In this document: piece after piece, positions 1 to 11,799 of the stretch
Layout of the letters: each line of letters starts with the position of its first letter
Position numbering within the stretch: position 1 is the first letter of the stretch
IMG/VR virus record: IMGVR_UViG_2778261689_000009
Span: 1 to 11,799 of that record
Source of the DNA: a virus
Lineage: Duplodnaviria > Heunggongvirae > Uroviricota > Caudoviricetes
Length of the DNA: 11,799 bases
Direction: 5' to 3' (one strand)
Made by a program: the position numbers and the translations under genes
The notes under the pieces: model-generated
Database searches by the model: none
The model's input: the letters and a program-made list of their open reading frames with translations, nothing else
What the model was told of the DNA's origin: nothing

Positions 1-432
1 CATTTGATCATATGACAAGATGTGTATCCACCTTAACTTAATGATTTTTACCAAAATCATTAGGGGATTCATCAGCACCAAGCCTATTCTGATAATATCC
101 TTATTGAGTTCTTTATGGATATCAACCACACTATCGAAAACTTCTTGAAACAAATGTAAGTCTACCTCTTGCTCAGAATCCATACGTTCAAAAAACAAAT
201 CACATCTCTGCAGTGAGCATTGAACTCTAAATTTATTATCTATAGAAAACAATTGGAGACGAGGAATCTCTGGTGGGGTATCCATAGGTAAAACGCCCAA
301 CATCATATTGTTTGTTAATTCAATACCTGCCTTCTTTTTAAAAGTTTGCCTAATAAAATACGACATTCCATCGAAATCGACAGTCGTTGATGAATCGTAA
401 AAAAATACCATTTGTAACTGTATGATTTTCAT
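1..432 (-). CDS. Hypothetical protein, AT-rich accessory gene, C-terminally truncated by the window edge (at least 144 aa)
   Basis: Not in the ORF track because it has no in-window stop. Reverse-complement ATG at 430-432 opens a frame that runs uninterrupted to position 1 (MKIIQLQMVFFYDSSTTVDFDGMSYF...). The region is visibly AT-rich compared with neighbouring P. It lies downstream of P, where lambda has ren. No recognisable family. Confidence 0.45.
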   Translation of the reverse strand, partial: MKIIQLQMVFFYDSSTTVDFDGMSYFIRQTFKKKAGIELTNNMMLGVLPMDTPPEIPRLQLFSIDNKFRVQCSLQRCDLFFERMDSEQEVDLHLFQEVFDSVVDIHKELNKDIIRIGLVLMNPLMILVKIIKLRWIHILSYDQM

Positions 433-584
433 CCTATATTCCAGGTTTCAGCAATTTAAATTTGGCGCATTATTCTAGCTTACAACAGCAACATTTTTGA
501 AGGGCTTTGCTAAAACTTTTATTCTCAGTGGCATTAATTTCAACCAATAGGACCTGAACAGAAAAAAACATAAAAATCAATGCA

Positions 585-1307
585 TTATTTCGAAATCTTT
601 TTATATAATGCTTTTCCCCCTTTCAGCCCAAACTTAGCTTTGATTTCTGCGATCTTCGCCAGAGCCTGTGCACGATTTAGAGGTCTACCGCCCATGACAG
701 GAAGCTGTTTTACTGGTTCAGGTATCGCCTCACCACGGTTAATTCGCGCGGTCATACAGGACAGTTCATCGGCAGCCTTGCGCCGTAATTCCGCATCAGT
801 AAGCGCATTGGCCCGCATGTTCTGGTACAGGTTGGTAACCAGCCAGTAGTGCGCGTTTGATTTCCATGGATAAGACTCTGCGTCCGGATACAGGCCACGC
901 TTCCGGCAATACTCGTAAACCATATCAACCAGCTCGCTGGCGTTTGGCAGCCCGGCGGTAACGGATGCTTCTTCCCGGCACCAGGCAACAAACTGCCCGG
1001 GTGATGGCAGGAATGGTCGATTCTGCCGACGGGCTACGCGCATTCCTGCGTTAACCTGTTCCATCGTGGTGATCCCGTTTTCCCGGAAAGCCAGAACCCA
1101 CTGGCGGCGGATTTCGTTCAGTTCGTTCTGGTCCCGGTTAGCCAGGCTCGCCGGGAAAGTTGCCAGTAACTGGCTGAACACACCATTGATGATCTGCGCT
1201 ACCTGTTGTACCTGCGGCTTTTCGTCGTACTGTTCCGGCATGTTGTTGGCGATCCGGCGCATCTGCTCACGGTCAAAGTTAACCATCTGTGCGGCGATGT
1301 TTTTCAT
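585..1307 (-). CDS. P: Replication protein P (DnaB helicase loader), lambda P-like
   Basis: 240-aa translation MKNIAAQMVNFDREQMRRIANNMPEQYDEKPQVQQ... matches lambda P over almost the whole length as I recall it; the last ~10 residues differ. Start overlaps the O stop in an ATGA (rev-comp of 1304-1307). Confidence 0.9.
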   Translation of the reverse strand: MKNIAAQMVNFDREQMRRIANNMPEQYDEKPQVQQVAQIINGVFSQLLATFPASLANRDQNELNEIRRQWVLAFRENGITTMEQVNAGMRVARRQNRPFLPSPGQFVAWCREEASVTAGLPNASELVDMVYEYCRKRGLYPDAESYPWKSNAHYWLVTNLYQNMRANALTDAELRRKAADELSCMTARINRGEAIPEPVKQLPVMGGRPLNRAQALAKIAEIKAKFGLKGGKALYKKISK

Positions 1308-2233
1308 AAATCCACCCCGTAAATCCAGTCAGTGTTTGTCAGGTCGAGTTTTGATTTTCCGGCTGTCACGCCAGCCTGTTGCTTGTTACGGTTGATTTCG
1401 AGTTGGGTCCACTTGTCGCGGAGTTTGGCCGGACTTAGCACGTTACCGGACCAGAAGTTGTCCTGGCATGCCCAGCGGAACAGTACACACATATCGCGGT
1501 GGTTACGTCCGTCACGTTCACGCATCAGGCGGATATCGTTAGCCCACCCTGCAAAATTCGGTTTTCTGGCTGATGGCGCGATGGTCTTCACCATGTCAAA
1601 CATCCACTCTGCGGCGGTCAGGTCTTCTGCTGTCCCCCACCTGCTGCCGCTCTGAATTGCAGCATCTGGTTTCTCCACAGGAAGATCGTTTTCTGGTTGG
1701 TCAGAGGATTCGCCAGAATTCTCGGACGAAAAAGGTTTTATATTGTCTTTTGTTAGTTTGTCTTTTGTGTTTACCTGATTCGGGTAAACGCCTTTACCTG
1801 ATTTGGGTAAACTTTTCTTACCTGATTCAGGTAAATTTACCTCTTTCAGGTAAACTTTATTTTTCTTACCTGATTCGGGTAATGTTGACCATTCACTGAC
1901 CACATTATTAATGCCTATATTCCGCCCGCTCTGAATAAAAATCCCACGCTTTACCAGAGCACTTTTTGCAGCAGAACACTTGTGCGGCAATATCCCGGTC
2001 AACTCGGAAAGTTGCTCGTTGCTCACCCAATCCAGTTTTTTATTAAAGCCATATGTTTTGCGCATGACAGCCAGAAAGACCAGAAGCTGGTGCTGTGTTA
2101 ATCCGGCCAGCATCACAGCTTCCAGCAACTCATTTGCAATGCGCGTATAACCATCATCGAGATCTGCCACGCGCGGCTCCTTTTGTGCCGCATCCGGCAC
2201 TGGAAAATTGAATATCTCAGCAGTGTTTGCCAT
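1304..2233 (-). CDS. O: Replication initiator protein O, lambda O-like
   Basis: Similarity to lambda O begins at MANTAEIFNF...VADLDDGY; ATG at 2233-2231 is preceded by GGGAGG (rev-comp of 2238-2243). The track ORF extends to an ATG at 2323 that overlaps the upstream gene's stop (ATGA), so a 339-aa form is possible. Iteron-encoded repeats LPESGKK/LPKSGK lie mid-protein. Confidence 0.85.
   Translation of the reverse strand: MANTAEIFNFPVPDAAQKEPRVADLDDGYTRIANELLEAVMLAGLTQHQLLVFLAVMRKTYGFNKKLDWVSNEQLSELTGILPHKCSAAKSALVKRGIFIQSGRNIGINNVVSEWSTLPESGKKNKVYLKEVNLPESGKKSLPKSGKGVYPNQVNTKDKLTKDNIKPFSSENSGESSDQPENDLPVEKPDAAIQSGSRWGTAEDLTAAEWMFDMVKTIAPSARKPNFAGWANDIRLMRERDGRNHRDMCVLFRWACQDNFWSGNVLSPAKLRDKWTQLEINRNKQQAGVTAGKSKLDLTNTDWIYGVDL
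1772..1882. repeat. Replication origin iterons: five copies of a ~16-bp palindromic TACCTGATTCGGGTAA-like repeat, flanked by an AT-rich tract at ~1735-1770
   Basis: Copies at 1772-1787, 1795-1810, 1819-1834, 1838-1853 (diverged) and 1867-1882, each of TACC...GGTA form, inside the O coding sequence as in ori-lambda. The adjacent T-rich tract tattgtcttttgttagtttgtcttttgtg fits a DNA-unwinding element. Confidence 0.75.
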
Positions 2234-2319
2234 AATTCCTCCCGCAATGAGTGCATTACGATTTGCACCTGAAAGTCGGTTCTGTTCCCGCAGACCGGCT
2301 TTCGCCATTTCTGAACCTG

Positions 2320-2865
2320 TCATATTGCCCCCAGCATGGTGGTAACCATCGCCATCAATGGACCAGCCAGATCAGGATCCACACGAAACATCGACACAAT
2401 GCCTTCACTCATCTCCTTCAGTTTCTGGTGGCGTGGTGCGTTGAGAATGACCGCCTGTTTTGCCTCGCTGAGCTCCTTTTCCATTTCAGCCAGTCGAGCC
2501 ATGAAGCTATCCTGCTCAACCAGGTGGCCGCGATATTTCAGCGGTAGTACTGCCAGAATTGCTGGAGTCAGTTCACGCACGTTATTTCGGTATTTTTCAG
2601 AATCGAATTTGTTATCGAGAAAGCGGAACAGCTTCTGGCGTGCACGACTGACATCATCAGGAAAATCGATAGTGCCGCCGCCCTGTGCTCGATACTCATT
2701 CACAATGAGTGCGGCAACAACATCCTGATTATCTGCAGCCGACCAGGCGCGGACGGCATCACGGATTTTTTCGTGGCCTGGAGCTTGTTTTGTTTGAGAA
2801 CGATTTATCACCGCAGTCGGGCTAAATCCGCTAGTCTGTTGGTATGTAAGTGGTTGCATAGTCAT
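2320..2865 (-). CDS. YdaT-like protein (Rac-prophage type) occupying the cII position
   Basis: 181-aa ORF between the Cro-like gene and O, same strand. From memory it shares short motifs with E. coli Rac YdaT (EYRAQGGG, LTPAILAVLP); unverified. Its stop overlaps an ATG at 2323 (ATGA). Confidence 0.55.
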   Translation of the reverse strand: MTMQPLTYQQTSGFSPTAVINRSQTKQAPGHEKIRDAVRAWSAADNQDVVAALIVNEYRAQGGGTIDFPDDVSRARQKLFRFLDNKFDSEKYRNNVRELTPAILAVLPLKYRGHLVEQDSFMARLAEMEKELSEAKQAVILNAPRHQKLKEMSEGIVSMFRVDPDLAGPLMAMVTTMLGAI

Positions 2866-2889
2866 TGCCTTATCAGTTAACGCCGCAGT

Positions 2890-3117
2890 TTAGGCGGCAG
2901 AATTACTCGCGTTAAACAATGGTGCGAGGTCGGGACGAATATCTGCTGGTTTAATCTTTCCACCAGTGGCTGAGACAATTTTCATTACATAGCGGGCATC
3001 AATTCCGCCACCGTGTAGCCAACGCCAAACAGTGGGTTGGGCTACACCGCATAGATCTGCCAGTCGTTTTTGACTACCTGTAATACTGATTGCGAGTTGA
3101 ATGGTTTGATTTGTCAT
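2890..3117 (-). CDS. Cro-like helix-turn-helix regulator (YdaS/Cro family)
   Basis: Small HTH protein (MTNQTIQLAISITGSQKRLADLCGVAQPTVWRWLHGG...) divergent from the CI-like repressor. The track uses a TTG at 3123; the ATG at 3117-3115 with an upstream AGGA is preferred. Confidence 0.75.
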   Translation of the reverse strand: MTNQTIQLAISITGSQKRLADLCGVAQPTVWRWLHGGGIDARYVMKIVSATGGKIKPADIRPDLAPLFNASNSAA

Positions 3118-3123
3118 TATCAA

Positions 3124-3227
3124 TTCCTATTGGTATTGCAATGAACAAATAATAGCAATGCGTATTAACCATAGCAATAGCAAAACGTGTTTTGACCATC
3201 GATACGCAAGCGTATAAATTAAAACTT
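3124..3227. promoter_or_regulatory. oR-like immunity control region with divergent promoters: pR-like (minus; -35 TTGCTA rev-comp of 3172-3177, 17-bp spacer, -10 TATTAT rev-comp of 3149-3154) and pRM-like (plus; -35 TTGACC 3192-3197, -10 ATAAAT 3214-3219)
   Basis: Hexamers and spacers read directly from the sequence. Repeated ATAGCAAT motifs (3152-3159, 3171-3178), palindromic ATTGCAAT (3135-3142) and near-palindrome CAATGCGTATTA (3156-3167) are candidate operators; the same motifs recur at 4926-5000. Confidence 0.5.
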
Positions 3228-3920
3228 ATGAAAAAAGAAACTCTTGCTGATCGCTTAAACCTAGCGATGGAACAATCTGGAATGTCTCAAGGCGCTCTTG
3301 CAAAGGCGTCTGGTGTAGCTCAACCCACAATCTGGAGACTGACAAGCGGCAATGCACGCGGATCTACAAGAATTGTCGAAATCGCTAATGCACTTGGGGT
3401 TCGCACTGAATGGCTTTCCTCAGGCATAGGCCCTATGAGGGATAATGGCGTTCAGCCAGGAAAACCGGCGACCTGCTCTTCCAAATACTTCAAGATTGAC
3501 GTTCTTGATATGGAAGTAAGTGCAGGGCCAGGCGTCATTAACCGTGAGTTCGTTGAAGTTTTGCGATCGGTTGAGTACTCCCATGATGATGCGCGTCACA
3601 TGTTTGATGGCCGCAAAGCAGAAAACATCCGCATCATTAACGTGCGTGGCGACAGCATGTCAGGAACGATCGAACCAGGTGACCTGCTGTTCGTCGATAT
3701 CAGCGTCAAATCGTTCGACGGCGATGGGATTTATGCGTTCCTCTACGACGAAACCGCTCATGTAAAACGTCTGCAAATGATGAAGGATAAGCTGCTGGTT
3801 ATCTCTGATAACAAGAGCTACTCACCGTGGGACCCGATCGAGAAAGACGAGATGAACCGAGTGTTCATCTTCGGGAAAGTCATCGGGAGCATGCCGCAGA
3901 CGTACAGGAAGCATGGATAA
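3228..3920 (+). CDS. CI-like prophage repressor: N-terminal HTH plus C-terminal LexA/S24 autopeptidase domain
   Basis: HTH segment MSQGALAKASGVAQPTIWRL; candidate Ala-Gly cleavage site in EVSAGPGV; S24 catalytic motifs VRGDSMSGTIEPGDLLFVD and HVKRL. Start taken as ATG 3228 (the track's 3192 is a TTG), which lies ~8 nt after the putative -10. Confidence 0.9.
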   Translation: MKKETLADRLNLAMEQSGMSQGALAKASGVAQPTIWRLTSGNARGSTRIVEIANALGVRTEWLSSGIGPMRDNGVQPGKPATCSSKYFKIDVLDMEVSAGPGVINREFVEVLRSVEYSHDDARHMFDGRKAENIRIINVRGDSMSGTIEPGDLLFVDISVKSFDGDGIYAFLYDETAHVKRLQMMKDKLLVISDNKSYSPWDPIEKDEMNRVFIFGKVIGSMPQTYRKHG

Positions 3921-3995
3921 AAATCTTGCTATTTATATTCATGAATACCTGCCCCCTGATTAACTCCACGCATCACTTGATATAAGGCACCAAAA

Positions 3996-4394
3996 ATGAG
4001 TAATGATGACAAATCTGTAAGTGATGAAGTATCTGATTTTCATAATAAAGTGAAAAATATTACAACCGCTCAATTTTCTGCATATTTAAAGCATGTTGGG
4101 GCAAATCATAACTGCTTATCTTGCGGTAAGGCTGAACTTATAGCAGTGCAAGACTGGCATTGGGATAAATTCAACAGCAAGGAAGGGAAAACAGATCTTA
4201 ATAATATTGAAAAATATACTGTTTTAAGGCTTTACAAGGTTGATGCTCCACATAGTAATGAGCAATGGAATATGACAAAAGAAAACCTAATGGATTATGA
4301 GTTTAGAGTGATATGCAAACATTGCGGATTCGTTACAAGTTATTTGGCATGGCTTGTTTTCTACTGGCTAAAGAATAACGAAGTTGACCAATAA
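3996..4394 (+). CDS. Hypothetical protein with two CxxCG knuckles (possible zinc ribbon); first gene of the immunity-region cassette
   Basis: 132-aa ORF with Cys40/Cys43 (CLSCG) and Cys107/Cys110 (CKHCG), an acidic N-terminus and an aromatic-rich C-terminus (YLAWLVFYWL). Clearly AT-rich relative to the flanking repressor and Red genes. Weak AAGG upstream. No recognisable family. Confidence 0.6.
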   Translation: MSNDDKSVSDEVSDFHNKVKNITTAQFSAYLKHVGANHNCLSCGKAELIAVQDWHWDKFNSKEGKTDLNNIEKYTVLRLYKVDAPHSNEQWNMTKENLMDYEFRVICKHCGFVTSYLAWLVFYWLKNNEVDQ

Positions 4395-4414
4395 TGACAT
4401 CCGGGCCAGAATAA

Positions 4415-4807
4415 ATGAATCCTTTTGATAATATTGCTCCTCTTTTCCCTGAGGGGGATGATAGAAATAACCATAAAAACGGTGGTAGTGATGGTGGGGG
4501 GAATGGCATGCTCGAGGTCAGAGTTGCAAAACTTGAAGCCGACGTTGAAAACATCAAGATAAACTTAGCGGAAACTCGCGCGGATGTGAGAGAGCTGACA
4601 AAAATTACCTCTTCTATAAAAACTGATGTTTCTACGATACTTCAAAAACTTGTAGATATTGACGAAAAGTTATCTCATAAAGCAAGTAAGGATTTTGTCG
4701 AAGTAAAAACAGGTAATTTAAAGGCTTGGATGCTCGGAATTCTTCTCTTATCCGTTGCAATGCCAGTCATAACTTTGCTCGTAAATTTATACATGAAAAA
4801 AACATAA
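4415..4807 (+). CDS. Hypothetical coiled-coil protein with a single C-terminal transmembrane helix (tail-anchored; XhlA-like architecture)
   Basis: Gly-rich N-terminus (GGSDGGGNG), heptad-like central region (LEVRVAKLEADVENIKINLAETRADVRELTKI...) and hydrophobic C-terminus AWMLGILLLSVAMPVITLLVNLYMKKT. An internal ATG at 4508 preceded by a GGGGGGAA run is an alternative start (99 aa). Confidence 0.6.
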   Translation: MNPFDNIAPLFPEGDDRNNHKNGGSDGGGNGMLEVRVAKLEADVENIKINLAETRADVRELTKITSSIKTDVSTILQKLVDIDEKLSHKASKDFVEVKTGNLKAWMLGILLLSVAMPVITLLVNLYMKKT

Positions 4808-4832
4808 CCCGGCCACCGCGCCGGGTTTTCTT
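4808..4832 (+). terminator. Rho-independent terminator closing the cassette
   Basis: GC stem CCCGGC (4808-4813) / GCCGGG (4820-4825) with a 6-nt loop, then TTTTCTT, immediately after the stop at 4805-4807. An A-run at 4793-4799 could allow bidirectional function. Confidence 0.65.
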
Positions 4833-4925
4833 CCCCCCTTCCCCAACACACTCAACGTCTAAAAAACAACCACAATCTCACTTCAGCTATCGCTACGCGA
4901 TGCAAACCACAAAATAAATTCTTTT

Positions 4926-5003
4926 TGCTATCAATGATTTAATAACCAATCGCATCAAGCAATAACAATACGTATTGATATAGCCAATAGCAATAGCTAT
5001 TAT
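4926..5003 (+). promoter_or_regulatory. oL/pL-like region: candidate pL (-35 TTGATA 4975-4980, 17-bp spacer, -10 TATTAT 4998-5003) overlapped by operator-like repeats
   Basis: Perfect 12-bp palindrome CAATACGTATTG (4966-4977), ATAGCAAT (4987-4994) and TTGCTAT (4926-4932) match the motifs at 3135-3178. The promoter faces the gam-bet-exo-xis-int genes. Confidence 0.5.
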
Positions 5004-5288
5004 CATTCCATCGCAACGACACAGCGATGGGGCAACCACCAGTTCACCCGCTTCACCGTTGCGATGACCGCTTAGATCCGCAGCTTGAATTTCAGCAGGT
5101 TCCGGGGAGTGCGAGGGGTGAAACGGACGTGTGAACGTCGGTGTGACCATCTGGAATCAACTCAACACTTCATACCTCAGTCGCTTCACCGAGGCGGCTT
5201 AGTTATGACTAACGGCGGCCATCCACCGCCAGATTAAGCGCAGAAGTCTTCATATGTTCAGCAGCCCAGCTTACGGGCAGGAGTTTTT

Positions 5289-5495
5289 ATGGTTCATCAA
5301 CATTACGGCACTCAGACCGTCAATCGCGGTGCCGTCCGGCCAGGAATGCTGGTTAAGCACAAAGATGGCACCTGGACAGCATCAGCTAATTTACGCGGTC
5401 GGCTTTATCTACACCGCGGTATCGAGCGCACCTACACCCGTGATTTGCTCGTAGAAGTTTTTCTCGATGGGCGCGGCAACGGCCTGAATCACTAA
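5289..5495 (+). CDS. Hypothetical small protein in the kil position, immediately upstream of gam
   Basis: 68-aa ORF with a good RBS (AGGAG, 5 nt before the ATG at 5289). I do not recognise it as lambda Kil or N. The overlapping 5254 frame lacks an RBS. Confidence 0.5.
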   Translation: MVHQHYGTQTVNRGAVRPGMLVKHKDGTWTASANLRGRLYLHRGIERTYTRDLLVEVFLDGRGNGLNH

Positions 5496-5570
5496 TCCCC
5501 TTTCCTGTTTTCCTAATCAGCCTGGCATTTCGCTGGCGATATTTTCACAGCCATTTTCAGGAGTTCAGCC

Positions 5571-5867
5571 ATGAACGCTTATTACATTCAGGATCGTCTT
5601 GAGGCTCAGAGCTGGGCGCGTCACTACCAGCAGATCGCCCGTGAAGAGAAAGAGGCAGAACTGGCAGACGACATGGAAAAAGGCCTGCCCCAGCACCTAT
5701 TTGAATCGCTATGCATCGATCATTTGCAACGCCACGGGGCCAGCAAAAAAGCCATTACCCGTGCGTTCGATGACGATGTTGAGTTTCAGGAGCGCATGGC
5801 AGAACACATCAGGTACATGGTTGAAACCATTGCTCACCACCAGGTTGATATTGATTCAGAGGTATAA
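5571..5867 (+). CDS. gam: Gam, host RecBCD nuclease inhibitor (lambda Red gamma, short form)
   Basis: Translation [60 protein letters not shown]...[10 protein letters not shown] is nearly identical to lambda GamS from memory; AGGAG RBS upstream. Confidence 0.92.
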
Positions 5868-5872
5868 AACGG

Positions 5873-6658
5873 ATGAGTACAGCACTCGCAACGCTGGCTG
5901 GGAAGCTGGCTGAACGTGTCGGCATGGATTCTGTCGACCCACAGGAACTGATCACCACTCTTCGCCAGACGGCATTTAAAGGTGATGCCAGCGATGCGCA
6001 GTTCATCGCATTGTTGATCGTCGCCAACCAGTACGGCCTTAATCCGTGGACGAAAGAAATTTACGCCTTCCCTGATAAGCAGAACGGCATCGTTCCGGTG
6101 GTGGGCGTTGATGGCTGGTCCCGCATCATCAATGAAAACCAGCAGTTTGATGGCATGGACTTTGAGCAGGACAATGAATCCTGTACATGCCGGATTTACC
6201 GCAAGGACCGTAATCATCCGATCTGCGTTACCGAGTGGATGGATGAATGCCGCCGCGAACCATTCAAAACCCGCGAAGGCAGAGAAATCACCGGACCGTG
6301 GCAGTCGCATCCCAAACGGATGTTACGGCATAAAGCCATGATTCAGTGTGCCCGTCTGGCCTTCGGATTTGCGGGTATCTATGACAAGGATGAAGCCGAG
6401 CGCATTGTCGAAAATACCGCATACACTGCAGAACGTCAGCCGGAACGCGACATCACTCCGGTTAACGATGAAACCATGCAGGAGATTAACACTCTGCTGA
6501 TCGCCCTGGATAAAACATGGGATGACGACTTATTGCCGCTCTGTTCCCAGATATTTCGCCGCGACATTCGCGCATCGTCAGAACTGACACAGGCCGAAGC
6601 AGTGAAAGCTCTTGGATTCCTGAAACAGAAAGCCACTGAGCAGAAGGTGGTAGCATGA
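5873..6658 (+). CDS. bet: Bet, single-strand annealing protein (lambda Red beta)
   Basis: 261-aa translation [66 protein letters not shown]... matches lambda Beta essentially end to end; its stop overlaps the exo ATG (ATGA at 6655-6658). Confidence 0.95.
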
Positions 6659-7335
6659 CACCGGACATTATCCTGCAGCGTACCGGGATCGACGTGAGAG
6701 CTGTCGAACAGGGGGATGATGCATGGCACAAATTACGGCTCGGCGTCATCACTGCTTCAGAAGTTCACAACGTGATAGCAAAGCCCCGCTCAGGAAAGAA
6801 GTGGCCTGACATGAAAATGTCCTACTTCCACACCCTGCTGGCTGAGGTTTGCACCGGTGTGGCTCCGGAAGTTAACGCTAAAGCGCTGGCATGGGGAAAA
6901 CAGTACGAGAACGACGCCAGAACCCTGTTTGAGTTCACTTCCGGCGTAAATGTTATTGAATCCCCGATCATCTATCGCGACGAAAGTATGCGCACCGCCT
7001 GCTCTCCCGATGGTTTATGCAGTGACGGCAATGGCCTTGAGCTGAAATGCCCGTTTACCTCCCGGGATTTCATGAAGTTCCGGCTCGGTGGTTTCGAGGC
7101 CATAAAGTCGGCTTACATGGCCCAGGTGCAGTACAGCATGTGGGTGACGCGAAAAGATGCCTGGTACTTTGCCAACTATGACCCGCGCATGAAGCGTGAA
7201 GGCCTGCATTATGTCGTGATTGAGCGGAATGAAAAGTACATGGCGAGTTTTGACGAGATGGTGCCGGAGTTCATCGAAAAAATGGACGAGGCACTGGCTG
7301 AAATTGGTTTTGTATTTGGGGAGCAATGGCGATGA
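6655..7335 (+). CDS. exo: Exo, 5'-3' dsDNA exonuclease (lambda Red alpha)
   Basis: 226-aa translation [65 protein letters not shown]...GFVFGEQWR matches lambda exonuclease with a few substitutions. Confidence 0.95.
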
Positions 7336-7490
7336 AGCATCCTCACGATAATATCCGGGTAGGCACGATCACTTTCGTCTACTCCGTTACAAAGCGAGGC
7401 TGGATATTTCCCGGCCTTTCTGTTATCCGAAATCCCCTGAAAGCACAGCGGCTGGCTGAGGAGATAAATAATAAACGGGGGGCTGTATGA
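7332..7490 (+). CDS. Hypothetical small protein (52 aa), translationally coupled between exo and the methyltransferase
   Basis: ATG 7332 overlaps the exo stop (ATGA) and its own stop overlaps the methyltransferase ATG (ATGA at 7487-7490); [52 protein letters not shown]. Below the ORF-track cutoff; coding status rests only on the coupling geometry. Confidence 0.3.
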
Positions 7491-8044
7491 CTGATTTCAC
7501 CGGAAGCAATACTCCTGCCGAACATCGCGACAGCTGGCGCACACCACCAGAGATTTTTGCTGCGCTTAATGCAGAGTTCGTTTTTCAACTTGATGCTGCC
7601 GCCAGCGAAAAAAACCGACTATGTCGGCTTTTTATCTCACAGGAGCAGAACACATTAACCACTTCATGGCCTGAAGCAATGGGATATGCCTCTGGTTATG
7701 TCTGGTTGAATCCACCATACAGCAATATTTCCCCTTTTGTGAAAAAGGCAGCCACTGAAAACAAATTCAGTAGTGTGGGATGTGTAATGTTATTGCCTGC
7801 TGACACATCTGTCGGATGGTTTCATGAAGCGATACAAACCGCCAGTGAGGTCAGATTCATCACGGCAGGACGACTGGCATTTATTAACCCGCTCACTGAG
7901 AAACCCGTCAGTGGAAATAATAAAGGCTCGATGCTCATTATCTGGCACCCATACCCCCGTACACACTGCCACTTTACGACCGTTGATCGTGGAGAGTTGA
8001 TGGCGTTCGGCTCAAGGATTCTTGCCCGTCGGGAGGCTGCATGA
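7487..8044 (+). CDS. Phage orphan DNA N6-adenine methyltransferase (Dam-like)
   Basis: 185-aa ORF with the amino-methyltransferase catalytic tetrapeptide NPPY (YVWLNPPYSNISPF). No adjacent restriction endonuclease candidate. Size and position resemble orphan methyltransferases in other enterobacterial prophages. Confidence 0.8.
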   Translation: MTDFTGSNTPAEHRDSWRTPPEIFAALNAEFVFQLDAAASEKNRLCRLFISQEQNTLTTSWPEAMGYASGYVWLNPPYSNISPFVKKAATENKFSSVGCVMLLPADTSVGWFHEAIQTASEVRFITAGRLAFINPLTEKPVSGNNKGSMLIIWHPYPRTHCHFTTVDRGELMAFGSRILARREAA

Positions 8045-8124
8045 CAACCACGGAATGCATTTTTCTGGCAGCGGGCTTCATATTCTGTGTGCTTATGCTT
8101 GCCGACATGGGACTTGTTCAATGA
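8041..8124 (+). CDS. Hypothetical 27-aa hydrophobic peptide (MTTTECIFLAAGFIFCVLMLADMGLVQ), translationally coupled on both sides
   Basis: ATG 8041 overlaps the methyltransferase stop (ATGA 8041-8044) and its stop overlaps the next ATG (ATGA 8121-8124). The sequence would form a single transmembrane helix. Could also be a purely regulatory coupling ORF. Confidence 0.3.
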   Translation: MTTTECIFLAAGFIFCVLMLADMGLVQ

Positions 8125-8336
8125 CACCTCAGCAGGAAAACGCCCTTCGCAGCATTGCCCGTCAGGCTAATTCTGAAATCAAAAAAGCCAGACAGCAGTT
8201 TCCGGATAAAAACGTCGATGACATTTGCCGTAGCGTACTGAAGAAGCACCGCGAAACGGTAACGCTGATGGGATTCACACCGACTCATTTAAGCCTGGCG
8301 ATCGGCATGTTAAACGGCGTCTTTAAGGAGCGATGA
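8121..8336 (+). CDS. Hypothetical protein (71 aa)
   Basis: MTPQQENALRSIARQANSEIKKARQQFPDKNVDDICRSVLKKHRETVTLMGFTPTHLSLAIGMLNGVFKER. Start chosen at the coupled ATG 8121 rather than the longer 8022 track ORF, which overlaps the methyltransferase. Confidence 0.5.
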   Translation: MTPQQENALRSIARQANSEIKKARQQFPDKNVDDICRSVLKKHRETVTLMGFTPTHLSLAIGMLNGVFKER

Positions 8337-8358
8337 ACATGAAAAGCAAAATCATCAG

Positions 8359-8385
8359 GGAGCTACAGGCTCCTTTTTTATTATT
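8359..8385 (+). terminator. Candidate weak intrinsic terminator or attenuator (tL-like)
   Basis: GGAGC (8359-8363) / GCTCC (8369-8373) stem with a 5-nt loop, followed by TTTTTTATTATT. The stem is short, so this is uncertain. Confidence 0.3.
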
Positions 8386-8434
8386 CGCATTCACCCTCAA
8401 GCGTATTAACCAACAATTCAGGGATTAATGGAAG

Positions 8435-8653
8435 ATGGCAGACATCATTGATTCAGCATCAGAAATCGAAGAATTACAGCGCAATACAGCAATAAAAATG
8501 CGTCGTCTGAACCACCAGGTTATATCTGCCACTCATTGTTGTGAGTGTGGCGATCCCATAGATGAACGAAGACGCCTGGCCGTTCAGGGTTGTCGGACTT
8601 GTGCAAGTTGCCAGGAGGAGATCGAACTTAAGAACAAACAATGGGGATTGTGA
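8435..8653 (+). CDS. TraR/DksA-family C4 zinc-finger protein
   Basis: 72 aa with C-x2-C-x14-C-x2-C (CECGDPIDERRRLAVQGCRTC), the size and motif spacing typical of phage and plasmid TraR-like RNA-polymerase secondary-channel binders. Confidence 0.75.
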   Translation: MADIIDSASEIEELQRNTAIKMRRLNHQVISATHCCECGDPIDERRRLAVQGCRTCASCQEEIELKNKQWGL

Positions 8654-8700
8654 TGGCCTCAAAGCAGCAAATTTCAACATCGTCCAACTGAGGTGTAAAA

Positions 8701-8979
8701 ATGTTCAGAATCATTTTTCCTAACACCTGGTACGTCGACCACCACGGCACTCCCTGCAAAATCCTGCGTTCTACCCACAACAAAGTTCACTACATCCGAA
8801 AAGGCAGAACATGTATCGCCAGCATGTTCCGCTTTAATCATGACTTTGAACCTGTGAATAAAGCTGATGCAGATCGGATAGCAGAAGAGATCGAAACGGC
8901 AGAACACATTAAGAAGTTACGTGACATGCGTTCAAAAAGCAGAGGTAACCATGGAATCATACAGCCTCACACTCGATGA
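8701..8979 (+). CDS. Hypothetical protein (92 aa) upstream of and overlapping xis
   Basis: Good RBS (GAGGTG ~7 nt before ATG 8701). The 3' end overlaps the xis start by 29 nt in another frame. No recognisable family. Confidence 0.5.
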   Translation: MFRIIFPNTWYVDHHGTPCKILRSTHNKVHYIRKGRTCIASMFRFNHDFEPVNKADADRIAEEIETAEHIKKLRDMRSKSRGNHGIIQPHTR

Positions 8980-9301
8980 GGCCTGTCAGTTTCTCAAGAT
9001 ATCCAGACCTACCGCTACCAACTGGATACGAACAGGCCGCCTACAGGCAACACGCAAAGACCCCACAAAACTAAAATCTCCTTACCTCACAACACGACAA
9101 GCCTGCATTGCGGCGCTTCAGTCTCCGCTGCATACTGTCCAGGTGAGCGCGGGTGATGGCATAACAGAGGAAAGAAAATGTCACTCTTCCGCAGAAGTGA
9201 AATATGGTACGCCAGTTTCACATTGCCGAACGGTAAAAGATTTAAACAGTCTCTTGGAACAAAGGACAAAAGGCAGGCGACAGAGCTCCATGACAAGCTA
9301 A
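8951..9301 (+). CDS. xis: Excisionase, P22 Xis-like
   Basis: [36 protein letters not shown]... resembles P22 Xis from memory; RBS AGAGGT before ATG 8951 (the track's 8921 start adds 10 residues with no RBS). Overlaps the int start. Confidence 0.8.
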
Positions 9302-10341
9302 AGGCTGAAGCATGGCGGGTCAGCAAACTTGGTGAAATACCTGATATGACGTTTGAGGAAGCGTGTGTCAGGTGGCTCGAAGAGAAAGCACATAAGAAAT
9401 CACTGGACGATGACAAAAGCCGGATCGGATTCTGGCTTCAACATTTCGCAGGGATGCAACTAAGAGACATTACTGAATCAAAAATTTATTCAGCAATGCA
9501 GAAAATGACGAACCGGCGTCATGAGGAAAACTGGAAACTCAGGGCAGAAGCATGCAGAAAAAAAGGGAAACCTGTTCCAGAATACACGCCAAAACCAGCG
9601 TCCGTTGCAACGAAGGCTACGCATCTTTCATTTATAAAGGCCCTACTAAGAGCCGCAGAGCGTGAATGGAAAATGCTGGATAAGGCACCAATTATTAAAG
9701 TGCCTCAACCAAAGAATAAACGGATCCGCTGGCTGGAGCCCCATGAAGCACAAAGGCTGATTGATGAATGTCCGGAGCCATTAAAGTCTGTTGTTGAATT
9801 TGCACTGGCAACAGGCTTAAGACGCTCGAACATCATCAACCTTGAATGGCAACAAATAGATATGCAGCGCCGGGTGGCATGGATAAACCCGGAAGAGAGT
9901 AAATCAAACCGCGCAATCGGCGTTGCGCTGAATGATACTGCATGTCGCGTTTTGAAAAAACAAATCGGGAATCATCACCGTTGGGTATTTGTGTACAAGG
10001 AAAGCTGTACCAAACCAGACGGAACGAAAGCGCCAACAGTAAGGAAGATGCGGTATGACGCAAACACAGCCTGGAAAGCGGCGCTGAGACGAGCAGGTAT
10101 TGATGATTTCAGATTTCACGACTTGAGACACACCTGGGCAAGTTGGCTGGTTCAAGCCGGAGTCCCGTTGTCAGTGTTACAGGAAATGGGAGGCTGGGAG
10201 TCTATCGAAATGGTTCGTCGATATGCTCACCTCGCACCTAATCACCTTACCGAACATGCACGGCAAATAGACTCGATCCTGAACCCATCGGTCCCAAATT
10301 TGTCCCAGTCAAAAAATAAGGAAGGTACTAATGATGTGTAA
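9178..10341 (+). CDS. int: Tyrosine integrase, P22 Int-like (thrW-specific)
   Basis: 387 aa, [53 protein letters not shown]..., very close to P22 Int as I recall it; tyrosine-recombinase motifs HDLRHT and VRRYAHL present; ends 15 bp from the tRNA. Confidence 0.95.
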
Positions 10342-10355
10342 CTTATTGATTTTAA

Positions 10356-10431
10356 TGGTGCCGATAATAGGAGTCGAACCTACGACCTTCGCATTACGAA
10401 TGCGCTGCTCTACCAACTGAGCTATATCGGC
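10356..10431 (-). tRNA. thrW: tRNA-Thr (anticodon CGU), thrW, including 3' CCA; phage attachment target
   Basis: Reverse complement reads GCCGATATAGCTCAGTTGGTAGAGCAGCGCATTCGTAATGCGAAGGTCGTAGGTTCGACTCCTATTATCGGCACCA, a 76-nt cloverleaf-compatible tRNA with anticodon loop TTCGTAA. The 3' end faces the integrase. Confidence 0.92.
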
Positions 10432-10545
10432 CCTGAAAGGACATGTTCACGAACGTGAATCACGGTGGACAAGGTTAAAACTAACCGGGCGATGCGTCAA
10501 TGGCCTTGTGAATCAAATGGCTACTTTTGCATCACCCGGTTTTAT

Positions 10546-11799
10546 TTACGCACGAATGGTGTAATCACCAATGCCGATCCACTTGTAAGTGGTCAGTGCT
10601 TCCAGCCCCATTGGGCCACGCGCGTGGAGTTTTTGTGTGCTTACCGCCACTTCCGCACCCAGACCAAACTGGCCGCCGTCGGTAAAACGCGTAGAGGCGT
10701 TAACGTAAACAGCGGACGAATCCACTTCGTTAACAAAACGCTGGGCGTTGCGCATATCGCGGGTCAGGATCGCATCGGAGTGTTGTGTGCCGTGTTCACG
10801 AATATGGGCGATGGCATCGTCAAGATCGCTGACGATTTTGACGTTCAAATCTAATGACAGAAACTCATCGTCATACTCTTCGGCTTTAACAGCAACCACC
10901 TTCGCAGGGCCTGCCTGCAACTGCGCCAGTGCAGCTGCATCTGCGTGTAATGTCACGCCGCTTTCCGCCATTTGTTTGCTTAATGCGGGCAGGAAGCTAT
11001 CGGCGATGTTTTTATTCACCAGCAACGTTTCAACCGTATTACATGTGCTCGGACGCTGAGTTTTCGCGTTGACGATCACTTTTAATGCTTCAGCGATCTC
11101 TACACTTTCATCAACGTAAATATGGCATACGCCTATACCACCTGTGATCACCGGGATTGTCGACTGTTCACGGCACAGTTTATGCAAACCAGCGCCACCA
11201 CGCGGGATCAGCATGTCGATGTATTTATCCATACGCAGCATTTCACTGACCAGCGCACGGTCAGGATTATCAATCGCCTGCACGGCACCCGCCGGTAAGC
11301 CGCAGGATTTCAGGGCGTCCTGAATCACCGCCACCGTTGCAGCGTTAGTGCGACACGTTTCTTTGCCACCGCGCAGGATCACCGCATTACCGGTTTTCAG
11401 GCACAGCGAAGCGACATCAACCGTCACGTTCGGGCGCGCTTCATAAATCACGCCAATAACCCCCAGCGGTACGCGACGACGCTCAAGACGCAGGCCGCTG
11501 TCCAGTACGCCGCCATCGATTACCTGCCCCACCGGATCGGCGAGGTTGCACACCTGACGTACATCGTCGGCAATGCCTTTCAGCCGTGCGGGCGTCAGTG
11601 CCAGACGGTCAAGCATCGCTTCGCTAAGGCCATTGGCTCGCGCGTCAGCAACATCCTGGGCGTTAGCGTTGAGGATGATTTCGCTTTGTGCTTCCAGTTC
11701 ATCGGCGATTTTTTCCAGCACGCGATTTTTTTCGCGGCTGGAGAGTTGCGCTAATTTATACGAGGCTTGCTTCGCGGCAATGCCCATTTGTTCCAGCAT
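10546..11799 (-). CDS. proA: Gamma-glutamyl phosphate reductase (host core gene)
   Basis: 417-aa translation [75 protein letters not shown]... matches enterobacterial ProA; the start codon sits exactly at the window end. Confidence 0.95.

Follow-up and report, generated by a model that had tools for sequence, protein, structure and literature searches.

The left end of the window

The features found at the left end of the window, meaning here the whole 11,799-nt stretch of DNA that was analysed, are collected in Table 1. Following the minus strand, a lambda-type replication gene P is succeeded by an AT-rich spacer, by the beginning of a gene that is here called A, and by one end of the insertion sequence IS10, within which the window begins. 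In intact copies from other genomes gene A is followed closely by a second gene, called B, which in the present case is outside the window.

Table 1. Features at the left end of the window, with one related locus from another genome (last line).
Feature	Position	Strand	Basis or remark
IS10 outside end (IS nt 75 to 1, plus-strand reading)	1..75	-	75/75 against R100
RNA-OUT, 3' part, cut by the window edge	1..30	+	Rfam RF00240
Chimeric open frame (119 native codons and 25 IS10-encoded codons)	1..432	-	Translation compared with the intact protein
First 9 native bases beside the IS end, CACCAAGCC, presumed IS10 target site	76..84	.	Window compared with E. coli L9
Gene A, codons 1-119 of 221, 5' fragment	76..432	-	100% identical to E. 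coli L9 (L001 6001-6357)
AT-rich spacer from P stop to gene A start, 152 nt	433..584	-	Absent from lambda; identical in E. coli counterparts
Candidate sigma-70 promoter	472..501	-	-35 TTCAAA (501-496), 18-nt spacer, -10 TAGAAT (477-472)
Replaced 3' end of P, codons ~231-240 and stop; recombination junction	585..618	-	Comparison with lambda
Lambda-type replication gene P, 240 aa	585..1307	-	98% identity to lambda P; RefSeq counterparts are replication protein P
Neighbouring features in locus L028 (text, Distribution)	3859-4845 and 4980-6070	- and +	Rugosibacter metagenome-assembled genome

Further along the window, YdaS/YdaT-type genes are found in the cro/cII position (2320-3123, minus strand). 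A further AT-rich island, immediately downstream of a cI-like repressor (3192-3920), holds two ORFs of 132 and 130 aa on the plus strand (3996-4807), in the slot that rexAB occupies in lambda; neither ORF gave a significant match in Pfam or PADLOC. In prophages with identical P and A-B genes, the same slot is filled by DUF4411 with Peptidase_M78, by DUF3800, by a Ser/Thr kinase, or by ASCH with a 353-aa protein. A Dam-family methyltransferase lies at 7487-8044 on the plus strand, and an integrase (9178-10341) adjoins a tRNA-Thr(CGT) (10356-10431). An aldehyde-dehydrogenase-family ORF within 9178-11799 is probably proA, judging by its position near thrW, and the prophage appears to be inserted at thrW.

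The open frame and the IS10 end

The frame that starts with the ATG at position 432 on the minus strand meets no stop down to base 1, giving 144 codons. This had been described in an earlier sequence-only reading as a partial gene open to the window edge, and the translation agrees with that description. When bases 1-584 were shuffled, the longest stop-free run had a mean of 62 codons, and a run of at least 144 codons was reached in just 2 of 5000 shuffles, so that the frame is not a chance outcome of AT-rich DNA. The block in which it lies is indeed strongly AT-rich, as had been reported: the GC content of bases 76-584 is 0.336, compared with 0.535 in P and 0.48 over the window as a whole, and the GC3 is 0.34 against 0.60.

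The frame has two origins. The R100 counterpart of bases 1-75 (NC_002134, 45204-45278), which is part of Tn10 and identical at every position, directly adjoins the IS4-like ISVsa5/IS10 transposase of Tn10, beside tetC; the terminal IS10 sequence ends in CTGATGAATCCCC. From base 76 on, the window DNA is 99.4-100% identical to that of 21 complete E. coli genomes, none of which extends into bases 1-75. The closest counterpart, E. coli L9, is 99.97% identical over window positions 76-6700, and its gene A has 221 codons. The translation of the window frame is native up to ...DIIRIGLV (residue 119), after which the intact protein continues with AVKAELNN... and the window with LMNPLMILVK.... Given that bases 1-75 are the IS10 end, the last 25 codons of the 144-codon frame are IS sequence, and given that the 21 intact counterparts match from base 76 only, the frame consists of 119 native codons and 25 from the IS. 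If the IS is the same as in R100, the fused frame reaches a stop 30 codons past the window edge, for a total of 174 aa.

The sequence-only reading had taken the gene simply to continue leftward. It does not do so: IS10 cuts in after codon 119 of 221, and the open IS10 frame mimics an extension. It is extremely unlikely that the window edge cuts through a foreign gene, otherwise intact, with 144 codons or more. In favour of such a gene are a real gene family and the absence of a stop as far as base 1, but bases 1-75 are IS10 rather than gene A, the intact homologues part from the window translation exactly after residue 119, and the members of the family are all of 214-223 aa and can be aligned over their full length.

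Within the IS end there is a match to the Rfam model RF00240 (RNA-OUT), covering model positions 41-70 of 70 with 32.3 bits and an E-value of 0.005; the score is under the gathering score because the window edge truncates the match. We note that RNA-OUT (and its promoter pOUT) reads rightward into the phage DNA, antisense to the stump of gene A and to P.

A complete IS10 is a 1329-bp element with a transposase gene, and is flanked by a 9-bp duplication of its target site, for which the preference is NGCTNAGCN. The transposase gene would lie beyond the left window edge, encoded by the minus strand, and the IS10 at that edge may stand alone, belong to a full Tn10 or mark where a rearrangement begins. 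One IS10 junction falls within the window, and the second copy of the target would be beyond it. The nine native bases that adjoin the IS end, CACCAAGCC, are the presumed target site, and they match the target preference in part, by about half.

Since IS10 is a multicopy repeat, with thousands of copies of this end sequence across E. coli genomes and plasmids, the question arises of whether the junction could be a chimeric join made at a repeat by assembly or windowing, gene A being intact in the real genome. The single visible junction and a window that begins within the IS would both be compatible with such an artefact. Against this, the join is at the exact terminal base of IS10 (CTGATG...), as it is in a true insertion, the nine adjoining bases partly fit the target preference (which is taken from general knowledge), and repeats usually break assemblies and are seldom fused. 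We regard an artefact as very unlikely.

One other genome should be mentioned here. In E. coli ET12567 (NZ_CP045457.1, 584088-584232), an IS10 end lies about 150 bp or less from a fragment of a P gene, and the two were joined into one match by the search. The likely cause is an unconnected transposition of IS10 into a cryptic prophage.

Gene P and the recombination junction

Over 231 residues gene P shares 98% identity with lambda P, after which it ends in GKALYKKISK, against ASV in lambda. At the DNA level the similarity to lambda, to 434 and to other lambdoid phages ends at about position 618/619. The divergence from lambda of the C-terminal tail of P, which had been noticed from the sequence alone, is thus borne out in the form of a different 10-residue tail after residue 231. 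The AT-rich block had been said to begin just past the P stop; such a block is present, but it begins about 30 bases before that stop. The spacer between P and A (433..584) belongs to the imported cassette. In intact counterparts, the spacer after P together with A and B makes up an island of about 2.1 kb with 27-35% GC, the A-B cassette having a GC content of approximately 31-36%.

The exact 240-aa variant of P has A and B behind it in each of the ten contigs examined, and these cassettes are all intact. As A and B come after the same P tail in every case, the P junction and the cassette travel together. The earlier suggestion of a recombination junction that brought in foreign cargo is therefore upheld, with the junction placed inside the 3' end of P and its tail linked to A-B. 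So is the suggestion that a cargo gene occupies the slot in which lambda has ren and the start of the nin region: the coding frame is real. A lack of conservation in related prophages, together with a stop or frameshift just beyond the window edge, had been named as evidence that would count against it, and gene A is in fact conserved there.

The anatomy of the left end is very probably a replaced P tail and a 152-nt spacer, then the first 357 nt of gene A, and then an IS10 end that takes up base 75 and everything to its left. The AT-rich island is what is left of a two-gene prophage cassette, and the gene that had been thought to be missed by the ORF track is a pseudogene fragment made by IS10.

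Proteins A and B

In E. coli L9 (NZ_CP142044.1, where the cassette and its upstream spacer span 3686184-3687975), gene A (221 aa) is followed after a gap of 14 bp by gene B (319 aa; L001 4718-5677), and across the intact cassettes B starts 10-16 nt downstream of A. In PHROGs, gene A is phrog_24110 and gene B is phrog_25335, the function of both being listed as unknown. The sequences of A and B are already in the databases as hypothetical proteins, and the cassette is without a characterised relative. A search of the literature by accession, PHROG identifier and description found no paper on either protein.

The AlphaFold2 model for protein A has a pLDDT of 89.6 and a pTM of 0.87, and shows a single alpha/beta domain consisting of two similar halves. 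The homologues of A have a mean pairwise identity of 46%. Among 42 aligned members of the family, R76, N168, D191 and N193 are invariant, and Q7, A9, F11, P49, P53, P57, D78, R115 and G117 are nearly so. The pairs R76/D78, R115/G117 and D191/N193 are each at positions i and i+2 on predicted, neighbouring β-strands. Residues two apart on a strand point the same way, so that these Arg, Asp and Asn pairs probably line one face of the sheet, and we infer from the model that they could form a binding or catalytic surface.

The copy in the window is not a complete A-B pair, given that native A ends at codon 119 and that B is outside the window. Its 119 residues carry all of the N-terminal motifs of A (DFDG.SYF, E[IV]PRLQL.S, R76, D78, R115 and G117). 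The stump ends within the central strand 113-125; it has lost the second half of the fold and is without three of the four residues that are invariant in the family (N168, D191 and N193). The loss of half of the fold and of these residues implies that gene A is inactivated in this genome.

Foldseek comparisons of protein A with AdoMetDC/prozyme, TBP and a di-domain cyclase gave TM-scores of at most 0.41, the matches being partial and of low identity, and a comparison with one unnamed viral protein gave 0.56-0.61. Folds resembling AdoMetDC, a guanidino kinase or TBP were considered for A and rejected, as none combined a significant full-length match with the catalytic residues. A sequence-profile search of the PDB found nothing for A, and for B nothing beyond coiled-coil noise. 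Scans of A, B and 10 distant relatives of A against Pfam, NCBIfam and PADLOC 2.0 gave nothing above noise. The homology and structure searches that had been proposed for the frame have produced a conserved family, but no matches by sequence in Pfam, NCBIfam, PADLOC or among solved structures, and no convincing relative in structure for the confident model of A.

The model for protein B is of a different kind. Residues 1-140 are disordered and rich in Asn, Ser and Lys, and are followed by a helix of about 105 residues (145-249), which runs into the first of three transmembrane (TM) helices, with the other two after it. In 25 homologues of B, the mean pairwise identity is 78% for the TM domain, 39% for the long helix and 19% for the N-terminal part (144 residues). 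An identity of 78% across genera is unusually strong for transmembrane helices. The conservation of the TM domain hints at a specific oligomer or at a conserved target in the host.

Two further observations concern incomplete copies of gene A. In draft assemblies of E. coli, many A proteins (P0189-P0201) end at codons 91-159 in native sequence. They were considered as further IS hits and set aside, as the native sequence continues past codon 119; the ends inside gene A are probably due to poor coverage of DNA of 29-32% GC, and not to insertions. In E. coli AHB18 (L032; NZ_OZ546938, 4288-5244), by comparison, an IS1B abuts a shorter stump of A, equivalent to window positions 189-432, and a deletion has removed the remainder of A together with the whole of B. 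This makes two independent IS events in gene A.

Distribution and the wider family

The intact cassette is rare: of 5426 complete E. coli genomes, 21 carry it. A tblastn search with A against 50,697 deposited phage genomes, lambda included, gave no match. In a word-indexed search of 5.8 billion proteins, A was represented by 4 clusters when a single sequence was used and by 13 with the family profile, and B by 26. Those homologues of B whose context was examined (from Citrobacter, Kosakonia, Leclercia and Erwinia) are each directly preceded by a homologue of A of 220-221 aa.

Pairs of A and B are present in prophages of Klebsiella type and in those of Citrobacter, Kosakonia, Leclercia and Erwinia, as well as in IMG/VR contigs. 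They lie most often after O-P; other locations are behind umuDC, NinB or a ParB-like gene, and close to an integrase. At every one of these positions the GC content of A-B is low compared with that of the flanks. A-B behaves like a mobile unit of two genes.

A profile search of 1.84 billion representative proteins extends the family of A much further, to 929 clusters (at 50% identity) with E<=1e-3 and 282 with E<=1e-10, nearly all of the 929 being of 215-240 aa. A distant subfamily, about 20% identical to the A of the window, was looked at through 38 collected loci, 36 of which were assessable. In 35 of the 36, the next gene encodes a protein of 111-153 aa that is rich in Ser/Thr at its N-terminus and has one or more scored TM helices, and in the remaining locus a homologous partner is slightly below the hydropathy cut-off. 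A C-terminal coiled coil is also present in some of these small partners, and in some there is a second TM helix. The start of the partner is at most 4 nt from the stop of A, usually with an overlap of 4 or 1 nt. The result for 35 of 36 loci demonstrates that the pairing of A with a membrane protein having a low-complexity N-terminus is conserved, from Gammaproteobacteria to Clostridia and Streptococcus.

The surroundings of 20 of the distant loci, comprising 116 neighbouring ORFs, are mostly housekeeping genes. Genes of mobile elements are represented by three integrases and a transposase; there are also a prophage lysis cassette and a few defence-type matches. Neighbours of this kind show mobility, but no clear defence-island signal, and lend no support to a role in defence. 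In a metagenome-assembled genome of Rugosibacter (L028, Table 1), a distant A-like gene and its small membrane partner adjoin a tyrosine recombinase in divergent orientation, which from the look of its sequence we take to be an integron integrase. The pair there may, on the basis of this arrangement, be an integron cassette.

Expression signals

The candidate promoter upstream of gene A was found in a scan of the intact counterpart (L001 6426-6397), and matches the consensus at 9 of 12 positions. A comparable pair of -35 and -10 elements is present at the same distance from the start of A in 6 of 8 divergent loci. The AT-rich region as a whole contains 13 promoter-like sites against 9.3 +/- 3.3 in shuffles, which is not above the shuffles. 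No terminator-like site was found on the minus strand between P and A, nor directly after B, the nearest being approximately 455 nt downstream. In view of the uninterrupted passage from P to A, the cassette should be readable from the early rightward operon. The intact cassette would then be expressed in two ways, from this operon and from the promoter-like element of its own. If B persists beyond IS10 in the present genome, the IS lies between B and both its upstream gene and the candidate promoter.

Compared with what is expected of a moron, the cassette differs from its surroundings in composition and has a patchy distribution; its candidate promoter is a conserved consensus match, and no terminator-like site comes directly after B.

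Possible function of the intact cassette

We tentatively suggest, by analogy with two-gene systems in other prophages, that A-B is a prophage exclusion or abortive-infection module, in which a cytoplasmic sensor or enzyme is paired with an effector in the membrane. The intact pair would be a moron-type accessory module, expressed in the prophage from its own promoter. Protein A would be the cytoplasmic sensor or small enzyme, and would control B. Protein B would act as an effector in the inner membrane, which it would damage or gate, and so exclude or abort infection by other phages.

It could be argued that the cassette serves the phage that carries it, either in an early role like that of ren or the nin genes, or through a block of DNA entry of the SieA or HK97 gp15 type, or by modulating lysis or the membrane. 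The location directly after P in the early rightward operon, with no terminator in between, fits this proposal, as the genes would be read from pR in lytic growth, and the near-invariant TM domain of B (78%) would suit a conserved component of the host membrane. However, the cassette is tied to no single position or type of phage, its relatives are also found outside recognisable prophages, and it is both rare (21 of 5426 E. coli genomes) and absent from the 50,697 deposited phage genomes. Given this rarity and absence, dispensable cargo fits better than a core function, and we think it unlikely that the cassette serves the cycle of its carrier.

A second proposal is that A-B resembles an addiction or toxin-antitoxin system, in which B is a toxic membrane protein and A neutralises it, the pair stabilising the prophage or islet. 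The gene order is suggestive, with a small soluble gene and then a tightly coupled gene for a membrane protein, overlapping by 4 nt in distant relatives. So is the setting, a small low-GC islet that is found in prophages, between housekeeping genes and, in one case, next to an integrase of integron type. The two independent IS events in or around A (the one in this window, and the IS1 in AHB18, where B is deleted) can be read in the same sense. On the other hand, A is a well-folded domain of 221 aa whose conserved polar residues are of the sort usually seen in binding or catalytic sites. It exceeds the usual antitoxins in size and conservation, and has no DNA-binding domain for autoregulation. 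Moreover, the loss of A through IS10 should be lethal if B is unopposed, unless the insertion is polar on B. An addiction function is on balance improbable.

Returning to exclusion or abortive infection, a more far-reaching version would be that A and its membrane partner form a large unnamed two-gene family, of at least 929 clusters and ranging from prophages of Enterobacteriaceae to Clostridia and Streptococcus, that represents a new phage-exclusion or abortive-infection system, of which the copy seen here was broken by IS10. In it, a compact alpha/beta protein bearing an invariant Arg/Asp/Asn surface would act together with a membrane protein whose N-terminus is rich in Ser/Thr. This is possible, and in our estimation rather doubtful. 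If A-B is indeed a defence or exclusion system, it adds a new pair of sensor and effector, and makes the P-nin junction a site for cargo alongside the hypervariable site next to cI. As it stands, the family is widespread, with a conserved gene order, and is without annotation in Pfam, NCBIfam or PADLOC or a solved relative, and the cassette occupies a slot of lambdoid prophages in which accessory cargo is swapped. An accessory cassette broken by an IS at a module junction of a lambdoid genome is in itself an ordinary kind of feature.

Comparison with known systems

The break in gene A resembles other insertions of IS10/Tn10, in that the terminal 75 bp are identical, including a part of RNA-OUT, and the site half-matches the target consensus; the difference is that here one end only is visible. 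The position of the cassette, directly after P and before the nin genes, is that of lambda ren. Like the lambdoid morons lom, bor and rexAB, it is AT-rich compared with the backbone and has a candidate promoter of its own. It differs from these in having no similarity to ren, in consisting of two genes rather than one, and in having no clear terminator directly after B.

Among systems with two proteins, Butters gp30/gp31 and Sbash gp30/gp31 are cases of prophage-mediated defence with experimental support (PMC7542560, PMC6426596). They are likewise pairs of a cytoplasmic and a membrane protein expressed from a prophage, and they act on heterotypic phages. They belong to another host phylum, and they rest on experiments, whereas the case for A-B is built on sequence and models.

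A homology of A and B with RexA and RexB was considered and rejected: the hhalign probability is 0.3% for both pairs, and the PADLOC search for RexAB gave no match. In a RexAB-type system of P. putida (PP_5643/5644), RexB is a membrane effector that is stimulated by RexA (PMC12894663). The likeness of A-B to RexA/RexB is one of organisation. Both are two-gene prophage operons that occupy an AT-rich slot for accessory genes in a lambdoid genome, with a soluble cytoplasmic protein encoded first and a multi-pass inner-membrane protein second, and in both the proposed logic is that of a sensor coupled to a membrane effector.

Follow-up and report, generated by a model that had tools for sequence, protein, structure and literature searches.

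The two minus-strand open reading frames at 2890-3117 (75 aa) and 2320-2865 (181 aa as first called) of the window, by which we mean the whole stretch of 11,799 nucleotides analysed, very likely encode the early rightward (pR-type) regulators of a lambdoid prophage: a Cro analogue and a CII of the phi80 type. The preliminary description had seen in them a pair resembling YdaS/YdaT of the Rac prophage, once annotated as toxins and now debated as Cro/CII analogues, a view of the debate that agrees with the literature (PMC5917428, PMC8630535, PMC9986795, PMC11879457). This finding is correct but already known, as the genes had been annotated and studied before; the homologues from Rac and CP-933P have been described in the literature as Cro/CII-like regulators, not toxins (PMC8630535, PMC9986795, PMC11879457).

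Both reading frames are divergent from a gene encoding a CI-type repressor of the S24-peptidase class, and are followed directly by a gene of the Phage_rep_O family and by a lambda P gene. The gene order is lambdoid (CI, plus strand; then cro, the cII-position gene, O and P, all minus strand), with kil-gam-bet-exo on the pL side of the switch and a putative oop-like RNA between cII and O. The protein-coding features are as follows:

2890..3117, minus strand: cro-position gene for a 75-aa single-HTH protein of the Pfam YdaS_toxin / Cro superfamily (PF15943, PHROG 35, Cro relatives in the PDB)
2320..2859, minus strand: cII-position gene for a 179-aa phi80-type CII of the Pfam YdaT_toxin family (PF06254, PHROG 163, identity to phi80 and 4A7)
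3228..3920, plus strand: CI-type repressor with HTH and S24 autopeptidase domains (Peptidase_S24 9.2e-18, HTH_3 1.3e-6; PHROG 4 4.1e-67)
1304..2233, minus strand: replication initiator O, likely start M31 (Phage_rep_O 5.9e-34; GGAGG Shine-Dalgarno sequence before 2233)

The 179-aa gene occupies the cII slot, in that it follows a cro-like gene, is divergent from the repressor and precedes the replication genes. The 75-aa gene is the first of the rightward operon and belongs to the YdaS / Cro superfamily. The repressor is 94% identical to the CI of phage 4A7 and only 25% identical to lambda CI, and is unrelated to RacR. No N gene is present in this prophage, and a PADLOC search with the two ORFs in the rexAB position returned no meaningful match to a defence system.

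The preliminary description gave the larger protein 181 residues, but its true start is almost certainly the second ATG (2859), two codons inside the ORF that begins at 2865, giving 179 aa. An AAGG Shine-Dalgarno sequence lies 8 nt before this ATG and only 2 nt before the first, homologues begin at this position (MQPLTYQQ / MHSLAYQH), and the RefSeq gene, which carries the product name 'toxin YdaT domain-containing protein', is 540 nt long. The protein matches PF06254 (YdaT_toxin) with an E-value of 5.6e-29 and 100.9 bits (cut-off 21) over profile positions 1-90 of 92, and over its full length matches PHROG 163, 'CII-like transcriptional activator' (E 3.4e-66). It is not lambda CII: the lambda CII family PF05269, against which lambda CII itself scores 1.1e-48, is unmatched, and BLASTP against lambda CII returned nothing at E<10.

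BLASTP against the K-12 Rac proteins gave 34% identity over 96 aa for YdaT (E 1.4e-11) and 32% over 63 aa for YdaS (E 6e-10), far beyond chance, and the family membership that the preliminary description had assigned is borne out by these alignments and by the HMM matches of both proteins, with no result speaking against it. The label 'Rac-type' is imprecise, the larger protein being a CII of the phi80 type (66% identity to phi80 cII over the full length as against 34% to part of Rac YdaT). The Pfam YdaT model itself scores the protein described here at 100.9 bits and phi80 cII at 98.7, and Rac YdaT at only 44.7.

The fold of the 179-aa protein was assessed by a profile-to-PDB sequence search in place of an AlphaFold2 model that proved unusable. 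That model, built on a 40-sequence alignment, has a mean pLDDT of 59.8 and a pTM of 0.39, with the DNA-binding domain at a pLDDT of about 46-59, and Foldseek found nothing below E 0.79 for it in the PDB. With a profile of the 40 homologues, positions 23-106, the DNA-binding domain, match 8bt1 at E 1e-8 and 3c4r at E 1.2e-7, while the single sequence reaches E 1e-3 against the YdaT structures. By homology, the N-terminal part is thus predicted to form a POU-like HTH DNA-binding domain related to the solved YdaT structures 8BT1 and 3C4R. Arg79, in the helix QKLFRFLD, is invariant across the homologue and YdaT alignments. It is equivalent to the arginine of FRW in CP-933P YdaT (Arg60) and of HRW in Rac YdaT (R57; PMC11879457), the conserved arginine of the family's recognition helix alpha3, which the papers on those two proteins mark as important.

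The C-terminal motifs EAKQAV...APxHQK...SEGI...GPLM are common to the 179-aa protein and the phi80-type cII subfamily (about 180 aa). Helices are predicted at residues 119-138, 143-160 and 162-178, and block-mean pLDDT rises to 81-86 at residues 121-170 of the otherwise poor model. This helical region cannot be aligned with Rac or CP-933P YdaT; neither of those proteins has an equivalent of the last 70 residues, which include two additional predicted helices (143-178), so the oligomeric state may differ.

The 75-aa protein matches PF15943 (YdaS_toxin) with an E-value of 9.6e-15 and 54.6 bits (cut-off 30), more weakly P22_Cro, and PHROG 35, 'transcriptional repressor' (E 9.4e-24). Among PDB entries, the Cro structures 3bd1 and 5w8y come closest to it, at an E-value of about 1e-3. 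Similarity to lambda Cro extends to only 26% identity over 46 aa (E 0.004). The claim that neither gene is a lambda cro or cII stands. The two genes do lie together in the Cro and CII slots, but the notion of an obligate pair goes further than the loci allow. In IMG/VR the same cII allele is found beside two cro types, 62 loci having the cro described here and 18 a cro only 45-50% identical to it, and the cro of phi80 is different again. cro and cII types reassort independently and form no obligate pair, a poor fit to a cognate toxin-antitoxin module.

The following non-coding features were located in the immunity region and in O:

3149..3177, minus strand: putative pR-like promoter for cro and cII, TTGCTA-17-TATTAT with extended TG (consensus scan)
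3192..3220, plus strand: putative pRM-like promoter, TTGACC-17-TAAATT (consensus scan)
2208..2236, plus strand: putative pO-like promoter directed toward cII, TTGAAT-17-CATAAT with extended TG (consensus scan)
2243..2312, plus strand: predicted oop / phi80-M3-like antisense RNA region, between the cII stop and the likely O start (alignment to the annotated phi80 M3 RNA; folding)
2881..2899, minus strand: small GC hairpin GCCGCC...GCGGCG in the 30-nt spacer between cro and cII, overlapping the stop codon of cro (-9 kcal/mol, z -2.5)
3106..3123, no strand assigned: palindrome TTGATTtgtcatTATCAA, whose spacer contains the cro ATG, a candidate CII-like binding site (one mismatch to the YdaT box)
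1770..1884, no strand assigned: five ori iterons (TTTACCTGATTCGGGTAAAC) inside O (direct-repeat family)

The pR-like promoter, which may transcribe both cro and cII, sits amid repeated ATAGCAAT-type operator-like sequences at 3116-3191. The -10 element of the pRM-like promoter ends 7 nt before the cI ATG, so the cI mRNA would be leaderless, as is known for the repressor mRNAs of lambda cI and CP-933P paaR2 (PMC8630535). The -10 element of the pO-like promoter overlaps the likely true start codon of O, and its region aligns with the equivalents in phi80 and HK225, in mEp237, and at lambda oop. No activator-dependent pRE-like promoter was identifiable by consensus scan. The region 2243..2312 can fold into a 5' hairpin and a terminator-like hairpin (-26.1 kcal/mol, z -3.6), the two-hairpin layout of M3, and is a candidate antisense RNA of the oop/M3 kind; Rfam returned nothing in the immunity region, including no oop-type match.

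The hairpin over the cro stop codon has an equivalent in the corresponding position of 4A7 and also of phi80 and HK225, despite the different cro type of the latter two, and is lacking in mEp237. It is possibly a pause, terminator or processing site. A nutR boxB can be ruled out, as the annotated nutL core of phi80 (CACGTAAACGTG) is unrelated to it and the prophage has no N gene.

Using the YdaT box TTGATT-N6-AATCAA as defined for the CP-933P and Rac proteins (PMC9986795, PMC11879457), the palindrome at the cro ATG is the sole match with at most one mismatch in the window. It is intact in 46 of the 62 IMG/VR loci with this cro, degraded in the others (e.g. TTAATA), and absent with other cro types. 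No box was found within three mismatches at the cro/cII junction or the cII start, where the Rac and CP-933P sites lie, and loose matches (up to three mismatches) are not enriched in the window (12 against 9.1 expected). A match at cII +48 in mEp237 was judged to be chance, since it coincides with the conserved codons for MINRxQ and the other phages have no palindrome there. FNR sites have the form TTGAT-N4-ATCAA. The half-site spacing here is N8, which rules out FNR.

The annotated O ORF is 339 aa long and extends to 2323; its alignment with the O proteins of lambda and phi80 begins at residue 31, and positions 2234-2319 correspond to the phi80 cII-gene 15 intergenic region, home of the M3 RNA. 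Homology to lambda DNA (94.7%) spans 619-1770 and ends at the edge of the iterons, the place of the right-hand mosaic junction. P is 98% identical to its lambda counterpart at the amino-acid level. O is 66% identical overall and near-lambda only in its C-terminal part, its N-terminal domain and iterons not being lambda-like. The preliminary description of O and P as near-lambda applies to P and to the C-terminal part of O. Lambda DNA homology and protein identities uphold its view of a mosaic in which a non-lambda decision module lies between lambda-like P and Red genes, but the non-lambda block is not confined to 2320-3117: it runs from about 1771 to 5488, and one of its edges falls at the iterons within O. 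The window is a clean case of lambdoid mosaicism, with a non-lambda block for immunity, ori specificity and cII amid lambda-type P and Red genes.

phi80 cII is known from its genetics as a decision gene, and is named as such in phi80 records. CP-933P YdaT is homologous to phi80 CII, is non-toxic and activates a promoter directed toward the repressor gene, and YdaS/YdaT have been described as Cro/CII analogues (PMC8630535). YdaT has been characterised as a POU-type regulator that forms tetramers and recognises TTGATT-N6-AATCAA (PMC9986795). This box is also bound by Rac YdaT, which activates a reverse promoter for racR (PMC11879457). The 75-aa repressor would act at the cI-cro operators. By analogy with phi80 cII, and with Rac and CP-933P YdaT, whose role was shown by experiment, the phi80-type CII would be made early from pR. 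CII is then predicted to bind inverted repeats of the TTGATT-N6-AATCAA type and to boost transcription in the direction of the repressor gene, establishing lysogeny. The long helix that follows the DNA-binding domain forms the tetramer in the solved homologue and may do so here. The predicted M3/oop-like antisense RNA downstream probably tempers CII expression.

A different view of the targets of CII is suggested by a perfect TTGATT-N6-AATCAA box outside the window, in the nin region of the same prophage, where it precedes ybcN by about 165 bp (L004, 6513-6530). 4A7 has it too, and a perfect box is found also in K-12 DLP12. This palindrome, rather than a pRE-type promoter, may be the main high-affinity target of phi80-type CII, which would then repress the Q operon, with the box at the cro ATG as a second operator. 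We regard this as an unlikely but tenable alternative, suggested by sequence conservation. The box overlaps the -35 element and spacer of a putative promoter (TTGATT-17-CATAAT) before ylcH-ybcN-ninE-rusA-Q. phi80 and HK225 have a degenerate TTGATA...TATCAA at the same place, in phi80 the only match genome-wide within two mismatches. Across 37 unique ybcN-upstream sequences the half-sites are almost invariant: the box is perfect in 24 and has a single mismatch in 8. The spacer is variable, with 14 versions in the box-matched contexts, and the flank upstream defies alignment. The resemblance of the recognition helix to that of CP-933P YdaT also favours this alternative, as does the distribution of the site. 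A box occurs within 10 kb after cII in 48 of 57 phi80-type loci and in none of 43 lambda-cII loci, and ybcN is present in 61 of 80 and 4 of 80, respectively, although the IMG/VR loci are related prophages, so that the p-values of the Fisher tests (1e-19 and 7e-22) exaggerate their independence.

Against this, the TTGATT of the box doubles as the -35 hexamer, and the box follows the ybcN module, its tie to the cII type being less than strict: three of the four lambda-cII loci with ybcN keep it, as does DLP12, a prophage lacking cII. In Rac-type ydaT loci both ybcN and a downstream box are missing (0 of 49). A nin-region box as a general feature of the YdaT family is ruled out by its lack in these loci and by its staying with ybcN elsewhere. 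The Rac YdaT papers (the 2025 paper and its 2023 precursor) do not mention ybcN, ylcH or this site. Were this alternative true, it would be a direct-repression counterpart of the CII-dependent paQ of lambda, by which CII would directly control late-gene timing, and the DLP12 palindrome would allow cross-talk among prophages that share a host cell. The ybcN/Q-operon palindrome is the sole element with research potential, and would be a testable second target for the phi80-type CII family.

It is improbable that the two genes are inert remnants of a cryptic prophage without a current regulatory role. Many E. coli prophages are defective, and in the source genome an IS10 end lies at positions 1-75 of the window, inside a gene downstream of P. 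However, both ORFs are intact, with 99-100% identity to their counterparts in isolated phages that form plaques, and the copy of the prophage in strain L9 has terminase, lysis, Q, integrase and replication genes and a tRNA-Thr attachment site. The lambdoid prophage is apparently complete and inserted at the thrW tRNA, beside proA. The allele is also widespread and conserved, with 391 IMG/VR stretches and 666 database homologues, and of 5426 complete E. coli genomes, 2215 (about 40%) contain DNA matching the locus.

A toxin-antitoxin or toxin-toxin module that serves growth arrest instead of phage regulation, as the Pfam names, the RefSeq product name and the toxicity and filamentation seen on over-expression of Rac YdaS/YdaT (PMC5700377, PMC11879457) might suggest, is highly improbable, given that the genes lie exactly in the cro and cII slots of a complete lambdoid early region, that the larger protein is 66% identical to phi80 cII, that the solved homologue is an HTH DNA-binding tetramer and the CP-933P protein a non-toxic activator, that lambda CII is also toxic when over-produced (PMC5917428), and that PADLOC gave no match for the large protein and a marginal mad1 match (E 4.6e-4) for the small one.

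A pair of early regulators, Cro-like and CII-like, remains the reading that we prefer. For annotation, its value is that the very common 'toxin YdaT' gene is here the phi80-type cII of functional lambdoid phages; in prophage mining for toxins or defence genes, the pair should be treated as a Cro/CII switch.

phi80 is among the closest known counterparts. Its cII is 65.6% identical over the full 180 aa, with equal length and an equal slot between cro and an O-like gene; both proteins belong to the YdaT_toxin family, a homologous M3/oop-like RNA region follows cII, and the same small hairpin lies at the cro stop. phi80 differs in its cro (gp30, only 34% identical over 44 aa), in having another CI and an N gene, and in having O and P types of its own (41% and 48% identical to those here). 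Unlike phi80, the prophage described here joins a phi80-type cII to lambda P, a lambda C-terminal O and lambda Red genes.

Among isolated phages, 4A7 (Bievrevirus) has an identical cro (100%), a cII with 98.9% identity and the same CI-cro-cII-O-P order with kil-gam-bet-exo. Annotated cII genes that are 95-99% identical are found in 4A7, Lambda_4C10, D2, 1W, 3W, Perceval and the PhiR series, and the cro/cII genes of 4A7 and its kindred are effectively the same module as that described here. These phages differ in CI (94%), and their rexAB-position genes, integration module and attachment site are not alike.

YdaT of CP-933P (PDB 8BT1; E. coli O157:H7) shares the gene position, a homologous POU-like HTH and a very close recognition helix (QKIFRWLD as against QKLFRFLD). 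Identity is about 31% and limited to the DNA-binding domain. With 141 aa, the CP-933P protein has a longer alpha2-alpha3 loop but neither the N-terminal tail of 28 residues nor the two additional helices at the C-terminus. In CP-933P the box is found at the end of ydaS; the sole immunity-region box here is at the cro ATG. In Rac (K-12), genes of the same two Pfam families occupy Cro/CII slots divergent from the repressor, and at both loci the spacer of a YdaT box contains a start codon, that of ydaT in Rac. Rac differs in its RacR, which is unrelated to this CI, in having the replication genes ydaU/ydaV instead of O and P, and in lacking the ybcN module. Finally, lambda Cro and CII occupy the same positions and presumably follow the same logic of a pR operon, an oop-type antisense RNA and repressor establishment, but they show no detectable similarity to the CII described here, and DNA recognition differs: lambda CII, in the form of an unusual dimer of dimers, recognises direct repeats, and proteins of the YdaT type recognise inverted ones.

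The window corresponds to the early region of a lambdoid prophage. Over bases 76-11799 it shows 99.95% identity to a prophage in E. coli strain L9 (NZ_CP142044), which is inserted at the tRNA-Thr gene adjoining proA. The main features are as follows.

585-1307, minus strand: P
1304-2323, minus strand: O, as ORF
2320-2865, minus strand: large ORF in the cII position
2890-3117, minus strand: 75-aa ORF in the cro position
3177-3149, minus strand: pR-like promoter (consensus match)
3192-3220: pRM-like promoter (consensus match; -10 TAAATT at 3215-3220)
3228-3920, plus strand: CI-type repressor with HTH and S24-peptidase domains
4975-5003: pL-like promoter
5289-5495, plus strand: kil
9178-10341, plus strand: integrase
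Further plus-strand genes: two ORFs of unknown function; gam, bet and exo; a methyltransferase; xis-like

From this gene order, the 75-aa ORF and the large ORF occupy exactly the places of cro and cII in lambda. The tRNA-Thr gene at 10359-10431 (minus strand, 71.8 bits) directly follows the integrase gene, precedes proA and serves as the attachment site of the prophage, a thrW-type locus. At the other end, bases 1-75 match the 3' part of Rfam RNA-OUT (32.3 bits) and are IS10 terminal sequence. They are missing from the L9 prophage, so that the source genome carries an IS10/Tn10 insertion within the gene that follows P.

The large ORF matches Pfam YdaT_toxin (PF06254, 5.6e-29) and the small ORF YdaS_toxin (PF15943, 9.6e-15), both well over the curated cut-offs. 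PHROGs classes them respectively as "CII-like transcriptional activator" (3.4e-66) and "transcriptional repressor" (9.4e-24). By BLASTP, the large ORF matches YdaT of the K-12 Rac prophage (34% over 96 aa, E 1.4e-11) and the small ORF matches Rac YdaS (32% over 63 aa, E 6e-10), while lambda CII gives no match to the large ORF. These matches confirm the preliminary description, which had suggested a YdaS/YdaT-like pair and proposed Rac alignment and HMM searches as the check. Its length of 181 aa for the large protein is corrected to 179 aa, with the start at ATG 2859, as favoured by homologue starts, Shine-Dalgarno spacing and RefSeq. Because the lambda CII profile gives no match, the protein lies outside the lambda CII family; it belongs to the phi80-type CII/YdaT family and is partnered with a YdaS/Cro-family protein. 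The PF06254 model scores it at 100.9 bits and phi80 cII at 98.7, with Rac YdaT itself at just 44.7, and the Pfam "YdaT_toxin" family is in practice the phi80-CII family. PF06254 is named after Rac YdaT, and its 'toxin' label spreads into the RefSeq product names of bona fide phage cII; the products here are "toxin YdaT domain-containing protein" and "helix-turn-helix domain-containing protein".

A 40-homologue profile matches the solved structure of YdaT from the O157:H7 prophage CP-933P (8BT1, E 1e-8) across the entire DNA-binding domain. The conserved recognition-helix arginine of the family is kept as R79 in QKLFRFLD (QKIFRWLD in CP-933P). The AlphaFold model of the large protein was poor and Foldseek returned no significant match; PADLOC gave no meaningful match for the pair.

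The proposed mosaic structure is borne out by lambda-like stretches flanking a non-lambda block. Lambda-like DNA spans 619-1770 (94.7%; P and the C-terminal part of O), 5489-7489 (97.3%; gam, bet and exo) and 8041-8630 (97.5%), and the first two thus delimit a non-lambda block at approximately 1771-5488, which holds the ori specificity, cII, cro, cI, two unknown genes, pL and kil. The description of O/P and Red as near-lambda holds for P, Gam, Bet and Exo (98%, 98%, 99% and 98% protein identity) but not for O, which is just 66% identical to lambda O on account of a divergent N-terminal domain. Inside O, at 1770-1884, are five 20-bp iterons (TTTACCTGATTCGGGTAAAC); lambda homology stops exactly at their edge (1770), indicating that the right-hand recombination junction divides O into an ori-specific N-terminal half and a C-terminal half of lambda type. 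Within the non-lambda block, cro and cII do not form a fixed pair. Of 80 loci sharing this cII allele, 62 have the cro seen here and 18 a cro just 45-50% identical to it; the cro of phi80 and HK225 is different again.

The two unknown ORFs (132 and 130 aa, 3996-4807; PHROGs 4293 and 3556) lie 3' of cI in the rexA/rexB position. Neither has a Pfam match or a meaningful PADLOC match; a role in lysogenic conversion or exclusion is possible. A GC-rich hairpin (4806-4832) ends them, within a 29-bp island of lambda homology adjoining the 3' end of lambda rexB. The leader after the pL-like promoter opens with a hairpin, CCATCGC...GCGATGG, that resembles the start of the phi80 pL transcript. No N-like antiterminator ORF was found between this promoter and kil (5003-5289), and a comparable stretch without annotation is present in phage 4A7.

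Beyond the cII stop codon, 2215-2335 aligns with the phi80 region encoding M3 RNA, which is homologous to lambda oop. This region contains a predicted plus-strand promoter (TTGAAT-17-CATAAT, 2208-2236) and folds to the same two-hairpin shape as M3 (-26.1 kcal/mol, z -3.6); Rfam gave no match anywhere in the immunity region. The M3/oop-like alignment suggests M31 (2233), preceded by a GGAGG Shine-Dalgarno, as the true start of O, and it is from this residue that the lambda and phi80 O proteins align. The annotated 339-aa ORF probably begins 30 codons early, the extra 90 nt (2233-2323) coinciding with the oop/M3-like region and its promoter.

YdaS and YdaT of CP-933P were shown experimentally to be Cro and CII analogues, not a toxin-antitoxin pair; YdaT, whose homology to phi80 CII was already stated in 2021, turns on a promoter located between ydaS and ydaT and directed at the repressor gene (PMC8630535). 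The YdaT protein is tetrameric, with POU-like HTH domains, and its binding sequence is TTGATT-N6-AATCAA (PMC9986795). Rac YdaT recognises this box too and stimulates a reverse promoter for racR; its over-expression is toxic (PMC11879457). By homology and position, the 179-aa protein would be a lysogeny-establishment regulator and the 75-aa protein a Cro analogue. In the consensus scan, the pR-like and pRM-like promoters sit among repeated ATAGCAAT-type operator-like sequences. The pRM-like -10 ends just 7 nt 5' of the cI ATG, with no Shine-Dalgarno there (3192-3228), so the cI mRNA is predicted to be leaderless, as in lambda and CP-933P.

Allowing one mismatch, the YdaT box has a single match in the window, TTGATTtgtcatTATCAA at 3106-3123, against approximately 0.03 expected by chance per 11.8 kb (our own estimate); none was found at the cro/cII junction. 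The cro ATG lies in its spacer, comparable to the ydaT ATG in Rac. However, just 46 of the 62 loci that carry this cro have the box intact, and it is missing with other cro types; it is no more than a candidate YdaT-type binding site. A small GC hairpin (2881-2899; also about 35632-35648 in comparison record L007) overlaps the cro stop, both proteins ending in ...AA, and is kept between phages with otherwise weakly similar cro genes (this cro and phi80/HK225 gp30). Since it does not look like the phi80 nut core, a role as a nut site is improbable.

A perfect YdaT box, TTGATTatcgcaAATCAA, lies approximately 165 bp upstream of ybcN in the same prophage (L004, the L9 prophage, 6513-6530), approximately 3.3 kb past the left end of the window. 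Copies occur in other comparison records (L006, 42998-43015; L007, 38718-38735; L009, 39798-39815; L010, about 786-803), and the element, of the form TTGAT[T/A]-N6-[A/T]ATCAA, is also in 4A7, phi80, HK225 and K-12 DLP12. It forms the left edge of a conserved ylcH-ybcN module and covers the -35 and the spacer of a putative promoter, with TTGATT as the -35 and CATAAT 17 bp downstream; the phage 82 record marks these two hexamers as putative. A conserved hairpin follows. Across 37 unique sequences from upstream of ybcN the half-sites are near-invariant and the spacer variable (24 perfect, eight with one mismatch). The box lies within 10 kb downstream of cII in 48/57 phi80-type loci versus 0/43 lambda-cII loci, and ybcN, strongly linked to phi80-type cII, is present in 61/80 versus 4/80. 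A functional link of phi80-type CII to the palindrome nevertheless seems doubtful: the box stays with ybcN in three of four lambda-cII loci and in DLP12, Rac-type loci lack both, and the sampled loci are related prophages, so these statistics overstate independence. This conserved YdaT-type palindrome over the putative ybcN/Q-operon promoter is the single lead worth a bench test.

The module is common. DNA matching 2200-3250 is found in 2215 of 5426 complete E. coli genomes, 717 of which cover at least 80% of the query. Relatives of the large protein are encoded by 391 IMG/VR stretches (the best 80 of the 391 being 98-99% identical) and number 666 in the protein database, across Escherichia, Citrobacter, Klebsiella, Enterobacter and Salmonella.

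Overall, the preliminary interpretation stands with four refinements: the system is phi80-type, the pair is separable, only half of O is lambda-like, and the large protein has 179 residues. The label "Rac-type" is imprecise: the closest characterised relative is phi80 cII (65.6% identity over all 180 residues) rather than Rac YdaT. Rac and CP-933P YdaT lack two features of this subfamily, a 28-residue N-terminal tail and approximately 70 additional C-terminal residues, the latter predicted as two further helices. Proteins annotated as cII and 95-99% identical occur in the isolated phages 4A7 (genus Bievrevirus), Lambda_4C10, D2, 1W, 3W, Perceval, the PhiR series, Turner and IdasGreatGrand; 4A7 shares the gene order of the window, and its cro is 100% identical. 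The module already carries annotation, is found in sequenced phages and has been treated in the recent literature.

Follow-up and report, generated by a model that had tools for sequence, protein, structure and literature searches.

The closest described systems are the switches of phage lambda, phage 434 and the CP-933P prophage of E. coli O157:H7. In lambda, the divergent genes cI and cro flank a tripartite operator of about 110 bp, the middle operator adjoins the -35 element of the repressor promoter pRM, and a second operator cluster with pL lies beyond cargo genes downstream of cI. The lambda repressor joins a helix-turn-helix (HTH) domain to an S24 autopeptidase, and its ATG lies a few nucleotides past the pRM -10 (TAGATT-6 nt-ATG). 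In CP-933P, a cryptic prophage, the repressor gene paaR2 was found to be leaderless by 5' RACE and N-terminal sequencing (PMC8630535, Jurenas et al. 2021); its sequence in this region reads GATAAT-6 nt-ATG. The locus described here has all of these lambda features. It is probably a lambdoid switch with a new operator specificity and a repressor translated from a leaderless mRNA, a reading drawn from sequence comparison.

The stretch of DNA that was analyzed (the window, 11,799 nucleotides of the IMG/VR virus record IMGVR_UViG_2778261689_000009) includes a searched segment, 2880-5060, that is 100% identical to E. coli strain L9. The explanation that best fits the window as a whole, and that we consider probable, is that it represents the early region of a lambdoid prophage in which 3118-3227 contains the right operator and divergent promoters and ~4917-5003 contains oL and pL. 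The minus strand carries P (585-1307), O (1304-2323), a gene for a YdaT-type CII protein (2320-2865; Pfam PF06254, E 5.6e-29) and a cro-like gene of the YdaS family (2890-3117, 75 aa; Pfam YdaS_toxin PF15943, E 9.6e-15). This Cro leads the pR operon and falls in PHROG 35, transcriptional repressor. Diverging from it on the plus strand is the gene of a cI-like repressor of 230 aa (3228-3920) with Pfam HTH_3 and Peptidase_S24 domains, and the intergenic gap of 110 bp holds the predicted promoters pR and pRM. Two cargo ORFs without an assigned function follow on the plus strand (3996-4394 and 4415-4807), and PADLOC gave no convincing match for either. A GC-rich hairpin 3' of these ORFs (4806-4827) was scored as a terminator on the minus strand; the plus strand has the same stem followed by TTTTCTT, and the cI operon ends at this hairpin, before oL is reached. 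The second AT-rich control region (~4917-5003, oL/pL) is followed on the plus strand, from 5289, by kil, the first ORF after pL, and then by ORFs that occupy the places of the annotated gam, bet and exo genes of phage PhiR68_2. An Rfam scan of the window returned a tRNA and an RNA-OUT fragment only, with no match in oR, oL or the pL leader.

The operator unit is a putative 16-bp pseudo-palindrome, AATAsS-N4-SsTATT, with the core ATAs-N6-sTAT, and it occurs five times in the two control regions. Three copies occupy the right operator: oR1 (3151-3166, AATAGC-AATG-CGTATT), oR2 (3176-3191, AATAGC-AAAA-CGTGTT) and oR3 (3201-3216, GATACG-CAAG-CGTATA). The right half of oR2 is the weaker one. The third site has 14-bp palindromic arms (ATACGC/GCGTAT) and 6.0/8 symmetric pairs at the dyad common to the sites. 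Two further copies form the left operator: oL2 (4961-4976, AATAAC-AATA-CGTATT) and oL1 (4986-5001, AATAGC-AATA-GCTATT), the latter with perfect 6-bp arms. The phasing is exactly 25 bp within each cluster (3151/3176/3201 in oR and 4961/4986 in oL), and the top family in an unbiased repeat search was a 17-mer present four times, at 3151, 3176, 4961 and 4986.

Matches to the operator pattern are concentrated in the control regions. With up to three mismatches, AATAGCAATNCGTATT had 9 matches, all of them in 3082-3191 or 4961-5001, when 0.40 were expected; none of 200 shuffles reached 9. The symmetric pattern AATASSNNNNSSTATT, scanned with up to two mismatches, had 12 matches where chance predicts 3.6; eight fall in the control regions, and the third phased oR site at 3201 is among them. 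The sequence-only reading of this region had proposed a set of motifs shared between oR and oL, and this is confirmed, with corrections of detail. Of the elements it listed, ATAGCAAT does recur (exact matches at 3152, 3171 and 4987) and the clustering of sites exceeds chance; ATTGCAAT (3135) is absent from oL and unconserved in relatives, and was rejected as an operator element. The copy of ATAGCAAT at 3171 consists mostly of the pR -35 and the start of oR2, and is variable in relatives. CAATGCGTATTA was matched exactly at 3156, and its relative CAATACGTATTG is the perfect 12-bp palindrome at 4966-4977.

That palindrome was also pointed out in the earlier reading. Its perfection and position are confirmed, but it lies 3 bp off the dyad common to the sites. 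In a dyad scan of all distinct sites from relatives, the 16-bp register had the best mean score (5.08/8 complementary pairs) and the register of the 12-bp palindrome, 3 bp to the right, came second (4.32/8). The palindrome register is better for oL2 alone and scores nearly equally for oR1, and the dyad at position 8.5 is the sole register that fits oR3 and oL1. The site oL2 contains all but the end of the 12-bp palindrome, whose final TTG belongs to the pL -35, TTGATA. We consequently rejected it as the operator dyad, given its lower mean score, its misfit to oR3 and oL1 and the bases it borrows from the pL -35; the better reading, as far as comparison of the sites can tell, is the right half of oL2 joined to that element. 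Because a second dyad only 3 bp away scores nearly as well, the exact operator register is putative. A separate palindrome, CAAAAC-GT-GTTTTG (3181-3194), is formed by oR2 and the pRM -35.

The predicted promoters are arranged around these sites according to lambda logic, with operators over pR, pRM and pL, which would have the corresponding regulatory consequences. The promoter pR (3177-3149, minus strand) has a -35 TTGCTA (3177-3172), a 17-bp spacer and an extended -10 TGcTATTAT (3154-3149), with a start predicted by promoter scan at ~3142. On the plus strand, pRM (3192-3220) has a -35 TTGACC (3192-3197), a 17-bp spacer and a -10 TAAATT (3215-3220), with a start predicted at A3228. The TAAATT hexamer matches just 4/6 consensus positions, and an alternative pRM -10, TATAAA, has a poor spacer of 15 bp. 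The promoter pL (4975-5003, plus strand) has a -35 TTGATA (4975-4980), a 17-bp spacer and a -10 TATTAT (4998-5003), with 10/12 consensus matches and a start predicted at ~A5010. The geometry of pL with respect to oL1 and oL2 equals that of pR with respect to oR1 and oR2: oR1 and oL1 span the spacer and overlap the -10 of their own promoter by 4 bp, and oR2 and oL2 overlap the -35 of their own promoter by 2 bp. The last base of oR2 directly precedes the pRM -35, and oR3 spans the pRM spacer and the start of the pRM -10.

The sites, their phasing and their positions are conserved. Relatives of the repressor were drawn from the genomes of six species, from IMG/VR (80 loci) and from annotated phages; the IMG/VR repressors, all 95-100% identical, are informative for oL diversity and not for deep divergence. 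In the prophages and phages examined, the oR sites are found at -77, -52 and -27 from the ATG, and relatives that share the three oR sites also have two sites 25 bp apart downstream of cI. They include prophages of Kluyvera intermedia, K. cryocrescens, K. georgiana, Citrobacter pasteurii and Raoultella lignicola, and phages PhiR68_2 and Salfasec13b (P22-like, Salmonella). Matching sites and spacing were found in the 80 IMG/VR loci. A search for the motif in other prophages, which had been suggested as a check, thus returned the same sites with 25-bp phasing on both sides of cI in about 80 loci. An oL cluster was present in 81 of 88 sequences (87 fetched loci and the window), most of the loci without it being incomplete. 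It lies 1352-2876 bp from the cI ATG, a distance that is variable because the intervening cargo genes differ. The segment from cro through oR to cI occurs at no less than ~90% identity in about 600 of 5,426 complete E. coli genomes; in a further ~1,600 complete E. coli genomes the C-terminal domain alone matches and the HTH is different.

Among 31 distinct oR sequences, few columns vary within the sites (oR1 3/16, oR2 4/16, oR3 2/16) and most vary in the spacers between them (10/13 in 3138-3150 and 9/9 in 3167-3175). The changes in oR1 are confined to site positions 1, 10 and 11. Both pRM hexamers are near-invariant across this set, and the TTG of the pR -35 is retained in relatives. In diverged versions of oL, the arms AATAsy/rsTATT persist and the 4-bp center changes or inverts (AATA, CATT, TATT or AATT); in oL1 of relatives the center is inverted (CATT or TATT) with its arms kept. 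Arms that are kept around a center that flips favor a dimer-binding site, a pattern that promoter homology alone does not predict.

The start of the repressor gene is equally constrained. The ATG at 3228 is preceded by TATAAAT (3213-3219), and pRM, the sole plus-strand promoter match in oR, ends 7 nt before it. The arrangement TTGACC-17-TAAATT is conserved, and the gap between -10 and ATG is 7 nt in every relative, its length constant across the variants AAAACTT, AAAAACC, AAAAATT, AAAAACT, TGAGACT and GAATATT. Position -1 is always a pyrimidine and +1 an A, and the ATG is kept in all relatives. The sequence-only reading had placed the ATG about 8 nt past the -10; the close spacing stands and the count becomes 7 nt with the best -10, TAAATT at 3215-3220. 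No Shine-Dalgarno (SD) sequence was found in the 22 nt upstream of 3228: pairing with the anti-SD reaches -0.1 kcal/mol at best, compared with -3.8 to -9.4 kcal/mol for those genes of the window that were identified with confidence, among them cro, ydaT, O, P and kil. At its 5' end the repressor mRNA is rich in A over ~20 nt, which the centroid structure leaves unpaired. We conclude that the cI mRNA is very probably leaderless, with a predicted start at or within 1 nt of A3228; a start at T3227 could give a 1-nt leader. The leaderless transcript proposed from the letters alone therefore gains support from the fixed 7-nt gap, the missing SD sequence and the CP-933P precedent. The sister immunity type described below has TACATT-6 nt-ATG.

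That the repressor is made from an mRNA with a leader, or begins at a different codon, appears improbable. Start annotations do differ between database records, with PhiR68_2 annotated from Met19 and Salfasec13b from the equivalent of an upstream TTG (3192); the pRM -10 is weak; and the analogy of CP-933P makes it probable that a YdaT-activated transcript of the pRE type, with a long leader, is produced as well. However, 3228, 3267 and the TTG all lack a preceding SD sequence, the internal ATGs at 3267 and 3282 are not better positioned than 3228, and TTG 3192 is itself the start of the pRM -35, inside operator DNA. Residues 1-19, which are conserved, make up helix 1 of the HTH domain. When codons 1-19 were compared with those of four relatives, there were 4-6 synonymous and 2-5 non-synonymous changes, with synonymous changes in excess in three of the four, which points to selection on these codons at the protein level. 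The DNA-binding domain of 434 repressor aligns, from its residue 2, with residues 6-66 of the repressor (phmmer E 1.4e-5 to 1e-4 for 434 repressor chains), so that the alignment of 434-repressor helix 1 begins at residue 6. The changes in codons 1-19 and the alignment with 434 place the protein start at 3228, and not at Met19 or the upstream TTG. The distance from -10 to ATG is likewise invariant. In the C-terminal part of the repressor, S98-A99-G100, Ser143 and Lys180 are invariant in the alignment.

Natural domain swaps indicate which part of the repressor the operators accompany. In K. georgiana, the N-terminal domain of the repressor is the same, the C-terminal domain has diverged (58% overall identity), and the operators are kept. 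The converse swap is seen in K. grimontii (L006), E. coli EECO1006 (L091) and phage PhiR26_1 (L092), where a repressor with a near-identical C-terminal domain has a different HTH domain and is accompanied by a different Cro; the AATAsS-N4-SsTATT motif is absent from these three loci, and A(A/C)AACC...GGTTGT repeats are present in an equivalent layout. Consequently, the motif follows the N-terminal HTH domain and Cro and not the C-terminal domain. In phage ASU11, the N-terminal domain is only 72% identical and the helix-3 residues QPTIWR are the same, the gene at the Cro position differs from that of the window, and the DNA upstream of the repressor contains AATAGC-N4-CCTATT and AATAGC-N4-GCTATA. 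The N-terminal domain of cI and Cro share 40% identity over 48 aa and a common recognition-helix segment, GVAQPT(I/V)WR, and this likeness is visible at the DNA level as a 24-nt inverted repeat (3025-3048 vs 3312-3335). In the sister immunity type the corresponding segments are VSQAAIQK in cI and VSQQAVYK in Cro, both changed together. These features fit a model in which cI and Cro would read the same half-sites, as in 434. The earlier suggestion that one repressor serves both operators is supported by these patterns, given the same sites and phasing at oR and oL and a motif that tracks the N-terminal domain and Cro.

Since cI and cro are invariably inherited along with the sites, comparative data do not separate binding by cI from binding by Cro. 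One could then suppose that the sites serve the YdaS-type Cro only and that the S24 repressor reads another or overlapping sequence, for instance CAAT-N4-ATTG (the 12-bp register) or the palindrome CAAAAC/GTTTTG. We give this little probability. In its favor, Cro is always co-inherited with the sites, oL2 and oR2 score well at alternative dyads (operator positions 11.5 and 12.5), and two overlapping repeat types occur in CP-933P, where the exact sequences bound by PaaR2 and YdaS were not settled (PMC8630535). On the other hand, the recognition helix is common to cI and Cro, the position-8.5 dyad has the best mean and alone fits oR3 and oL1, and in ASU11 AATAGC...CTATT sites are still present with a QPTIWR repressor and a different gene at the Cro position. 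Scarcely credible is the reading that the repeats are promoter architecture common to paralogous AT-rich pR and pL and not protein-binding sites. In its favor, the geometry in which oR1/oR2 cover the pR elements is identical to that of oL1/oL2 over the -10 and -35 of pL, and promoter homology alone therefore leads one to expect some similarity between oR and oL. Against it, oR3 repeats these half-sites at another promoter, on the opposite strand, half-sites beyond the hexamers vary less than the pR -35 does, the oL1 center inverts in relatives as its arms are kept, and the motif is lost and the promoter layout retained when the HTH domain and Cro are exchanged.

On the preferred reading of a lambdoid switch with shared repressor and Cro sites, dimers of the 230-aa repressor, with its 434-type HTH and LexA-like S24 domains, would bind oR1/oR2 and oL1/oL2 and occlude pR and pL. 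The dimer at oR2 would abut the pRM -35, placed to contact RNA polymerase, and could thus activate pRM. The site oR3, over pRM, would be filled at high repressor level and shut the promoter off, a form of autoregulation; we infer this order of filling, and any looping of DNA, from the layout of the sites. These sites would also serve the YdaS-type Cro, which has the same recognition helix. Prophage induction would follow from RecA-stimulated cleavage of the repressor at Ala99-Gly100. Transcription from pRM would begin at or within 1 nt of A3228, and the repressor would be translated from the leaderless mRNA.

Additional sites may contribute to each control region. A variant operator-like site with one mismatch to the operator pattern (3122-3137, AATTCC-TATT-GGTATT) sits over the cro SD sequence, at ~+6 to +21 of the pR transcript. 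Its half-sites are conserved in relatives and its center is variable, and it may be a fourth oR site. The cro SD sequence offers an alternative reason for the conservation of 3122-3137. Upstream of oL, a block conserved even in diverged oL versions (4917-4941) contains a variant site (4917-4932, AATTCT-TTTT-GCTATC), ~45 bp upstream of oL2, that overlaps an exact IHF consensus, TATCAATGATTTA, at 4929-4941. The pattern AATTC-N6-sTAT, which was chosen post hoc, occurs in the window only at 3122 and 4917, when 0.21 occurrences were expected. That each control region has an extra variant site of this form bound by the repressor or Cro is a speculative proposal, which we regard as unlikely. If true, the switch would have 4+4 sites vs the 3+3 of lambda, cro would be blocked after initiation or at translation, and IHF could assist a loop between oL and oR. 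A candidate weak oL3 (4941-4956, AATAAC-CAAT-CGCATC), 20 bp from oL2, is proposed with low confidence, only its left half (TAATAsy) being conserved in relatives. We also considered a YdaT operator near the right operator, TTGATT-N6-TATCAA at 3106-3123, with one mismatch to the CP-933P YdaT site; it was rejected, its count being not significant, its conservation poor and its position different from that of the CP-933P site.

The kind of switch is well known, and it is the immunity specificity that is apparently new, with an operator sequence that seems undescribed; no description of this operator or immunity type was found in the literature searched. The type is common in E. coli and extends to P22-like phages of Salmonella and prophages of Kluyvera, Citrobacter and Raoultella. 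The operator consensus makes homo- and hetero-immunity among these prophages predictable and aids the design of virulent or inducible derivatives. The analysis also corrects the start codon of the repressor, on which database records disagree. The natural swap pairs, with the same C-terminal domain and different HTH domains, Cro proteins and operators, constitute material for the study of repressor-operator co-evolution. Were the leaderless start mapped, it would add one more lambdoid repressor of that type, with a geometry shared by the sister immunity type. The design of the switch is otherwise ordinary, and the general understanding of how such switches work is unchanged.

Compared with lambda, whose overall layout it shares, the locus differs in several components. 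Its operators are 16-bp AATAsS-N4-SsTATT units at exact 25-bp phasing vs the 17-bp TATCACCGC-type sites of lambda. Its Cro is a YdaS-type HTH protein with the recognition helix of the repressor, the cII position is occupied by a YdaT protein, and kil, not an N gene, is the first ORF after pL. The operator consensus sequences of lambda, P22 and CP-933P were all absent from oR and oL, which bears out the earlier statement that these operators differ from those of lambda and P22.

The resemblance to CP-933P is one of organization. Both have a YdaS-type Cro and a YdaT-type CII, an intergenic region of ~100 bp with several phased repeats over pR and pRM, corresponding operators at a pL that lies apart, a repressor ATG 6-7 nt past the -10 and A-rich codons right after the ATG. 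However, PaaR2 is a protein of 123 aa without an S24 domain, and with no detectable similarity to the repressor of the window (BLASTP E 4.4) the idea of homology between the two was dropped. The Cro proteins are just 31% identical, the CP-933P consensus GTTTAGTAA had no match with up to one mismatch in oR or oL, and the cargo is a toxin-antitoxin pair in CP-933P and two ORFs of no assigned function here.

The likeness to 434 lies in the DNA-binding domain. That of 434 repressor is the closest solved homologue of the N-terminal domain (E 1.4e-5), and helix 3 begins with a conserved glutamine. The 14-bp 434 operator ACAA-N6-TTGT itself has only chance matches with one mismatch, at 4909 and 4965, and none in oR. 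The half-sites differ in sequence, helix 3 reads QPTIWR here vs QQSIEQ in 434, and conservation here extends to flanking A/T positions, for a total of 16 bp. The sister immunity type (L006, L091), with A(A/C)AAC...GTTGT, is more 434-like. Nevertheless, the window and 434 share a 4-6-4 core geometry (ATAs-N6-sTAT vs ACAA-N6-TTGT), and in both cI and Cro are paralogous HTH proteins, which here are predicted to act on the same sites as they do in 434.

The recognition helices of Cro and cI are encoded by closely matching segments of the two genes (cro 3025-3048 on the minus strand; cI 3312-3335 on the plus strand), both of which specify GVAQPT(V/I)W and share 20 of 24 nucleotides, forming an inverted DNA repeat across oR. 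At the protein level, Cro and cI are 40% identical over 48 aa. The two helices were found altered together in a sister immunity type, the regions of which lie at 2899-3003 in the K. grimontii locus L006, 2148-2255 in the E. coli EECO1006 locus L091, and 1360-1467 in the PhiR26_1 locus L092. The repressors of this type have a C-terminal domain near-identical to that of the window repressor, and their HTH and Cro are different. They are accompanied by A(A/C)AACC-N2-6-GGTTGT repeats, which look like 434 operators, and by the same leaderless geometry (TACATT-6 nt-ATG) that characterizes the window type. About 1,600 E. coli genomes match the C-terminal domain only, and the sister type is probably that of most of them.

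In database entries, the annotated start of the repressor is Met19 or a TTG further upstream (L001 1983, the cI of PhiR68_2; L088 2965, the cI of Salfasec13b), the latter codon lying inside operator DNA. Since sequence conservation and alignment with the 434 repressor both point to the ATG equivalent to position 3228 of the window as the true start, the annotated starts of PhiR68_2 and Salfasec13b cI look wrong.

Between cI and oL, where rexAB would be, there are two unknown open reading frames (ORFs), 3996-4394 and 4415-4807. Two Cys-x2-Cys pairs are present in the first (PHROG 4293) and a hydrophobic C-terminal segment in the second (PHROG 3556); Pfam returned no match to either and PADLOC nothing convincing. 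Because the cargo of this slot differs among relatives, in which it includes toxin-antitoxin pairs, cI and oL stand 1352 to 2876 bp apart, depending on the locus. Upstream of oL, a block at 4911-4941 (A-tract, AAATTC, TTT and GCTATCAA) was kept even where versions of oL have otherwise diverged. Within it, at about -70 to -80 relative to pL, lies a perfect match to the IHF consensus, TATCAATGATTTA.

Downstream of pL, a leader of about 280 nt (5008-5288) precedes kil (5289-5495), the first gene after this promoter. Within the leader there is no convincing ORF and no N gene, the sole ORF of the region (5254-5454) being devoid of an SD sequence. The structured leader (z -2.1) bears a stem of 10 bp (5009-5018/5057-5066) at its predicted 5' end and two copies of a CGCTTCACCG motif (5044-5063 and 5177-5196), and its segment 5169-5230 is 97% identical to sequence upstream of kil in phage HK225. 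Rfam gave no match within 5008-5288. One possibility is that the leader is an RNA element, for instance one that serves antitermination or stability.

A tRNA gene (10359-10431, minus strand; 71.8 bits) adjoins a 387-aa ORF (9178-10341, plus strand) that is taken to be the integrase, and an IHF consensus (10339-10351) falls at their junction. The prophage attachment site probably lies here. Positions 1-30, at the window's left edge, partially match RNA-OUT (IS10-type).

Other elements surround oR and cro. A separate 14-bp palindrome, CAAAAC-GT-GTTTTG (3181-3194), which covers the right part of oR2 and the start of the pRM -35, is almost invariant among relatives. The site TTGATT-TGTCAT-TATCAA (3106-3123), across the cro start codon, is weakly conserved among relatives and its count was not significant; but for a single base it matches the operator that YdaT has in the cryptic prophage CP-933P (TTGATT-N6-AATCAA), and its position differs from that of the CP-933P site. 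Finally, the cro stop codon falls within a GC hairpin, GCCGC-AGTTTAG-GCGGC (2882-2898), between cro and ydaT, the place occupied in lambda by nutR and tR1.

Follow-up and report, generated by a model that had tools for sequence, protein, structure and literature searches.

In phage lambda, the cI-rexA-rexB operon contains an internal promoter, pLIT, which serves rexB, and RexB is a polytopic membrane protein. The two forms of the lambda S protein differ by 2 residues. The sieB gene of phage P22, as described by Ranade and Poteete, reportedly encodes, in addition to its full-length product, a shorter in-frame one, Esc, which counteracts the former. The interval between cI and N is a recognised accessory hotspot that carries the abortive-infection systems rexAB and bstA (PMC8585504, PMC7067206). 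The mechanism of rexAB has been called poorly understood, and an excess of RexB was reported to suppress exclusion (PMC8585504). Moreover, RexA and Hex, which are encoded in the rexAB slot, have roles related to the switch (10.1101/2021.04.19.439022; PMC3564112). The BstA protein, which is encoded downstream of the prophage repressor and is patchily distributed in Gram-negative prophages, is a single protein found at phage DNA replication sites, and its system includes a self-immunity DNA element, aba (PMC8585504). SieA of P22 blocks the transport of DNA across the inner membrane (PMC10883804). Additionally, gp24.1 of phage SPP1 is a homologue of XhlA that has a C-terminal transmembrane (TM) segment and a dual-start motif (PMC6316719), and the products of the lambda S gene, S107 and S105, have opposed or modulating roles (cited in PMC6316719).

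Location and composition of the cassette

The window, i.e., the whole stretch of 11,799 nucleotides that was analysed, belongs to an E. coli prophage. It carries two co-oriented AT-rich genes, g1 (3996-4394, plus strand, 132 aa) and g2 (4415-4807, plus strand, 130 aa), flanked by a repressor gene of the CI type on one side and by a pL-like promoter with operators on the other, past which lie kil, gam, bet and exo. The GC content of g1 and g2 was 0.338 and 0.377, respectively, compared to 0.494 for cI, 0.522 for kil-gam-bet-exo and 0.504 for the O-P-cII side, and the reading frames were exactly those that the original prediction had described as two co-oriented genes with an AT content above that of their neighbours. 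Because both have homologues and pN was lower than pS in each of the related pairs that were tested, g1 and g2 are real genes and not chance open reading frames. This variant of the cassette was present in 10 of the 5426 complete E. coli genomes, and such a patchy occurrence together with the low GC content points to its horizontal acquisition. When the whole window was scanned with Rfam, a tRNA was the sole match.

The repressor gene (3228-3920, plus strand) encodes a protein of the HTH_3 and Peptidase_S24 type (Pfam PF00717, E 1e-17; PF01381, E 1e-6); its start was placed by PGAP at the position equivalent to 3228 and by the mechanical list of reading frames at a TTG at 3192. The cro/cI intergenic region (3118-3192) contains operator-like sites at 3151 (AATAGCAATGCGTATTA) and 3172 (TAGCAATAGCAAAACGT) as well as divergent promoter-like sites, for which the promoter scan gave matches at 3192-3220 (plus strand) and 3177-3149 (minus strand). 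In the OL/pL-like region (4958-5003, plus strand), palindromes at 4963-4980 and 4986-5001 overlap the promoter-like sequence TTGATA-17-TATTAT (4975-5003). The palindromic sites at 4961 and 4986 are identical to the cro/cI sites at 3151 and 3172 at 14 of 17 bases, and because of this resemblance the cassette is placed inside the immunity region. The g1-g2 unit is closed by an intrinsic terminator (4806-4834, plus strand) that consists of an 8-bp G+C-rich hairpin (4806-4827) followed by UUUCUUCC and that we take to be the analogue of the immunity-region terminator of lambda. The hairpin had a folding energy of -14.5 kcal/mol (z = -3.67), none of the 200 shuffled sequences folded equally well, and the terminator scanner also scored it on the minus strand, with a T7 tail. 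The cassette therefore does occupy the rexAB position, as was proposed originally, and the terminator that had been predicted at 4808-4832 was found at essentially the same coordinates.

No plus-strand terminator was detected by the scan in the 75-bp gap between cI and g1, and the closest promoter-like match on that strand (4384-4412) is situated within g1, upstream of g2 only. These observations make it plausible that the cassette is co-transcribed with cI in the lysogen, in which case the predicted cI transcript would be the probable source of the cassette mRNA.

The two proteins and the search for their relatives

The g1 product is predicted to be a cytoplasmic four-Cys protein of the zinc-ribbon type (phrog_4293, unknown function) and appears to be the variable partner subunit of the cassette. 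Its two Cys knuckles, C40-L-S-C43-G44 (CLSCG; 4113-4127, plus strand) and C107-K-H-C110-G111 (CKHCG; 4314-4328, plus strand), in which 63 residues separate C43 and C107, are the pair of CxxCG motifs that had been pointed out at the outset, and all four Cys are invariant across 24 homologues with an identity of 14-67%. A comparison of g1 with Pfam, NCBIfam, PADLOC and PDB profiles gave nothing significant, which leaves it without a known family or fold.

The long form of g2 was assigned to phrog_3556 (E 6e-38) and has 87 homologous clusters. It is composed of an N-terminal peptide (residues 1-21), a glycine-rich run (22-31), a helix (32-104) and a C-terminal membrane segment. In the AlphaFold (AF2) model, residues 1-29 are disordered and residues 30-128 form a single continuous helix. 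The only hydrophobic segment is C-terminal; the most hydrophobic 19-mer comprises residues 105-123 (Kyte-Doolittle 2.40), and the segment WMLGILLLSVAMPVITLLVNLYM, which is followed by KKT (4727-4795, plus strand) and is helical in AF2, is predicted to be a transmembrane tail anchor. The original view of g2 as a coiled-coil protein with a single C-terminal TM helix, and of the cassette as a soluble protein paired with a membrane protein, is in agreement with these results. A single C-terminal helix whose sequence is freely exchangeable could equally be an effector or a passive anchor, and this counts against the reading of the cassette as an exclusion module. The possibility that g2 begins with an untranslated leader in place of its N-terminal extension was ruled out, as the frame was open in all 57 unique loci and pN was lower than pS in 11 of 11 pairs; the latter indicates that the N-peptide is translated, and its dN/dS was 0.12-0.61.

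The searches of Pfam, NCBIfam, PADLOC and PHROGs with both proteins and six cassette variants returned only PHROGs of 'unknown function' and coiled-coil noise, and the PDB sequence profiles gave nothing below E 0.1 for either family. In PADLOC-DB v2.0.0, g1 had no match and g2 matched only PbeC (E 0.0026) over the coiled-coil stretch, while the matches of the other cassette variants in PADLOC were weak and confined to coiled coils (LmuB, JetC, CorA-like); this result counts against the exclusion reading. Rex homology was found for neither protein in Pfam or PADLOC at E<=1, the hhalign probability was 0.4% for SieA and 0.2% for SieB of P22, and no toxin, antitoxin or regulator domains were found in g1 or g2 using Pfam and NCBIfam. 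Thus, the cassette is analogous, not homologous, to RexA/RexB, and neither protein has a catalogued relative among the known defence or lysis families, both of which had been anticipated. In the literature on HK544, ECs2991/ECs2992, XhlA with an anti-phage role and tail-anchored abortive infection, no functional study was found, and the cassette accession numbers that were tried were absent from the DefensePredictor supplements.

The description of g2 as XhlA-like holds for its architecture, i.e., a helix with a single C-terminal TM, but not for homology. This bears on the explanation that the cassette encodes a lysis-related holin accessory of the XhlA type that has a partner, is misplaced in the immunity region and is used in the lytic cycle of the prophage. 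One related g2 variant (L084) is indeed automatically named 'hemolysin XhlA' by NCBI (PF10779, 19.3 bits, E 0.0013), and a C-terminal TM together with a dual-start motif is also seen in SPP1 gp24.1. However, this score is below the gathering cut-off of 34.7 bits, the g2 of the window has no PF10779 match at E<=1, and the family profile aligned with SPP1 gp24.1 at an hhalign probability of 5%. Moreover, the cassette was found beside an endolysin or holin in none of the loci that were read, it is co-oriented with the repressors and it is located upstream of the OL/pL-like promoter rather than under it, and we regard a lysis function as highly improbable. XhlA-type proteins with a single TM are harmless without their partner holin (PMC6316719), and since there is no holin partner here, this also counts against exclusion by membrane damage.

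Genomic context and modularity of the family

Approximately 100 related loci were identified, the viral collection having yielded far more of them than the scan of species-representative genomes, which gave 9. They form a modular, mix-and-match family, which is represented in HK544, in epsilon34 and in Sp15/VT1-Sakai, the Stx1 phage of E. coli O157:H7 Sakai, among others. The two commonest E. coli variants were found on approximately 560 and at least 1000 contigs, and most of the members are annotated only as hypothetical. The co-occurrence with repressors that the original prediction would lead one to look for was evident: among the 30 distinct co-oriented genes immediately upstream, at least 24 are phage repressors; of the 30, 21 carry an HTH_3, 13 a Peptidase_S24 and 3 an Arc/Mnt domain. 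One common cassette variant is preceded by the CI-type repressor of lambda itself, and in the P22-like Salmonella phage UPF_BP1 the cassette comes after mnt, in the place of the orf59a-sieA genes of P22. The many unrelated repressors upstream, the orf59a/sieA slot and the cI-N hotspot strengthen the supposition that the cassette is an exclusion system.

The replacement of orf59a-sieA in a P22-like phage could also be explained by superinfection exclusion through a block of entry, in which g2 would tether g1 under the inner membrane, and g1 would intercept the ejection or tape-measure proteins or the incoming DNA of related phages. SieA, which acts from within the membrane, is a precedent for such a mode of action; exchangeable TMs and a variable stalk length would suit an anchor or a spacer, and the variability of g1 would correspond to that of the entry proteins of phages. 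Nevertheless, we consider a block of entry unlikely, because the cassette has no similarity to SieA, because an invariant distal helix and a second isoform would be unneeded for a simple tether and because most occurrences are in the cI slot, whose known characterised occupants, rexAB and bstA, are abortive-infection systems.

The g1 position is filled by at least three unrelated families (blastp clusters; phrog_4293, phrog_5893 and phrog_12039/4231), and the coil and membrane segment of g2 are swapped among at least four unrelated types with coil lengths that vary, 91-295 aa. The only constant part across the family is the glycine run with MLEARVAKLExDVExIK. We took this modularity, i.e., the exchange of g1 families and TM types around an invariant hub, to be typical of conflict systems, and it supports the exclusion reading. 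In one relative (L005), g1 is 67-68% identical to that of the window and is accompanied by the same NPFDNI(A/T)PLFP peptide and a different coil/TM. Across the family, the similarity of the N-peptide tracks that of g1 (Mantel rho 0.17, p 0.0015) and not that of the coil/TM (rho 0.006). The correlation and the pairing in L005 suggest that g1 and the N-peptide are coupled, although the association may simply be due to physical linkage, with recombination taking place in the conserved DNA of the hub. A strict pairing of g1 families with N-peptide motifs proved too strong an assumption, as several loci with a g1 of the second, non-zinc family carry 'NNVF.LP'-type peptides like those of the zinc family.

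In many loci, the two genes overlap or are tightly spaced (gaps of -41 to +20 nt), and a small soluble gene that is followed by a membrane gene at such distances is reminiscent of toxin-antitoxin operons. The cassette could accordingly be a non-defence accessory, either a toxin-antitoxin-like pair that stabilises the prophage, with g2 as the membrane toxin and g1 as its neutraliser, or a modulator of the lysis-lysogeny decision or of host physiology like RexA and 434 Hex, whose switch roles are a precedent in the same slot. One relative (L019) is chromosomal and outside any obvious prophage, which fits an accessory of this kind and counts against the exclusion reading. On the other hand, the searches detected no domain of a toxin, an antitoxin or a regulator, a single hub shared by three unrelated g1 families looks more like target diversification than like a fixed neutraliser, and toxin-antitoxin behaviour and abortive infection can coexist. 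On balance, we find a non-defence role improbable.

An internal start and a predicted short form of g2

The glycine run of g2 also encodes a Shine-Dalgarno-like sequence, GGTGGGGGG (4493-4501, plus strand), 6 nt before an in-frame ATG at 4508. Initiation at this codon would give a short form of 99 aa (4508-4807, plus strand) that comprises the invariant MLEVRVAKLEADVENIK helix, the coil and the membrane segment. Among 37 distinct upstream sequences from the family, the start codon after the glycine run was ATG in 36 and TTG in the remaining one. The codon at position -4 was GGA in 26 and GGG in 8 of the 37, while GGA makes up 24% of the other Gly codons (p = 4e-9), and according to the spacing table GGAGG is found 7 nt ahead of the internal ATG in 26/37. 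The codon-selected GGAGG and the invariant in-frame ATG argue for a second, short isoform of g2; as a sequence signal, this second in-frame start with its own ribosome-binding site, which is what characterises dual-start genes, is a new finding of the present study. Some annotations have chosen the 99-aa form (P0009; P0146/WP_023307712.1). The internal Shine-Dalgarno and ATG (4493-4510), the disordered N-peptide and glycine run of g2 and the modular structure of the family had no place in the original prediction. The internal Shine-Dalgarno of the window itself is GGGGGG, not GGAGG, which counts against the isoform argument.

Additionally, 12 of the 33 non-redundant loci have a promoter-like site whose end is 25-45 nt upstream of the internal ATG, where 0.86 would be expected; at this position the window has only a weak CATAAA, which is a further point against. 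The weak promoter-like TTGACC-17-CAGAAT at the 3' end of g1 (4384-4412, plus strand) is a 9/12 consensus match alone and is not conserved in the relatives. Since a transcript from this site would start past the ATG of the long form, it would be without the long-form start.

Discussion

Judging from the position and architecture of the cassette, a defence role is likely. Our preferred reading, which we hold tentatively and with slightly less than even confidence, is that the cassette is a phage-exclusion module that the lysogen expresses together with the repressor, on one transcript, and that works at the inner membrane, on its cytoplasmic side. In such a module, g2 would be tail-anchored with its C-terminal segment in the membrane, its helix would form a cytoplasmic coiled-coil stalk, and the flexible glycine linker would carry the short N-terminal peptide. 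The soluble four-Cys zinc protein g1 would serve as an exchangeable specificity subunit whose probable docking site is the N-peptide of the long form. The internal ribosome-binding site and ATG would provide a second g2 product with only the coil and membrane segment, which in many relatives may also be served by an internal promoter. When a component of the superinfecting phage engages g1, the g2 assembly would change its state and damage or depolarise the membrane, which would result in abortive infection analogous to that of RexA/RexB. The sensor role of g1 and the membrane permeabilisation by g2 that had been suggested originally are both putative. The ratio of the long to the short isoform would set the threshold and may spare the lytic growth of the prophage itself.

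A broader proposal, which is possible but rather doubtful, is that these loci constitute a defence family that is widespread in Enterobacterales prophages and has not been described before. This family would have a constant hub (the glycine linker and the LEARVAKLExDVExIK helix), unrelated sensors (the four-Cys zinc protein, a second-family protein of ~145 aa and a protein of ~93 aa), unrelated tail-anchor effectors and a self-regulating short isoform. If this were so, the short isoform, made with an internal promoter and an internal ribosome-binding site, would give the system its own threshold or self-immunity device.

A second, unrelated cassette of a soluble partner and a membrane protein in the rexAB slot would, with its two proteins of ~130 aa, its one TM and its clear hub, be a simpler model in which to study how a signal from the cytoplasm reaches the membrane. 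Swaps already exist in nature, among three families of partner and at least four membrane segments, and the short isoform that is predicted could be tested directly as a regulatory device. Medically relevant prophages, such as the Stx1 phage Sp15/VT1-Sakai, carry members of the family. Even if it is not defensive, the cassette would still be a conserved lysogen-linked membrane module.

Among the described systems, XhlA and SPP1 gp24.1 (PF10779; Bacillus phages) share with g2 a short N-terminus, a helix and one C-terminal TM, whereas the cassette lies outside the lysis cassette without an XhlB-type partner, and g2 differs by its glycine linker and N-peptide and by the partner gene that is dedicated to it upstream. 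The lambda S107/S105 holin-antiholin pair likewise has two in-frame starts in one membrane-protein gene; however, the forms of g2 would differ by 31 residues that include a partner-linked peptide, and by its position g2 is not a lysis gene. Like the cassette, BstA is located downstream of the prophage repressor, presumably shares its promoter and is patchy in Gram-negative prophages, but it is one protein with no membrane component, and PADLOC did not detect any similarity between them. P22 SieA and SieB/Esc occupy a repressor-linked slot for lysogen-expressed exclusion genes, and the cassette fills that of SieA in UPF_BP1; their sequences are dissimilar and their membrane architecture is different, while the logic of full and short isoforms in SieB/Esc is like that of the predicted g2 isoforms. 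Compared to lambda RexA/RexB, g1, a zinc protein of 132 aa, is approximately half the size of RexA with no sequence similarity, g2 has one C-terminal TM in place of the polytopic RexB, and the partner and TM of the cassette are modular and exchangeable. Nevertheless, both pairs occupy the slot between cI and OL/pL, are co-oriented with cI and have a terminator at their end, and in both a soluble first product is followed by a membrane product. In parallel with pLIT and with the reported suppression of exclusion by an excess of RexB, there is also, at the level of the family, a hint of an internal promoter for the membrane protein, or part of it.

The cassette and its prophage setting

The window represents one arm of a lambdoid prophage that is integrated at tRNA-Thr(CGT) (10356-10431) and adjoins proA. 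The plus strand carries, in this order, cI (HTH and Peptidase_S24), g1, g2, kil, gam, bet, exo, a DNA methyltransferase gene, a DksA-like gene, xis and int. On the minus strand, leftward from the immunity region, a YdaS-type cro (2890-3123) comes first, followed by a YdaT/CII-like gene (2320-2865) and the O- and P-type replication genes; no N gene was found in the window prophage. The two predicted genes were both found, g1 at 3996-4394 (132 aa) and g2 at 4415-4807 (130 aa), and are, as was claimed, richer in AT than their neighbours (GC 0.338 and 0.377 vs. 0.494 in cI, 0.522 in the downstream recombination genes and 0.504 on the replication side). The unit is closed by the expected terminator, a hairpin at 4806-4827 (-14.5 kcal/mol, z -3.67) followed by UUUCUUCC, which the terminator scan also called on the minus strand; on the plus strand, the same scan called no terminator in the 75 bp that separate cI from g1. 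Further downstream, a promoter-like TTGATA-17-TATTAT (4975-5003) overlaps palindromes at 4963-4980 and 4986-5001 that agree with the cro/cI intergenic sites at 14 of 17 positions. Because of this OL/pL-like promoter and its matching palindromes, the cassette can be placed between cI and an OL/pL-like element, where lambda has rexAB, and the original observation is confirmed.

The immunity region (2320-3123) belongs to the YdaS/YdaT class, with a cro-like YdaS and a CII-like YdaT, as in Rac and CP-933P, joined here, without an N gene, to lambda-type kil-gam-bet-exo. The start of cI, which PGAP sets at the position equivalent to 3228 and a mechanical ORF list at TTG 3192, is probably ATG 3228; since this lies only about 8 nt 3' of a -10-like TAAATT (3215-3220), the sequence suggests a near-leaderless, lambda-like transcript of the pRM type. 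RefSeq NZ_AP023208.1 (L107), which is labelled a 70-kb plasmid and may be a chromosomal segment closed into a circle, also contains this prophage along with tRNA-Thr and proA (window 10356-10431 and 10546-11799). A second variable slot, between exo and the DksA-like gene (window 7487-8044; L107 9588-10652), contains the DNA methyltransferase (phrog_111) in the window and a DGQHR-domain protein in this near-identical prophage. Window positions 1-600 are AT-rich (GC 0.31-0.35), and the sole ORF of at least 40 aa wholly inside them encodes 42 aa (20-148).

Properties of the two proteins

The two CxxCG knuckles ascribed to g1 are CLSCG at residue 40 and CKHCG at residue 107. In a 24-member alignment (14-67% identity), the four cysteines are the only invariant residues besides the start Met, and the glycine following the first knuckle is nearly invariant. 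Such a pattern marks a structural site in which four cysteines bind a metal, which we infer to be zinc. The protein falls in phrog_4293, a PHROG family of unknown function, and its homologues are rare (16 at E <= 0.001 among 1.84 billion representatives in a full HMMER scan); g1 is a genuine if uncommon protein of the zinc type. In the case of g2 (phrog_3556, likewise of unknown function), the AF2 model (mean pLDDT 72.9) has residues 1-29 disordered and a single unbroken helix at 30-128, with peak hydrophobicity at residues 105-123 and a C-terminal KKT. There is no signal peptide, and about 100 soluble residues precede one C-terminal TM and a two-lysine tail. This is the architecture of a bacterial tail-anchored protein, so that, by analogy with established tail-anchor biology, the coil and the N-peptide, i.e., the stretch ahead of a glycine run, would most likely be cytoplasmic.

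Neither protein had been recognised as a known defence or lysis family, and both indeed remained below every curated Pfam and NCBIfam threshold. PADLOC gave no match for g1 and only one coiled-coil-type match for g2, a search of PDB sequence profiles found nothing for either, and every annotated copy is named 'hypothetical protein'. No functional study of any cassette member was found in the literature, in which a prior description is possible. The XhlA-like shape proposed for g2 holds as an architectural likeness, but the window g2 has no PF10779 match; a g2 relative scored 19.3 bits (cut-off 34.7), and the family profile matched SPP1 gp24.1 with 5% probability. XhlA-type proteins are reported to be harmless without their two-TM partner, and a dual start also in SPP1 gp24.1 is described (PMC6316719). 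A role in lysis, to which this likeness would point, is very improbable.

A modular family

Homologues of g2 form 87 clusters across Enterobacterales, and relatives occur in phage HK544, VT1-Sakai (ECs2991/ECs2992, a variant whose protein clusters include EDL933 entries), the P22-like UPF_BP1, S107-type phages and epsilon34/g341c. Among 57 unique gene pairs drawn from about 100 loci, the upstream partner belongs to three unrelated families: 4-Cys (17 unique sequences), phrog_5893 (about 140-170 aa; 36 sequences) and phrog_12039/4231 (about 93 aa; four sequences, plus HK544). The distal part of g2 is also variable: its C-terminal hydrophobic segment comes in at least four unrelated types, and the total length is 91-295 aa. 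Only the hub is constant, i.e., the glycine run and then M-LEARVAKLE(A/S)DVE(N/Y)IK. The hub can be left behind, as in a related locus (L005) whose g1 is 67-68% identical to that of the window and whose g2 begins with the same NPFDNI(A/T)PLFP peptide, followed by a different coil and membrane segment (phrog_6324). A distant cassette in a Cellvibrionaceae metagenome-assembled genome (L020, 985-4276), with a 4-Cys g1, a 100-aa g2 and the same hub, is preceded by SNase and IrrE/ImmA-type Peptidase_M78 genes and extends the family beyond Enterobacterales. Another copy, in Photorhabdus caribbeanensis (L019, 3438-4774), stands outside an obvious prophage: an ORF of about 1090 aa, whose N-terminus resembles an HrpA-type helicase by eye, ends just upstream of it, and downstream there are genes for a Tlde1-domain protein and for fimbriae; its 295-aa g2 contains about eight tandem coil repeats of ARLTKSENRFDSKLTEVE.KFD.

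Among 30 distinct co-oriented genes directly upstream, HTH_3 was found in 21, Peptidase_S24 in 13 and Arc/Mnt-type domains in three; by these domains, at least 24 of the 30 are phage repressors, and these are of several unrelated kinds. In E. coli, one common variant has a preceding repressor with what we take to be the lambda CI N-terminus. Exceptions to the repressor linkage are the Photorhabdus copy and the S107-type phages, in which the pair follows Rha/KilA-N genes; the cassette therefore also fills a non-immunity slot. In Salmonella phage S107 and its relatives (L004, 3053-3797), a 4-Cys g1 and g2 lie after two Rha genes, annotated as such in the record (the upstream ORF matches the ORF6N Pfam domain), and before the tail tape-measure region. 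In UPF_BP1, mnt precedes the pair and gene 16 faces it, the exact place of P22 orf59a and sieA, and the sieA-orf59a-mnt grouping was confirmed (PMC10883804). That place would be apt for a tether that blocks entry, a less likely reading than our preferred one; no similarity to SieA or SieB was found. The interval between cI and N is known as a mosaic hotspot and houses the abortive-infection systems rexAB and bstA (PMC8585504, PMC7067206).

The N-peptide and a predicted second isoform of g2

In each of the 57 unique loci, the stretch between the end of g1 and the hub (26-55 codons) can be read through in the g2 frame without a stop, and pN was lower than pS in 11 of 11 related pairs (dN/dS 0.12-0.61, comparable with g1); on this coding signature, the N-peptide is translated. 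Its similarity tracks that of g1 (Mantel rho 0.17, p 0.0015) and does not track that of the coil/TM part (rho 0.006, p 0.46), which is also uncorrelated with g1. This is consistent with g1 docking on the N-peptide; physical linkage of the two, with recombination within the conserved hub DNA, would explain it equally well.

Directly after the glycine run, 36 of the 37 distinct upstream sequences have an ATG codon and the remaining one has TTG; by our reading of the 3-4 hydrophobic spacing, the residue encoded here occupies a non-core heptad position. Of the 37 sequences, 26 use GGA four codons before this start and 8 use GGG, compared with a GGA share of 24% among the other glycine codons of the same genes (p = 4e-9); no GGA enrichment was found at other glycine positions of the run. 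GGAGG thus lies 7 nt ahead of the internal ATG in 26 of 37 sequences, and such a position-specific synonymous bias is what Shine-Dalgarno selection produces. The window element, GGTGGGGGG (4493-4501, plus strand), ends 6 nt before ATG 4508, and a 99-aa product is called in some annotations. These sequence data make the internal start well supported; the short g2 that it would yield is new in this analysis. Additionally, 12 of 33 non-redundant loci, spread over about seven lineages, have a promoter-like TTGAAx/TGGACA-17-CATA(C/A)T whose 3' end lies 25-45 nt upstream of the internal ATG (shuffles: 0.86 expected, maximum 5 in 1000; control windows: 1 and 0), counts that are inflated by shared ancestry. 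Some lineages translate the CATACT hexamer as His-Thr, and in others it spans Ala-Tyr-Ser codons, which argues for a signal at the DNA level. At this position (4472-4477), the window shows no more than a weak CATAAA; it has instead TTGACC-17-CAGAAT at 4384-4412, the transcript of which would start past the long-form ATG (4415). The putative internal promoter is a family-level lead.

Comparison with known exclusion systems

Our preferred model, which is tentative and falls somewhat short of probable, is an exclusion module expressed in the lysogen. In this model, g1 would confer specificity as an exchangeable subunit bound to the N-peptide of the long g2, with the coil/TM part as the membrane-acting end, and the short isoform might set a threshold or confer self-immunity on the prophage. 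Swapping of sensors and effectors around a fixed hub is typical of conflict systems. SieB/Esc in P22 follows the same logic as that proposed for the short isoform. This logic was also described for excess RexB in lambda (PMC8585504). A non-defence role, for instance as a pair that is toxin-antitoxin-like or modulates the switch, is a less likely reading. The family is well-defined, widespread and experimentally tractable. In Pfam, PADLOC and AF2, homology and topology set g1 and g2 apart from RexAB, but the position and the two-part layout are common to both, and the earlier description of the pair as analogous, not homologous, to RexA/RexB is borne out. We rate the cassette as belonging with the repressor-linked prophage exclusion cassettes, a kind that is already known.

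Follow-up and report, generated by a model that had tools for sequence, protein, structure and literature searches.

A probable unannotated gene for a 27-residue hydrophobic peptide between two ATGA junctions of the exo-xis block

What is encoded by the short stretch of DNA that lies directly upstream of orf61 in the exo-xis block of lambda-like E. coli prophages? The papers examined on this block, which is under active study and modulates the induction of Stx prophages in pathogenic E. coli, recognize five conserved genes plus two peptides (7 and 31 aa) that stem from profiling; a 27-aa ORF goes unnamed in them, its peptide sequence occurs in none of the papers covered, and its DNA is treated there as an N-terminal extension of Orf61. 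The window analysed here, i.e. the whole stretch of 11,799 nt, carries such an ORF (ORF27, MTTTECIFLAAGFIFCVLMLADMGLVQ) at 8041-8124 on the plus strand. We consider, with a probability of roughly 0.65 and judging from sequence, that ORF27 is an overlooked but genuine gene for a hydrophobic peptide as well as a bridge to orf61, and that the junctions around it both couple genes and mark module exchange.

The ATGA chain and its module boundaries

The locus is the exo-xis block of a lambda-like E. coli prophage, located in the leftward early (pL) operon between exo and xis/int, and the gene order of the window (gam-bet-exo-...-TraR-like-DUF4222-HTH(xis-like)-int-tRNA-Thr) matches that of lambda. 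The parts shared with lambda are 98% identical in DNA, orf60a, orf61 and orf73 are 95-100% identical to their lambda counterparts, and the lambda block occupies the same slot between exo and int with the same predicted terminator between orf61 and orf73. Six ATGA junctions in a row join seven ORFs of the plus strand: bet (5873-6658, 261 aa; ‘phage recombination protein Bet’ in RefSeq), with which the chain begins; exo (6655-7335, 226 aa), which overlaps the bet stop at its 5' end and the next start at its 3' end; the orf60a homologue (DUF1317; 7332-7490, 52 aa; Pfam PF07026, E=2.8e-34); a Dam-family phage N6-adenine DNA methyltransferase (7487-8044, 185 aa; Pfam PF05869, E=2.3e-56); ORF27; orf61; and ORF31. 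An earlier note on this DNA had described a chain of four overlaps, at 7332-7335, 7487-7490, 8041-8044 and 8121-8124. All four were confirmed by direct reading of the sequence, as were that note's ORF coordinates and translations from the ORF list, but four is not the full extent of the chain, which continues on both sides, with the bet stop and exo start at 6655-6658 and the orf61 stop and ORF31 start at 8333-8336. The first gene beyond the chain, devoid of an ATGA link, is the orf73 homologue (8435-8653), a TraR/DksA zinc-finger protein according to Pfam (PF01258, zf-dskA_traR, E=1.2e-8) and RefSeq. As for the start of orf60a, initiation at a further in-frame ATG, at 7326, would yield 54 aa; spacing from the GGGGAG Shine-Dalgarno sequence favours 7332, which is also the start used by RefSeq.

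In bacterial and phage operons, genes overlap most often by the 4 nt of an ATGA stop/start, and the chain described here likewise consists of same-strand genes whose TGA stop shares two bases with the next ATG. Nothing about these junctions is unusual in kind; worthy of note are the length of the run and the coincidence of its junctions with recombination boundaries, both of which fit known lambdoid mosaicism. The run is not a product of chance: in 200 shuffles of the window, only a fraction of 0.024 of the ORFs of at least 25 aa closed in an ATGA that starts another ORF of at least 25 aa.

In comparison with the lambda block, orf63 (DUF1382) is replaced here by the methyltransferase gene. When the two sequences are aligned, homology stops exactly at the ATG of orf63 or the methyltransferase and returns exactly at the ATG of ORF27, and the orf60a homologue has 52 aa, as opposed to 60 aa in lambda, because its tail falls inside the swapped module. 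The methyltransferase variant was found at 27 of 120 viral and 13 of 103 metagenome loci, and both types of upstream gene retain the ATGA with ORF27 (93 loci of the orf63 type and 27 of the methyltransferase type). ORF27 itself forms an 80-nt unit between two ATGACA junctions and represents an exact insertion relative to Enterobacter and Klebsiella phages; the junction cassette, GGGAGGCnGCATGAC, is common to several genera and coincides with the recombination boundaries. It contains the GGGAGG Shine-Dalgarno sequence of ORF27 (8031-8036, plus strand; 4 nt ahead of the ATG, duplex energy -10.3 kcal/mol), which in the Enterobacter and Klebsiella phages directly serves the orf61 homologue. In Klebsiella-type relatives, a 4-nt overlap precedes that homologue at about 148 of 150 loci, whatever the upstream gene. 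The region would thus represent an early-left (pL) accessory block in which ATGA stop/start junctions connect the genes; such junctions may hand ribosomes from gene to gene and, at the same time, show where phages exchange modules.

The product, distribution and variation of ORF27

Among the 108 ORFs of 20-40 aa in the six frames of the window, ORF27 specifies the most hydrophobic product (GRAVY 1.62) and also ranks first by its best 17-residue Kyte-Doolittle window (2.44). The hydrophobic core is uninterrupted over 16 residues (C6-A21), or extends over 20 (I7-V26) if D22 is included; the net charge is -2, and there is no Lys or Arg, hence no basic residue to orient the peptide in a membrane. 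The earlier suggestion of a single-helix membrane peptide thus holds insofar as the product is hydrophobic enough for one helix, which is most likely what it forms when embedded in its putative membrane location; it is weakened by the core of only 16-20 residues and by the lack of flanking basic residues.

Small hydrophobic proteins include type I toxins such as Hok, TisB, Ibs and DinQ as well as modulators of membrane proteins such as AcrZ, MgtS and KdpF. ORF27 resembles them in having fewer than 50 aa and one hydrophobic segment of helix length, and in being overlooked by annotation pipelines. It differs from the type I toxins in that it is an internal gene of an operon rather than a stand-alone toxin/antisense-RNA locus, and from cationic pore-forming toxins in its charge, which places it closer to accessory subunits such as KdpF. 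A type I toxin of the Hok/TisB/Ibs kind was rejected, given the operon-internal position, the net charge of -2 and the lack of any family or Rfam match. The role as toxin, division inhibitor or regulator that had been raised at the outset is speculative for a peptide that has no basic residue, matches no known family and is absent from related phages. The small-xxx-small motifs of ORF27 and its lack of basic residues are the sole basis for speculating that the peptide might bind to a membrane protein of the host or of the phage and not act as a pore-forming toxin. Searches of Pfam, NCBIfam, PHROGs and the PDB returned no family or structure match; MtrF was dismissed as a sub-threshold chance match in NCBIfam (13.8 bits against a cut-off of 25), and so was an RNA element in place of the ORF, as there was no Rfam match and the fold z-score of -0.46 was not unusual.

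The DNA of ORF27 is identical to lambda 30925-31008 (complement) and to the corresponding DNA of Stx phages, and 58% of complete E. coli genomes carry the ORF (about 4,250 copies). A tblastn search of 50,697 phage genomes gave matches only in E. coli lambdoid and Stx phages, with at least 92.6% amino acid identity, and an exact look-up of the peptide retrieved only five near-identical ‘hypothetical protein’ variants and two unrelated 428-aa cluster artefacts. Species-representative genomes offered no usable diversity, since almost all of their hits were laboratory lambda contamination. ORF27 is dispensable: Klebsiella and Enterobacter relatives lack it, as do 5 of 228 E. coli-type loci. A locus variant that has a 250-aa gene and no ORF27 was found via moderately diverged orf61 proteins, most of which are, in the databases, frameshift artefacts or recombinants. 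The expectation that a peptide of this size would escape annotation proved correct, in that RefSeq does not annotate ORF27. Neither the supplementary material of an EHEC Ribo-seq study nor that of MetaRibo-Seq contains a match to it, and ribosome profiling of lambda (Liu et al. 2013), in the account given of it by Donaldson (2021), added only the 7-aa and 31-aa ORFs to the block; profiling reads over ORF27 would, however, have been assigned to the overlapping ‘orf61’ annotation.

Does the variation among these copies bear the mark of a coding sequence? Polymorphism was examined in 291 independent loci and, as a second set, in 103 independently anchored metagenome loci. In the latter, the 5' ATGA of ORF27 is present without exception (103/103) and the 3' A/GTGA almost so (99/103); the frame has 27 codons at 99 loci, 26 codons at two and is disrupted at two. 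An identical peptide is encoded by 243 of the 291 loci (84%), from 40 different DNA haplotypes. Over all variants, the ORF27 frame shows 15 synonymous and 18 non-synonymous changes (pN/pS 0.43, P=0.014); for alleles seen at least twice, the figures are 13 and 10 (pN/pS 0.28, P=0.002) and for those seen at least three times 11 and 4 (pN/pS 0.13, P=2e-4), although it should be kept in mind that the test comprises 33 segregating variants, since the DNA identity of the ORF27 copies never falls below 91.7%, that these variants are assumed to be independent, and that the signal gains strength only once rare alleles, which may be errors, have been removed. At each allele threshold, ORF27 ranks first among the six frames. 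The other two sense frames, that of the Orf61 extension included, have pN/pS values of 0.8-4.6, and one antisense frame, which shares its third codon positions with ORF27, carries part of the signal (pN/pS 0.23-0.65). The check for synonymous substitution that had been proposed for the small ORFs thus revealed purifying selection on ORF27 in its own frame, with an invariant start codon, and it likewise came out in favour of the 52-aa orf60a (pN/pS 0.45-0.70) and the 71-aa orf61 (0.22-0.37), which served as control genes; the depletion of non-synonymous variants in ORF27 is as strong as that in orf61 and at least as strong as that in orf60a. In the most divergent haplotype, 7 of 84 nt are changed, producing five synonymous changes plus A21S and D22G, whereas the same changes read in the frame of the Orf61 extension would alter six amino acids. 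An A-to-G polymorphism at 8121 preserves both Q27 of ORF27 and a valid start of orf61, and at 87 of the 291 sampled loci (about 30%), orf61 in fact starts with GTG instead of ATG.

Probable ribosome supply to orf61 and competing readings of 8041-8124

The 71-aa orf61 (8121-8336, plus strand), whose start overlaps the ORF27 stop, matches phrog_303 (E=4.7e-36) and is predicted by AlphaFold to form a three-helix bundle (pLDDT 78.5); no PDB entry matches this model with E below 1. The name ZapA, which RefSeq gives to some copies, was rejected (Pfam ZapA 16.1 bits against a cut-off of 23.8, no PDB fold match), and the homeodomain label is unsupported for want of a PDB match to the model at the same limit. 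Predicted Shine-Dalgarno energies along the chain differ markedly: ORF27 has the strongest site (-10.3 kcal/mol), orf61 a weak one (-3.9 kcal/mol) and the start of the 93-aa Orf61 form one of about -2 kcal/mol, as compared with a median of -2.6 kcal/mol over all ATGs. The strict coupling along the whole chain that the overlaps had been taken to imply is thus not supported by these energies, as most genes of the chain own good sites (-7.7 to -10.3 kcal/mol); only orf61 looks dependent on coupling. Because the strongest ribosome-binding site of the chain belongs to ORF27 and almost none to orf61, ORF27 probably passes ribosomes on to orf61. We infer that ORF27 is translated, by virtue of its own strong Shine-Dalgarno sequence in the prophage and of coupling to orf63 in lambda, and that ribosomes finishing it would re-initiate at the overlapping orf61 start, which has no good binding site of its own. 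The real Orf61 would accordingly be the 71-aa protein and not the 93-aa or 61-aa form of the literature.

How do other readings of the same nucleotides compare? It is highly improbable that 8055-8120, a 22-codon stretch overlapping ORF27 out of frame, encodes the N-terminal extension of the 93-aa Stx-phage and 61-aa lambda forms of Orf61, with ORF27 arising by chance. Ahead of 8121, the orf61 frame stays open as far back as a TTG at 8022, the extension forms part of PHROG 303, and phage 24B is among those annotated with the 93-aa form, which is also in use in the literature, where its over-expressed version was reported to be insoluble. Against this, eight of nine common polymorphisms alter an amino acid in the extension frame, which shows no purifying selection (pN/pS 0.8-4.6, as given above), and no Shine-Dalgarno sequence precedes the ATG at 8055. 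Moreover, in Klebsiella, Enterobacter, Yersinia and Vibrio, the alignment of the distant orf61 homologues starts with residue 1 of the 71-aa form, and the extension is lacking; those of other genera begin with MTP, and the stop of the upstream gene overlaps that start. Since the module boundary runs through the extension, its lambda and window versions diverge ahead of 8041; PGAP annotates the 71-aa form, and the AlphaFold pLDDT is 40-52 across the extension, as against 73-91 in the core; Donaldson (2021) likewise left out residues 1-23 for low model confidence. Together, sequence and model suggest that 8055-8120 is most likely non-coding in the extension frame.

If that frame is set aside, ORF27 could still be translated purely as a relay from orf63 or the methyltransferase to orf61, its peptide being a functionless and quickly degraded by-product. 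The poor site of orf61 (-3.9 kcal/mol) would suit such a role, as would the direct service that GGGAGG gives to orf61 homologues in other phages, the absence of ORF27 where relatives couple orf61 straight to the upstream gene, and a peptide that belongs to no known family and has no basic residue. A relay, however, needs no conserved peptide, and a pN/pS of 0.13-0.43 together with the identical product of 84% of loci makes this explanation unlikely, all the more so as an 80-nt insertion that merely re-creates an existing coupling offers no obvious benefit. It is, to a similar degree, doubtful that ORF27 is untranslated and that 8045-8120 is a non-coding spacer, with the ORF and its hydrophobicity being accidents of T-rich sequence. 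RefSeq makes no call here, the variants number only 33 and their overall significance is modest (P=0.014), and the apparent selection might stem from hitch-hiking, from sampling noise or from an antisense ORF of 44 aa (7974-8108, minus strand), the antisense frame with shared third positions having a pN/pS of 0.23-0.65. This antisense ORF, however, crosses the module boundary, so that its C-terminal two-thirds differ between lambda and the prophage, and the sole promoter-like match near it on the minus strand is weak (9 of 12). Nor would a spacer account for the conservation of both ATGA junctions (103/103 and 99/103), for the 8121 substitution that suits both genes, for a mosaic boundary falling exactly at an ATG that follows a strong Shine-Dalgarno sequence, or for the first rank of the ORF27 frame among six at every threshold.

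Occupants of the slot in other phages and consequences of a possible sixth gene

Given the preferred reading, in which ORF27 is a genuine gene and a bridge to orf61, could its peptide also have a function of its own within the block? Tentatively, and with more doubt than confidence, it may be regarded as a functional sixth exo-xis member, an early pL inner-membrane micro-protein acting on a membrane target and partly explaining the phenotypes of ‘orf61’ deletions. A small membrane ORF upstream of orf61 is not general: none was found in about 150 Klebsiella-type loci or in Vibrio, Erwinia and Enterobacter phages, and outside the E. coli type it recurs in Yersinia phages only. There, in vB_YenM_210.17 and its relatives, the slot is taken by an unannotated 31-aa ORF, MKRKISDGAWFWIYLIGYTVAATLYIVSNAG, which shares an ATGA with the stop of a methyltransferase gene and stops 3 nt short of the orf61 homologue. 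It specifies a single hydrophobic helix, but it has a basic N-terminus and no sequence similarity to ORF27. Its five copies are identical, and the likeness in position may be a coincidence.

Lambda is among the best-annotated genomes, and if ORF27 is real, the gene lists of lambda and of most Stx phages miss a conserved gene. In that case, 22 residues of the 93-aa Orf61 used for modelling and over-expression are probably foreign to the protein, and the published delta-orf61 phenotypes (pro-lytic, host-survival and adsorption) are confounded, because the deletions remove ORF27 too. Should ORF27 indeed be a sixth member, a share in these phenotypes would apply above all to lambda, whose own orf61 is frameshifted. 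If ORF27 is real, the ATGA junctions also exemplify points of ribosome hand-over that double as boundaries of modules in mosaic phages. Without a real ORF27, the chain would be operon architecture of the ordinary kind.

At the distal end of the chain, ORF31 (8333-8428, plus strand), ATGA-linked to orf61, has 31 aa from the ATG at 8333 or 29 aa from that at 8339. Selection on it was not significant (pN/pS 0.5-0.7), and its coding status is uncertain. It contains a hairpin followed by a T-run (8357-8385, plus strand), the predicted intrinsic terminator ‘t2’, which lies between orf61 and orf73 (Bloch et al. 2014; PMC4195576).

A 27-codon frame in the ATGA chain of the exo-xis region

The locus, known as the "exo-xis region" from work by the Wegrzyn and Donaldson laboratories, is carried by a prophage that is 100% identical to one lying beside tRNA-Thr and proA in E. 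coli isolate F1005; the parts it shares with phage lambda and the Stx phages show about 98% identity. Its genes run gam, bet, exo, orf60a (DUF1317), a Dam-family N6-adenine methyltransferase gene, a 27-aa ORF (ORF27; 8041-8124, plus strand) and orf61, followed by a 31-aa ORF (ORF31) with a terminator-like hairpin, orf73 (TraR/DksA), DUF4222, a xis-like HTH gene and int. The four ATGA stop/start overlaps described in an earlier note are all present, both on reading the window and in the ORF listing: exo and the 52-aa orf60a (7332-7335), orf60a and the 185-aa methyltransferase (7487-7490), the methyltransferase and ORF27 (8041-8044), and ORF27 and the 71-aa orf61 (8121-8124). The chain is longer than described there, as bet/exo (6655-6658) and orf61/ORF31 (8333-8336) are joined in the same way, making six consecutive junctions from bet to ORF31. 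When the window was shuffled 200 times, only 2.4% of ORFs with 25 aa or more ended in an ATGA opening another ORF of that size, so the run is not due to chance. The chain itself is ordinary operon architecture; the part of interest is ORF27.

An identical 27-codon ORF exists in lambda (complement 30925-31008), ATGA-linked upstream to the orf63 stop and downstream to orf61, which there starts MTPQQ. In alignment A1 the methyltransferase takes the place of lambda orf63, and homology to lambda stops exactly at the orf63/methyltransferase ATG and restarts exactly at the ORF27 ATG; this swap is also why orf60a has 52 aa in the window and 60 aa in lambda. A third variant of the module (comparison locus L030:741-1493; also L158, L170, L199, L250 and L268) has a 250-aa gene, matching no Pfam family, in place of the methyltransferase/orf63, ORF27 and the opening six codons of orf61, so that orf61 begins MTIEHNN; here orf61 has a Shine-Dalgarno sequence of its own, GAGG. 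In alignment A4, E. coli, Enterobacter and Klebsiella phages have the junction cassette GGGAGGCnGCATGAC in common (window 8028-8046; L035:1185-1206; L026:1485-1506) downstream of differing genes (Dam-type methyltransferase, Dcm methylase and others), and it looks like a shared linker where modules are swapped.

Of 5,426 complete E. coli genomes, 3,142 carry ORF27, as do 176 phage records; it is absent from five of 228 sampled loci, where the 250-aa gene replaces it together with the methyltransferase. Phages of Klebsiella, Enterobacter, Yersinia, Vibrio and Erwinia have more distant orf61 homologues (29-47% identity), every one of which aligns with the 71-aa form from its residue 1 onwards. 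At Klebsiella-type loci many different genes of 150-300 aa lie upstream of the homologue, and the upstream stop overlaps its start by 4 nt in about 148 of 150 cases; in Enterobacter phage BHUENT3 the same Dam-type methyltransferase is ATGA-fused directly to it. Since alignment A4 shows ORF27 as an insertion of exactly 80 nt between two ATGAC(A) junctions, and the relatives have direct junctions, the E. coli lambda/Stx module has gained it as a lineage-specific addition. In Yersinia phage vB_YenM_210.17 (L027:1402-1497) the same slot holds MKRKISDGAWFWIYLIGYTVAATLYIVSNAG, an unannotated hydrophobic ORF of 31 aa that is ATGA-linked to a methyltransferase stop and ends 3 nt short of the orf61 homologue. 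This ORF is not homologous to ORF27, and, because its copies in five Yersinia phages are identical, its position may be a coincidence.

Selection on ORF27 and the conflict with annotation

Among 308 independent loci gathered from viral and metagenome contigs, 291 have an ungapped ORF27 copy (40 DNA haplotypes), and 243 of the 291 encode the identical peptide. The synonymous-substitution analysis proposed in the earlier note favours this frame. With each segregating allele counted once against mutational opportunity (transition/transversion ratio 3), pN/pS was 0.43 for all variants (S=15, N=18, P=0.014), 0.28 for alleles found two or more times (S=13, N=10, P=0.002) and 0.13 for those found three or more times (S=11, N=4, P=2e-4), values that rest on only 33 variants assumed to be independent. 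The accepted genes orf61 and orf60a, taken as controls, gave 0.22-0.37 and 0.45-0.70. When the orf61 frame is read upstream (the extension, 8055-8120), pN/pS is 0.8-4.6 and eight of nine common polymorphisms are non-synonymous. The most divergent ORF27 haplotype differs at 7 of 84 nt, with five synonymous and two non-synonymous changes (A21S, D22G); in the extension frame the same seven changes alter six amino acids. A common A-to-G change at 8121 both keeps Gln27 (CAA to CAG) and leaves a valid orf61 start (ATG to GTG). In the metagenome subset, which was anchored inside orf61 and hence not selected for the junctions, the 5' ATGA is found in 103 of 103 loci and the 3' A/GTGA in 99; ORF27 has 27 codons in 99 loci and 26 in two, and is disrupted in two. 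Could the signal belong to another product? A 44-aa antisense ORF (7974-8108, minus strand) carries part of it (pN/pS 0.23-0.65) because its third codon positions coincide with those of ORF27; it spans the mosaic boundary, is not conserved as a unit and is preceded only by a weak promoter-like match (8047-8018). Nor did the ORF27 stretch match an RNA family or show an unusual RNA fold competing with the coding reading.

ORF27 is a probable conserved gene of lambda and the Stx phages, unrecognised by RefSeq and by the exo-xis literature consulted, which lists five conserved genes plus 7-aa and 31-aa ORFs from ribosome profiling. Its peptide was not found in the literature searched, and the only database entries for it are occasional "hypothetical proteins"; RefSeq PGAP annotates orf61 in its 71-aa form and nothing within 8045-8120. 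Elsewhere its DNA is covered in the orf61 frame, by the annotated 61-aa lambda "orf61" (30839-31024) and by the 93-aa vb_24B_7c of phage 24B. The lambda reference has a run of seven A (L002:3014-3020) in place of the six found in the window (8181-8186) and most relatives, a variant seen in six of 218 sampled loci, and its orf61 is therefore frameshifted; the annotated protein consists of an out-of-frame read of ORF27, 21 genuine codons and a frameshifted tail. This explains why lambda orf61 was found "truncated" and unfoldable (Donaldson 2021). Published delta-orf61 mutants had "the nucleotide sequence of orf61" replaced as annotated. Since that stretch takes in ORF27 wholly or almost wholly, the phenotypes described for these mutants are confounded. 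The reported insolubility of over-expressed Orf61 may reflect a wrong N-terminus.

Proposed translational coupling and the ORF27 peptide

Against a median Shine-Dalgarno energy of -2.6 kcal/mol across every ATG in the window, the values are -8.6 for the exo start, -7.7 for orf60a, -9.4 for the methyltransferase, -10.3 for ORF27 (-5.6 in lambda), -8.4 for ORF31, -3.9 for orf61 and about -2 for the ATG of the 93-aa form at 8055. From this anatomy and these energies, the best-supported model is re-initiation: ribosomes would probably initiate on ORF27, in lambda mainly via coupling to orf63, read its 27 codons, stop at UGA 8122-8124 and re-initiate at the orf61 AUG (8121-8123). ORF27 could also be purely a relay ORF serving this passage; that reading, however, leaves its conserved amino-acid sequence unexplained.

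The peptide, MTTTECIFLAAGFIFCVLMLADMGLVQ, has a polar acidic N-terminus followed by a hydrophobic core of 16-20 residues with small-residue spacings C6xxxA10 and G12xxxC16, and, in keeping with the hydrophobic product proposed earlier, tops the window's small ORFs for hydrophobicity. Searches of Pfam, PHROGs and PDB yielded no match to it, and NCBIfam a single sub-threshold chance match. With a net charge of -2 and neither Lys nor Arg, it does not resemble a cationic pore-forming type I toxin. ORF27 would be classed as a small hydrophobic early-operon phage peptide, and our preferred guess is that its product is embedded in the membrane and binds another membrane protein.

Neighbouring small ORFs

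The neighbouring orf60a (7332-7490) belongs to a recognised family and is under weak-to-moderate constraint. AlphaFold models Orf61 (8121-8336) as a bundle of three helices (pLDDT 78.5), to which nothing in PDB matches at E below 1; in a model of the 93-aa form the extension reaches a pLDDT of only 40-52. Some RefSeq copies are named "cell division protein ZapA", a name that appears unfounded, given that the Pfam score (16.1 bits) falls below the cut-off of 23.8 and that the three-helix model is unmatched. The lambda-specific frameshifted orf61 also occurs, at 100% identity, in contigs of about 48.4-48.5 kb, or fragments, assigned to unrelated GTDB taxa (L008-L021; Shewanella, Bradyrhizobium, Pseudomonas, Paenibacillus, Kitasatospora and others), apparently laboratory lambda DNA that has contaminated the assemblies.

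No purifying selection is detectable on ORF31 (8333-8428; pN/pS 0.5-0.7, not significant). Its first ATG is A/G polymorphic, and a good Shine-Dalgarno sequence, AAGGAG, precedes its second (8339). ORF31 probably corresponds to the 31-aa ORF whose translation in lambda has been reported. It contains the predicted intrinsic terminator t2 (hairpin 8357-8375, T-run to 8385), between orf61 and orf73, and since ribosomes on ORF31 would cover the hairpin, its translation could modulate termination.
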